A stretch of 64,000 nt of DNA from NCBI GenBank assembly GCA_051294375.1, contig CM119265.1, positions 902,089 through 966,088 on the forward strand, in the 5' to 3' direction. Within the stretch, counting starts at the first letter, position 1, and each line of letters begins with the position of its first letter. This DNA is from Paraspadella gotoi (Eukaryota; Animalia; Chaetognatha). The notes beneath the pieces were generated by a model. The model was not told where the DNA came from. It saw only the letters and a list, made by a program, of their open reading frames with translations, and did not search any database. This document shows, one piece after another, positions 1 through 64,000 of the stretch. A program made the position numbers and the translations under genes.

Positions 1-3000
1 GACGCTTCGTTTGAAAAGCGTCGGGTGTGTCGCCATTTGCTGTCATCGACGATCACTCGGCCCTTTTTATCGCGTCGAACGTACGAGCCAACGCGTTATT
101 AGTGCGACGCACCAGCGTAATTATAAGAGGCCTTTTCTCCATTTCTCTCTTTTTCGATTTTTCTTTTTTCGATTGAAACGTTGAAAAAAAGATTTCCTTT
201 TGAGCGGTTTTTCTTTCTTCTCGAAAAGGCTTTTTTTTTTTTTTTGTTTTCGGGTCTGCTCTGGGCCCGGCTTTCGTTCGCTCTTCCTCTTCTCTCTTCT
301 TCTCGTTTTCTTTCTTTCTTTCTTCTCTTTCGACGCCATCTTTCACCTTCTCTCTTCTAGGTCAACTTTGGCCTCATCAATCTGTCTCTATATTTCCCCC
401 TCCTTCCTTTTTCATCTCCGTCCTTCGCTAGGTTTAACGGGATCTCGTTCGGAGGGAAAGGGTGATGTTTAGGTTTGGCTGGTGATTTATTTCTCCTCTC
501 TTATACCTTTGGCGATGAAGCTTTTGCCCTCCGTCCTAGTTTCGAAGTTTTTACAATGCTTTACATTCTACTTGCTTTTACAATACTTTACATTTCTATT
601 TCTATTTCTATTTCTACTTATTTAAAACCAGTTCCTTTTTTTCTTTGTTTCGTCTTTTCTTTTCTCTTCTCGGCCTTAGTTTCTAAAAGTTTGCGAGTCG
701 CCTGTTGCCGCCTTGAGCCTTCGGTCTGTGTGATAGACGAGATTTTGGCCGAAAACTGTGACCTTGAAGTGATTTCCGTTCTCTTCTGAACAATTTTCTG
801 CGGCCGGTGTATAATCGTTCGCATTTTGTTTCCCGTGGGTGCGGCCCCGGTCCGCCACTAGATCTTCTTCGTACGTACACTAAATCACCGATCGTTTAGT
901 TCTCTTCTAGACGCGGGGGTTTTCACCATTCGGTTTTCCCCTCTCTCGTTGCTCTGAAACGTTCCGAAGCGCTTGTTCAGCTATCTTCTGTGATCGGCGC
1001 GCGCCAGATTCGCGTTTTTTCTGCTACTTTCTTTTGCCAAAGGCCGGTCTTTAGGCGAGCGTACGTTCTTTTCGTCGCGGGTTGCTTCGACTATCTCGGT
1101 CTTTATTTCGCAGAACTGTAGGTTCACTGGGCGGGCTCATGTCAGCTTTTCCATCCTGTGTGGCCGTGGCGTTTTAGTGCCAAGCATTAGATGAAGCTAC
1201 TCTTTTGTCCATCCGTTTGGATTAGTCGTTTAATGCATTTTCTTAGGCTTTGTGCCGAAATTCGCCCGAATATTCTCTTTCTGCAGCGATTACTGCTTTT
1301 ATTTCTTGATACGAGGACTCGTCGCCCACTCATATCGTCAGCGAGGTCAAGTGATACTGCGCATCTCTTCGGCCGATTTAGCCGCATCGGTCGGCGCCGG
1401 TCGCAAATTTATTTCTCAATGTAACTTCCATGGAGAAGAAAAATATTTTGTCGAGGCGGCGATGCATGTGTCCAGCGTCCGCTCTCTTGATTGGCATCGC
1501 CCATTTGTACGCCGGAAGGCGTTATCCGCCGCTACGAGGACGTTTGGAATCCTCCGCTCGGGGTAGTGCATCACATCGATGGACAGCGATTCCCATGGAT
1601 TATAGCATAAGGGGCGTTTGGCTTGGCTGACCGGAAATGTGCCTTAAGAGGCTTCTGCGTTTGGATGGCCGAGGATGTGCGCCGCAGCCTTTATAATTCC
1701 TCGTCTTCAATCTGCCATTTTCTCACGTTCTTCTCTTAGCCGGCAGTGTAGGCGTTGGGTTCTCGTGTGTGGGACTGTGATATTTCCTCGTTATAGCCTT
1801 CTCGTTTCGGCATGACATCGATCGAGGCTTCGCATTGCGAGTCTCCGATTTATTTCCCGTTCCTGGGCTCTGGTGATCCTGGCGTTATTTCAAGCTCGGT
1901 AATGTTCGCCGTTATACGCCGGCGTTATGGCGTTGTTGTCTTTTCAGAGGTAACGCTCACGCGTGTCGGGCGGGGAGGCTCTCCGATGACTGAATTCTGG
2001 CTTATTTTCTGCGTGTTCGGGGGCGACCACGTCGGGGTCTTGCCCCCTCCCTCTCCAGGTCTTCGGTGGTGAGGTGAATGAGGTCCGCCTGGGTATACGG
2101 CGCTCTGGGTGAGGCGGCGTGTTGTTCGTCTCCGTCTGGTTCGCATCGGGAGCTTGGCTGGCTCCAATCCTCCTCTGTTTTCGTGGCGGGACGGTCCGAT
2201 GAACTCCTCCACTCTGGCCGGCCCGCGCCTCTTCTCGTAGTGAGCGAGGGAGTTGGCGGCGCCGCGAGCGGCCCCCGCTGTCCCCGGCGTGACTGTGCGG
2301 CGTACTCCTTGCGCGTCGCTCGTTGTTTGCTCTGTGCCTTTTGGCAGCGCCTATTTACGGCCGTGTCTGGCGGAAGTGACCGCTCTTGGCGGCTTGTCAA
2401 TGCCTCTGGGCGTGTCCGCTTCTCTCTGTTTCGCCTCCTCTTTCTCTGCCTCCGAAAAATAATGTCGCCGAGGGTGATATTGTGTAGACCTCTATTTCCT
2501 CTCGTCTCGGCTCTTGCGATCGCTGTCTCAGCTTTCGCTCGTTCTCTGTATCCGCTTGATTTTCGAGACTTGGCCTGGTTGTTGTTCGAAAAAATCTTTA
2601 TCACTCTGGACCCTCCTTTGTTCCATATACTCTTTCCACTTTTGCAGCCCGCTGGGTTGCGAATTCTTCCTCGAGCATGATAATGCCAGATGCCCGTCAT
2701 TTTCCGCGAGGGAGTTCCACCTCTGGATGGCCTAAGTTCCAGTCTTTCGCAAGATTGTTCTGATAAAGCCATCGTTGTCTTTTGTTCGGTGAGCCATTAA
2801 TTTCTTCTTATGTTTTCTCTCCTCTCCTTCGAACTTTTCTTCTCACAAATTTTAAAAAATTTGTTCGTGAACGGTTTTCATCGACTTTTAGGGCTTCGGC
2901 TATTAATGCTAGGGTCGGCCGCTCCACCTGTTCTCAGTTCCAGGTGTCCGCCGGCCAAGTTTCCCCGGTTATGGCGGTTTTCGGATGCTAGTCCCGCTTC

Positions 3001-6000
3001 GTATTCGCCATCGACATCGAAATCCCGCGGGGAGGAAAGGCGTGTCCAATGGCGTTATTTTGTCCTTGTTCGGGTAAAACGCGTTAGGAAGTCGGCGGGG
3101 TTGTCTTCACTCATTTACTAAGATCACCGCTCGAACGGCGTGGCACTCCCTTGATCTTCGGTTATTCCACCTTAGCACATTCGTCGGTAAGAGTTGTTTG
3201 TTGTCGTGTTTTGCATTTCCATAGACTCTGTTTAAAGTATTGTGAGGGTCTGTTATTTAGCGGCACCCTTCGTCCGCAGATGTAGCCTTTGAATTTTCTT
3301 ACCCATCAATGTTAAATGCCAGGCGTTTCTAGGAGATTAATGTGTTTTTATTACTGTATTCCTCCCCGGGAATGACTTTGAGTTGAAAACACAGTGGGTA
3401 TTCTACCCCTTCTGCTGTGGCTAATGTGATTGAGCCACTCCCATTGCGCTCGTGCTGGCGTCGGCGTATATATCTTGTATTCGCCATTCTTTATTTTTGC
3501 CATCGTTTAGAAAATTTAACTCCTGGGGTTGATTTTATTCTCTTCTACAGCGTTCGAGCGCGGCCTTCTTGTGCGTTTCTCGTTCAAAACGGAAAGTTTG
3601 CCTTGTCGACCAGCGTCAAGGGCATGCAACGGCATGCCCCGCCAAGTAGAAGAAACCGGTGAGTTAAAGCAGCGGTTAGTAATTTAGAGAAGCAAAAGCA
3701 GGGCCTCTAAGCGTCCTTTTGCGTTTTCATTTTTCGCCGCAATTTCACTTCCACCTGTTCTAGTTTTTCGCGCTGTGGCCGCAGCTTGGTCTCTCGAAAT
3801 GCTGAATTCGAGTATTTTGAATGTCGTCCTTTCGGAGGAGGACACTTGCTTCGTCGCCACTTGAGGATCTACGTCTCTGCTCGTCTGCATATTTCGAGGG
3901 AATTCTCTGGCAGTCGGTTGTGGCGCACCCATCTTCGGGATTTGATGTCGACGCGTAACTAACACATATCCACAGACTGCCGGGTGAGGATATGAGGTCC
4001 GTCGACGTAGATGAGGGAAACTTTTTCACGCTCCTCTACCCAGGTCCGTCGAATATCTCGTCTAAGGCATGGCCTGGAGTAACATTTATTGCTGTTTACT
4101 CCCCCATTGAGCTAACATTCAAAATCTGCCAATTGTGGCCTAGCCCAGGCGAAGAAGCGGTGACTGGCTTGCCATTCTGTCTGCGTGTGTCGGTGAGATT
4201 AACTTGGTGGAAACATGCGAGGATGTCAACGGAGCATTGTAGCTCGTGAGGTTTATATTCTTCCAGTATCGACGCTATTGTCTGAGGTTCAGTAGCAAAA
4301 GTCGATATGTTATTGTTCACCGCTGATAAGTCACATATGAGGCGCCATTGTTTCGCGAATGTTTCGTCATCCATTTTCTCCTGATTTTCAGCTATGTGAT
4401 TTGGCTTCTTTATGAGGAACGCGTTTGAGTACGCTTCCCCTGAGGTCCTTGACACAACGCCGGCTTTCTCGTACACTTTGAGGTATTGTTTCAGTGCCGC
4501 CTTCTTTACTGGGCCTTGGTTTACGAATCTGGGCTTTGGTAAGTTTTCTCTTGTGAATCCTAGATCGACTTTATAATTTAGAAAGCCCTCCTTGCAGTCG
4601 TTTATAGTTTCGCCAAACACATCTCTGAATTCCCAGACGACGTCCCAGACGATTTTTGCCTTATCCACTAGGGATTTATCTACTTCCTTGAACGGGCGGA
4701 GGAATTCCTCTTTACCNNNNNNNNNNTGCTTGTTTCGGCGTCTTTCTCTGGCTTCGTGGGCGGCTTCGATCTCGGCTTCCGACGGTTTGTGATGAACGAT
4801 CGTTGTCGGTGGAATATTTTCTTTTCTGACCTTTCGTAGTCGCGGCGATTCGCCTGATAAATCAGCTTGTACTGGTCTGGCGGTGAGTCTCGTTTTGAGG
4901 CCAAGTTCGTCCTTCGCTTCCTCCGTGATGATCAGCCTTGCTTCCCCCCAGAAGCCCGGGGTGCCGGGCAATTTGACGCCATGGCGGAGCTCGTTTCCTG
5001 TTACTGAGCAGGTCGTTTTTTCATCGGCTGATTCGACGATCCATTTCGCCTCAGCAAGGGATTTCCAGTACGTCCTCGCCGCTCTTACCATCACGCGACC
5101 GTCCTCGTCTCTCTCGGCGTATAACGGGATTTGCGTCTCCTCGTCGATGCAGCGGTGGGCTAACCATCTCGCGGCCTTGAGCGCGTCCTGTTTGTTCTTG
5201 TACAGGTGTGTTATGGGTTTTTCTGCCATGTGAGCAACTTGCATACCTTTTGTTTGCGCTGGTGCCACTACCCACATCTCCGCCGCTGGGCCTGGATCCG
5301 TGGTGGCGGTGCCGATTATTATATCCTTGTCTTGTTCGTCTGGTGAGACGAAAAAAACTGTGTCCAGGACCCAGTTCTGGAACATTACTCTCAGATTTAG
5401 TCTGTCTTTTATGACCACGACGCCATTTCCGGTTGTGACTCGGACCGGTGTTCCTGCATAGATTTTTCTGTGTAGGGACCACTCGTCGACGAATCTTCTC
5501 GGGATCGTGATCGAGGCGCCGGTGTCGTAGAGGCAACTCGCAGGCGCGCCGCCCCGCCGAGCTCACTACGAGCTAGTATGTAACGTAGTTTCCCGAGCCG
5601 TGCACCGGCCTGCCCGTGTCCGTGCGGCCGGTTCGGGGCTGGGTTTTGTCCGCGGACTAGATCCACCCAAATCTGGTCGGTAGCGGCGGAGGCGCTTTCG
5701 CCTTTCTCGGTTTCGGCGGTCGGTGCGGCAGAATTCGAAAGTTTTCTGGCCGCGTGCATTCGACTGTCAACCCTTGCCTGATCGTTCGCCTGGTGCATTG
5801 ATTCGCCTTCGGGTTGCCGACAACGACAGCGTAAGTGGGTTATAGACAGCTTCTCCCCTTCGCATGTACTAGTCGTAGCCTGCTTCCACTTCTTCTTGTG
5901 TGCCCGTAGCCACTTACCTTCCTTTCCGTTCTTGTCTTCACCATGTTTGCCCAATGTTCTCCGTGCTCCTTCTCTGTCGGCTTCTTATTCGCTCTGCGGC

Positions 6001-7183
6001 ATAATTTTTCACAAATCTTAGCCTTTTTGTTTAATGCCTCTTTCTCTACGCCTTCCAGGTGTCGCCATCTCCTTGCTGTCTCCTTTAACATCGACATCGC
6101 GAGGATGCACCTATCTCTGGCGTTTAAGCGGTTTAAACAACTTGTGCAGTCAGCCTGCGCGCAGATTTTCCTTAGTAATGACATCTGCGATATCGTGGTG
6201 AATTCTGTAGTCCTCCTCGTGGGGGCGGGCTAGGTTTTGTACTTCCCTGCCATGTCCTTTATCCTTTTTCTCCACTCCTTGCTAGCTTTTTGTTTCTGGC
6301 CTCCTGCATGCGGGGACTTTCTTCTGAAAATTTTTGAATAGATTTTCCGTTTCTTTATTTTCAACATCAAACAAAACTCTTCTCGTCACTAACTCTTCAA
6401 ATCTGCATCTCTGCGTTTTAATCAAAATTTGTTGTATCTATTTACGAAACGCCCTTGTTCTCTCTCCCCATTCCACTGCGCCTTTTCGTCCGCGGCGCGG
6501 CCATCCTGTTGCGCGGCGGAGCCTACTTGGTTCCTCCAGTGTTTTCCTTCCTCCACCGTGGTCCGGCCGCGCCATCATTGCGTCGCTTGGTCTTGGGGCT
6601 GCGGCGGCCTGCCCTTCTTAGTTGCCTTTATGACTTTAACAAGCTTTCTAGCAACTCCTCTTGGTTAGTATGATTCTCCATGAGCATGTTCGTACCTGGT
6701 AGAAGGTCTTCGGCCTTTCTCCGGCTTTGCCGGAGGAGTCCGACTTGTTTGACAGTGGAGTCGGTGGTTTATGCGACGGATCGCTCTCCTTTCACGCGTG
6801 TTGATGAATTCAATCTTGCCGCGCGACGTGCGCGTGTCCTCTGCGCGCGTCAACGTAGCCACGTTAGAATACCACTCGTTCTGCTGACCGATTCTCGACG
6901 CGCAGTCCCTCCGCCAATGAGCCGGCGGGAACTCATCCTTGAGACGATATCCCTGCGTGCGTACTGTTTCCAGCGCCTTTTGTGAGAAGCCTTGCCACGT
7001 GAACTCGTGGCGCGATCAGCCGGTCTTCGATTCCTCCGCGACGCGGTCCAAATTTTCATATAGACCTTGTTGACCAGTGCTAGTCCGCTTCGGAATGCTC
7101 CTCCGGTGTCCACAGTGACGAAACCTTGTCCGCGATCTTCTGCCGGCCCCCAATCGACAGTCCTCTCCACATGTCGACCAGGC
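1..7183 (-). mobile_element. Ty3/gypsy-like LTR retrotransposon, gag-pol region, heavily frameshifted; LTRs not visible
   Basis: Minus-strand motifs in the order PR-RT-RH-IN. Protease CLYDTGASITI ~5505-5535 and DIIIG. RT NAFLIKKP...WRLICDLSAVN...SVDILACFHQV (ORF 4096-5418) and LIYVD(+1)DLI at ~3991-4015. RNase H-like ITD motif ~3250 and a possible GxNN end motif ~3050. Integrase-like HILGH ~1670 and SRNKSSNR ~1285-1310. The element is cut by the N gap at 7184 and by the window start. Confidence 0.8.
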
Positions 7184-9268
7184 NNNNNNNNNNNNNNNNN
7201 NNNNNNNNNNNNNNNNNNNNNNNNNNNNNNNNNNNNNNNNNNNNNNNNNNNNNNNNNNNNNNNNNNNNNNNNNNNNNNNNNNNAGATATTAACGTTAATA
7301 GCTTTAGATCGAGAATGAATTTACTCTCCAAAGAAACGGATAACAATAACAATAGAAATACTAAGTATAAGAGAGACAATGGAATAAACGACTGAGGGAC
7401 ATTTTATGGACAATTAAGAACATGATTACAAGGTCACACAAACGGTGAGAGAGAGAGAGNNNNNNNNNNNNNNNNNNNNNNNNNNNNNNNNNNNNNNNNN
7501 NNNNNNNNNNNNNNNNNNNNNNNNNNNNNNNNNNNNNNNNNNNNNNNNNNNNNNNNNNNNNNNNNNNNNNNNNNNNNNNNNNNNNNNNNNNNNNNNNNNN
7601 NNNNNNNNNNNNNNNNNNNNNNNNNNNNNNNNNNNNNNNNNNNNNNNNNNNNNNNNNNNNNNNNNNNNNNNNNNNNNNNNNNNNNNNNNNNNNNNNNNNN
7701 NNNNNNNNNNNNNNNNNNNNNNNNNNNNNNNNNNNNNNNNNNNNNNNNNNNNNNNNNNNNNNCTCTCTCTCTCTCTCTCCCCGCTTGGCATGCACCAGTT
7801 ACATAAAAGGTTCTCCAAAAAGGAAGATTTTTCAAATCATTGAAATAACTGGCGATTATAAATTATTATTTAAGACTCAGAGACATTGCGAGCGAGGGTC
7901 CAGTTGTAATCCGCAGATCTGATTATTGGTTTAAAAAGATATCAGTCGTATGACTCTTCCAGGTTATCGTTTAAATTCGAGCGGGCAGCTTTTTTACTTA
8001 TCTGTTAACTAACTGTGGGTGTGATTCTTTCGTTTCTAAGATATACATTACTCAGTTTTATTTTTTTGGTTCGGAAAAGAAAAAGGTACAGATAGTTATC
8101 TGCATACACTATTTTGACATGTAATTCGTTAACTCTTTGACTTGCTACCTTTAATGATTATTATTCCATTTTCATACCTATGCTGATCAAAAGAATAATA
8201 AAACCTTACTTAGTTTAATTGTAGTTTTTATATTTTAAGTTTCTCCTCTTAGAGAATTATCTTCACCCCATTGAACAGAACGACGATTTTATAAATGATT
8301 GATTAATTAATTGACTTTATTGATTGATTGATTGATTGATTGAATGTGTTGATTGATTTATATTGTTTGATATTGATTGGTATTGAAACTTAATAAATAT
8401 ATTATAATTGTATTATAAATTTAATGCTGAAATGTTAAGTTCATTAGGGTGTAAGTTTGCGTGTTTTGTATTGTATTTGTATTTTTTTTCTAAATAATAA
8501 TAATATAATAACAGAGAGGAGAGAGAGAGAAAAAGAGAAGAGAGAGGGTCGAAAGGCTATCAAACCGATTTTCTTTTAAGCAATTAAAAATGTCGTGTTG
8601 GAGCCAAATCGCATGACATCCGGATAACTCATGACTTTTACATATTATATCCCTAAAAGGTGACAATAGTTCCTATTAAAATATAAAATTCCCCGTCTTA
8701 AAAAAGCAAAAATTCTTTTTTTACGCTTTTAAAATGATTTACACTCGACTTTAAACATTATGGTAAGTAATAAGAGTATCTTTTTTGTATTTAATTTTGT
8801 CTTTAACTTTAACCAGAATAGTTTATATTATACTTTATAGATCAGATCTTTAATCAGTCAGAATTTCATGAGCTCTTCTTCGTATAATATTGTTTCTTGG
8901 TTCACTTTACTAAAAAATATAATTGAGACCTTTGCTGTAATCATTTTCATTATCTACGAAAACATAATAATTGATTGAGCATTCGATAGATCGTTCAAAA
9001 TAATAATATTGAGAATAAAGAATAAGTATAAAATGTATCGCTGCATAACTGATTTAACCCTTTTATTGAGTTTGGAGCCAAAACATTTTTTTTCATTTCC
9101 AACTCTCCAATATACATATCGCTCTATCTATCTATCTGTCTAGTCAATCTCTCTATCTATTTATCTTTCTATCTCTTCTCATCCTCCTCTTCCCATCCCT
9201 CTCCCGAGGAGCCTTCCCTTTTTTAGTTCAGTCTTCGTGAGTCTCGAGTTCACCCTTCCTCCGTCCCC

Positions 9269-9376
<108 letters not shown>

Positions 9377-9514
9377 CTACTCACCTCCTCTTTACGCTAA
9401 TACTATTTCCGGCCAGGGACTTTCCTCAATAAATACTTTCGATACGATATACGATTTCTTCTTCAGTGGTGCCCAAATAAGTGGGGCTCGAACTCACGAT
9501 CTATCTGACTAATA

Positions 9515-9577
<63 letters not shown>

Positions 9578-9622
9578 TTATCTTTCCTTCAAACCGTAAT
9601 TTTTGTTCAAATTTTCTTCCAG

Positions 9623-11887
9623 ACAAAATTAAGCTTCATCGTCGTCGTCGTCGTCGTCGTCGTCGTTCTCGGTGTAAAGAAGGCAGAGGGAACAGACGTG
9701 ACTGCAACACCGGTGAGAAATAACAATAAATAATTAATTTATAATTATTTTTTAGGTAATTACGTAGTAATTTTGCTTAATATTATACTTATATATCTTA
9801 TTTAATATACTCTTGTTTGTTAAATGTTTAACAAAAACTTTTTGTACGTTTTTTAACTATTTAATGAGAGAGAGAAAGGAAGGAAGGAAGGAAGGAAGGA
9901 AGGAAGGAAGGAAGGAAGGAAGGAAGGAAGGAAGGAAGGAGGGAATAAAAGAAAAAAGGAAAAAAAGGAACAAAAAAGGAAGAAAGGAAAAGAACAATTT
10001 ATAGTCGAGAAACTAAAAAAAGAAGAGATTTCTAATCTTTTTTCGGTTAAGGAAAAAAATAAAGGTTGGTGATGAAATGGAATGAAGATTAAAATTAAAA
10101 TTGAATGAAGATTAAAATTAAAAATTGAATTAAGATTAAAATTAAAATTAAATTAAGATTAAAATTAAAAATTGAATTAAGANNNNNNNNNNTAAAAAAG
10201 ATTCTATTTAATTATTTTTAATTATATCAAAATATTGTACCTTTTTTTTCAGCCAAATACAACTGTTACAGCCTCAACTGTGAATCTTCAATCAAATGCA
10301 AATTGTTGATGAATTTCACAGACTGTTTCTGCATGTCAGGCTGGAGAGGATGGGCTTGTGACGATGGTATTATAATTTTAAATCTTTTTTAAATAACAAA
10401 TTTAAAAACAAAAGTTTTGAATCTTTTCAGCCAGTGACGATTGCCCTGAGTATCCCTGCCGAAATCAATGGAATTGCATCGATTTGTACCAAAAATATAA
10501 TTGCTCTTGTTTGCCGGCAATGAGCGATTTGATGTGTCCTGATGGTGAGAATATTTTTATTCAGCTAAAAAATATTTCAACCAATGTATCTATAAACAAA
10601 ATATATATTTAAACAAAGGTTACATGAACATTACTGATCTAAGTGATGAATTGGATTTTTCGTTGGCGATCTCATCCACAGAAACAACTCGGGTAATTGT
10701 GAAGTTATCTTTTTATTCTGGTGTCTTGGACCCTTACCCTTGGACCCTTACCCTTACCCTTACCCTTACCCTTGGTCCCTTACCTTCTTAATTTAAGAAG
10801 TTTGTGTATTTTGGATTCTCTCTCTCTCTCCCATTCTTTTGCTCTTTCTTTTTCTTTTCGTGAGATTTTCATTTAAATTATTTTTGTGAATGTTAAATAT
10901 TGCCTTTTCAATCTGTAGTTTTTACAAAATAAAAAAAAAATTTAACAAATTATTTTTAAGAATACATTTTTTTAAAAAAAACAACTAAACATGATAACAT
11001 TATTTTTAAACTCAAGTCAACGAACATGCATTTTAATTAATAGCGCGAATGGACGTACGACTTGCAAAACAAACTTGCTACATTCTGCGACAAAGGAAAC
11101 ATTTCTGCCGTAAAAGACTTGATCCAAGAATTTGGTTTTCAAATCGTGATCGAGCCAAAACACTCAGCCTGGTCCGAATGTTCTTTCCGAGCGGCTTCCT
11201 CAGGGCAAATAGCTCTCTTGGAATATCTCTTTCAAAATGGGCTGGACGTCGATGAAGTTGATATTTATAACAGTTTCAATTTATTGAACCACGTTATTTA
11301 TGTGAGAGGAGACATCGAAGTAATTCGCTTTCTGCTTCGCAAAGGAGCAGATGTTTTCGCCACCTCTGATTACTATAGTCATTATTCTCCTTTGATGTAT
11401 GCGATTGATCTAAGATTAGGGCAAGTGGTGACAGAGTTAATCGCTTGGGGCGCCACTGTGGAATATTACGACAGTAGTTGGTTTCGAGCGTCATTAGCAG
11501 AAGAGAAAATCCAAAACGCAATTGAGGATGGAAAGAGAATACAAAGTTCTCTTATTGGTGAGAGAGGGAGAAAGAATTAAAATAGAGAGAGAGAGAGGAG
11601 AGAGACAAGAGAGAAGAGGATGGATGGAGAGAGAGCAGAGAGAGAGAAAAAAAAAAAATAAAATAGAGAGAATAGGAGAGAATATGGATGTATATAGAAG
11701 AAACAAAGAGAGAGAGAGCAGAGAGAGAGAGAGAGAAGAGAGAGAAGATAATAACGAAGAGGAGAGGAAAGATTAATTATAAAAGAAAAGTAGAGGACGG
11801 AGAGAGAGAGATAGAGATAGACGAGTAGGAGAGAGAAGAAGAGAGAGAGAAAGAGAGAGAAGAGAAGAGAAGAAAGAGAGAGATGAT

Positions 11888-11937
<50 letters not shown>

Positions 11938-14900
11938 AAATAGTAAGAATAGGAGAGAAAGATGTAATTCGAGAAGAAACAAGTTTGAGCAAACAATGTC
12001 GGATCTGCCTACGATAATTAAGCGGTAATCAGCTTATCAGATGATAAATCACAATATTTTTAAAAATTTTTTTAACTCGCATCATTTGTTTAACTCGCAT
12101 CATTTTTTCAACTCATATCATTTTTTTAATCCTAAATAATATAGATTCAAGTAATTGTGACTTATATTTTTTCCATTTCAACTCATTTCCACTGGCACAA
12201 TTCTGTCAAAACTTTATTATCAGTCTTTCTTCACACACTTTCCTACCCTCACACAAAATTTCATCTCAATCTATTATGGGTTTAAAATAAGTAAAAAGAT
12301 TCAAGTAAATGTGACTCATATTTTTTTCATTTAAACTCATTTCCACTCGTACATTTCCACCGAAAACTTTATATCAAGCTTCGTCACACACTTCCTACCA
12401 CACACAAAATTTCAACTCAATCTATCATTCCAATTATGATTAATTAGAGTATTTATTGGTTAAAATAAGTAAAAAGATTTTAGTAAATGAGACTTATGTT
12501 TTTTTCCATTTAAACTCATTTTCACTCACACGATTCCATCGAAACTTTATATCCAGCTTCATCACACACTTTCCAACCCACACACAAAATTCCATTCCAA
12601 TCCAACCAGCAATCACGAGTTATTGGAGCATTTGCTAAGGTGGGACGAATGGACGGATTGATTGGTGATTTAATTAATTATGATTAATTATTGACTAATT
12701 GATAAATTAACTGATTAAATATTTGATTTATTAATACATCCTGCATTTACATTTAATATAAAAAGAAAAAGAAGCATAATCAATTAGTGAAACAGGTTTT
12801 TTTTTTTTTATTTAAACTCATTTCCACTCAAACAATTCCATCGAAACTTGATTTCCTGTTCAATCACACACTTTCCTACCCAAATACAAAATTTCAAGTC
12901 AATCGCCCCATCCACTCATGAGCAATTGGTGTTCGAATAGTGAAATTTATTTTTTTTTTTGTTTTTTCCATTTAAACTCATCAGAAATCGAGGGCCGGTA
13001 GACGTCGCGGGTCTTCAACTCCTCTTCTCTCTCTTTTCCTCCTCCCTCCGTCAATTTCCCCCTCCTTTCCCACCGACGGGGATTCGGGGTCGCGTTCAGG
13101 TTTAGGTTCAGTCCATCTTCTCCGTCTCTCTCTCTCTCTTCAGCCCTCTCCCTAGTAGTTCTGTTACCTTTTTTTTTCACCAGACTTAGTCGCTTACAAT
13201 ACATTTTCCCTTTTTTACCACCCATTTACCTCGTCCTTACTCAACGTCAGTACGAGTCAGGCAGTACCCGGCCTTAGTTAGAGCTCATTTCCACTCTGTA
13301 GATTCCATCGAAACTTCATATCCAGGTCAATCACACACTTCCCTACCCACACACAAAATTTTATTCAAATCCATCCATTCAATCATGAGTAATTGGTGTT
13401 TTTTGCTAAGGTGGGACGAACGGACGGATGGATGGACGGACGGACGGATGGACGGACATCATTTTTTTTGCATAATTTATCATAATTCAATGTTTTGGCA
13501 TGATATATGTTAGTGCCCGACAATATTGCGGGGGCGGACCGACGGACCGACAAAGTGAATTATAGAGTTGGGATCTGCTGATAAGCAGATCCGACGAAAA
13601 AAGAGAGAGAGAGAGAGAGAGTTGATTAAGTGATTGTGGTGCATATATGGCTGTGTGATGAAAGATTAAAAAACATAAAATATTATTAACCTGTTATCAG
13701 TTGTTATGTACTTGGATTCTTTGTCTGGTACATAGGCACCTTTGTAGACCTAAGAATACAAATATAGATAAAAAGAATAATGCTCTAAATTTTGAAATCC
13801 ACGAATTTGCAGAACAATACAACTGCTACGAATCTAGCTGTGAGTCTGTCATCAAATGCAAACTCCTAATGCATTTCAATGGCTGCAATTGCATATCAGG
13901 CTGGCGAGGCTGGGCTTGCTATAATGGTATTAATTTATATTGTATGTATACTTTTCCTAATTGTAGTTTTTACAGTGGATTTTAAAATTTTCTATTCTAT
14001 TTTAGCTACTGATTGTCCCACATTTCCCTGCAAAGACATTTGGAACTGTAACGATCTATATATGAAATATAACTGCTCCTGTTTGCCTGCAATGAATAAT
14101 TTAACATGCTCTAATGGTAATATCATTATTTCACGAGTTAACAGGAATCTGAAAACATAATAAACAACTATTTATTTTTTTTTAAGATTCAATTTATGTA
14201 AATGAGTTGAACAATGAACTGGATACTTCATTTACATCAGTGAAAAATAGAAATACAGAAATACTGCTACCAAGCACAACTGGACCAAGTAGCCAATTAA
14301 TTATCTCAGATAAAACATCCGATTTTCCAAGCAGTTTGTTTTTATGTTGACTGGAGATTATTTTTCATCTCCTTCACCAACAATGATAAGTTTGATTCCA
14401 ACAACAAGTCTAGGAGGGTTATATTCTTCAAAAAGACTGCAACTCAGTCAACGACACAAATCTTGGACAGAACCCACTCGGGTAAATTTATATACTATGA
14501 ATTTTTTTTTTTTTATTATTTATGTTTAGGCTTATAATGAAAAAAAAATGAAGGCTAAAACCATAGTCGAAATATATTTCTAATAAAAGTTTACCGTGGT
14601 TAAACAACAAATTGTTTGTCCACATCTGTGACTCATGTGGAATTGCTGGCAACATTGCTATTTGAATGAACTACAACTTAGGATGTTAATAATCTAAAAC
14701 ATTTTAGTTTATTATAGTTTAAAGTTTATTCTTTTGTATTGTTGAAATATTCCATCAGAAAATTAAATTAACAAAATATTTTGTATACAAAGGATCCTAA
14801 TTCAACCATGTCCTATTGCAATTCTCTCTCAATACAGAAAATACAAGAATACAGAAATACTGCTACCAAGCACAACAGGCAAGTAGCCAATTATTTATCT

Positions 14901-17900
14901 CAGATAAAACATCCGATTTTCCAAGCAGTTTTGTTTTTTATGTTGACTGAAGATTATTTTTCATCTCCTTCACCAACAATGATAAGTTTGATTCCAACAA
15001 CAAGTCTAGGAGGGTTATATTCTTCAAAACAGACTGCAACTCAGTCAACGACACAATCTTGGACAGAACCCACTCGGGTAAATTTATATACTATGAATCT
15101 TTTTTTAATTTATTGTTTAGGCTTATATGAAAAAAAATAATGAAGGCTAAAACCATAGTCGAAATATATTAATAAAAGTTTACCGTGGTTAAAACAATTG
15201 TTTGTCCACATCTGTGACTCATGTGTGATTGCTGGCAACATTGCTATTTGAATGAACTACAACTTAGGATGTTAATAATCTTAAAACATTTTAGTTATTA
15301 TAGTTTAAAGTTTATTCTTTTGTATTGTTGAAATTATTCCATCAGAAAATTAAATTAACAAATATTTTGTAAACAAAGGATCCTAATTCAACCATGTCCT
15401 ATTGCAATTCTTCTCTCAATACAGAAAATACAAAATACAGAAATACTGCTACCAAGCACAACTGGAGCAAGTAGCCAATTATTATCTCAGATAAAACATC
15501 CGATTTTCCAAGCAGTTTGTTTTTTATGTTGACTGAAGATTATTTTTCATCTCCTTCACCAACAATGATAAGTTTGATTCCAACAACAAGTCTGGAGGTT
15601 ATATTCTTCAAAACAGACTGCAACTCAGTCAACGACACAATCTTGGACAGAACCCACTCGGGTAAATTTATATACTATGAATCGTTTTTTTATTTATTGT
15701 TTAGGCTTATAATGAAAAAAAAATAATGAAGGCTAAACAATAGTCGAAATATATTTCTAATAAAAGTTTACGTGGTTAAACAAAATTGTTTGTCCACATC
15801 TGTGACTCATGTGTGAATTGCTGGCACATTGCTATTTGAATGAACTACAACTTAGGATGTTAATAATCTTAAAACATTTTAGTTTATTATAGTTTAAAGT
15901 TTATTCTTTTGTATTGTTGAAATTATTCCATCAGAAAATTAAATAACAAAATATTTGTATACAAAGGATCCTAATTCAACCATGTCCTATTGCAATTCTC
16001 TCTCAATACAGAAAATACAAAAATACAGAAATACTGCTACCCAGCACAACTGGAGCAAGTAGCCTATTTATCTCAGATAAACATCCCGATTTTCCAAGCA
16101 GTTTGTTTTTTATGTTGACTGAAGATTATTTTTCATCTCCTTCACCAACATGATAAGTTTGATTCCAACAACAAGTCTAGGAGGGTTATATTCTTCAAAA
16201 CAGACTGCAACTCAGTCAACGACACGATCTTGGACAGAACCCACTCGGGTAAATTTATATACTATGAATCGTTTTTTTTTAAATTATTGTTTAGGCTTAT
16301 AATGAAAAAAAAATAATGAAGGCTAAAACCATAGTCGAAATATATTTCTAAAGTTTACCGTGGTTAAAACAAAATTTTTGTCCACACCTGCGACTCATGC
16401 GTGAATCGCCGTCATCATCGCTATTTGAATGAACTCCAACTTAAGATGTTAATAATCTTAAAACATTTTAGTTTATTAAAGTTTATACTTAATCTTTCTA
16501 TTCTTTTGTAATTAAAATTAAAATATTTTGTATACAAAGGATCCTAATTCAACCATGTCCCATTGCAATTCTTTCTCAATACAAATGGACGCCATCTTTC
16601 TTGTCGACGAAAGTGGAAGCGTGAACCGTAATTCTTATCAAGAAGCCTTAGAATTTGTGGCCAGCGTCGTTGATGCTTTCAAAATTGGCAAGAATGAGGC
16701 CAGGGTCGCCCTGATCACCTTTGATCATAACCCCCTAACGGTTTTATCTTTGGTTAATTCAACACGAAAAGGAAAACAAGAGTCTATGAATGTTATTAAA
16801 GGAGCAAAGTATAATGGGGGTGGCACTTCTACAGGAAAAGCCATCACTGAAGCTGTAAAGCATTTTGAGGCACATCCTCGTGAATCAATTGCTCTCACAA
16901 AGATTATCATTGTCTTGACTGATGGAAGGAGTGGCGACAATGTCGCCATTCCAGCTGCTATAGCTAATGATAAAGGAATAAAGGTATACGCGATAGGCAT
17001 TGGCACCAACATTAATACTAAACAGTTGGAAGAAATAGCCATGGATTTATCAAGAGTCTATCATGTCTTAAGCACTGGTTTGCTCACTACGATCAAGAGT
17101 GATTTGGAAGAAAGAGTTTGTGAAGATGTGATGGGGATTCGCATAAATTGCACAACTGACTCTCACGGTTTTCCTTTGATGCACGTGCTTGTTCCTAGAT
17201 CTTTGAACTTTCAGTCATTTCTTACAATCGGAACTTGTTTAAACAAGAAATTGGAGAACTTCAATGAAGAATACTGGTTTTTTTCAATAATGTACAATGA
17301 ATGCGAAACGAAACTGAATTCAAGCGATTTGCACATCATTTATCACAACGTGATGTATCTTTCTGGAGAATCTGGATCTAATACAGACTCTGTTATTATA
17401 AGATCCGACAATCAAGCTTGGGGACTAAGATGTCTTTACGATAAAGTTATGATGAAAACCATATCAGGTGGAAGTTTTGAAACACAACCTAAAACCATTG
17501 AGAACAAGGGTAGTCTATTATTGTACATGGCTTTATACCGAACGTCTGCTTATTCAGAAGCATTAACATTTCCAGCCGAATTTTACTCTGATGAGTTGGT
17601 GTATATTCTCATACAACTGAGCAGCATTGAAAATCTGCAAATCTTTATTTTGGATTGCTGGGCCACGCCATCTGCGGATCCCAATCATGTTATTCAATAC
17701 ATGATGATTAAAGATGGTTGTATTTTGGACAAAACATTGTATTTTGACTCAAGATCTTCTTTTCTCAAAATATTGTTCTCATATGAGGCATTTAGATTTC
17801 GAGATGAGTCTACAAAAGAGGTATATATTCATGCAAAAGTTGTTATCTGTTTGAAAAATTCCGATTCCAGATGCAATCAAGGATGTATCGAAAATAAAAG

Positions 17901-19119
17901 GAAAAGAAGGGCAATTAATAACAACATTGAAGCTCTTAAAGAAGTTTCTGCAGGTCCATTGACTCTTGCAGAAGGATCAAGAACTAAATGCAAAGACATG
18001 GAACCCATTCAAAATGGCCACCTGGAATGTACCAAAGGCCTTGAATTGACATCATCCTGCCAACTTCACTGCTTACATGGGTTTTATCTATCAAGTTCTA
18101 ACCCAAGCAACGACTCAATTATTTGCTCTGCAAACTCAGACGAACCAGAATGGGAAGGTCCAACTTTAAATTGTATTGACATCAACGAATGTGCAGTTCC
18201 AAACAATCCATGCAATCAAGTACAGAATTCTGAAATGACTGAATGCGTTAATACTCTTGGATCTTACAAATGCCAATGTCTCAAGGGTTATAGATCACTT
18301 CAAGGTCCAAAGGTGTGCAAAAAAGCTTACTATTTTCAAGGTTCAATAAAATCATTAGAAACGTTTTTTGAAGAACTAAGGATTCCTAATTCAAAATTGT
18401 TTCAGCAAACAAAAAACGAATACGAATCTTTATTACGCAATTCTTTTCTACTAGAAATACAGCAAGATGCAGTTGATATTGAAATTTTTTTATTTACACC
18501 TGGAAGTATCATTATTCACTTCAATGTGTTTTATTTTAAAGAAGAATCCCTAATTTATCAAGACTTTTTAGAACTAAGATCCAAATTGAAGAAAGGATTG
18601 ACGAGTCGGAACTCGACTGACATTGTGATTTCATCCTTTAATCTTGATGATAAAAATGAGTGCAATGATGAAAGAGATAATGATTGCTCTGTCAATGCCA
18701 AATGCATCAACATCATTGGTTCCTTTTCTTGTGAATGCAAAATGGGCTACAAAGACTTTGGCATGAAAGAATTTCCTGGCAGAGAATGTGAAAAGGATTC
18801 GAGTGAAAATAGTGAAGAAAAAGACGTGACTCAGTGGGTGATATTCGGATTGGGCATTGCGGGGCTTTTGGTGGCACTCGTCATTATTCTCGGCTGCGTG
18901 ATCAACAAAAAATGTAAGGGATCAAAGGTTGTTCCTGAAATGTTTTACAACGATGAGTTTCAAAAAAGTGTGAGCAAATCTGAAGAAAAGGAAGATCAAG
19001 ATAAAGAATTTGATCAAAAGGAAAATGAAGATCAACAGGAAGAATTTGAACAAAAGGAATGTCTTGAATTTCGTGATCAACATTGGAACATGAGGGGGCC
19101 TGCACGAAAATATGTCTAA
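9623..19119 (+). CDS. Multi-exon type I membrane protein: (signal peptide)-EGF-EGF-linker-ANK-EGF-EGF-Ser/Thr-vWA-ZP-CCP-EGF_Ca-SEA-EGF_Ca-TM
   Basis: AG/GT-bounded exons: 10253-10366 and 10431-10544 (EGF-like, phase 1-1), 10619-10692, 11044-11557 (ankyrin), 13813-13926 and 14006-14116 (EGF-like), 14187-14481 (S/T-rich, small indels), terminal exon 16540-19119. A tentative poly-Val signal-peptide exon lies at 9623-9712 (phase off by 1 nt), with a possible ATG|GTAAGT at 8760-8762. Confidence 0.65.
10730..10786. repeat. (TTACCC)n telomere-like microsatellite in an intron
   Basis: cccttaccct tandem units interrupted by tggac/tggtc. Confidence 0.7.
11044..11557 (+). CDS. Ankyrin-repeat exon (about 3-4 repeats)
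   Basis: AASSGQIALLEYLFQNGLDVD, GDIEVIRFLLRKGADVF and SPLMYAIDLRLGQVVTELIAWGATV. An AG at 11042-11043 opens in phase 0 in frame with the ORF; the G|GTGAGA donor at 11557 is phase 1. Confidence 0.85.
11974..13602 (+). mobile_element. Non-autonomous Helentron-associated (HINE/DINE-1/Pearl-like) element, copy 1
   Basis: Starts AAGAAACAAGTTTGAGCAAACAAT. 5' subTIR GTCGGATCTGC at 11998-12008. 3' hairpin GGATCTGC-TGATAA-GCAGATCCGAC at ~13570-13595. (GGAC/GGAT)n microsatellite ~13414-13457. Tandem cores catttaaactcatttccact...acacactttcctaccc. Colinear with 54721-57417. Confidence 0.8.
12981..13283. mobile_element. ~300 bp insertion inside a HINE core repeat
   Basis: Interrupts catttaaactca|tttccact, which is intact in the sister copy (~57087-57107). 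CTCA occurs at both 12977-12980 and 13284-13287. Confidence 0.6.
14247..16583 (+). repeat. Tandem array of ~4 units of ~590 bp, each carrying a hybrid exon plus intron
   Basis: tacagaaatactgctacc recurs at ~14254, 14851, 15437 and 16024. acccactcgg|gtaaat donors at ~14481, 15077, 15661 and 16248. The acceptor aaag|gatcctaattcaacc occurs at ~14792, 15379, 15967 and 16540. Confidence 0.92.
16540..19119 (+). CDS. Single 2.6 kb terminal exon encoding vWA, ZP module, sushi/CCP, EGF_Ca, SEA, EGF_Ca, TM and acidic tail
   Basis: ORF 16528-19119. vWA MIDAS DAIFLVDESGSV, GGGTSTG and IVLTDGRS. ZP motifs YNECET, LDCWATPS, IKDGC, FSYEAFRF, VYIHAKVVIC. RKRR at 17899-17910. CCP CxxxxPIQNGHLEC...W.GP..C. 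DINEC...CVNTLGSYKC. SEA motif FTPGSIIIHF. DKNEC...CINIIGSFSC. TM WVIFGLGIAGLLVALVIILGCVI. Confidence 0.92.
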   Translation, partial: DPNSTMSHCNSFSIQMDAIFLVDESGSVNRNSYQEALEFVASVVDAFKIGKNEARVALITFDHNPLTVLSLVNSTRKGKQESMNVIKGAKYNGGGTSTGKAITEAVKHFEAHPRESIALTKIIIVLTDGRSGDNVAIPAAIANDKGIKVYAIGIGTNINTKQLEEIAMDLSRVYHVLSTGLLTTIKSDLEERVCEDVMGIRINCTTDSHGFPLMHVLVPRSLNFQSFLTIGTCLNKKLENFNEEYWFFSIMYNECETKLNSSDLHIIYHNVMYLSGESGSNTDSVIIRSDNQAWGLRCLYDKVMMKTISGGSFETQPKTIENKGSLLLYMALYRTSAYSEALTFPAEFYSDELVYILIQLSSIENLQIFILDCWATPSADPNHVIQYMMIKDGCILDKTLYFDSRSSFLKILFSYEAFRFRDESTKEVYIHAKVVICLKNSDSRCNQGCIENKRKRRAINNNIEALKEVSAGPLTLAEGSRTKCKDMEPIQNGHLECTKGLELTSSCQLHCLHGFYLSSSNPSNDSIICSANSDEPEWEGPTLNCIDINECAVPNNPCNQVQNSEMTECVNTLGSYKCQCLKGYRSLQGPKVCKKAYYFQGSIKSLETFFEELRIPNSKLFQQTKNEYESLLRNSFLLEIQQDAVDIEIFLFTPGSIIIHFNVFYFKEESLIYQDFLELRSKLKKGLTSRNSTDIVISSFNLDDKNECNDERDNDCSVNAKCINIIGSFSCECKMGYKDFGMKEFPGRECEKDSSENSEEKDVTQWVIFGLGIAGLLVALVIILGCVINKKCKGSKVVPEMFYNDEFQKSVSKSEEKEDQDKEFDQKENEDQQEEFEQKECLEFRDQHWNMRGPARKYV

Positions 19120-19417
19120 GAAAAAATGGGTTCAAAAACATATTAGTTCAACCCACTTTGTAATTTTTGCATGTAAACAAAACTAAAAAGATATCAATTA
19201 TTTAAAATGGAAATATCTTTTTTGGAAAAAAATAGTTTTTGTAACTTTGTCTATTTTCTAGTTTATTTACCGTCACTTTTATGTCATTTCCGGGATGCTT
19301 TCGAGTATTTATTTATCAAATATGAAACAAATTAACATTTAAAGAGTTTACAAGGTAGTGAATCGCAGTGAATTCAGATTTTAAAGAACATTCATACAAT
19401 GGATCACATTTATGTAT

Positions 19418-20496
19418 ATGTAGTCGGGCATAGCAAAGTTCACCCCGCCTCTAAGCATGACACCTTCACTCGTGACCCGGTGGCTCATTGAGTAAAGCCA
19501 TCAGCTCATGACTACTAGGTACCGGGTTCAATCCCAACCCGGTACCTACCCTACGGGATGTGTGAGAACGGCCGTAAGCCGCCTTGGGGGCGTTGAAAAC
19601 CCTCAAGCCTGGTTTCAAGCCCAGGTCTGAGTCTGACGTGATCACCAGTATGGGTAAGACACTAAGTTGGGCTGAAGAGTGCTATCCGCAACTTCTTTAA
19701 CCCTCTCTAGCAGCCATAGAACGGGTCCTGGGCTTGGAACCAGGCTTGAGGGTTTTCCATGCCCACAAGGTGGCTTACGGCCATCCTCACACTTCCCGCA
19801 GTGTAAGTACAAGGTTGGGATTCAACCCGGTACATTGTGGTCATGAGCCACCGGGTCACGACTGAAGGTGTCATGCTTAGAATAGGGGTAGCCCCACTCA
19901 ATGGGGTGAGCCAAAAATTTAGAATTATTACATGCTCAAACGAAAATTTATACATTTTGAAGTATACTTTCAATGGACAAAACATTTCTTATGTGGCTCT
20001 ATACCCAAATAATTATTTTTTTAATATTTATTTATAAATAGGAAAGGCCCAAATTTTTTTTCATACTTTTTAAATTTTAAGACCAGATTCAGATAGCTCA
20101 TAAAAAGTTGTCTACACAAAGTATAATTCTTTTTTAAATCTTTTCATGTTAAGTGAGTCAAAAATAAGAAAAACCGTAAAAAATCATCATCATCATCATC
20201 TTTCGATAATTTTATCAGTTTTTTTATATTTTCACATAGAAAACGTAAGAATTTTTAAAAGCTGTAATTATATTTCTTGTTTAACTTTTTATGCTCTATC
20301 AGAATCCATCAAAAAATTTTAAGATTTAAAAAAAAAATTTTATAATGTAAAAAAAGACAAATTTTTTTTGAAAAGGATTGCTTAAATATTTAGTCAAGAC
20401 AACTAAAAATACTTTGCTAATAGTCGAAATTTTATATTATCTCTGGAGTTGGTCCCTACTTAGAAAAGGGGTGAATTTTGCTATGCCCGACTACAT
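19418..20496. mobile_element. Fold-back element, or inverted pair of tRNA-derived repeats, with ~210 bp arms
   Basis: Termini ATGTAGTCGGGCATAGCAAA.TTCACCCC and GGGGTGAA.TTTGCTATGCCCGACTACAT. Arm 19418-19626 is inverted against 19727-19882 plus 20459-20496. A-box-like TGGCTCATTGAG and B-box-like GGTTCAATCC. A solo arm lies at ~53857-53946. Confidence 0.75.
19883..20458 (+). mobile_element. TAGGG...CCCTA MITE with 7 bp TSD, nested in the fold-back element
   Basis: CTTAGAA|TAGGGGTAGCCCCACTC...GAGTTGGTCCCTA|CTTAGAA; reverse complement of 36631-37245. Confidence 0.85.
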
Positions 20497-22134
20497 CTAC
20501 TTGAAATAAAAACATGTTTTATGCGATTTGAAATTCTCCACATAAGAGATCCAGGTCGATTTTTATCTGCCTCCTAAATTATGCAAATTAGCTTACGATC
20601 GAATTTGTCAGATAATTATGACGTTATTTATTCGTAAAATTTTAAAAGTTTTATAATAATAATTGTAATGTTAGAAATAAACAAATATTATGATTTTTTA
20701 GTATGTTCATTTTATAAATAGTTAATTTATAATATTTATACTAATAAAAATGAGACAAAATAGCATTCAAACATTTAAAAAGATCTTATGGTGGGCTAAA
20801 ATCCACCAACCGTTCATCAGCGGCCATTGGTGCCGGGTTCTCGCCCGGTGGTCGCCTAGCAGTTAAGAGGGACGGGGCGCTTAACCCGCCTGTAACAAGG
20901 TGTTACAGCCTGAAGCTCAGGGACTGCTTATATTTAACGGTTCTGTCACTAATACATAATAATAATTACTGTCTCTTTAATCTATGCATAAAATAAAAAA
21001 TAACTATCTTGCTTGCTTAAATTCTTTATTACATACTTTTTAAACTTTTATAAATTAAGTGTATAATTCATGCACTTAATTTGTCATTCAATAAGCTTTG
21101 ATATGAGGCGACTTACCACCAATCTCTCTCTCTAAACCCTTCCTCTCTCCTCTTTCTCCGAAAATTTGAGAACTAAGGTAAGAAAGACCGGGTAAAATTC
21201 ATAAGTATAAATAATAATTATTAGAATAATTATATAGAAAAACTTACTGCAAAAAAATAAATTAAAATCATTGATGAATATTTTTCTTTAGACCAAATGT
21301 TATGTAAAGTCTGAAATGGTATCCTAACCGGAAGTGAAGTCACGAGAATGCGAGAATATATATTGATGTCAGAAAAATCTATACGGTGACAAAATCATGA
21401 GGAGGGGAAAAGGAGAGAAACTAATAGAAGAGAGTGAAATGAAAAGATTTGTTATTACTGTTAACCGACTCAATTCATTAGTTTGAAAATTCCCTGACGT
21501 TTCTGTTCTTTTATAACAAATTGAGAATACTTGACATCATAACCACTGGTGCGCTTGCTTTCCAGCAGCTATTTTTTTGCATAATTTTTCCTCTCTTATT
21601 TGATAATTCAATTTCAAACTCATCAAAATATTATAATTTCTTTTACGTTCATTATTTAGTATAATGTCTTGGGAGCATGAAAAAAATTTTCATTAATATA
21701 TTTTAAGGTTTAATTTTTTTCAAAGCTGAATATTTTTTTTATAAGTTTTAACTAGAAAAAACTATAAAATAGAAAGGGCCGTCATTGTGGCTGTGAAAAA
21801 GATTTTGCCATTCTGATTTCTCAGACACATACTTTAATATCTATAATTATAAGATAAACCCAAATTTTTTAACATTTTATTTTTTTTCATAAAATATATA
21901 TCTTACAACAGTAAGGTGCTATTCAAATGCAAAAATTTTACTTTTTTGAAATTCTACCATTGTATTAATGAGCACATAACTAAGAAACTCAGCAAGCTGA
22001 AATACTGGGAGTTAAAAAATTAAAAACGTCAGAAAGTTTTTGACCAGGGTGAAAAATTTGAAGTCGCTATAATTAATAATTTAGACACAGTATTTGATAT
22101 TTTCATTTCACTCACATTTGAAATCCGTATAGAA

Positions 22135-22174
<40 letters not shown>

Positions 22175-22447
22175 ACCATTAAAAGAAAAAGGAATCGTCT
22201 CATCGTTAAAATAAAAATTATTCGTGATTAGCTTATTTGTATTTTTTTTTTCAAGTTGAAGAGAAATTGAGTCAGAAAAAAAAGATAAGAATTTTATTCT
22301 AATTTCGAGTTTTAACGAAAACTCGAAAAAATAATTTGACAAAAATCTTGAAAAAAGCTACTGAAATTTTTTTTGGTCATAATTATTGGACAAAAGGGAC
22401 ATTAATGATTAATGAACCATAATAATAATTCATCCTAACATCCAAAG

Positions 22448-25400
22448 ACTAAGTGTCGGAAGTAGCTCGTTTAATTCTCGAGACGCTAAATGGAGAAGGA
22501 ATGTAACATTTGCTTAAGGACGCAACCGCGACGAGATTTTGCTCAATTGTTGAAATGTCAGGTAAAAAAGAAATGGCAAAAACGGTTTCATTTATTGATT
22601 CATAGTCATAAGTTATTTATTAATTTTAATTAATTTATTTTATTTTATCAATATTTGGCAGTGCGAATTCTGTGCGAGTTGCCTCGAACAGTATTTGACA
22701 ATGAAGATCCTTGAAGGTCGAGTTGATTGCAGCATCCAATGTCCGGATCCAACCTGTCGCAGGTTTCCGCCCAGATTCGTAACTCCAACCTTTAGTCCCA
22801 AAATAGCCTTAAGTTAAGTAGCTTCCAACAAATTTAAGTAGCATCGTTGAAAGACTTTTTTATGTTAATAAATTTGGTTTAAGAACAGGGTTAAAGGATG
22901 AGGTTAGACATTAGGTTAGGGTTAGGGATTGAGTTTAGGCATCAGGTTAGACGATAAGTTAATATATGGTTAAATATTTAGGTAAAAACTCCATTCTGGG
23001 ATAAAAAAAACATTTTTTTTAATAATTTTTAAAAATTTTTACCTTAAATAAGCTCTTTGAGTGAATAAACCCAACTGCGAGAGACTCTTGATTGAAAGCT
23101 TAGAGGGACCTAGGCCATTAGTGGGTCCGGAGAAGAGCGGGAGTTTAACCTCTATACAAGCTTTCTCAGTGGACCTGTTATGGCATTATCTTGTAAGAGT
23201 GATGGAGGCCTTAAACCACCAAAGGCAAAGCCTGTCCAAAGTCAGGGGCAAGATAGCTTAATTATTAAATGAATAAATAATTTTTATATTGGTTGTACAA
23301 ATTTTATAATATTCTTAACTAATTCGAGTGGGCTACTTCAGTACTTATATATCATAAAAAGAATTAATTATAACGACAATTAACTTTTCCTAGTTCACAG
23401 TGACCCCCAACTCTTTCCCCCCCCCGTCCTCGTTCTCAGCGACGGAGTTTTTCTCGGGAAAGAAGTCGCTTCTTTAGTTCGACGAAGATTTTATCTTCAA
23501 TTTTTAAAAATGAAAAGAATCAAAGATGTTGAAGTGGATCCCTTCAGAGTTTTATGTCCCAATGAAGAATGTCAGGTCGGGAAAATGTCGTCGGGAAATG
23601 TCGGTAGGAAAATGTCGGGTCGGGAAATGTCGGGTGAAAATGTCGGGTCGGGAAATGTCGAGGTCGGGAAATGTCAGGTCGGGAAATGTCGGGTCGGGAA
23701 ATGTCGGTCGGGAAATGTCGGAGTAGGGAAAATGTCGGGGTCTGGGAAATGTCGGGTCGGGAAATGTCGGTCGGGAAATGTCGGTCGGAAAGTCCGGTCG
23801 GGAAATGTCGGGTAGGAAAATGTCGGGATTGACGATATTTAAGTGACCGAGTGGAGAGAGGGTCGCCGTGTTTCTCTGACGGCACACTGCACAGTGCACA
23901 CTGCAGTGCACACTGTTCCCAGCGGTTCTGCCAGATTTTTCCGTCAGTTGCTTTGCTTTCCGGAACTTGGGATCCGGCGGTAGGCTTGCGACCGGTGGGT
24001 TAACCGGCCCATCACTATTTTTGCAAGGATCGTTCCGACCAGGGTGAGAACCCGGGACCATTGGGTTCGTCCAATGCGTTATTACAGAATGTCAGGTTGG
24101 GGCTGCCAGAACGAAAAAGTCGGTTTGAGAATATCTGAAGAAAAATAATTTTATCATTACCGCTCTGATTTCATGATTCCTCTCTCTGTGTCCATATGTC
24201 CATATGTCCATATGTCACCTAAAATATTAAAGATGTCAGATGCAAAAATGCAAAAATTCAATTATGCAAGATCTCATATCCAAAAATGGTGAATATACGG
24301 ATTCAATGATTCGTCCATCCATCCATTTTCAGTCCGTATGTCACATATGCAGCGGAAGAGGCGACACTTACAGCGACGAAAGAGGGCGTCCTGTCGATTG
24401 CTTTCAGTGTGGAACGAGATTCTGTTCCAAATGCAGATCACTTTGGCACAAGGTTGGATGGGAACTGTAATGACACAATGTCAAAATGTATTAGTGTCAT
24501 GAGATGGAATATTTGTATGAGGTTAATGGCAAGAGAAAAGGATAGATAGATTAAAAGATACCATATCAACGAGGCAATAGAGTGAGAGAGAGCGAGAGAG
24601 AGACATTGATAGAAATTAAGTCGTCAGCATTTAGTATAAACTATAAAGGGGTAAAAAAACTGAGAAATATATTTAAACAAATCTAGAGATTTTTACCAAT
24701 AATTAATTAAATAATTAAATTCAATCAATCATATATTTGAACCAATGATATAATTTAACCAATCAGAGTCTTCCATTTATCAGAGATTTCAACCAATCAG
24801 AGTCTTCGGTTTATTAGAGATTTTCCACCAATCAGGGATCTCATTGCGATGCTCTCGTCGAGAGATGGCGTTCGACGACGACGACGACGAAAACGACGAA
24901 GTCCGCTCACGACGTTGGCGCGGCAGCGTCGCTCGGCGCCACGACGTTATCTGAGACTGCGGTGACGACATCCTGTGGCGCGGTAACGTCAACAGGGGGC
25001 GTTGACGTTACGAAAATCGGACGAAGAAGAAGAAGATTCCTCGACAACGACGACGATGAGGATGAGAACAAGGGTAGAGAATTCAAATGTAATATACAAA
25101 CATAACTATAAATGTAACATACAAACTAAACTATAAAAACTAACAATCAATTTCTTTTCGCTAATTTGATTTTTTTCCCCATTTTTACAGAAGGAGCTCA
25201 AATTTCTAAAACTTTGAAAGCCGGAATTTTGTCTAACCTCAATGTGCAGCAATGTAAACAGAATAAGAGAAAACATTGTAAAATCTCTATGAGTGACGGT
25301 TTCCCAGCTGTAATTTCAAATGAATCAGTAGTTTTTAACCTGTCACTAATAGTATTGGTAAAGAATATTAAATGTTTAATTAATTATCCAAGGTCCTCAC

Positions 25401-26898
25401 TGCCTCCAATTGATCGAACCGGCGGATTCGTCATGCTCGATGCGGCCACTGTTGATTTGCAAAGGATGTCCCAACATTTTCTGCGCTTTTTGTCTCGACA
25501 ATCTCAGCCACGATTTTCTCTTTAGGTTGGAATTGAGAATTGAGAGTGAGAGAGAGAAAGAGAGAGAGAGAGATAGAGAGAGAGTGAGTTATTGTTATTT
25601 AAATTTAAGAAATTACTATCTCCTTCTCTGCTCCGGTGCCCCTCTTGGCCTCGCCGCCGTGGCGGGCGCTGGCTGCGTGCTGCCTCGTGCCGCACTCCGT
25701 TCTGCGCGGCGTGCTCTGCCGGCCCGGTCGCGCTTCCCTCCGCGCTGCGTGGCGCGGCGCAGGCCCTGCCGCGTGTGCGCGCGGTTTGCGGGCGCTGGTC
25801 CTCCCCGCTCGGTCGGGCGTGGGGCGGTTCGGCTCTCCTCCGGGCGTTGGCGCGTGCCGTGTGCCGCCGCCGTCCGCGCGGTGGCGCCGATCTCCTCGCC
25901 TTCCTGAGCGGTGCGTGCGGGCCTCCACCCAGGTTCGCCGCGATGCGCCCGTCCGTGCCGGTGCTCCGGCGGTCCGCGGTTGCGTGGTGGTGCGCCTGTG
26001 CCGTCGCCGCTCTCGCGGTGCCCGCTTGCGCTACCCGTCTCTCGCGTCTTGCGTCCCCCCTTTCGCTCCGCCGGCGTGTCGATGCGCTCCTGCGTGGCTT
26101 ACCCCTCTCGGCCGAGGCGCGCCCGTGCCGCCTCCTTCTTCCCCTTTCTCCCCCTGCCCGTCGTCCTCGGCCTGCTCGCTTCCCCTCTCCCTACCCCTCC
26201 CCTCCTCTCTCTTCCCCCTTCCTCCCTTCTCCCCCTCTCCTCCCTCTCTCCTTCCCTCTCCCTACCCCTCCCTCTTCCCCCTTTCTCCCCCTTTCCTCCT
26301 CTCCTCCCCCTCTCCCCCTCCTCTCCCTTTCTCCCTCTCTCTCTCCTCCCTCTCCTCTCTTCTCCCGCTTTGCCTCCCCTTCCTGTTCCCTCTCCGTCCC
26401 TCTCTCCTTCCCCCTCCGCTGCCTCCGCCTTCCTTGCTGTCTCCCCCTGGTTCGCTCCCCTTTGCCTTTCCCTCTGCCTCCCTTCTCCTTCCCTCTCCCG
26501 TACCTCCCCTGCCTGTGCTTCACCCCTTTTCCTCCCTTCCTTGTCCCTCTCCTCTCTCGTCTCCTTCCCCTCTCGCCGTACCCTGCCCCTGCGTCTCTTC
26601 ACCCGCCTTTTGTCTCCCGCTTCCTTTCTCCCCTCTTCGTCTCTCTCTTTCCCTCTCCCTACCCTCCCCTCCTCTCTTCCCCCCTTTCTCCCTCTTCCTC
26701 CCCCTCTCCTCCCTCTCTCCTTCCCTCTCCCGTACCCTCCCTCTCTCTCTTCTCCCTCTTTCCTCCCGTCTCCTCCTACTCTTCTGCCCCCAAGACATTT
26801 CGATTCTGGTTCTTGTCAACAACGTCTCTTACGCGAAGGATTCGCTTCGTCTCGCGTCGCCCTCTTTTGGCACAAAACGCAGGCGTCGCTGCTCAGAG
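22448..26898 (+). CDS. RNF144: RBR (RING1-IBR-RING2) E3 ubiquitin ligase, RNF144-like; start codon and TM exon not found
   Basis: Exons ~22448-22561 (ECNICL...LLKCQ, with indels), 22662-22762 (CEFCASCLEQY...IQCPDPTC), 23440-23575 (DPFRVLCPNEECQ), 24333-24452 (CFQCGTRFCSKCRSLWH), 24836-~25073, 25191-~25253, 25393-25525 (CPHC...SSCS...CKGCPNIFCAFCLDNL) and 26794-~26898 (HFDSGSC...SRVALFWHKTQ; compare RNF144 HYDKGPC...SRASVIWHRTQ). Confidence 0.85.
23049..23310 (+). repeat. Interspersed ~200-270 bp repeat; other copies at ~29926-30092 and ~39586-39790
   Basis: Shared gagtRaataaac...cttgattgaaagctt...caaagNctgtcNaaagNcagggNcaagatNg...tattaaatgaa...atattggttgtac in all three copies, all in introns. 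Confidence 0.8.
23571..23828. repeat. (GTCGGGAAAT)-type minisatellite starting at a splice donor
   Basis: Repeated gtcgggaaatgtcgg immediately after CAG|GT at 23575. Confidence 0.9.
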
Positions 26899-27227
26899 GT
26901 CGGTCGGTCTGTCTCAGTCTGTCGGTCTGTCTCAGTCTGTCGCTCCGTCTCTTTGTCGCTCTGTAATAAAAATCATTTCAGGGATAAGGATTAAGGATTT
27001 GGATTAAACTTTTTGGAAAGAGAATAGATATTGGAGTAAAAATTAAGTTTAAGGATTAGGAATCTAAATTTTAACCCGAACATTTAGCTTAAATCTCTAA
27101 TCTCTTATCTTCAATCTTTAATCTAATTCTCTAATCTCTAATCTTTAATCGTCAATCTTTAATCCAATTCTCTAATCTCTAATCTTTAATCTTCAATTTT
27201 TAGTCTTCAATTTTTAATCTTCAATTC

Positions 27228-27718
27228 TCATCTCCTCACTCATCTCCTCAGGATTTGTCATTCTCATCTTCTCTCTCATCTCCTAAGGATTGGTCATTCT
27301 CATCTCCTCTTTCATCTCCTCATCTCCTCTCTCATCTCCTTATCTCCTAAGGATTGGTCATTCTCATCTCCTCCCTCATCTCCTCATCTCATCAGGATTG
27401 GGCAGCCTCATCTCCTCTCTCATCTCCTCATCTCCTCTCTAATCTCCTAATCTCCTTAGGATTGGTCATTCTCATCTTCTCTCTAATCTCCTAAGAATTG
27501 GTCATTCTCATCTCCTCTCTCATCTCCTCATCTTCTCTCTCTTCTCCTTATCTCCTAAGGATTGGTCATTCTCATCTCCTCTCTCATCTCCTCATCTTCT
27601 CAGGATTAGGCAGCCTCATCTCCTCTCTCAACTCCTCATCTCCTCAGGTTTGGTCATTCTCATCTCCTCTCTCATCTCCTCATCTTCTCAGGATTGGGCA
27701 GCCTCATCTCCTCTCCAT
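27228..27718. repeat. Minisatellite (ctcatctcctctctcatctcct.aggattggtcatt)n
   Basis: Direct tandem units visible throughout. Confidence 0.85.
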
Positions 27719-27719
27719 C

Positions 27720-28610
27720 TCGCGGCGCCAATTTCTTCTCCGACCTGATGACGAAGACGAAAACTTCCCCTCGAATTTTCTGCGAGTCTCTCGACTCTTA
27801 CATCGAGCAGGAGCTGCAGTGGCTCGTCGAGAGTTTCTTCTGGAAGATGAAGACTAGGGTCAAGTCATTTGTTGTTAATATATCGAAGAAATGTTATGAA
27901 TAAATAAATAGTTCATTAAACAGCCATCTACTACAGGGGGGGGAAGGTTAAACTGCACGGCGGCCATCGGATTAGAACCCGGGACCTTTGGGTTGGGAGA
28001 CGAACGGTTGGTGGATTTTCATCCACCTTTGGAAGCTCAAATGACCCATTGTTAAAAAGACAAAGACGACGACAAAAACGATGACAAAGTGGAAACTGGG
28101 CGACGCAATTCTGACCGCTTCTACCTTTCAATTGATCTATTGGTTTATTTCTTCATTGGTTTCTTAATTGAAAATATATTTCTAGATTTATCCGTTGCTT
28201 TGTTGACTGGTTGAAGATTTCATTAATTCATTTTTAATTCATTTTTTACCTTATTCTGACATTTATTTATTCATTTATCCATTGATTCAATTAATACCAC
28301 ATTTTTTATGTTTTTTAATTAATTTATTTATTACATCTTGTTATTAACTTTACAATCCTTTTCCACAATGTCTCAGGTCGTCCTGATGGACTTGAGTCAG
28401 ACCCAACGCAAAGTCATCCGACGTCTTTTGTTCAACCACGGAAAGTTTCTCGTTTATTCCGATCGGCCTCGCCAGGGGCGCGCGCGTCGAATGAGCTCAA
28501 CGGCGAGAAACAAAAGATCCGTTGGGGAAGAGGAGGAGGAGGAGAGCGAGGAAGAGGAGGGGGGAGGAAGTGGGTGGAGAGGAGGAGAGAGAGAGAGAGA
28601 GAGAGAGAGA

Positions 28611-28656
<46 letters not shown>

Positions 28657-30998
28657 AGTTAAAAATCCTTTTATTACGTCGAAGAATAATAGTCCTTAAA
28701 AATTTGGTTCTTCTTTCAGAGAAAAGGAAGCATTAGGCAAATCCACAACAACAACAACAACAACAACGACAGAAATGAGTCATCGTGATTGCGTCGTCCT
28801 AAGCTGGATCGCAGCTTTGGATTCTTGGAGTCTTTTGCCAGGTTATCTTCTTTGTCAATTGCTTGTTTTCTTGTCCTTTTATTTGTCCTGTTTCCTTTTC
28901 CTTTTCTCAATACTTTTATCCTTTTGTCCTCTTTTCCTCTTTGTCCTCCTTTCATTTATCAATTGTTTTTTTTTTTGTTTCAAACTCCGCCCTCTATCTT
29001 CCAGACGAAGAAACTCATCACGTGGGCGAAATTCGTCTAATAAAAGATAAAAACTCGGAAAAAGAATTGTATTGCTCAAAAGGTTTTTACTGTAAAAAAA
29101 ATACACTGTCTGTTTAAAACATTTATTTATTTCTTCATCTTTCTTTTCTCTCACTCTCTTTTTTCTTTTTCTCGCTCTCTCTCCTTTCCCCATTCCCCCT
29201 CTCCCTCTCTCTCCCTCTCTCCCCTCTCCTCCTCCCCCTCCCCCTCTCTCTCCCTCTCCCTCTCTCTCTCCCTCTCTCTCTCCCCTCTCCCTCTCCCTCC
29301 CCCTCTCCCCTCCCTCCCTCCCCTCTCTCCTCCTCTCTCTCTCCCTCTCCTCTCCCTCCCTCCCCCTCTCCCTCTCTCCCCTCTCCCTCCCCATCTCCTC
29401 TCTCTCTCGCCCCTCTCCCTCTCTCCACTCCCTCCCTCTCTCCCTCTCTCTCTCCCTACCTCTCCCTCTCCCTCTCTCTCTCCCTCCTCTCCCTCCTCCC
29501 TCTCCCTCCCCCCTCTCCCCTCCCTCCTCTCCCCAGCCTCCTCTCTCTCTCTCGTCTCTTACGACAGAGAAAATGAGAAACTTCGCGTTGCAAAAATCGT
29601 CAAATATTTTGAAGATTTCGGTGTCGTCGTTTTGGCAGAACTGAAGCGCAGGAGAATCGCTTATGTGGATGGGCTTAATGTGGGTAGATTATGGGCAGTG
29701 TGGGTGTGGTCAGTGTGGGCGGTGTGAATGTGGTCAGTGTGAGCAGCGTGGCATTCTTTTATAAATTCGTTTCATTCGTTAAATCATTTTTAACATTTTT
29801 AACTTTTTACTCATTTAATTAATAAAACATTCATTCATATGCTCGTTTATTTCTAAGTTACTTAATTACGGAAATTTATTTTATACAATTTAAACATTAT
29901 TTGAAATGTTATATCACTTCATTGATAGGGAAGTCAAGTGCACTGGGAGTGAATAAACGAGACTGTGAGAGAATCTTGATTGAAAGCTTGCAGTAACCTG
30001 CATGTATGCCACCAAAGTCTGTCCAAAGACAGGGGCAAGATGGCTTATTTATTAAATGAAGGACTAACTTTCATATTGGTTGTACCAATTTCATGTACTC
30101 GTATTGATTTTGTTTCCTTCTCTTATCATAAAGTTTAACATAATTAATATAACTTTATTGAATTTGATCAATGATTTAATCTCCGACAGGTGGCGATGGT
30201 GACTGTCTCACCTGCTAAACAGATGCAACGTCGCGGACTTAAACATCTGAAGAACAAAAACTTGGACAAAGAAAAAGGTAGATGTCACAAATGGTCAAAA
30301 CTCCAGACTCAAGACTCGAGGACTGTAAAACCCGGTCCATAGACTCAAGACTCCAGGACTGTGAACCCCGGTCCATAGACTCTCTTGACTCTGGACTCTG
30401 AATGTCACCTTTATACATTTTTCGTTTGACATAATAAAAACTGATCTAATTGTTCGAGATGTTTCCATTTTTACAGCACCATTTCTACAGCACCATCCCT
30501 CTACAGCACCATCCATCTACAGCACCATCCATCTACATCCCTCCCTTTCCATCTTTCCCCAAGCCGACGCCCTCGAGATGACCCAATACCTGGACCTTTT
30601 CTACGGAGACGTCTCCTTCGCCGCCGATGGCCACGCCCACCGGAAATGCGTCGATTGTGGCGCCGACGTCAGGATCTTTTGTTTCGAAGACGAAGTAGAA
30701 GTAGAGGAACTGAGACCCTCGAGTTATGAGAGGAGAGGTGAGAGAAGTGATAAAAGAAGTGATAGAAGTGGAGGAACTGAGACCGTGAGTTATGAGAGGA
30801 GAGGTGAGAGAAGTGATAAAAGAAGTGATAGAAGTGGAGGAACTGAGACCGTTGAGTTATGAGAGGAAAGGTGAAGTAGAATAGAGTAGAATAGACAGTC
30901 GGTTTGTCTAATTACTAAAAGAAAGAATGATAAAATAATAGAGAGTCATTGCAGCAAAGTGGCATAGAACTAAAAGTGGTTTCTTTTTGTCTGCAGCG

Positions 30999-31035
<37 letters not shown>

Positions 31036-31090
31036 TCAAACCAAGAAACTTAGAACTTCGTCGAGTTTCCGCTTGTTTCGATTTGAAGAA
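27720..31090 (+). CDS. Unidentified multi-exon protein-coding gene
   Basis: Open, splice-bounded GC-richer segments at ~27720-27858, 28377-28502, 28720-28841, 29004-~29070, 29569-~29665, 30190-30277, 30564-~30694 and 30998 onward. Example translations: SYIEQELQWLVESFFWKMKTR / VVLMDLSQTQRKVIRRLLFNHGKF / MTQYLDLFYGDVSFAADGHAHRKCVDCGADVRIFCF. No family recognised. Confidence 0.5.
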
Positions 31091-32361
31091 GAGAAGAGAA
31101 GAAGAGGAAGAGAGAGAGCGAGATAGAGAGGGAGAGGATAAAAGAGAAGAGACGAAGAGAAAGACGGAGAAAAGAGAATCGAGTAGAATAGGTACTCTAT
31201 TCCAAGACCACCCCGTTTTTGTTTCTTATTTCTAAACTTTATTATAACTTTGATATCTAACCCTAATCTCTTACCAAATGTTTAACCAAATCTTGAACCC
31301 TAATCATTAACACTAATCCCTAACCTTAACAAAATTCCTAATACCTAATTTCTAATCTGTAATCCTCATGTTTTCAGATTTAAATACAGAATTAGGTTAG
31401 GGATGAGGGTAAAATAATTAGGTTGAATAAACCGATAACCATAATCTCATTTGCATATTGCAGAGAATCGGTTTAAACGATTACAAAAGTCCCATTTTAC
31501 ATCTCATGTTTTGAAAATAACTTTCATCGATTGTTTTATTATTATTATAATTGGAAGTTTGTTAGCTTACACAGTCTATTGGTTTCGATTAATTTAGGAT
31601 AAAAAGACTAATAATTGAACTTTTTTGTTATTTTCAAGGTATGCGATTGCCAAAGAGTTCTCTTATTCATGGGTTTAAAACTTCTGAATTAATTTTGATA
31701 CTAAAAAAATCTAATTTGATACAGAATTGATTTTGCAGAGGATTATTCAAAATCCTCCTTGTTATTGTTAGTGATATTAATCATGTGTTTTTTTAAGTTT
31801 ATAAGATTTTAATAAATATTATTTATGTGGTAAATATGGGTAGACAGGATAAGGAAAGTACTCGGAAAAACTTTTTAAAAAAGGTTGATTGGGACTCCTT
31901 GGCCCTTTTTCTATTTTCATGCTTAACTATATTTTCATTTGCATATTGCAGAGAATCCCTTTAATGAAAAAAAAAATCAAAACTTATTTTAATATACATT
32001 TAGAAAGAAATTATTTAGATATTTTATAATCATACATGTTAGGAAATTCTCAAATTCGTACAGACAAAGATACTAATTAATTTAGGAAGAAAAAAAGTAA
32101 TTAAACTTTTTTAATTAATCCTCGGTGGTGAGATTGTTAAGATTGTTCGTATTGATGGAGATTGAAATCGATTATTAATAATTGGATACACGGAAAACCA
32201 ATCACGGTTTTTCATCTGATTTTGCAGGGTTTTTTATGTACCCTTTTTCTGTGTTAAAGATTTCCTTTCTTCGCATTTCTAAATCTATCTCTCTTTCTTA
32301 TTTTCTATCTTTTTTTCTATTTTCATATCTTTCTTTCTTTCCCATATGCTTCATCGATTTT

Positions 32362-32626
32362 ACCACTATTGGCCGCTTCTTTGCTAAACATTGGCCCCTA
32401 CTATAATTATTATTGGCCTCTTCTTTGCAAAACATTGGCCCCTACTATAATTATTATTGGCCTCTTCTTTGCAAAACATTGACCACTACTATAATTATTA
32501 TTGGCCGCTTCTTTGCTAAAAATTGGCCCCTACTATAATTGTTATTGGCCTCTTCTTTGCAAAACATTGGCCCCTACTATAATTATTATTGGCCTCTTCT
32601 TTGCAATACATTGGCCTATTCTATAA
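32362..32626. repeat. ~44 bp tandem repeat, about 6 copies
   Basis: ttattattggcctcttctttgcaaaacattggcccctactataa units. Confidence 0.9.
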
Positions 32627-35169
32627 TCACATTTAGCCTCTTCTCTCTTTAGCCTTCGAATCTCATAATAAGAAGAGAGAAGAAATCGAAGACGACGACG
32701 ACGACGACGACGACGACGAGGACGACGACACAGAAAGCGCTGCCGACACATTTGCCGACACTGACAGCTTAAACGGCCGACCCGACACTGACGACGCTGC
32801 CGACACAAGGCCGGTTTCCTCGGCGGCGTTGAGCGCCGACGAGGGTGAGAGAAGGCGGAACTATTATCCGAGAACGCCTCATTTCTATTCCAAATCCCTG
32901 AATTGGATCCAAGATTCAAAAATTTAATTCAATTTTTCAGTCTCGATCAACGCGGATTCAATTCATAGGAAATCTTTTTTCTCCTCGGATTTCGATTGTG
33001 AAGAAACAAGAAAACCGTTGGAACCATCGTTGAAGGTCAAATTTCAAGGTCAAAGTGTTAAAAATACCTTGTGACCTCTAGTGAAGGTCAAAGAGTCCAA
33101 ATAACCCGGAAAGAATCAAGGTCAAAGTTACCACGTGATCTTTGGGGATTATCAAAGAGTCAAAATGACCAAGATTGGTTTAGACAAGGCGACAATTAAT
33201 CAATTTAAATTAAATTTAATTAAATTAATTAATCAATTAATGTTTTTGCCTATCAAACAAAAAATCAGTTACTCGCGCTAGTAATTTCAGACTTTCCCTG
33301 TCGATCGTTACTTTTCCAAAAACTGTTATACAATAAACGTGATTTTCCACGAGTTCCTCAACCTTATTGTAAATAAATAACTCGATGTTTTAATATCACA
33401 ATTAAACTGCGACATTATTAACCACGCTATTACAGGCAGACTACGTTTACGAGCTTTAAATTTAATTCGTAAAATTTTAAGTTACAGCGAACACGTTGTA
33501 TTTTAATAGTTTTAAATGAAGCTGAATACAACTGAATAATCAGGAAATACGCTTTCAAGGTCAAAGTCCAAGGTCATATGGTCAAAGTGACCCACTTCGT
33601 TCAAGGTCAAATTCACTCTGTTATAATTTAAGGTCAAATCCAACGTAAAGGCCTTGTGACCCAAGATGATGATCAAAGCAAATTGCCAATGCCTAAAAGC
33701 GATCTTGTAATTTGTAAATATAATTTTGAGGTCATGACATTAAAGTGGCCCTGAAATAAGATCAAAGGTTCAAAGAGATACTCGGTCCAGTTTAATATCC
33801 AAGGATTTACCCAGGAAGCTAAAGGGTAGTATGAACCTCGAAATGAGTCAATAACTTTAAACTTTTATCTATTTTTGAATATTAATCTTTTTATTATCCC
33901 TAAAAAAATTACTGTTTTTAATCTAAATACTTTTTTCCTATTTTTTTCAGGTTTTCGATTTTGGAAATTTGAAACTGGATTCGGCCGAAGAAGACGATGA
34001 CGACGACGACGACGACGATGACGACGATGACGATGACGATGACGACGACGATGATGATGATGATAATAAAACAAAAATCGCCGACGAATAGAAACTTAAT
34101 TCAAACTGAAGGAAGCGACGACGACGACGAAGACAGAAAATTATATGAAACAAATGAACATCGGAAATGAGTTAAATTTATTGAGTTAAACAACAAAAAG
34201 AATAAAAAAATAAATGAATGAATACTCTCTGCCGAAACAGACTGAGATTCAAAGTTCTTAATATAACAATGAATGTTAATAAACGTTGTTCTGTGTCGCA
34301 AGTTAAAGTTTTTATCATTCTGATTGTGTAATTATAATCGTGCAATGTTCGATGAATTTATTTATCTGTTAGGAATTAATTAGGATACCGATACGTCAAA
34401 TTTAGCAATCAGAGGTAAAAAAATGATGCATGAAAGGTAAAAAAATTGATTATTTTTTTAAATTGGTGGCGATTCAGTGCGATAAATAGTCGATCAACAA
34501 GAAAACAGCAACAAGAAACAATCAATATTTTTTTTTCGTTTTCAAATTTCAGAGATAAGAAAAAGTTATCTTGACAAGATTTCTCTTTTTTTCCCCGCGG
34601 TTCTTTTCAAGATAAGACTTCCTTTTCTAAAAAAAAAAAATATTATTTAATAGGAAGTTGGCAACTTTTACATTTTTATAATTGTCAATTATGACTTTTT
34701 AAATTTTTTTTGTATCTCCGGCGGCCGTCACATCTTAATATCACTCCTTTTGACGAAATCGCCCGACAATTTCTTGCCATTGGCCCACAATCGTCCGACA
34801 ATCTCCCGTCATTTAACCGACAATCGCCCGACAATCTCCCATCATTTAACCGACAATCGCCCGCCAATCTCTCGACAGTGTCGGCCTTCGGACTCTCAAC
34901 TTCTCTGCCGCCGAAGATCAAACGAATAAAAACATCTGGACTTCGAAATCTGATTTTGCTACTTTTGTCCGTCGGTGGCGATCGTGGTTAAGTCGACGAC
35001 TTCGAAATGAAAAGGTCTAGCGTTCGAGACTCAGACGCTGGATTTTTTCATTGTTTCTTTATTTTCTAAGGCTCGTAGCGTTGGTGGCATGAGGGAAAAG
35101 CATTCTTACGTTCCGGTCTCAAAATCGTACCGCGCGTTGGACAATTATCGGTTTAAAAAACGAGCATGA

Positions 35170-35181
35170 AGCGCATGCGCA
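35170..35181. promoter_or_regulatory. NRF1/Ewg-type palindrome GCGCATGCGC
   Basis: agcgcatgcgca in a CpG-richer intergenic patch; motif match only. Confidence 0.35.
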
Positions 35182-35855
35182 GAATTACAGATTGAAGAAT
35201 AGAGAGTGTGTCTAGAATTGATGCATTGTTTCGCTGGTAAATGAAAAATTGAAGAATGACGTGACATTCTCAAACTGATTGTTGACAATCATTGACAATG
35301 ACATTGTTGATTGTTGGTTGTTGACAGTCGTTGTCATTGTCAAAAGTCAACGCTCAACATCCTGATGTCCTTAATTCTTTCATCTATGCATCGATCGATC
35401 TTCAATTTAGTTTTCAATGACTTCGCATATTCTTAGTTAAACTTATATAGGTAGATCGTTGTCGTTTTCAGTACTTTTTAGTTGCGCCGCAAGTACTCGC
35501 GGATCAACTCTATAAGTCGATCGGTCGGTATGTTTATCCGTCGGTCCATCCCACTTAGGTTAAGAAGGGAAAAAACCTTAAATTTAATTGACTGCTAGCT
35601 CCGCCTTTCAGGAAATCCCGAAACTATAAAGAATATTGCAGTCATGTAGTCATGTCATGTAATGTCACGAGAAAAACACGTGAAAGTAAAGTCACTGCGG
35701 CGCCACACATCGGATGAACCGATCTCGTTTAATGTCGCGAATCAATTTTGCCATATATATTATATGAGGGCGAATCGATGTTAATTGATCCACTTAATTG
35801 ATCTCGATTAACTCCCGAACCAAAGAACGTTTGATATAATTGTGAATCGCTAAAC

Positions 35856-36330
35856 TAGGGGTAGCCCAACTCAATTGGGTGTGTCAAAAATTTAGAGTGA
35901 GTACATGCTCAAACAAATATTTAGACATTTTTAAGAATACTTTCAATGGACAAAAAATTTCTAATATGGCTCTATACCCTAGTAATTAATTTTTTTAATA
36001 TTTATTTATAGATAGGAAAGGCCAACAATTTTTTTTAGAATTTTTAAATTTTAAGACCAGATTCAGATAGCTCATAAAAAGCTGTCTGCACAAAGTATAA
36101 TTCTTTTTTAAATATTCTTATGATAAGTGTGTCAAAATTCAAAAATAGGAAAAAAAGTAAAAAATCATCATCATCATCATCTTTCGATGATTTTTTCAAT
36201 TTTTTGATATTTTTATTTAGAAAACGTAAAAATTTTTAAAAGCTGTAATTATATTTCTTGTTTAACTTTTTATGCTCTATCAGAATCCATCAAAAAATTT
36301 TAAGATTTCCAAAAAAAATGTTTTGCTTTA
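35856..36330 (+). mobile_element. Diverged partial copy of the TAGGG MITE family
   Basis: TAGGGGTAGCCCAACTC...catgctcaaac...gaccagattcagatagctc...cagaatccatc matches 19883-20340. Confidence 0.75.
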
Positions 36331-36630
36331 TATAGTAATATAATATTTCTAATTAGGCTAGTACCCTCAGAAGAAAGCATTTTTGACAAAAAATATTTGA
36401 ATATCGTAATCATGATAGATTATTTTAACACTGTATACATTAGCATTTAAATTTTATCGGCAATGGCTAGCTATTAAGGTGGGCCAAAATTAAATATTTT
36501 TTATAACTTCTAGTTCTCCCAAAAAAATTCCTTTTTTCTTTCTATTACTAAATCGATTTTCAATGCAACTTTTTGAATTAGTTCATTGGGTTGTTGCACT
36601 GAAGCTTTTAAATATTTATTAATATATAAT

Positions 36631-37245
36631 TAGGGACCAACTCTAGAGATAATATAAAATTTTGACTATTAGCAAAGTATTTTTAGTTGTCTTGACTAAA
36701 TATTTAAGCAATCATTTTCCAAAAAAATTTACATTATACGTCTTGATTAATACATTAAATATTACTTGTCTTTTTTTACATTATAAAATTTTTTTTTTGA
36801 AATCTTGAAATTTTTTGATGGATTCTGATAGAGCATAAAAAGTTAAACAAGAAATATAATTACAGCTTTTAAAAATTTTTATGTTTTCTATGTGAAAATA
36901 TAAAAAAACTGATAAAATTATCGAAAGATGATGATGATGATGATGATTTTTTATGGTTTTTCTTATTTTTGACTCACTTATCATGAAAATATTTAAAAAA
37001 GAATTATACTTTGTGTAGACAACTTTTTATGAGCTATCTGAATTTGGTCTTAAAATTTAAAAATTATGAAAAAAATTTGGGCCTTTCCTATTTATAAATA
37101 AATATTAAAAAATTAATTATTTGGGTATAGAGCCACATAAGAAATGTTTTGTTCATTGAAAGTATACTTCAAAATGTATAAATTTTCGTTTGAGCATGTA
37201 ATCATTCTAAATTTTTGACTCACCCCATTGAGTGGGGCTACCCTA
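36631..37245 (-). mobile_element. TAGGG...CCCTA MITE with 7 bp TSD
   Basis: ATATAAT|TAGGGACCAACTC...GAGTGGGGCTACCCTA|ATATAAT. Confidence 0.85.
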
Positions 37246-38212
37246 ATATAATAAATAACAAAATTTTTTTTAAATTTTATTTTTTAAAAACGGATTCTTA
37301 TAGAGCTTGAAAAGTTAGTACTACAATTTTTTTAAATTTTGATAATTAATTGGTTAAAAATAGAAAAAACCTTAAAAAATAATTATCATTATAGTTTTTC
37401 AAAATTTTTATCAATAAAACAAAAAAAATTTAAAAAGTTGTATTTATAGCCTTTATCTAACTTTTAAAGCTCTACCAGAATCTATTAAAAAAAATTGAAA
37501 AATAAAAAAAAATTTTGAAACTTTATATAGTAATAAAATAATCTTTAAATACTTCCGTGCGCTTATTAATAAAATAAATTTTAAAAATTATTTTTATTTT
37601 CATATTCTTTAACAGTCACCTAACCATTATTTATTTGAGAGAACTTCTAGTTTTCAACCTGTTCCGGCCTACATTTTTTTTAGTTTCCGTCGTCATTGTC
37701 GTTTTATATTTCTGGAAATCTCGGGGATTTTATCTTTTTTTTTGACAGTTTCCACTTGCACCTGTCAGACAAAAATACAATTTCTAAAGAAACAAAAGAC
37801 AATTTTGTTCTGCAAAAAGATATACATAATTATATAATTACAAAATTATTTTTAGTTTAATGAAAAGTTAATTCTTATCTCATATTTTTTTTTTTTTTAC
37901 ATTATCTTAAAAAAGATTTTGCTTTTTCCCTTGAAAATACTAGTTTTTAGATGTGCTTTATTTAAACCTTTAATAAATTTGTCTGTCGGGGCAGCAAAGA
38001 GTCTTTATTAAAATGTTTCATTTGCGTTCTTACAAATAAATGTATAAATTTCAGTTATGATTTAAATTTCATCCTCGTATTTCAACCCAAGATCTTAAAA
38101 ATTTAAGTAACTAATCGATTTGAGAGCACGTGATCTGATTGGAAAATCTTAAATTGGCGATTTAAACTACCAATTAATATAAATTAATTAAATCTGTAAT
38201 TTAATTTTTTGT

Positions 38213-41200
38213 ATGATTATGAAACAAACTAACACGGAATCAAGAGAGAAGAATGAGTCAACAGGTAACAATCAACTTAGGGAAAAAATATTACTAAGAA
38301 TAAAACACTGGCTAATAATGACAATGAAAGAGTATTATAATATTTAACATATAATTTTAAATTGTTTAAATTCTTATATAGACTCCAAAGACGGGCCTCG
38401 CGCGTGGATCATTTGTTTTGCTTTTTTCATCACTGCGATGCTTAACTACGGAACCGCCAGAGTTTTAGGAATTTTCTTGGACGAATGGGAAAAGGAGTTT
38501 AAAGTGCCTAAGGTAGATTATGATTTGTTTACAACTTTAGGGTTTTAAATATTATTTTTATTTTTAATACCAAAAACAGTATTAACATAATCATAAACAG
38601 TAACAGTATAAAAGACTGGAAAACAGTAAGCAAGAAAAAACTAAACTATTAAACTAAACTATTAATGTTACTATAATTTTTTTTATTTCAAAAATAATAA
38701 AAACAGAAGTTACATAATGACATAAAGTGACGTAAAAGACAATAACCTTATGACTAAAATGTTACTATAAAAAAATATAAAAAATAAAGTTTAAGAACAT
38801 TCAAGGATCAAATGTCAAAATCTACAACGTCAGTTTTTTATTCAAACAGACAAACATAGTCTAAACATGTATGTTTAAATAAAAAACTGCCGTTGTTGAC
38901 ACCATTTTTTTCCCTTGTTTATAACCTCAAACACAAAGAATCGAAAGAAAAACAATTCATATTTGTATATTTGATTCTTTAAAAAGTTGATATTTGTCTT
39001 ATGATTATTTTGATTTTCTTTATTTTTTTAAAATAAAGTATAAAATGTAAATGAGTCTTTGAGACCGAGGCTTATTAACAAACATTTGATGTTCTTTTGT
39101 TTTTCAGTCGATCGCTTCATTCATACCCTCCGCCGCCTTCTTAGCGATGGGTCTGGGTTTTCTCGCGATGGCGCTTTTCCACGGGAGTCACTCGCCACGT
39201 GGCGTCAGCATCGTCAGCGGCGTCGTCGCCAGCGGCGCTTTTGTGGGCGTGGCATTCGCCGACTCGTTCGCCCTCCTCCTCATTTGCGTAGGGTTAATTT
39301 ATTATTTAGAATTAATATGACATTAAGAATATTTTAAGATAAAACAACTAAACGAACAAATCTAAATATGATTAGAAAAATAATATAAAAACAACAGGTA
39401 AAGCGAAACCAAGCCAAAACAAAGTAATAAAAGACTAAATAAAATGAAACACTAAACCAAACAATAAACCAAACGACTAAAGAAAACCCAAATAAAAACA
39501 AACAAAATAAATAAAAATCAAATAAACAAACAAACACTAACAATTGAACAATTGAAACATTCTTTGAAATATTATACCACTTTATTGATAGGGAAGCCAA
39601 GTACTCTGGGAGTAAATAAACGAGACAGTGAGAGAATCTTGATTGAAAGCTTGCAGAGACCTGCTATGTTATTATCTTGTAAGAGTGATGGAGGCCTTAA
39701 ACCACCAAAGCCTGTCAAAAGTCAGGGACAAGATAGTTTATTTATTAAATGAATGGATGAGTTTAATATTGGTTGTACAAATTTTAAGAATTATAATCGA
39801 AACAAATCTTTCTTTCCTTTTTAAGACGATCGTAGGTTTCGTAGCCTCAACAACCTCATACACTTCGGCCATAGCGACTCTTGGCTCTTGGACTGATCGT
39901 TGCCGCCCTTTGGCCTTTGGCCTTTCAAACGCGGGGTCGCCCATAGCCGGGATGGCCTTTCCGCCGATCCTCGCAGCCCTGACGGCCGAGTTGGGCTGGA
40001 GGGGCTGTTTTCTCATCGTGGCGGGATTGACGATGCATCACTGTCTCTGCGGGATGATGATCAAGGTTTAATACCATAAATTGTAAATAAATCTAAGAAT
40101 AAATTTATGAATGAATAAATCTGTAAATAAATCTACAATAATTGTATTTTAAACACGTTAAGCCCCAACTTTAATACTATTAGTAAGAGAGTAAAAATGT
40201 TTCCATATGAGGGGTTCTAACCTAATAAATAAGTTTTAGCAAACAATGCCCATCTGCCCACGATCATTAGCGGTAAGCAGCTGATAAGATAAGTAATTAA
40301 TTAATTTTTTGCTATTCGTTGTGGCGAACAGTCACTTAAACGATATTGACTCCAAAGTTCGTGTGAATAATAAAATGTCTCCGGAACAAAATTTTTATTT
40401 GTTCATAATAGTAATAACAGAGCTTAATAAAATAATCAAAGCATATAGATATTCTGTCTGCTTTATTTGACAAGCAATCAAAATATCTATATCACACAAT
40501 AATATAAACAGTAACATTAATATAAATCAACATGAATAAAAACATGAACAAAATTCTGAATTAAAAAAACATTTTTTTCATAATTTATAGTAATACGATA
40601 AACTATAAACTATACTATTAACTATACATATAATCTTAATTTTTTTTTAATTTCGTTATCACACAGGGATGCTCTAACCTTACCATCTTGGAAAATGAAT
40701 AAGTCGCCAAATTTTAAAGTTAGTTAATTGTATATTAAAATTTAAATATAACAGAAAAAATGGGTATCAATATGTAGTGTGAACTCCCTTGCTCTTCACA
40801 ACTTTATTTATTCTGTTCAGCATTGACTCATAGAGCGACTGCAGGTATTCCAAGGAGAGGTTATCCCAAACTTTTTTGATAAGTCGTTTCATGGCTTGCA
40901 GAGATGTTGGACGTTCGTTTCTCAGTCGATTTTTCATCTCTGACCACACATTTTCGATCGGATTGAGATCCGGAGAGTTCCCAGGCCAGTCAGGTAGAAG
41001 TTTAACCCCATTTTGGTGATGCCACTTTTTTGTCTCCTTGGCTCGATGCGGAGGGGCGTTGTCTTCCATAAAAACTCAACATCGGACAAATTCTTTTATC
41101 TTCGCTTCCTCCAGAATTTCTCTATATTTGGCGCCATCAACGCATCCCGAAATGAAGATTAACTTTGACTTGGCACGGGTAGAGATTGCACCGAACACTA

Positions 41201-41933
41201 TGACCTTCGGTTGCTGCTTAACCGTCTGCAATATGCAATTAGGATGCAATGCTTCGCCGACGCTGCTGCACACTTCGAAGATTCACTCTTAGCTGTTTAG
41301 ATATAGAAGTATTCTTGATACCCGCTTTGTGCAATTCAATTATAGATGCACGTTGATCACTTGTAAAATGCCAACGTTGAGGCATAATAAAAAAATACAG
41401 TGTAAATTTTAAAAAAAATGAAGGAAAAAAATTATTAAAATCTGAATACGCCAAAGAAAGCTAATTTTTTTCGATCTCCTTCTTTTCTTTCCTCTGCCCT
41501 GTTGGCAATTTTAATCATAATCTAACATAAACCGTCTCCATTTGATCGAAAATCGCCAAACTTTCTGGAAATATAATTTTTTTCTTTCGATTATGTTAGG
41601 AAGGTGTTTAAAAATGATCGAGAAGTTTGGCGACTTATTCATTTTCCAAGATGGTATTTAAAAACTATTTATATTACAGAACTCTAAGTTTTTACGTTGT
41701 TCCGCCTTAATACATATAAGATAAAGATGTTTAGCAACATCATTTTGAATACCATAAGCCCTTTCCCGGCGCGGACGAAGCGATGGAAGGGTGCGCCGCG
41801 AAGGACCTCTGGCGGCGACGGGAATTCATCCTCGTTTTGACTTCGACCGCAATTCGATTTGGCGCTGATGTCGTCGTCATCGTTTATCAGCCGACGTGGG
41901 GGAGAATGAGGGGATTGGATGAGGGAGAGGTAT

Positions 41934-42002
<69 letters not shown>

Positions 42003-44539
42003 CATTGAAAAGTATTAAAAATAATTCGAAAATCGAATTAAATGAAAAAAATCAAATAAAACTGGCAAAAAAAAATCATCTTAATCATCTTAAATCATCT
42101 TAAATCATAAATCTTAAATCATCTTAATCATCTTAAATCATCTTAAAGTATACTATCAAGTAGTTTTTCAAGATCTGGAATAAAACATTACTGGATAATT
42201 GATAATTCTTTGGAGTTTTTGGATAAAATTTCTCAATTAAAAACAGATTTTCTAGAAACATATGATTTTTCAACATTATATCCATCACTTCCTCATTATG
42301 AAATCAGGAGTAAGCTAAAGATTTCCATTCAGAACAATTTTTTCAAGGGAAAATAAAACATATATAAATGTAAATCATAATAAAGCATATTTTTCAAATA
42401 CTAAGAATAAAGGTTATATTTCTTTTACTGAGAAAGATTTTAAATATTGTCCTCAACTTTATTTTAGATAATGTTTTTGTCAAATTTGGCTCCCTAATAT
42501 ATAAACAACAATTAGGAATACCAATTGGACTAGATTCTGGTCAAGATATTGCTAATTGTTGTTATTTTATTTTGAATCAACATATATGGAAAATATGACA
42601 AAAAATAATTTAGGAATCGCTAGACAATTTAAAAATTGCTCAAGATATATTGATGACCTTTTTTCAGCCGATTTTAAGGATTTTAATATGCATCTTGCCA
42701 ACATATATCCAGCAGCACTTACTGTCAATAAATCTAATAGTACAGATACAAATGTAGATTATTTAGACATAAACATTAAATCAGAAAACAAAAATCTTAC
42801 TCTGTCTGTTTATGATAAAAGGGATTCCTTTTCTTTTGAAGTAGTTAATTACCCATATATGGACAGTTGTATTCCTAAAAAGCAGCACTAGGTGTATTTA
42901 TTAGCCAATTAATAAGATATGCAAGAATATGTTCGACGTTTACAGATTTTTCTTCAAGAGCTATAAATTTAAGCAAAAAACTACAAAGTCAGGGTTATAT
43001 ATTTAAGGACTTAAGAAAAATGGGAATTAAATTTTTCAATATTTATAAGGAGCTAATAAAAAATATAATGTTACTGATGTTAATCTATTTTCAAAAAAGA
43101 TTATACATGATAGTTCCTAATAAAAATGATAAGGAAAAAATAACAAAAATAAACCACTAAATAATAATTATAATAATAACATCAACAATATTATTTAAAT
43201 AACTTATTTAACTTATTTAACTTATTTAACTCTCTGATTTAATTTATTTTTTAACTTTTACCAATTAACTTAATGTTAACTTTACATTAACATACCCTTA
43301 ATTATTAACTTATTATTAAACTAATTATTTAACTTATTTTATTTATTTACAAATTACAAATTATTACAAAACCTTAATAAAATTTCTCTAAAATTAATGA
43401 TGCTGTGAAGCCAGGGCTTTGGTCTGTTTCAGATAAACATTCAAGATATACATTTAAAATATAAGATAAGCAACAATGAAGGATCACCATTTGGTGATGG
43501 CTCGCCTATACCTGGATATTGGGATTAAAGAGCCGAAATCCATGAAGGGTATAGGTTCCCAACTGATGACCTTCCATTGTATAAAAATGAAAGATAAAAA
43601 ATATTCAAAAAAGAAACAATTAAAAAGTAGAATAAAGAAAAATATAACTTTAAAATTATATTCATGACATAAAGGTGCCCCTATAGACCTTTCCCCGGTA
43701 TGTATCCCTATCAGAACATACAATTCTACATGGTAGTCTTATCCCTATTGGTAAAAAAAATCATATATAACTTTGGTCACCCCTCAAAAAATTATCCATT
43801 CCCACCCCTTTCTGTTCAGCCTCTTAGATATTATGATTTTTCATTAATGACTTTCTAACAGAAATGATGTGTGATATCTATTAGAAAACTAGGACAGATA
43901 GTAATCTAACCTTGTGTTGTATAGATGCTCCCTCTATTTCCAGAAGACAACACTGACTTCCCCTTCCCAATTGAATTATTAGATAAATAAAACATTTTTA
44001 AGAAAGAAAGCAATATATATTTGAATAAATAATAAGATTAAATACTAAATCCTTCATAAAATATAAAAATAGAAAATAGTGAAACAAGTAATTTGCAAAT
44101 TTTCATATATTATCAATAATTTAAAATATTAAAAATACTAAATTCTGAAGAAAATGAAATGATACTTTTTTTCGAAATATAAAACTCGTTTGTTTGTAAA
44201 TAAAATATGTTTTCTCTCTAAGGCAACATTCGAAAAATAAATGGTTCGTATGTGTGCGAAAGTTTTTTTTGACAAAAATGAATCCAATTATTTAGTCTTT
44301 TGTTCGATCTCCATTTCCTCCGTCAGGTGGCGACGCTCGTACTCTGCCTCGGAGGCGGTGACCTTCTCGCCCGACTTCTCGTCGGCCCGATCCTGACCAT
44401 CCCAACCGCCCGTCAACGGACGCTGCCCGCCCTCGTCGTCACCCACTTTCTCGCGGGCGTCGGCGCCGTCGTCGTCGGAATGTCCAGGGACTACGGTCAA
44501 CTCGCGATGGCCAGCGTCCTCTTTGGCGTTTCTTACGGT

Positions 44540-44637
<98 letters not shown>

Positions 44638-44998
44638 GTTCTTACCGCCCTGCCCCCCATTTTAGGGGCGTGGCTCGTCACCTTCACATCATTTCTCTCC
44701 GATTATTACGCATCCAATTTTTCTTTCGCTTACAACATTTCGATGTTTATAGGAGGAATAACGAGCATCCTTTTTCCCTTCACTTTAGGTAAATGTCGTT
44801 GCTATTTTGTTTTTGACGAAAAATAATGCAATCAATTTATTAATCCATCTTTTTCTTTCGTTTCCAGGTCATTTGCAAGAGCACTACGAATATTTCGAAC
44901 TTGTCTTTTTCATATCGAGCGGACTTTTGGCGTTGTCTGGATTTTTGTTGATGTTATTGCTCGTACCGCCTCGCTTGTCTTCTCATTTACGCACTTGA
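38213..44998 (+). CDS. Monocarboxylate transporter (SLC16/MCT family, MFS)
   Basis: Exons ~38213-38273, 38382-38511 ([16 protein letters not shown]...LGIFLDEW), 39108-~39292, 39826-40065 ([15 protein letters not shown]...[18 protein letters not shown]), 41759-41929, 44327-44537 ([10 protein letters not shown]), 44666-44788 and 44869-44998. A few single-base indels. Confidence 0.85.
40683..41654 (-). mobile_element. Tc1-like DNA transposon (DD34E), internally deleted
   Basis: 29 bp TIR CCATCTTGGAAAATGAATAAGTCGCCAAA at both ends, flanked by TA. Transposase N-terminus [22 protein letters not shown]; C-terminus EDNAPPH...[15 protein letters not shown] (40767-41069). Confidence 0.95.
42149..43750 (+). 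mobile_element. 5'-truncated Penelope-like retroelement RT (resembles the Naiad type, no C-terminal GIY-YIG); 3' end uncertain
   Basis: [12 protein letters not shown] ~42260, [10 protein letters not shown] ~42500, SRYIDDLF ~42640, [28 protein letters not shown] and [15 protein letters not shown] ~42890-42935. The frame ends ~43120 with no GIY-YIG after it. Begins after an (AATCATCTTA)n tract. Confidence 0.85.
43473..43580 (+). ncRNA. Candidate rearranged (non-circularly permuted) hammerhead ribozyme
   Basis: CTGATGA 43563-69 and GAAA 43535-38. Stem I 43519-24/43557-62, stem II 43499-503/43530-34, stem III 43513-17/43538-42. Predicted cleavage after A43518. Confidence 0.75.
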
Positions 44999-45753
44999 TA
45001 AAGTTTTGTGATTGCTTACTTTTATTTAGCGTTTGTGTTAGGCATAAATTCAATATTGTATTATTATAAATAACGACATTAATGTCACTCTCGAAAAAAA
45101 TATTTTAAACTTGTATTTTTTTTTCATTACGAAACTGTCGTATTTAAATAAACTAAATAAAACACACTGAGCTACAATTTGTGTTTTAGTTACGTACAGG
45201 TGATGCGTCGTAAAACTTTCAACCTAAGATTAAAATCATTAACATACGTCTGTACTGTATAGTGTACTTTGTGTATTGTGTATAATCGTATAATAATTAT
45301 TTTACGCGTTCCAAAATTGTCGCGCCTTGTTCCTTTGTCATTTTCCCTCTCACAACGACGATGACGACGACGACGAACCTGGCGACAAAATTCTAAACTT
45401 CGCTGCTCAAATGTTTCCCGCCGCCGCCGCAGCCGCCGCAGCAGCCGCATCAGCCGATGTCGGTCCCCACAGCAGCCGCCGCCGATGACGTCGCCGCAAT
45501 TTACCGGCTTTTTCGGAAATAATTTAGCGGGAAAAAAATTAATTAAGTTATTTAGCTAAAAATATCATAGTTATACCAAGTTTTATCGTCGATTTTCGTT
45601 TTTCTCGTATTTTGCTTTTCTTTTAACCACAGATCTACTATGCACTTCTTTTGATCTCGTTAATATTTCGTTAAAAAATAAAGAATAAAAAAAAATACTC
45701 GATCCCCTAAAATAAAAAAGTCCGGAAGACGCGCCGACGCCGGAGAAGCGAAG

Positions 45754-48700
45754 ATGACGGTCAAAGCCGAGAAAAACGCCCACGACGACCGGAAACTCGA
45801 GGAAAGGGTGGGTTTCGAATCTTGGGGGGCGGGGAAAACGGTGAGGGGAAGGTCTTGGGTAGACGCTGGAGCGGGTCGGGGGTCAAAGGCCTCGCCATTT
45901 ATCGTACAGGAGTTGGAGCGGCAACGGGCCATGATCCTGGGTCGATTCAGTTTCATCGACGAAGTTGACAAATCGTCACTCGACGACAGCGTCGCTCTCG
46001 CCGAAGTCGTCAAGGAATGGAAGGCTTCGTTAAGGGACGAGAGGAAAAGGCTCAGGTGGGTTCTGGGTGGTTTTATGAGGGGGTTGGGGTGGAAGGGGTC
46101 TTTTGAGGAGTGGGGTCAGGTTAGAGAGTGTAAATTATCAAAAATTATCTAATCTTAAGCTTTTAGTAGTACTGTTATTAGATATGGTAGTTCTGTATTT
46201 CTGCCTGTGTAATTTTTTTCTAAAATTTAGAAATTAAATACTTATGATAAATAGGAAATACAAATTACAGGTTTCCTCATAGTCGTCATAGCATAGGATA
46301 ATAATTTATTAGTAATTAGTTTCTGATTAAATTTCAGTTAATGGTTAAATAGAAAAGACTACCATTCAGAATTCAGTACGAATCGAATCGCGATGACGTC
46401 GCCGACGCTGCCGATGCTGCCGATGCGGCTGCCGGTGCAGAAGAGGGTCCCAAGTCGGGCACCGACTCCGTCGCGAGACCCAAGTCGGTTCGACGGGCCA
46501 AAGGTAAAGTTTGGGTGAGATTTTCGAGCGGATATGGCGGGAATTTTTGAAAATGGATTTAATAAAGTTAAGAGTGATCGGGTTTTCGGCTTAATTTGAC
46601 ATTCGCCGACTAAGGTAAGAGAGTGTTCAGGGTTAAGGGTTTAGTTTTAAAGGGGTTATGGGGGTTTAGGTCATACATTGTTATCTCGTGAGAAGCGAAA
46701 ATCTTAGTAAAATGTAAAATTTTACCACTATTTTTAGTGGATATTGTAAGAACGAATAGGAATTATTACCTTTAGTGATAACTCTTATAATTGATATGTA
46801 ATCGATAATTTTCTTCTCCAGGATACGACGGAGTGAATCTCCCAAAAGCCGGAGAGAGTTTCGTCGTCGTTTGGGTTACGACCAAGGGACAGGTCAGTCG
46901 GTCCGTCTCTTATTTTTAGTCCCCAAACCCACGAGCTCTAATATGAACTATTTTACGTAATTATTCGTGACTTTTTCTGAACCACATCCGATTTTTTAAC
47001 TGCTAATCGAACGATAATAACGTCTTTTAAAGGTTAACGGAAGTCGGGAATATCGTTAACCACCTCCTCAACCCCCTCAACCACCCTTTTCCACAGGTGG
47101 TGGTCGACAAGGATGTGATGTTGCTCAACATGAAGGAAGTGGTGAAGACGCGACTGGAGAATCCCGACGTCGTTGGACCCAAAGGTGGAGTAATATTCGT
47201 AAAGTCACCACCTTTTTAAAAACTCTCCATTTCCGTGTCCTCGGATTTGAGATTTGAGATTTGAGACGAGAGTGAAACGAAAGGACTTGTTATTTTTATT
47301 ATTTTAATGAGGAGTTTAACCGTTTTAAAAATAAAGTTATCCTGTGGAGATTAACTTTATGAAAAATAAACTAGGCAAACTAAATAATTTTTTTTTCCAA
47401 TTGGTTTTTACCAAGGATAAAGCATGTCATAATACCAGTTTTTTCGGTTTATTTTAGCTTTAATATTTAATGCTATCCTTTCTCTCGAAGGCCCCCGCTT
47501 CGCTTGGGTCCTCCGCGGCGGCGACTCTGATTCTGACTCTTCGACGCTCGACTTCGACGTTGATCTCTTCTGGTCCGTCGGATTCCTCTTTAAACACTTC
47601 AAGACTTGCGGCCTCCAAAGATGGGACAAGCAGATGGCTTTGTTAAGGTCAGGACCGGCCAATCATGGGAACGGGAAGAATTTTGTCTTGATGCTCTTTT
47701 GTCCTTTCAAAGTTTTCTTTCTTTTTCCTTTTCTTTTTCTCTGTCTCCCTCTCCCATTTCTCTATTTCCTTCCCTCTCTGTCTCCCTCTCATCTCCAGAA
47801 AAGAGTTGCGCACCGCTGAATCCGCTTCCGGCGCCGCTGCTTCGAATTCTCCGTCCGCGCCCGGGAAACGCCGCCGCCGACGCAGCGACGCAGGAGGGAA
47901 ATACTTCGGGCGTCTCGTTGGGTGGAAGGGAACTTACGGCTTCTTGCAGGTGGTCGTTGCTGTCATCGCTTTAGATGTTTGTTAATTCGGTGGTTGTGGC
48001 AAAGACGGAGCTGTGTGACAGCTGGTGACTGTGATCGTATTGAATCCGGAACTCACGGTTGGTGAGCGAGTGTTTTACTGTTGCAGCTGTTCCAGAAATT
48101 GGGAGGAGCAAGAAGGGAGAGTGCTGTACGGGAGGCGAATTTAGGATATCGCCAAGAGGGTCATACTTGAGTATGGCAGTTATTTGGATAATCGTGTAAC
48201 TCCTCATTATCATCCATATATTCCTCAGTGCACCAGCGGCGACCGCGAGGGCGACACGGTCTTCCTTCACCACACGGATATCGTCTCCCCTTATTTGAAT
48301 CTCGCTCGCGGCCTTCAGTTCCGCTTCGACGTCGTGGCCGAGTCGGGCCTCGGCGACGCCCGCGACGGCAAACTCCGTGCCGTCAGGGCCACGCCCTGCC
48401 TCTGTAACTTCTCTTGCTCCGTTCATCGAGATGAGGCGGGGGAGGAAGGGAAGGAGAAGAAGGGCGTGGTGAGAAGTGGAGGGGGGAATTTGATTTGCTA
48501 TTATGAAAATTGAAAAATTACTTGATTCATTATGTAAATATTTTTTTTAGATTTTGAAATATTTTATATTTACGATTTTATTAATTTTTTTTCACATTTC
48601 ATTTATATTTTTTATTATCCTTAGGTTTAGTTAATTGAACCTAAAATTATTTACGGGGATGTATTTATGGGGATGGGGATATTATTATTATTATTATCCT

Positions 48701-49059
48701 AATAATTATTATAATTATTCCGCTTTTCTGCTTGATGCTTACCGCATATAAATAGAAGTCTACCAACATAAACATTATTGATAAATACCTTTAATTAAAT
48801 GACAAGTAAATATATTTTTATATTCTTAATCCTCCTCCGACCGCCTCCCCCTCCCTCCCCCCTTAAGGACAAACCCCGTCGTCGTCGTCGTTCCTCTAAA
48901 TCCTCAAAGACGGCGCCACATTCCAACTCCGGCGTCGAGGGCGAAGAGATTGGCGGGGGCGCCGGTGACGCCGTCCAACGAGCCAAAGGCGAAAAGCGGC
49001 GTCGGTCGGCGCGACGCATCAACCGGAGGCCAAGGCAGAAAGCGGAGGTGGAAGCTTGA
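45754..49059 (+). CDS. Cold-shock-domain protein with an unrecognised N-terminal region and basic tail
   Basis: Exons 45754-46055, 46370-46503, 46822-46892, 47097-47184, 47491-47648, 47798-47949 (YFGRLVGWKGTYGFLQ, RNP1-like), 48229-48468 (GDTVFLHHTDI...FRFDV...KLRAVRA, RNP2-like) and 48868-49059. Confidence 0.7.
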
Positions 49060-49879
49060 TGGCGGCGGCGGCGGCGGCGGCGACGCATGCGCACCAAAGT
49101 ATAAAAGATAACATCATTTGACTGAAAATTGACTTAAAAAGTTTTTCTTTGGCTGTGATTAATTATTCCGTGATAACTTCTTCCAAATGTTCGCTTCTTA
49201 ATTATTTTCTTTCTCAGTTCTTCTCTTATACTTTCCTTCTTTTTCTTCCTTCCATATTTTAACTCTTTAGTTTTCTTTTTCTAAAAACTTGCGTTTGTTC
49301 TTTTCTTCTTTTTTTTCTACTTAGTATATTTTCCGGTTTAGGTTTTAGACTTAGTATTTTCTTCTCTCCCCTTCCCCTTTTTCTCCCGGACGGCCTTTGT
49401 CATCCCCTTTGTCATCGATCCAATATTTTCTCGACAGTCCCCCTTCCCTTTTTCTCTCTTTTCATCGACGACTTTTGTAAATCAAATGATATTTTGTCGC
49501 CGCTTTTTTCTTTTTTTTTTTTTGGAGTTCTAACGTCGTGCGCTTTCTTTAGAAATCCCTGTATACATTTGAGACTTTCAGGTTTTAAACATCACATTTT
49601 TATTGGGACATAAAAAAAATTTGAGAGAAATTGTTTCATTTGAACTCGGAGGAGAAAACTGGGGTTTCGGAGAAAAGGAAGATTTTGAAGGATGAAGTCG
49701 ATTAAGAAGAAGACGACGACGTCGTTGCTTAGGTGAACACGACGAAGAAAGGCCAGAAAGAAAAAAAAAACTAAAAAAAACCCCTCGCACTGATTCATTT
49801 ATCGACGACAGAAAATATAAACGATTATTTACAAACGAGGAAATCCTCAACTTTCTCATTCACTCCCAACGAATGTGAC

Positions 49880-50611
49880 TCAACACTCTTCTCTGCGCGC
49901 AGCCTCTTTCTCAGCAGCCGCCGCAGCGCCGCCGTCCAGCGGGAGACTCTCCTCGCAGCGACGCACGAATTTGCTGCCGACGAGTCTTGGCTCCGGCGCC
50001 TCCCACGCCTCCTCGTCGAATGGATCGATGGTCTTGGATTTGAACTCGGCCTTGAACTCTTCGCCGAGGTGGTCCAGGTCCGTCTTCTTGACGATGCCCT
50101 GCGGAAAGAGGTGTGGGCTTGAAAGAGTTGAACCCTGGCGACGGCTGGTTAGTGGTTAAGGGTTTTCCGAGCTCGTTTTTTTAGTTTCATTCCCTGATAT
50201 AAGGTTGAGCCTCATCGACTCACCTTTGGCAAATAACCCAAGAGTCTCTTGGCGTGTTTCTCGATCAACTTCTGTCTTTCCTCTTCGATGATTCGTTGTC
50301 GTTCGTTCTCCATCTCTTGTTGCGAAGCGTGCAGCGCCAATTCCTCTGCTTTTTCCTGCATCCAAAAATTATTCGTTATTGTTTGATGATAAAAACCTGT
50401 TAAATACAATGCGTCAGTATTTTTAACGGTACTAGTTAATCTATTCGATTCATATTTATTAAGTTATTAAGTTTAATTACTTAATATTTTTTAAATCTGA
50501 CCTTCTCATGCTTAGCCCTCCTTTCCATGATCATCTTCTCAACTTCCCTCTTGTGCTCTTGCATTCTCATCCTCCTCTTCTGCGCGTTCATTTGTTCGAT
50601 TCGATCGTCCT
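49880..50611 (-). CDS. MNS1: Meiosis-specific nuclear structural protein 1, last three exons only
   Basis: Exons 50611-50502 (EDDRIEQMNAQKRRMRMQEHKREVEKMI), 50355-50224 (IIEEERQKLIEKHAKRLLGYLPK) and 50098-49880 (GIVKKTDLDHLGEEFK...stop), matching the MNS1 C-terminus. Confidence 0.88.
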
Positions 50612-50940
50612 CTGCAGAGTGTGGACATAAAGGGATAACAATTTAATTACTACTAATCAATATTAATTAATTTAATTCCTATTTATAATTAAAAAATGTC
50701 ACATCATTGAAAACATGAAAGTCCAGAAACGACCTCTCCTATCTTTCCCGCCCTCATCCTCTCCCTCCCCTTCCCGGCCCCATTTATTTCGATTCTCAAC
50801 ATTTCCACAGTTTCGTCTTTTACTTTCCGCCATCACCGATTTCTTCCCTTCTTACAGTCGAATAAAATCATAGAATCATAAATAATAATCAAAACTCTAT
50901 AAAAAGAAAAGAAGGTGAAAAAAAATAAGTTGAGAGAGAA

Positions 50941-51691
50941 ATGTCGCCGAGCAAAGATTCTGGGTTTTCCATCTGGGATCACGACGTGGTCGGCTACGCG
51001 TCCGCGGGCGGCGTTTTTCTCAACGGCCTCGTCTCGGCCGCCAAGGGAGGAATGTTCATGGAGGCGGGACTCGTGCCGGGTGAGATAAAATGTATAAATT
51101 CATATTTATTTAATTTAATTTAATTGATAGAATAATCATCTCATCAGGCGCGGTGATTGCCTATGGCGCTTATCGTTACTCCTCTTCCCCATCGGACGCT
51201 CACGTCGGCGCTATCACTTCGGGACTCGTCGCCGCTCACTTTGCTTGGTGAGTAATCATTGAAATTGTCTCACTTTGCTTGGTGAGTAATCGGTGAAATT
51301 GTCTCACTTTGCTTGGTGAGTAATCGGTGAAATTATCTCACTTTGCTTGGTGAGTAATCGGTGAAATTGTGTCACATTGCTTGGTGAGTAATCGGTGAAA
51401 TTGTCTCACTTTGCTTGGTGAGTAATTGGTGAAATTGTCTCACTTTGCTTGGTGAGTAATCGGTGAAGTTCTATCACTTGTCTTTTTTGATCAATTGCCG
51501 ACCGTCATGACCTTCTCCTCTTCCTCCTTAGGTTTAAGTCCCTCAAGTGCAAGTCCTTCATCCCCGCGTCTCTTCTTTGCGGCGCTGGGATCGGCCTCAG
51601 CGGGGTCTACGGCCTTCGGATGGCGGGTCACACCCTCATGGGCAAGAAGCAAGTCAAAAAGGATACCAAGAAGACCGAGCTGGGGATGTAG
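50941..51691 (+). CDS. TMEM14: TMEM14-family small membrane protein
   Basis: Exons 50941-51079, 51148-51247 and 51532-51691: DVVGYASAGGVFLNGLVSAAKGG..EAGLVPGAVIAYGAYRYSSSP...TSGLVA...KSFIPASLLCGAG. Confidence 0.7.
51234..51480 (+). repeat. ~34 bp tandem repeat, 7 copies, each containing the TMEM14 exon 2 donor
   Basis: ctcactttgcttg|gtgagtaatcggtgaaattgt units. Confidence 0.92.
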
Positions 51692-52119
51692 AGGCCGGGG
51701 TTGCCGCGAATATGTGGCAGGGGCTTTCCGACGGGACTGCTGAATAAAACTTGTGTGGGCGGAGGGGAATGTGAGCAGCTAATCTGCTTCGCGGGAATCA
51801 GGAGGGAAAATGATAGACAAAAGATGATAAACAATTGTGATTTTACGTGCGCGGACCAGAAAGTTGACTAATTGTACAATGAAAATATCTTTTGTAATAT
51901 TTCAATTTTGTTATGGATAAAATACTTTTTTTTCCACAAAAAAAAATTGTAATTCCTTTCGCGATGGTCGCTCTTATTTATAGTCATTTAGCGAAAGCTT
52001 TTTACTAAGCTTGTAGACTATTTAATTCCGAGTATACTCTAATCATGGTTTTATCCTTAAGTTAATTTTTTTTCTTCGATTAATTAACTTGATGTAAAAC
52101 TTATTTTAAAAATTCAACG

Positions 52120-55100
52120 ATGTCGCTCGAGACGACATCCGACGGCGCAGCAGCAGCTGCCGCCGCAACCCCGCCTCCTGCTCTGTCGGCGCTGATCTCC
52201 GACGGCGTCGGCTGCCGCACCCTGACGCAGCTGCAGAAGATTTTGCCTGAAATGATCGTCTCGACGCGGAAGGAGCGCAGGGAGGAGGAAGAGGAGGGGA
52301 CGAGTCGGTTCGTGGTCGAGGTCGGTTTGGTCGGTCGGTCGGTGTTTAGTTCGCAGTTATTAAAAGATTTTCTCCTTTTCCTCTCTTCTATCTTTTTTTT
52401 TCTTTCTCTCCCTTCCATCTTCGCCAGGCTCTACTTCCCTCCTGCGACGTCGTGACGGGCGTCGGCCCGACTGCCCGCGCGGCGAGGATCGACTGCGCCC
52501 GCCACGCCCTCTTCTCTCTCGCCGCCCCTGTCGCAGCCCCCGTAGACCCACCGCCAATCGGCGATGCCGTGCCCGAGCGGTCGACGGGCGAGGAGGAGGC
52601 AACGCCCGAGAAGTCGCCGTCGATCGCGGAAGGAATATCAGTGAAGATCGAGATGGAACAATCGGTCGTCGAAGAACCACCAGTCGTCGGTAACATTCTC
52701 TTTTTATCAGTTTCATTCGAAAATACTGGTGTATTGTCATTATAATTATTACTTGATAAAAGATCAATTTTAATGACCAAAAATTATCCATTTATAATGA
52801 GCCATTTTCCTCCGTACTTGGTTTAAACCTCGAGCCATACCTCTTACAAAATAATTAATCAATTGAGATTTTGTCATAAACTTTCGGTTCTCTGCCTCCT
52901 TCACTCCAGCCCACCTGGCCCCCCACGCCTCCTCCGCCCGAACCCCCTTCCTCCCACAGGACAACTTCGTGGGTCTTCTCAACGAAGCCTTTCAACGAGG
53001 TCGGGTCAAGGGTGATGTCAATTACGAGCAGCTCGAACGCACCGGACCCGCCCACCTCTCCGTCTTCAACTACGCCGTCGAGGTGAGTCAAGTTTAGTCA
53101 TATTAGATGTAATAATAATACTAATGTTTTAGATCTTCTTTTCTTTTTCTCCTTTTGGTTTTATTTTCTTCCCTCTTTCATTTTCCTTTTTCTCTTCGGT
53201 TTTCTCTCTCTAACTTTCCTATCTCATTTCCTCTTCCTATCTTACCCGATCTTTTTTTCTCTTACCCTTCTCTCTTCTTCTTACTTTTTTCTTTCTTTTT
53301 TTCCTTTCACATCTCTCTCTCTCTCTCAGATAAACGGCAGCCGCTACACCGGGACGGCAACGAGCAAGAGATTAGCCAAGCAGCGAGCGGCCGCTGCGGC
53401 GCTGGTCGATCAAGATCTGCTTCCTCTGCCATCTACCGTCAACTTTACCTCGTGGACGGCGCCCTCAACCGGCACCGCCGCCGACCCCGAGGACGCGACC
53501 AAGGTTAATTACTTAATAAATTACTTAATAAATTACTTAATAAATTCTTGAGTCAATTCTTGACCCTCAATTCTTTTCTCCTCTCCCCCCCCCCCCGCTA
53601 CAATCTCAGCCTCTCCCAGAATCAGACGGTCGACCAAAACATCCGCTCTGCGTCCTTAATGAACTTTTCCCCGGACTCCAGGTTAGAAGAGAACGGGAAT
53701 GAAGGGAAAGTTAGTTAATAATTAACTAACCCTAAACTCTTCATTAAACTATCAAGTAATTTTTCGCTAAATTGAAGCCATTTGCATAAACTTTTAAATA
53801 TAAAGAAATCTTTAATAAATTCCGACTGAAAAATTCAACTAGAAAGCGACCATAAACCGATGGCTTTACTCAAATGAGCCACCGGGTCATGACTGGAGGG
53901 GTCATGCTTATAGGCGGGGTTAACTTATGCAATGCCCGACTACATGTTGACCATGTAGTATCAAAGCCTTAGTCAATTTTTTCTTCTCTCGCTTTAAAAG
54001 ATTTCGATAATAAACTTGGCCCATTAAGGCCAGGGATCACTCAACCTAAAATTGTAGAAAATCTTAACTTACTGTATCTTAATCATTTTCTCACATCTTG
54101 TAAGAGGCTTTCTATTAAAAAATAACTGAAAACTTTTAAAAATCTATCTAAAATGTTCTTAAAAATTTAAACAAAATTTTTTCTTCGGTAAAACTAGATT
54201 TTCAAGAGAAAAATAATTTTTTAAATGTAAGCTTAATTTCTACAATCAAATTTTTAACTTAAAACTGATTCTTTACAGTAAGCTCAATTTCTACTTCCTA
54301 TATTTAATTCTTCTTTTGGTACAAGTACATACTTGGAGTTGTATCACTAATAAGTCTAAAATAAACTACTGTACATATTTTCCAGATGGGTTTTTATGCT
54401 TTTATGAGTTTTATGAGTTAAAAAACTTATAGAATTTATTTCAATTCGACTTTTTACTTTATGTAAATGTTTATATCATAAATTAGTTGCCTTATTTTAT
54501 AGGGAATCTCTGAATTAAAAAATCAAATCTGAATTTAAAAAAATTAAAAACAGTAAGCCATTTTTTTAAGATATCGGCGTTGAACAAACTCCATCATCAC
54601 ATCCCGTGCTTGTGTATGTTGTGGTGAATCTTGCAAAAGTAATGAGTACAGAATTTAACTTTCTTGACGAAGTGAAGTTAAAAATGAAGAGTTGCAGCTC
54701 AAACCGTTGGACTCTTCTTGAAGAAACAAGTTTGAGCAAACAATGTCGGATCTGCCTACGATAATTAATTAATTAATTGATTAATTAATTAATTAATAGA
54801 TTAAATAATTAATTAATAGATTAATTAATTAATTAATTAATAGATTAATTATAATTTATATTCAGCTTGTCATCATCGATGTCCTTAAAATTGAGTCAGG
54901 ACAGTTATTAAATGTTTTGTTTACATTTTATCAAAACAAACAAATATCCTCTATTATCGAGCCAGGCGGGCAAAGCCCGTCCTGTCTCGATTTTTTTTCG
55001 GTTTAGCTTTCGGTCTCGCTTTTTTGCAATCATGGCTTCTGAAAGTGTGATATCATAGGGAGTTGAATTTTCATATATGGCTTCTAATCATCAAGATCTT

Positions 55101-55253
55101 TAAAATTCTCATGTTTCATATCAATATTGGTATTTGTTTATGTTTTATTTACAAAACAAAAACGTTTTAATTATATGTCGCTCTCTCTCTCTCTCTTTTT
55201 CTCCGTCACTGCTTCTTCTAAAAACGAGTTCCGGCTCTGCAAGCGATGTCCAG

Positions 55254-55303
<50 letters not shown>

Positions 55304-55732
55304 ACAAAAAATTTTTAGATATAATGTGGTTCACTAATGTAAAAAACGACGCCACGAACAGGGCGCGAACCGGGTCCTTTGGGTAGAGAATAGCTCACGC
55401 TACGTGCGGCGCCATAAGTACTGCTGATTCTTTAACGAGTAAAGGGGCTGTAGAGCTTCTCTCTCTCTCTCTCTTTTAATTATTATATATCGCTCTTTCT
55501 CTTTCTCTTTTTCTCTGCAGCGGCTGTCTCTCTCTCTCTCTCTCTCTGTCTCTCTGTCTCTCTGTGTGTCTGTCCCTATCTGTCCGATCTTTTGCGTGAT
55601 CGTTTGTTTTTTGAAAAATCTGATTATTTTTTTCCTTCTAAAAACTTTTTATTATTGCCATTTATTCCGCGCTTTTTTCAATACAAAATCCATATTTTCA
55701 TCCGAGATTTTCGTGGATTTATTCTCTTTCTT

Positions 55733-55795
<63 letters not shown>

Positions 55796-58700
55796 ACTCA
55801 TACACGCATTTGTTTGTTTTATTGACTATCATCGCATCAATGAATGACAATCATCGCATCAATGAATGACAATCATCGCATCACTGAATGACTATCATCA
55901 CAGCAGTGAATGACTATCATCGCATCAATAATTGATTATCATCGAATCAATAATCAATTCCTATTACATCAATAAATTACTATTACATCAATCAATTAGT
56001 ATTACCTCAATCAATTACTAGTACATCAACAATTCGTTATCGCATGATTCATTCTTTTTTTCCCGGTTTTTTTCATTAATTTTCTATGATAGTGGGCTCT
56101 GGCTCGATCTTGAGTCTTTTAAGATTTTTTATTTTATGTCTCCTTCTCTCTCTCTCTCTCTCACTCTCTCTCTTTCTCTCTCACTCTCTCTCTCTCTCTC
56201 ACTCTCTCATTTCTCTCTCTCTCTCTCTCTCTTTTTATGCAATAGCGACGATCCTTATGCTTTTAAGATTTTTTTAACTTGCATCATTTTTTCAACTTGC
56301 ATCATTTTTTCAACTTGCATTCCGTCAAAACTTTATATCTAGCTTCTTCACTCACTTTCCTACCGGCTCACAAAATTTCATCTCAATCTATCATGGGTTA
56401 AAATAAATAAAAAGATTCAAGTAAATGTGACTCATATTTTTTTCATTTAAACTCATTTCCACTGGTACGTTTTCCACTGAAACTTTATATCAAGCTTCGT
56501 CATACGTTTTCCTACCCACACACAAAATTTCAACTCAATCTATCCATCCAATTATGATTAATTGGAGTATTTATTGGTTAAAATAAGTAAAAAGATTTTA
56601 GTAAATTCGACTTATGTTTTTTTCATTTAAACTAATTTCCACTCACACGATTCCATCGAAATTTTATATCCAGCTTTATCACACACTTTCCTACCCACAC
56701 ACAAAATTAATTCCAATCCAACCAGCCAATCACGAGTTATTGGAGCTTTTTGCTAAGATGGGACGGATGGACGGATTGATTGACTAATTAATTAATTATT
56801 GATTAATTTATTTACTAATTGATTAATTAACTGATTAATTATTAGATTTATTAATACATCCTGCAGATACATTTAATATAAAAGGAAAAAGAAGCATAAT
56901 CAATTAGTAAAACAGGTTTTTTGTTTTTTCCATTTAAACTCATTTCCACTCAAACTATTCCATCGAAACTTGATTTCCTGTTCAATCACACATTTCCTAC
57001 CCACATACAAAATTCCAGGTCAATCAGCCCATCCACTCATGAGCAATTGGTGTTCAAATAGTGAATATATTTTTTTTGTTTTTTCCATTTAAACTCATTT
57101 CCACTCGGACGATTCCATCGAAACTTAATATCCAGCTCAATCACACACTTACCTATCCACACACAAAATTTCATTTAAATCCATCCATCCAATCACGAGT
57201 AATTGGTGTTTTTTGCTAAGGTGGGACGGACGGACGGACGGACGGACAGACGGACGGACGACATTTTTTTTGCATAATTTATCATAATTCGATGTTCTGA
57301 CATGATATAAGTGTGTGCCCGACAATATTGAGGGGGCGGACCGACGGACCGAAAAAGTGAGTTATAAAAAGTGAGTTATAGAGTCGGATCTGCTGATAAG
57401 CAGATCCGACTAAAAAATATCTTGGGCAAGAAAGGAAAGGTGGGGGAGATTCTATGAGCGCATTTTTGGAAAAATGTTTTTTCGTTTCAAAGATATCAAG
57501 AAATTAATCCCAAAAATTGATGAAAATAATCAAATTTGCTATGAAGGAAAGCAAATTTGAAAATATCTTTTCATAGAATGGAGTTCGTGACCTAAAAGTA
57601 ATTCATGCCAAATTTCATGAGAAACCGCCTTACCGTTTGGGCTGCAACTCTTCAAATAGGTTTCTTTTATTTTATATAGTACAAAAAAAAATCGAAAAAA
57701 CGATGACGCCTTTGAAAAAATAGTAAAGTGAATACATTTTTCGGAATCGTCAGGAGCTCTCCTTTCGAAATCCGAGCTCGGTTTTAGCCTAATTATAATT
57801 TGAATTGAGTGATCCCGGACCTTAACTAATCTTAAACGATGATCGATGCCTTCAGTCTCTCTCATTTGACCCCCTCCACCGCCCCCTCAAATCAAAGGGC
57901 CTCGACGTCTCGGTAAAGGCGGTTCCGCCGACCGCCGGGGACGAGTCAGCCTTCTCCGCCTCGATCGCCCTTCGCGACGGCGTCGTCGGCGGCGGAGTGG
58001 CGAGGACGAAGAAAGAGGCGAAGATGAAGGCGGCGGAGGCTCTGCTGGCCAAGTTGTGCGGAGGAGGAAGAGGAGGAGGAAAAGAGGAGGCGGAAGAGGT
58101 AGAAAGGTTAGTAAAATAAAAATAAAAATAAAATAATAAACATTAGTAAAATTGTTGCCTCGTTTCAATGGCCGAGTGACGTAAGAAAATTAATTCCTCT
58201 TCCCCCCCTTATTCACTACACCCAAAAACCCCCAGTCCCATCTCTCCTCCCACCTACAACCCTTGCCCCGAAATCCCCTGGCTCGTCGGCCACCCCCACA
58301 CGCAACACGATTCAATCGCCAAACGAATCTTCAAGACTTTTTTCAGCGTGACTCGATCTCGGTCGACCTTCGACAAGTGGAAGGTTATGGCGGGCATCGC
58401 CATCTCGGGATTCCCTGGAGAACGGACGCAGGTTGGAGAGATTTTGGTCCGGGTGGAGGGGTTGCCCATTTTGAGAAAAAAGTTCGAAGCGGATGAGGCA
58501 AGGGAAAGGCGCCATTAACATCGCTTCGAGAGATGGTGTTCTTTTTGAGTTTTTACATTTTTTTTTTCGTGATCTCATCGATACCTCATTCGTCTCTCCC
58601 CTTTTTCCTGTGGCTGTATTACCTATCTCTTATCTCTTATCTTCATTTTATCTTCTGCCTCTTCTTTTTTTCTTCCATTCCTTCTCTTATACCTCTCTTT

Positions 58701-61700
58701 CAAAGTTTCATCTCCCTCTCTACATCATTTTCCCCCACTTTCCCCTCTCTAATCCTTTCGTATTTTGCTTTACTAATCCCTTTCTAATCCTATCTTTAAT
58801 CTTTTACTAATCCCTTTCTACTCCTATCTTTAATCCTTTACTAATCCCTCTCTAATCCTTTACTAATCCCTTTTTAATCCTATGACTAATCCTTTACTAA
58901 TCCCTCTCTAATCCTTTACTAATCCCTATACTAATCCTATCTCTAATCCTTTACTAATCCCTCTAATCCTATCCTGCTCTCTCTCTCCAGGTCATCTCCT
59001 TCGCCTCGGGCACCAAATGCGCGGCCGGTGATCGTCTTTCCCTCGAAGGTCGAACCGTCAACGATTGTCACGCGGAGATTCTCGCGCGACGCGGTCTCCT
59101 TCGATTCTTGATGCATCACCTTCGACTCATTGCCGAGGGGAAGGAATCGGACGTGCTATCGGCCGCGGTGAGGGAGACGAGAGAGAGAGAGAGGGACTGA
59201 GTATATATTTCTCAGAAATGCAAACGATCTCTCCCTCTTACAGGCGGAGGGCGGCTACGAACTCCGCCCTTCCCTCAAGATTCACCTCCTCATCTCCACG
59301 GCTCCCTGCGGCGCAGGAAGGATCTTCGCTCCCTACGACGCGCTCTCTCACCCTAATTACAAGGTAAGTTTAAAATGGGTGAGCTCTGACGGAAGGGTAT
59401 GAAATTCGTAAAACGTTTTTGCGGAGTTTTTATGAAATAGACGTATGTTTGTTTAATTAGTTCGTTCACAAACTATCCCTTCTCCCAGTCGCTTTTCTTA
59501 AATGACTTACAATCTTTCACGCTTGTCTCTCTCTTAATTCCCTCTATCAAATTCACTCACACTTTTCTCTCACATTCTCTTATACTCTCTCTCTCTCTCC
59601 TCCAGTTTCGCGGTCGCCTCCGCGTCAAAGTTGAGGCGGGGATGGGGACGATCCCCGTGGAGAATCTCCACTCTCTCCAGACTTGGGACGCGGTGATTCA
59701 GGGTCAGAACCTCCTCACCATGTCGTGTTCGGACAAGATCTGCCGGCGAAACGTCTTGGGATTACAGGGTGAGTTAAAATAATTAGAATCAATATTGACA
59801 AAGTGGACGACATTTCTCTTTTGTCCTTTTCCTTTTTCTCCTTTTCCTTTTTCTCCTTTTTTGGCCAAAACTAAAAACCCATTCTCTTTGCACAATACAC
59901 CGTGAAATTTTCATACAATTGAAACGATCTTTTAAACATACCATTTAATTAATATTGAAAGCTTGTAGGGCCTTATGTCATTATCTCGTAAGCTCAGTAA
60001 TTAAATGAATGAACAATTTCATCTTCTCTTTCCCCCCCCCCCATCCTCCCCAAGGCGCCCTCCTCTCCCATTTTCTCCACCCCGTCTACCTCGACTCCAT
60101 CATCCTCGGCTACCACTCCCACCACACCACCATCGACCACGCCCTTTTCGAACGCCTCCACGTCGGACTTCGCGTCCGAAAACTCGACATCCCCGCTCCG
60201 TACAGACTCAATAGGCCGAGGATCGTCACCACGCACTTTTACGTCAGTCGCTTTCACATTCCTCAGCTCCTTTTAACCATTTATTTCTCTCTCTCTCTCT
60301 CTCTTTCAGCCGCCCCGCGTGGCCTGCAAAGCCCCCAACCACTCGGTCAACTGGATCTGTTTGGATCCCCAGCTGCTGGAGATCCTCGATCCTTCGACGG
60401 GGAAGCAGCTGCACACCCTGGCTCCGTCGCGGCTGTGCAAGCGGGCGATGTACGAGGAGTGGATCAAGGCGAGTCTTGATTATTAAAGGAAGAAAGTATC
60501 TTTACATTTCTATAAATGTCTCTATATTTCTGATTCCCACACCCACAGCTGCGGGAGTCCTCTCTCTCCCTCACACCGGGCGTTATCTCGGGTCCCAACG
60601 CTGCAGCCGCCGACGCAGCAGCTGCCGCGTCTTCTTCCTCTTCGGAATCCAAGAGATCTTCGAGGGAATGGACTTACAGGTGATTTTGATTTTCCTTTAA
60701 ATCCAATTTAATTCCTTATTTCTTCATTAGGTTTTCCTGTTAATTTTCGCCTTTTCCTTTCTCAATTCTTTTTCCTCTTTATCACCTCCTTTTTTTCCCC
60801 TCCCACCTTCTTTTTCCCCATTTTCTCTCCGTTCCTCTTGCTTCCTCTCTTTCTTCCTCTTCTTCTTCCTTCTCCCTTTCTCCTCTCTCTCTTCCCCCCC
60901 ATTCCTCTCTCTCTTCCCCGCCCTTCCTTCCTCTTCTCTCTCTTCCCCCCTTCCTCTCTTCTCTCTTCCCCCTTTTCGCCTTCTCTCTTTCTCTTCCCCC
61001 TTCCATCTTCTTCTCTTCCTTCCTCTCTCCTTTCCCCCTTCCTCTACTCTCTCTTCCCCCTTCCTTCTCTCTCTCTTCCCCCCTTTCTCTCTCGTTCTCT
61101 CTCTCTCATCTCACCTCTTTCCCCCATTCTTCTCTCTCTCTCTCTTTCCCTCCTTTCTCTCTTCGTCTCCCTTCTTCTCTCTCTCTTCCTCTTCTCCCCC
61201 CCTTTCTCTCTCCTCCTCTCTTCCCTCTTCTCCCCTTTCTCTCTCTCTCTTCCTCTTCTCCCCCCTTTCTCTCTCTCTTTCCTCTTCTCCCCCCTTTCTC
61301 TCTCTCTCTTCCCTCTTCTCCCCCTTTTCTCTCTCTCTCTTCCCTCTTTCTCCCCCTTTCTCTCTCTCTCTTCTTCCCCCTTCCTCTCTCTCTTCCCCTC
61401 TTCCTCACTCTCTCTCTCTTCCCCCTTCCTCTCTCTCTCTCTTCCCCCCTTCTCCCCCTTCCTCTCTCTCTCTCTTCCCCCCTTCTCCCCCTTCCTCTCT
61501 CTCTCTCTTCCCCTTTTCTTCCCCTTTCTCTCTCTCTCTTCCCCTTTCTCTCTCTCTTCCCCCTTTCTCTCTCTCTTCCCCTTCCCCTCTCTCTTCCCCC
61601 TTCCCCTCCCCTTCCTCCAGAGAATCCAAAGGTGCTGCACTTCATGTATTCCCTGGTGAAGAATCTCACGGTTCGCGGTTTCGTCGACGGAGGATTCGGT

Positions 61701-62627
61701 CGTTGGATCACGAAGCCGATGGAAGAGTCCAGCTTCTGCCTTCATCTCTCTCACAAAGAGGAAGATCAAGGCGAAGCTCACGGCGAAGCTCACGGCGAAG
61801 CTCACGGCGAAGCTCACGGCGAAGCTCACGGCGAAGCTCACGGCGAAGCGGCCCGCGGATCTCACAGCCAAGATCGTGATCACAACAATAACTGTCAAGA
61901 GACAACCGGCGCGGGGTTGGCCGGCGGCGGTGCTGAAGCGGCTGACGGCGGTGCTGAAGCGGCTGACGACTGCGTCGAGTCTGGCGGCGGTGTTGAATCA
62001 ACCAGTGACATCGACGCCGTTTTTGGCGCCACCTTAGAACGCGCACCCTCCTACCCTTCAACTGATTTCCGGCGACCTCTACTGACGATCCCGAAATCGA
62101 GACCACGTCCTCGAGCGCCCGAAAGTCAGGTCACGCCTGATTCACGTCATCAATTGCTTGTTCCCCGCTCGGCCACTTCCGGAGTTCATTCCAACATCCG
62201 CCTGATTAATTCCTTGCCGAGTTCGAACTTTCTGAATCCCGCCCCGTATTACTACACGCCTCATGAGAGCCATGCCATGCTCGCTCGCGCCATGCCGACC
62301 ACTAAAACCACAATCCCCGCTCCTTTTCATAATCGGTCCCGAGTCATCAAAAATTCCGCTAATATTTTTCATCCTCGCCCCACGGCCGCCCCTAATGGTG
62401 GCATGCCCGGGTCCCTTCGCGCCATGCCCCGCCCGAAAGAGGCCATGCCTTACTATCTCGTGACCGCCTCTCCCGTTTATCCCACCTCCCATAGGAGTCC
62501 GTCTCTCTTTGCCTCCTCGACTACACGACATCTCGCTCCAGCTAATTCTTCCACTACACCTCGTCCCTCGTTTCCTCAACATCATCTTCCTTCCGCTCCT
62601 ACTGATCCCCGAAGGAAAAACCCTTAA
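52120..62627 (+). CDS. ADAR: dsRNA-specific adenosine deaminase, ADAR2-like, with three dsRBDs and a long C-terminal extension
   Basis: Exons 52120-52320, 52428-~52689, ~52910-53082, 53330-53503, 53610-53681, 57898-58106, 58236-58431, 58991-59167, 59244-59363, 59606-~59768, ~60054-60242, 60310-60468, ~60549-60678 and 61621-62627. dsRBD motifs [23 protein letters not shown] and [10 protein letters not shown]. Deaminase motifs SGTKC, DCHAE (59063-77), STAPCG, MSCSDK, SVNW, SRLCK and WITKP. Confidence 0.92.
54721..57417 (+). mobile_element. HINE/Helentron-like element, copy 2, in the ADAR intron that splits dsRBD3
   Basis: 5' end identical to 11974. Perfect 3' hairpin GTCGGATCTGC-TGATAA-GCAGATCCGAC at 57383-57410. 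(GGAC)n at ~57224-57262. Same tandem cores. Confidence 0.85.
54953..56122. mobile_element. Second MITE/HINE-like element nested in HINE copy 2
   Basis: Inverted ATCGAGCCAG (54956-65) and CTGGCTCGAT (56099-108). The segment is absent from copy 1 and contains (CT)n and a tRNA-like fragment ~55345-55415. Confidence 0.55.
61769..61850 (+). repeat. 12 bp coding repeat encoding (HGEA)n in the ADAR tail
   Basis: (ggcgaagctcac) x ~7. Confidence 0.9.
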
Positions 62628-63541
62628 GCACTCCTCATTGTCAAGACAAGGCGCGCGGACGGGCCGGTTGAGAGCGGTGTGGTCGCTTCGTGGTCCGTGT
62701 CTTTACAAGGATGAGTGTCGAAAGAAACCCGATCGTCGAGATGCCTTGGCTTCTTTACATTTCAAATAGTATTTTTCGTTTTTACAATCTATGTTGGGCT
62801 CAAATTTATCATTTACACGCCGGAATAGAAGCACTTAGTAATCAATCTTTATATGAATTAACTATTTACACAAAGTATAAATTATTTTTTATTTCTTTAC
62901 ATCGCAATTCTTTCGTCCCCCCCCCCTTGATTTGTTACATTGGCGCTTTGGTGTCTGCTTTTTGTTTGGCGAATAATTAAGTTAAGAATACTTAACAATA
63001 CTTAAGTGACTTCCATTGAACTCGAGCCGATTTATTTATTATATCACGTTCGCACTTCAAACAGAAATCGTGACGTTTTTTGAATTAACTTGCTTACCAC
63101 CCCCCTCCACCTCCCCTAGCAGCATATTTCACGCTGATAGTTTTTTGGTCATTTCTCTGCGCGTTGATGACAATCATGAACATTACGAAGATTTAAGTTA
63201 TAGCTATTTTAGTGTGTAGACTAAAGGAGACAACCGTACTTATGATTGTAAATGCTGTGATCGATTCGTTTATAATTTAATTTGTATTTTACTTTATTTC
63301 TAAATTTTGTGCGTTGATTTATGAAATATTTGCTTTAATTTGATTTAGAAAAGATTTGCTTTGATGCACTTGGATGTAAATTAACTGATTTTGGTGACTT
63401 TTTTTCATGCAGCCGCCCCATTTCCTCGCAGCTTTTGTCCTTACCCCGTTCGCATTTTTGTCCTTACCCCGTTCGCATTTTTGTCCTTAACCTTTTTGTA
63501 AGTTTTGTCCTCAACTTTATCGCTCATCTTTCCCTCTGTCC

Positions 63542-63612
63542 TTTTAGTGGGTGAGCTTTCTGGTCATGTTCTCTTCTAGTTTAACCATGACTAGAATCCT
63601 CGCTCACTAAAA
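63542..63612 (+). ncRNA. mir-279: pre-miRNA, MIR-279 family (predicted 3p mature TGACTAGAATCCTCGCTCACTA, 63588-63609)
   Basis: ~70 nt hairpin with G-U wobbles; seed GACUAGA. Confidence 0.85.
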
Positions 63613-63714
63613 TGTGGATGACATTCCTCACCCTTCTTCAGTATTCAAGGCATTCCTCAGCATGCAAAGCATTCCTCATCGCGTATATTTTAATCTTCTC
63701 GTCCTAAGCCTATT

Positions 63715-63789
63715 TTCGTTAGTGGGTTAGTTTTCTGGTCGTGTGACATTTCCTTCAACCATGACTAGAATCCTAGCTCACTAAACGAG
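63715..63789 (+). ncRNA. mir-279: pre-miRNA, MIR-279 family (predicted 3p mature TGACTAGAATCCTAGCTCACTA, 63762-63783)
   Basis: Hairpin with a compensatory TTAG/CTAG change relative to copy 1; different loop. Confidence 0.85.
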
Positions 63790-63842
63790 AGAGAGGCCTA
63801 CTGCAGCAATTGGGGGTTTCTCTCTCTCTCTCTTTCTTGTCT

Positions 63843-63918
63843 TTTTCGTTAGTGGGCGAGATTTCTGGTCCTGTTTCTCTTTAATTCATGACTAGACTTC
63901 TCGCTCACTAAACGAGAA
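63843..63918 (+). ncRNA. mir-279: pre-miRNA, MIR-279 family (predicted 3p mature TGACTAGACTTCTCGCTCACTA, 63889-63910)
   Basis: Hairpin with conserved arms and divergent loop; seed GACUAGA. Confidence 0.85.
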
Positions 63919-64000
63919 GCGGTTTATGCTTTAAGTTTCACGTAATAAACGTCAAACGAATTTAAAAAAAAACATTTTACCGCCGAGAATAAAGAAATTA

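Follow-up and report, generated by a model that had tools for sequence, protein, structure and literature searches.

In the chaetognath Paraspadella gotoi, RNA contigs join an ankyrin-repeat exon to a signal-peptide-like exon on one side and to EGF-like exons on the other. These exons likely belong to one mRNA encoding a type I membrane protein with its ankyrin repeats at the outer N-terminal tip. The analysed window is a 64,000-nt stretch of the forward strand (assembly GCA_051294375.1, contig CM119265.1, positions 902,089-966,088; Table 1). According to the RNA-supported model, the likely domain order is signal peptide, three to four ankyrin repeats, EGF, EGF, one to four Ser/Thr-rich linkers, vWA, ZP, furin-type site, sushi, EGF, SEA, EGF, transmembrane segment (TM) and a short tail. 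The predicted length is 1235-1475 aa with one to four linkers. No ankyrin-ZP architecture was found in the protein databases or the literature searched.

Table 1. Features of the probable ankyrin-vWA-ZP gene (window coordinates)
Feature	Position	Strand	Properties and evidence
Candidate start codon, 3' end of putative first exon	8760..8762	+	ATG followed by GTAAGT donor, phase 0; predicted
Signal-peptide-like exon	9623..9712	+	90 nt, phase 0-0; X1 record 7 and hydropathy
Upstream cassette: two EGF-like exons (phase 1-1) and short linker exon (phase 1-0)	10253-10366, 10431-10544; 10619-10692	+	Open frame, GT-AG sites
Ankyrin-repeat exon	11044..11557	+	514 nt, phase 0-1, 3-4 repeats; Pfam and X1 contigs
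EGF-like exon, six Cys	13813..13926	+	Phase 1-1; directly after ankyrin exon on 804-nt contig, following GT..AG intron removed
Second EGF-like exon, six Cys	14006..14116	+	Phase 1-1; 804-nt contig, GT..AG joints on both sides
Ser/Thr/Pro-rich linker exon	14187..14481	+	Phase 1-0; frameshifted in assembly, open in RNA
Three more linker copies	14838-15077, 15425-15661, 16012-16248	+	Phase 0-0, about 240 nt; 588-bp tandem repeat, indel-ridden in assembly
Terminal exon: vWA, ZP, RKRR, sushi, Ca-EGF, SEA, Ca-EGF, TM, short tail	16540..19119	+	Pfam and 2927-nt X1 contig
RKRR site	17899-17910	+	Only R-x-[KR]-R in model
TM	about 18830-18900	+	Hydropathy peak 2.86
3' UTR	to about 19436	+	After terminal exon

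RNA support for the exon chain

The RNA contigs came from one run of one study (X1), possibly of the same project as the assembly, and joints were judged with a cut-off of 31 letters per side. An 804-nt X1 contig covered the ankyrin exon from 11073 to 11557 (record letters 1-485) and continued with 13812-13925, 14005-14115 and 14186-14280. The GT..AG introns were removed in this contig; therefore, X1 represents spliced RNA. The junction 11557>13813, which the initial annotation had predicted, was present on this one contig, flanked by 485 letters on one side and 319 on the other, so that the proposed splicing of the ankyrin exon into the transcript of an EGF-vWA-ZP-TM gene was borne out. In X1, the acceptor and the donor of the ankyrin exon were both used, with loose ends at 11043 and 11557, and the X1 contigs over the exon showed zero and one differing letters and no gaps.

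On the upstream side, X1 record 7 joined 9685-9712 in frame to 11044, from a GT donor to an AG acceptor. The ankyrin exon was preceded in this record by the last 27 nt of the signal-peptide-like exon (9685-9711) and a shared G, and the first 62 nt of that exon, like the putative ATG exon, lay outside the contig. On the downstream side, a 232-nt X1 contig overlapped the 804-nt contig by 30 nt and restored the linker frame. A 2927-nt X1 contig joined the linker end to the 5' end of the vWA exon at 16540, which was recognized by two diagnostic letters. Overlapping X1 contigs thus give an in-frame path from the ankyrin and EGF exons to the exon at 16540; no single X1 contig ran from ankyrin to vWA, and the joining path crosses a collapsed repeat. 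Two joints, 9712>11044 (28 letters upstream) and linker>vWA (22-29 letters), were below the 31-letter cut-off on one side. In two further runs (X2 and X3), cover was limited to low-complexity intron pieces.

The splices and the open frame were seen in RNA contigs, and the joined model had no internal stop across 1235 codons. From the translated sequence, the protein is predicted to enter the secretory pathway and to be held by one anchor at its C-terminus. Kyte-Doolittle hydropathy revealed only two strong hydrophobic segments in the joined model, residues 1-27 and 1138-1170, besides a marginal peak of 1.66 inside the ZP module. Because the hydropathy scan found no hydrophobic segment between ankyrin and EGF, the ankyrin repeats are likely on the extracellular side. 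The extracellular location given in the initial annotation is most likely correct in this respect.

Exons of the predicted protein

The signal-peptide-like exon encodes one Lys, a hydrophobic run from a GTC repeat (19-residue Kyte-Doolittle peak of 2.79) and an A-E-G cleavage-type motif. The 9-mer formed by the putative start codon and its donor occurs once in the window, with both strands counted, and the ATG at 8760 gives an open model. An Arg-rich phase-1 frame of exon 9623-9712, which would suit the upstream cassette, was ruled out, since the RNA junction fixes the other frame.

In the ankyrin exon, the AG at 11042-11043 opens a frame of 178 codons (11044-11580). Pfam matched it with Ank_4 (E 4e-10; 40.1 bits, cut-off 22.7) and Ank_2 (E 1.5e-9; 38.7 bits, cut-off 27.3), and Ank_3 (36.3 bits, cut-off 22.3) and Ank (34.5 bits, cut-off 21.1) were also above the curated cut-off; Ank_5, with 19.2 bits, was under its cut-off of 27. 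The top Atlas matches to the exon were all ankyrin, with a score of 0.98. A single-sequence AlphaFold model of the ankyrin part had a mean pLDDT of 48. The repeats of this exon are degenerate. A glycosylation sequon falls at residue 50 of the model.

The initial annotation had suggested the capture of an intronless ankyrin gene. As regards a donor, we found only generic ankyrin proteins (one match among 39 candidates and five among 659 longer ones). The best 150 of 22082 proteins had a generic 23-36% identity to the exon, and no relative above this generic similarity appeared in the protein searches. Bacterial clusters occurred among the Atlas matches and are not a sign of transfer. GC3 was 0.41 in the ankyrin exon versus 0.34 in the vWA exon (p 0.08). 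As these searches yielded no donor, capture is neither supported nor refuted.

Both EGF-like exons downstream of the ankyrin exon have the cysteine spacing C-x4-C-x5-C-x8-C-x-C-x8-C, which is EGF spacing, but neither of the two was matched by Pfam at E<=0.1. The adjoining linker exon has an S+T+P content of 41%. It measures 295 nt in the assembly and 296 nt in the X1 contig, and the extra base yields the open 1235-aa model. The linker repeat unit is 240 nt long, encodes 80 aa and is open, with one to four copies per transcript in the model. One X1 contig returns to 14251 after the linker end, and the joint carries the eight letters that follow the internal AG of the repeat units. Repeat exons starting at the copied vWA acceptors (14793, 15379 and 15967) were rejected, as the RNA indicates the internal AG about 45 nt later. 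This arrangement shows how a new stalk exon originated: the beginning of the vWA exon was copied in a tandem duplication, and a new acceptor was then created by the change of one base.

In the terminal exon, Pfam detected VWA (E 1.5e-32; 113.7 bits), ZP-C (E 2.1e-23; 83.3 bits, cut-off 24.6) and EGF_CA (E 1.6e-17). SEA (E 6.9e-5) and sushi (E 0.0028) were under the curated Pfam cut-off. The MIDAS motif of the vWA domain is DESGS, and the Thr and Asp metal-site motifs align with those of the vWA-ZP protein P0003. Four cysteines of the ZP-N region are in register with P0003, yet the region has no Pfam match of its own. The hydrophobic patch after ZP-C, named like the cleavage site by the general motif definitions for ZP proteins, also aligned with P0003; a basic site and a C-terminal TM are present.

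Alternative transcripts and the upstream cassette

A single intronless ankyrin exon with its own stop (11578-11580) and an ATG at 11049 could also be read as a separate gene nested in an intron, or as a dead retrocopy there. However, this ATG is out of frame and opens 68 codons without ankyrin character; an in-frame ATG first occurs at codon 118 of the 178. The X1 contigs contain no indel, and the exon exits at 11557 to 13813. For the transcripts seen, these contigs rule out the nested gene, and we regard this explanation as extremely improbable. A short secreted protein of 331 aa (ANK-EGF-EGF), separate from vWA-ZP, would result if the linker frameshift were real, as the model as assembled has a stop at codon 332. 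This is very unlikely, though somewhat less so than a nested gene: an X1 contig has an extra T over the frameshift site, at a depth of 24.9/24.9 in a contig that collapses the linker copies, and the three nearby repeat copies carry scattered indels relative to the X1 contig, as error-prone gap filling would produce. There is a little more room for doubt about the 5' end. The main ankyrin transcripts might begin with an unplaced sequence that enters at 11073; if it is signal-less, the main product would be routed otherwise, or the N-terminus would vary by haplotype or paralogue. The X1 loose end before 11073 consists of about 121 other letters, which matched neither strand of the window when up to six errors were allowed; none of the 11-mers of the last 30 letters was present. 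The book-kept contig depth was ~13.9 for the 151-nt contig entering at 11073 versus 5.9 for the one with the signal exon; a different 5' end may therefore be more common, but contig depth is a poor gauge of abundance. The joint at 11073 is not at an AG, and a library chimera or another allele is equally likely. Moreover, the last 30 letters of the unplaced sequence are open in the ankyrin frame, and the downstream parts (EGF, vWA, ZP, RKRR and one TM) are all suited to the secretory pathway. Altogether, a signal-less main product appears unlikely.

The ankyrin exon is preceded by a cassette of two EGF-like exons and a short linker exon. Judged by sequence comparison, it is an old duplicate of 13813-14481: the cassette is intact and conserved, and divergence from the downstream EGF pair (pS 0.86, pN 0.21; Fisher p 2.5e-14) indicates strong purifying selection. 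The initial annotation had connected this cassette to the ankyrin exon (10692>11044) and had correctly identified the phase-0 GT donor of exon 10619-10692, the AG at 11042-11043, the phase-1 donor G/GTGAGA at 11557 and the requirement of 13813 for phase 1. The junction 10692>11044 was not seen in X1, where the upstream partner was the exon ending at 9712. The proposed order EGF-EGF-ANK-EGF-EGF gives way to the RNA-supported signal peptide-ANK-EGF-EGF-linker-vWA-ZP, in which the ankyrins form the N-terminal tip; the longer form is possible in another isoform. The ankyrin exon had also been thought to bridge a phase mismatch exactly. Its phases do fit, but it is not the sole way to resolve the phase of 10692, because four other phase-0 acceptors lie downstream (14838, 15425, 16012 and 16540). 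No X1 contig covered the cassette exons, a hole that is evidence neither way.

Compatible with the main model, the cassette may be spliced to 11044 (EGF-EGF-linker-ANK-EGF-EGF-vWA-ZP), or it may replace the ankyrin cassette by joining 10692 to one of the downstream phase-0 acceptors. We consider such use a possibility of less than even weight. Phases allow it with 11044 and with all four acceptors, and a tandem duplication of ANK-EGF-EGF-linker would yield exactly the phases found. Against it, the exon ending at 9712 was the sole one seen ahead of 11044 in X1. Either use requires an upstream phase 0-to-1 exon, and no phase-1 donor in the right frame was found upstream of the cassette in the assembled sequence. 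A 10-N assembly gap (10183-10192) lies 60 nt ahead of the cassette, and the required exon, perhaps a second ankyrin exon, may fall within it. Still more tentatively, the gene may have a swappable tip: either of two duplicated cassettes for the N-terminus, together with stalk exons in varying number, would be joined to a vWA-ZP-TM exon that stays constant.

Relation to known proteins and possible function

The closest likeness is to the vWA-ZP proteins P0003-P0005 (564-586 aa), in which ZP likewise comes behind vWA and a hydrophobic patch lies past a basic RxRR site. The chaetognath vWA-ZP part was 30% identical to P0003 over 483 columns. In contrast, the Pfam lists of P0003-P0005 are without ankyrin, EGF and TM, and their vWA domain starts about 50 residues past the signal peptide, whereas the chaetognath protein has ANK-EGF-EGF-linkers ahead of vWA and sushi-EGF-SEA-EGF-TM after the cleavage site. 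None of 11 relatives had an ankyrin family.

Uromodulin and uromodulin-like 1 are made as type I membrane precursors that combine EGF modules with a ZP module and have a basic cleavage site, and SEA occurs in uromodulin-like 1. Compared by domain order, SEA and EGF precede ZP in the uromodulin type but lie between cleavage site and membrane in the chaetognath protein. To our knowledge, uromodulin-type ZP proteins contain neither ankyrin nor vWA. Notch, too, is a type I membrane protein that has both kinds of module, EGF-like and ankyrin, in the order EGF repeats, TM and cytosolic ankyrin repeats. Unlike in Notch, the chaetognath ankyrins (residues 32-202) precede the EGF modules, and the TM is near residues 1140-1165. 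By their published description, the Caenorhabditis elegans ZP proteins CUT-6, LET-653 and FBN-1, with vWA, EGF or mucin domains, are also similar (PMC11304992).

An extracellular ankyrin binding surface would be shared with alpha-latrotoxin, bacterial signal-peptide ankyrin proteins (P0001 and others) and engineered DARPins, and DARPins were the best PDB matches of the ankyrin part. However, these are soluble toxins, bacterial proteins and designs; no animal protein of a membrane or matrix that has EGF, vWA or ZP is among them. EGF, vWA or ZP parts were matched in none of 156 ankyrin matches; a crude filter found a hydrophobic signal-like N-terminal segment in 32 of the 156.

Animal domain shuffling mostly separates extracellular from intracellular modules, and the ankyrin repeats of animals usually reside in the cytosol or nucleus. 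From what is generally known of ZP proteins, a furin-type cut at RKRR would free the N-terminal part, and the ZP module may then polymerize into an apical matrix or coat. Each subunit would carry its ankyrin head on a glycosylated stalk and thereby offer a surface for binding proteins, possibly beside the metal-dependent adhesion site of vWA. Published work states that ankyrin repeats can act outside cells, as in alpha-latrotoxin (PMC13611351), and that ZP proteins with EGF, vWA and mucin domains build apical matrix (PMC11304992). We think it probable that a ZP matrix protein of an animal has acquired ankyrin repeats in its ectodomain, with the extracellular ankyrin head as a natural DARPin-like binder on a mucin stalk, polymerized into a body or egg coat. 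The RNA shows that ordinary splice sites connect the ankyrin exon to a signal-type exon before it and to EGF-vWA-ZP exons after it. Should the protein behave in the predicted way, an intracellular binding scaffold was recruited to the cell surface and the ZP matrix, and this gene would be a direct test case for the folding of an ankyrin head in the ER and for its binding partners.

Splicing of the ankyrin exon in RNA

The exon at 10619-10692 ends in phase 0, a 178-codon frame opens after the AG at 11042-11043, and the donor directly after 11557 is phase 1, as the exon at 13813 requires. The initial annotation had used these positions to bridge two EGF-coding parts with ankyrin repeats, and both coordinates and phases were confirmed on the sequence; four ankyrin families exceeded the Pfam cut-off in this frame. 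Phase does not settle the matter by itself, since phase-0 acceptors at 14838, 15425, 16012 and 16540 are also available to 10692.

We searched the contigs of one RNA run (X1) and found 0.42 of the sampled words from 9600-19200; approximately 0.38 is expected for spliced mRNA in the same test. Contigs aligned on 10200-11570 covered 11043-11557 gap-free, with 0 and 1 letters differing from the assembly. Ahead of 11043 the letters were those of 9685-9711, and the 30 letters past 11557 were the start of exon 13813. Aligned on 13700-14880, the same 804-nt contig ran on via 13812-13925, 14005-14115 and 14186-14280, and the GT..AG introns were absent. Because this contig crosses the ankyrin, EGF, EGF and linker exons without these introns, we conclude that X1 is spliced RNA and that junction 11557>13813, flanked by 485 and 319 letters, is real. 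This junction had been predicted together with 10692>11044, in place of which X1 has 9712>11044. Its upstream side is 28 letters long (exact match to the window, GT donor at the end, frame kept), below the tool's bar of 31 letters for one side of a joint. The original observation stands, and its interpretation is supported in part: the ankyrin exon is spliced into an EGF gene, and the upstream junction 10692>11044 was not seen in X1.

An independent ankyrin gene nested in the intron, starting at ATG 11049 and requiring an indel, had been named as the alternative. It is excluded for the transcripts seen: this ATG is out of the ankyrin frame, no in-frame ATG occurs before codon 118, and the X1 RNA carries no indel in the exon. 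A second X1 contig joins the ankyrin exon at 11073, 29 nt past the acceptor, where there is no AG; its 5' sequence of ~121 other letters was not found in the window, and the last 30 of them are open in the ankyrin frame. The book-kept depth was ~13.9 for this contig versus 5.9 for the signal-exon contig. The sequence may be another allele, an exon within an assembly gap or a chimera.

The upstream EGF cassette is intact and under purifying selection, with pS 0.86 and pN 0.21 across 73 codon pairs. The assembled sequence has no in-frame donor 5' of it, and a 10-N gap lies 60 nt upstream. Some transcript probably includes the cassette and may correspond to the EGF-EGF-ANK form of the initial annotation.

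Features of the window (positions in nt)
Feature	Position	Strand	Remarks
Retrotransposon-type frame, aspartyl protease domain	4096-5562	minus	Pfam E 2.4e-6; apparent start of reverse transcriptase (by eye)
Signal-peptide-like exon	9623-9712		Open in a second frame too, as poly-Arg
GTC microsatellite	9639-9665		Hydrophobic core of signal-like exon, read as poly-Val
Upstream EGF cassette	10253-10692		
Degenerate CCCTTA array, short	10730-10785		Intron 5' of ankyrin exon
Ankyrin exon	11044-11557		
Diverged 150-300 bp repeat, about five copies	12143-13400		Intron 3' of ankyrin exon; preceded by a 400-bp GA-rich tract
EGF-like exons	13813-13926, 14006-14116		
Linker exon	14187-14481		
588-bp tandem unit	14793-16583		
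Terminal (vWA) exon	16540-19119		
Major facilitator superfamily transporter exon	39643-40071	plus	MFS_1 E 1.3e-8

Link to the vWA-ZP exon and protein model

The linker exon is frameshifted in the assembly, and the protein as assembled would end at codon 332. A 232-nt X1 contig, overlapping the 804-nt contig by 30 nt, has one extra base relative to the assembly, which restores the linker frame. From the linker end, a 2927-nt contig leads into sequence carrying the two letters diagnostic of the vWA exon (short side of the joint, 22-29 letters); its length suffices to reach ~19436, the aligned portion being the near part only. No single X1 contig covers ankyrin through vWA, and the link rests on a chain of overlapping contigs and on gene order.

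In a fourth contig the sequence jumps back to 14251 after the end of the linker; this loop fits 240-nt phase 0-0 linker copies at 14838, 15425 and 16012. Within the tandem unit, the opening 45 nt of the vWA exon are duplicated; the base following the copy is G, versus A in the vWA exon, creating a new AG acceptor whose use in RNA gives 240-nt in-frame stalk exons. The ratio of loop to pass depth, 0.78, would be consistent with three extra copies, contig depth being a weak measure.

The joined model, with a putative start at ATG 8760 (the sole ATG+GTAAGT in the window), is open over 1235 codons; three additional linkers would extend it to as many as 1475. Pfam detected vWA, ZP-C and Ca-EGF in the terminal exon, and SEA and sushi more weakly. 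The vWA metal site is intact, a single RKRR follows ZP-C, and one of the 11 N-glycosylation sequons lies in the ankyrin part. Strong hydrophobic segments occur at residues 1-27 and 1138-1170, with a marginal one within ZP. The EGF, vWA and ZP domains have to be luminal. As no transmembrane segment separates them from the ankyrins, the latter are predicted to share the luminal side. The terminal exon is a single intronless 2.6-kb unit holding six extracellular domains, the transmembrane segment and the tail, the 5' modules being on small exons; the ZP cleavage site is separated from the membrane by sushi-EGF-SEA-EGF.

Relatives, origin and proposed function

A protein search with the vWA-ZP exon gave 11 relatives among 7991 candidates, none of them listed with an ankyrin family. 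Those closest in architecture (P0003-P0005) differ in being plain vWA-ZP proteins, with 29-30% identity. The suggested search for the origin of the ankyrin exon was run and returned, among the matches listed, only generic relatives and no donor. None of the 156 ankyrin hits listed matched EGF, vWA, ZP or sushi-SEA parts; 32 had a signal-like segment at the start, and secreted ankyrin proteins are therefore not rare in the collections searched. The exon's composition raised no flag of foreign origin. Capture of an intronless gene is a guess; one study found single-exon gain by retroposition to be rare in animals (PMC2926785). The set of domains indicates an animal protein.

In the main text of mostly open-access papers, no protein combining ankyrin with either ZP or vWA was found, and the one paper naming all three had ankyrin solely in the reference list; the architecture may still be described elsewhere in print. 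Extracellular ankyrin repeats are described for alpha-latrotoxin (PMC13611351), and the papers listed on secreted ankyrin concern bacteria, phage and oomycetes. ZP proteins are fibrillar components of the apical matrix, some with EGF, vWA or mucin domains (PMC11304992).

The exon splices and the open frame are established. The ankyrin exon is genuinely spliced and belongs to an EGF-vWA-ZP membrane protein gene, in which it very probably encodes an N-terminal head on the extracellular side. The cleavage site and the patch of ZP proteins have a role in the proposed mechanism. The protein would be secreted, anchored as a type I membrane protein and released by a furin-type cut, and its ZP part would polymerise; the ankyrin head may then be displayed on the Ser/Thr-rich stalk, acting as a binding surface.

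Follow-up and report, generated by a model that had tools for sequence, protein, structure and literature searches.

A probable hammerhead-type ribozyme with a rewired backbone in the 3′ UTR of a Naiad element

A broken Penelope-like element of the Naiad type, lying in the 64 kb stretch of DNA analysed here (the window), very probably carries within its 3′ untranslated region (UTR) a conserved hammerhead-type RNA whose backbone is rewired and which is predicted to self-cleave 3′ of A43518. Seven helices, an intact core, the S-G-C order of the segments, a detached strand of stem II, covariation amongst relatives, and a Naiad-type reverse transcriptase (RT) upstream are all observed, and by analogy with known hammerheads the predicted self-cleavage activity is likely.

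Results

The predicted RNA spans positions 43473–43580 of the forward strand of the window, with its segments in the order S-G-C (Table 1), as the sequence-only reading that preceded this analysis had proposed under the labels S1, S3, and S2. The segments and perfect stems described in that reading are also borne out, with each helix forming an exact reverse complement: ACAATG/CATTGT and AAGG/CCTT in the closing helix P0, ATCACC/GGTGAT in the junction hairpin, GGCTC/GAGCC in stem II, TGGA/TCCA in stem III (to which U43517-A43538 adds a pair), TTGGGA/TCCCAA in stem I, and CCTATACC/GGTATAGG in the 8-bp I helix, giving seven exact helices in all. The core of the hammerhead class is complete, comprising CUGANGA (C3–A9, 43563–43569), GAAA (G12–A15.1, 43535–43538), an NUH site including U16.1–A17 (43517–43518), and the G10.1-C11.1 and A15.1-U16.1 pairs.

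Instead of following CUGAUGA, the 5′ strand of stem II lies upstream and is reconnected via a four-way junction that is perfect, with zero unpaired bases at A9/C43570, G43482/A43483, and U43498/G43499. The I helix connects the outer ends of stems II and I. It had earlier been described as extending stem III, and whilst the helix itself stands, only its 5′ strand abuts stem III, with 5 nt (43543–43547) separating the two on the 3′ strand. An identical 7-mer is present at 43476–43482 and 43542–43548, the second of which could compete for the 3′ strand of P0.

Table 1. Positions of the predicted ribozyme segments and of host element features in the window
Feature	Position	Strand	Basis or remark
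Reverse transcriptase of a Naiad-type Penelope-like element, 5′-truncated, frameshifted	about 42150..43120	+	tblastn; last frame stops at 43118–43120
Closing helix P0, 5′ strand (6 + 4 bp)	43473..43482	+	exact complement of 43570–43580, C43574 bulged
Junction hairpin (6 bp, 4-nt loop; flush on both sides)	43483..43498	+	exact complement; covariation
Stem II 5′ strand (G10.1 = 43499), detached from CUGAUGA	43499..43503	+	exact complement; conserved GGC
I helix 5′ strand (partner 43548–43555; G43504-U43556 a possible ninth pair)	43505..43512	+	
Block S: stem III strand, AUA triplet, predicted cut 43518/43519, stem I strand	43513..43524	+	cut site by analogy with the hammerhead core
Block G: stem II 3′ strand, GAAA (G12 = 43535), stem III strand	43530..43542	+	exact complement
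I helix 3′ strand	43548..43555	+	exact complement
Block C, first part: stem I strand and CUGAUGA (C3–A9)	43557..43569	+	exact complement; stem II impossible after A9
Closing helix P0, 3′ strand, immediately after A9	43570..43580	+	exact complement; one further bulged C in some copies
Second conserved tail block of the element	43676..43795	.	contig pile-up as on the ribozyme

When the whole layout is written as a lenient descriptor (the core letters; at least 3 bp in stems I and III; at least 4 bp in upstream stem II, in the hairpin, and in the closing helix; G-U pairs allowed; the 8-bp I helix omitted from the requirements), it gives one match in the window, the motif itself, and two matches in 400 dinucleotide shuffles, with both strands searched. 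The folding z-score of the motif is −3.75, with equal stability reached in 0 of 200 shuffles, and CTGATGA alone is not enriched in the window (7 observed, 7.8 expected). Rfam gives no hammerhead match in 38000–49000 at E values up to 5, in keeping with the earlier expectation that standard hammerhead models would miss the motif. A covariance model built from seven loci, excluding the window, scores the motif site at 52.4 bits, part of which derives from core words common to model and window, with the runner-up place in the window scoring 12.9.

Folding calculations that exclude pseudoknots favour a rod of −39.8 kcal/mol over the nested helices of the model (−27.8 kcal/mol). In this rod the CUGAUGA strand is occupied by the hairpin strand; the junction hairpin reaches a probability of only about 0.29, whereas those of P0, the I helix, and stem III are close to 1. 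Stems I and II, worth about −7 kcal/mol each as duplexes, are uncounted in this calculation, and the active fold may therefore compete with the inactive rod.

The RT region is matched in tblastn by residues 397–691 of a related protein, P0001, with an E value of 4e-88 and 53–73% identity in pieces, and comparison of the RT piece with longer proteins yields 4 relatives amongst 134 candidates (57–67% identity), the nearest of which are Naiads. P0001 and a second related protein, P0003, both contain the CxC and DKA motifs and have the RT at their C-terminus; P0003 starts with the apparent end of a GIY-YIG domain, as judged by eye, with Pfam finding nothing in this protein. CxC, DKA, GIY-YIG, and an RT at the end are the marks of Naiads in the accessible text of Craig et al. 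2021 (PMC8557442). The ORF in the window stops at 43120, its C-terminus aligning with those of P0001 and P0003; the RT is C-terminal, with no endonuclease behind it. The window copy starts 3′ of GIY-YIG, CxC, and DKA, so that its probable Naiad membership follows from these relatives.

The motif starts 352 nt 3′ of the RT stop on the same strand, in the 3′ UTR of the element. Its earlier placement in the 3′ region of a Penelope-like element holds, and sequence comparison points, more exactly, to a Naiad rather than to a Penelope-like element generally as the host. The second conserved tail block follows the ribozyme after a shorter spacer in some copies, and shows no folding signal on either strand (z of +1.37 and +0.24). 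Exons (+) of an MFS transporter-like gene, the downstream ones assigned by eye, flank the element within 38375–44990, and with the element lying sense-wise between these exons the predicted self-cutting RNA would lie within a host intron. Elsewhere in the window, an uninterrupted 865-codon frame with VWA, ZP, EGF, and SEA domains lies at 16522–19119 amongst intron-rich nearby genes, a 488-codon frame with a retroviral-type aspartyl protease match, a piece of an LTR element, lies at 4096–5562 (−), and a putative Tc1/mariner transposase-like remnant is seen by eye at 40780–41290 (−).

Relatives were sought in metagenomes using core words of one core subtype only, with the upstream junction absent from the pattern, giving at least 120 stretches; the core letters of these loci are imposed by the search pattern, and their conservation is not evidence. 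With a model of the upstream junction, 14 of the 122 non-window matches listed score 24–33 (31 for the window), the 108 others scoring 20 or less. The full layout is present in at least 15 metagenome loci, representing 12 distinct sequences, with L042 included by model score. Alignment of seven loci without a model shows pairing in 95.6% of 273 cells, with 13 of 39 pairs changing on both sides. For the 12 sequences aligned by model (42–86% identity), 94.1% of 441 cells pair and 26 of 39 pairs change on both sides, covariation across relatives of the kind that the sequence-only reading had named as a check. No match to this result is seen in 500 shuffles, and slid controls pair at 30–39%, figures that are not probabilities, with the alignment fitted to four of the six helices (P0, hairpin, I helix, and stem III) and the sequences being related.

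Changes on both sides extend to all six aligned pairs of P0 (80.6% of cells paired), 11 of 14 in the junction hairpin (99.3% paired), and 6 of 9 in the I helix. GGC immediately follows the hairpin in 12 of 12 aligned sequences, at a place outside the search pattern, and pairs with GCC before GAAA, with only 0–1 bp of stem II possible after A9 in 14 of 14 copies tested, confirming that stem II is separated from A9. Four of the 12 aligned sequences have a non-standard pair adjoining A9, stem I is short, weak, or bulged in several metagenome loci, and stem II is self-complementary in several relatives. The inner pairs of stems II and III are invariant in the metagenome set and, judged by eye, vary only in published consensi. 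Outside the 12-sequence alignment are L055/L099 and L035/L065/L111, which fit by descriptor or by eye and were not found by the model, the identical copies L058 and L075, and the partial chance rows L097 and L027; the layout does not fit L101 and L103.

A Naiad-like RT lies upstream on the same strand in 3 of 19 loci examined (L039, L051, and L057), with many of the 19 having too little flank to show whether an RT is present. Contigs of the window's organism stack on 43484–43579 far above the flanks (as summed depth of the contigs listed, not copy number), and no substitution at 1% or above is listed across 43455–43600, which is a weak sign only. A contig from a biofilm equals 43474–43574 without difference (101 nt), with unrelated flanks, and in a contig from a second organism stem III is one pair shorter on both strands. 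No Naiad RT was found in viral contigs, two pattern scans of which (21 and 37 loci) gave no model match above 10.6 bits, and one tight pattern gave 0 matches in prokaryotic genomes.

Three further contexts show that the motif is not confined to Naiads. In L091 (1–2881) it lies between the end of an ORF with a zf-RVT domain, a nuclease-like stretch, and a UCH domain, which we assign to the non-LTR type, and a following ORF that encodes a zinc finger; the ribozyme of R2-like elements occupies this position. A broken UCH frame lies upstream of the motif in L025, and these two loci tie the motif to elements other than Naiads. In L092 (1949–2066) a gene encoding three C2H2 zinc fingers, EGR-like by eye, is followed on the same strand by a well-formed motif about 500 nt past its stop codon, possibly in a host 3′ UTR. 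A looser variant occurs in L035 (1–1453), which lacks an RT match, within a terminal direct repeat (123 nt, period 1330 nt), as well as in L065 and L111. The L035 repeat is as expected from a circle or tandem, and may belong to a non-autonomous unit.

In the accessible part of Craig et al. 2021 (PMC8557442), Naiads are described as lacking a canonical hammerhead, with some marked ‘HHR_core’ or ‘HHR_half_core’. Within the portion of the consensi available, the split layout can be seen by eye in at least 7 of the 54 Naiad families, but with a different sequence in each helix: Naiad-3_Chem, three Acropora families, and another three entries assigned from their file order (a ctenophore, a Morbakka family, and Naiad_Plae or Naiad_Dcar). 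These seven were found via the GAAA-side word alone, yet each has CUGANGA and the NUH site in place, with AUA, GUA, and AUC as cleavage triplets. The Acropora and Plae/Dcar entries have a perfect junction, whereas that of the others contains a U-U pair or a spare base. By eye, type CSG is seen in a further seven families of the same portion, with block C uninterrupted and an I helix present (three Nippostrongylus, two presumed Pristionchus, Heligmosomoides, and one spider, the copy of which has one extra base following A9). Neither motif is present in five fully read 3′ ends (Naiad-1 and -2_Chem, Naiad-2_Skow, and Naiad-1 and -2_Pfla), and these tallies of seven, seven, and five are not a census of the 54 families. 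Within the same excerpts, a different motif, conserved and structured, recurs in the 3′ UTR of Naiads without the hammerhead (Clytia 1 and 2, hemichordates, and a bivalve), and the Clytia families have a further motif in common; both are possibly other ribozymes, and neither occurs in the split-hammerhead loci.

Discussion

Classical types I, II, and III were rejected as descriptions of the motif, given that S-G-C is not the cyclic order S-C-G, that the fold is pseudoknotted, and that Rfam gives no hammerhead match; a classical or intact-SGC reading was likewise rejected, as stem II cannot form after A9. The closest likeness is to type SGC as presented in the accessible text of Eckert et al. 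2023 (PMC10085705), with which the motif shares the S-G-C order, a pseudoknotted core, all core nucleotides, a short linker between stems I and II, and an I helix joining the outer ends of both. In type SGC, however, block C is unbroken, with stem II 0–2 nt after CUGAnGA, and the ends of the RNA lie at stems III and II, whereas block C of the window motif is split at A9/G10.1, the RNA ends are held by the four-way junction, and stem III is closed by the I helix. Furthermore, type SGC is known from metatranscriptomes only, whereas the window motif is located downstream of a retrotransposon ORF in genomic DNA of animal type. The sequence-only reading had left open whether this topology belongs to a described class; the order is that of type SGC, and the split block C falls outside the six permutations of Eckert et al., whose text, as far as accessible, reports no known alignment with more than 1–2 nt between A9 and stem II.

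Type CSG was published in the same source from two metagenomic sequences, both active, with the SGC ribozymes (HRIMA-1 and a variant) and the CSG ribozymes cleaving in vitro as monomers (PMC10085705, accessible text). Type CSG and the window motif arrange I helix, C, S, and G in the same cyclic order, but in type CSG block C is intact and there is no junction, making the window form a circular permutation of it plus two helices. Type I hammerheads of other Penelope-like elements also place the core near the 3′ end of the element (PMC4209133 and PMC8557442, in the parts available), and differ in their classical order, often minimal stem III, and dimeric action (PMC4209133). The pseudoknot hammerhead of Zhan et al. 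2024 (PMC11300833) and the core variants of Perreault et al. 2011 (PMC3088659) share the core chemistry, with peripheral pseudoknots and core insertions of 1–2 nt amongst them; in both, however, A9 is joined to G10.1, and the accessible sections of both papers mention no permutation or inserted helix. The available parts of PMC2632901 and PMC12192606 hold nothing on a split topology, and those of a 2026 retrozyme preprint mention Naiads merely as a clade. A search of the literature, with most subscription papers outside its scope, turned up neither the split form nor permuted hammerheads in Naiads, and no published hammerhead with a helix between A9 and G10.1. One extra nucleotide between A9 and G10.1 is reportedly tolerated in a viroid hammerhead.

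With the C11.1–G12 strand continuous, stem II could still stack on the G12-A9 pair, whilst P0 and the hairpin would stack together, with A9-to-C43570 and U43498-to-G43499 as the crossing strands of the four-way junction, and the I helix would tie the outer ends of stems I and II, as in type SGC. Cleavage would then proceed by standard hammerhead chemistry involving G12 and the 2′-OH of G8, as set out in the accessible text of PMC11300833, to leave a 2′,3′-cyclic phosphate on A43518 and a 5′-OH on U43519. AUA is a natural, though slower, cleavage triplet according to the available part of PMC1636495. The putative role of the ribozyme would be to cut unit-length element RNA from host or tandem transcripts. 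A tandem is the usual arrangement of Penelope-like elements. With about 28 bp (P0, stem II, the I helix, and stem III) spanning the cut, the cleavage products would be expected to remain base-paired. A unit released from a tandem could reassemble the ribozyme from its own termini, favouring ligation into a circle. The split form may have originated by circular permutation of the CSG form of nematode and spider Naiads, with the ends shifted into the A9/G10.1 step; the cyclic order of the elements is that of type CSG, so that the split form could hypothetically be derived from a tandem of CSG units.

A conserved fold that does not cut, and is instead a hammerhead-derived binding or template-recognition site for the RT of the element, is unlikely. 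It would suit a junction that adjoins the core, the predicted competing rod, and the existence of Naiads without the motif, but the catalytic positions and the NUH site are kept in all seven of the available consensi found via the GAAA-side word only, and the presence of the motif beside other types of element (L091 and L025) fits better with a self-contained function. We consider it quite improbable that the RNA cuts only between two copies or with a protein, like the minimal hammerheads of other Penelope-like elements, with the single-molecule junction as a resting state. Metazoan hammerheads of this kind reportedly require dimers and are slow in vitro (Cervera and de la Pena 2014, PMC4209133, accessible part), the tangled layout may fold poorly, and the self-complementary stem II of several relatives is consistent with dimers; against this, every stem is complete inside one copy, stem III is stable, the 64 kb window holds a single copy, and the SGC and CSG forms cleave as monomers.

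That short complementary words were arranged by chance, or that the motif is an assembly artefact, is scarcely credible. The descriptor matches in shuffled sequence indicate that a large genome holds some chance matches, but the covarying relatives refute this explanation, and the identical 101-nt match in an unrelated biofilm sample and the same layout in the available published Naiad consensi also stand against it.

Beyond the hammerhead-type RNA itself, we favour, with some reservation, a broader reading in which the split form is a seventh natural topology, an active ribozyme with its A9/G10.1 break rebuilt by a four-way junction. Together with type CSG it would constitute the missing ribozyme of Naiads across several animal phyla, would also be used in unrelated non-LTR retrotransposons, and its paired products would drive circle formation of retroelement RNA.

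The split form breaks the assumption behind the six permutations, namely that CUGAnGA is inseparable from its neighbouring stems, and would make A9/G10.1 a site at which the best-studied small ribozyme accommodates entire additional helices. Non-circular permutations would thereby move from unassigned environmental contigs into animal retrotransposons, and, as standard descriptors and Rfam miss the split form, ribozyme tallies for invertebrate genomes are probably too low.
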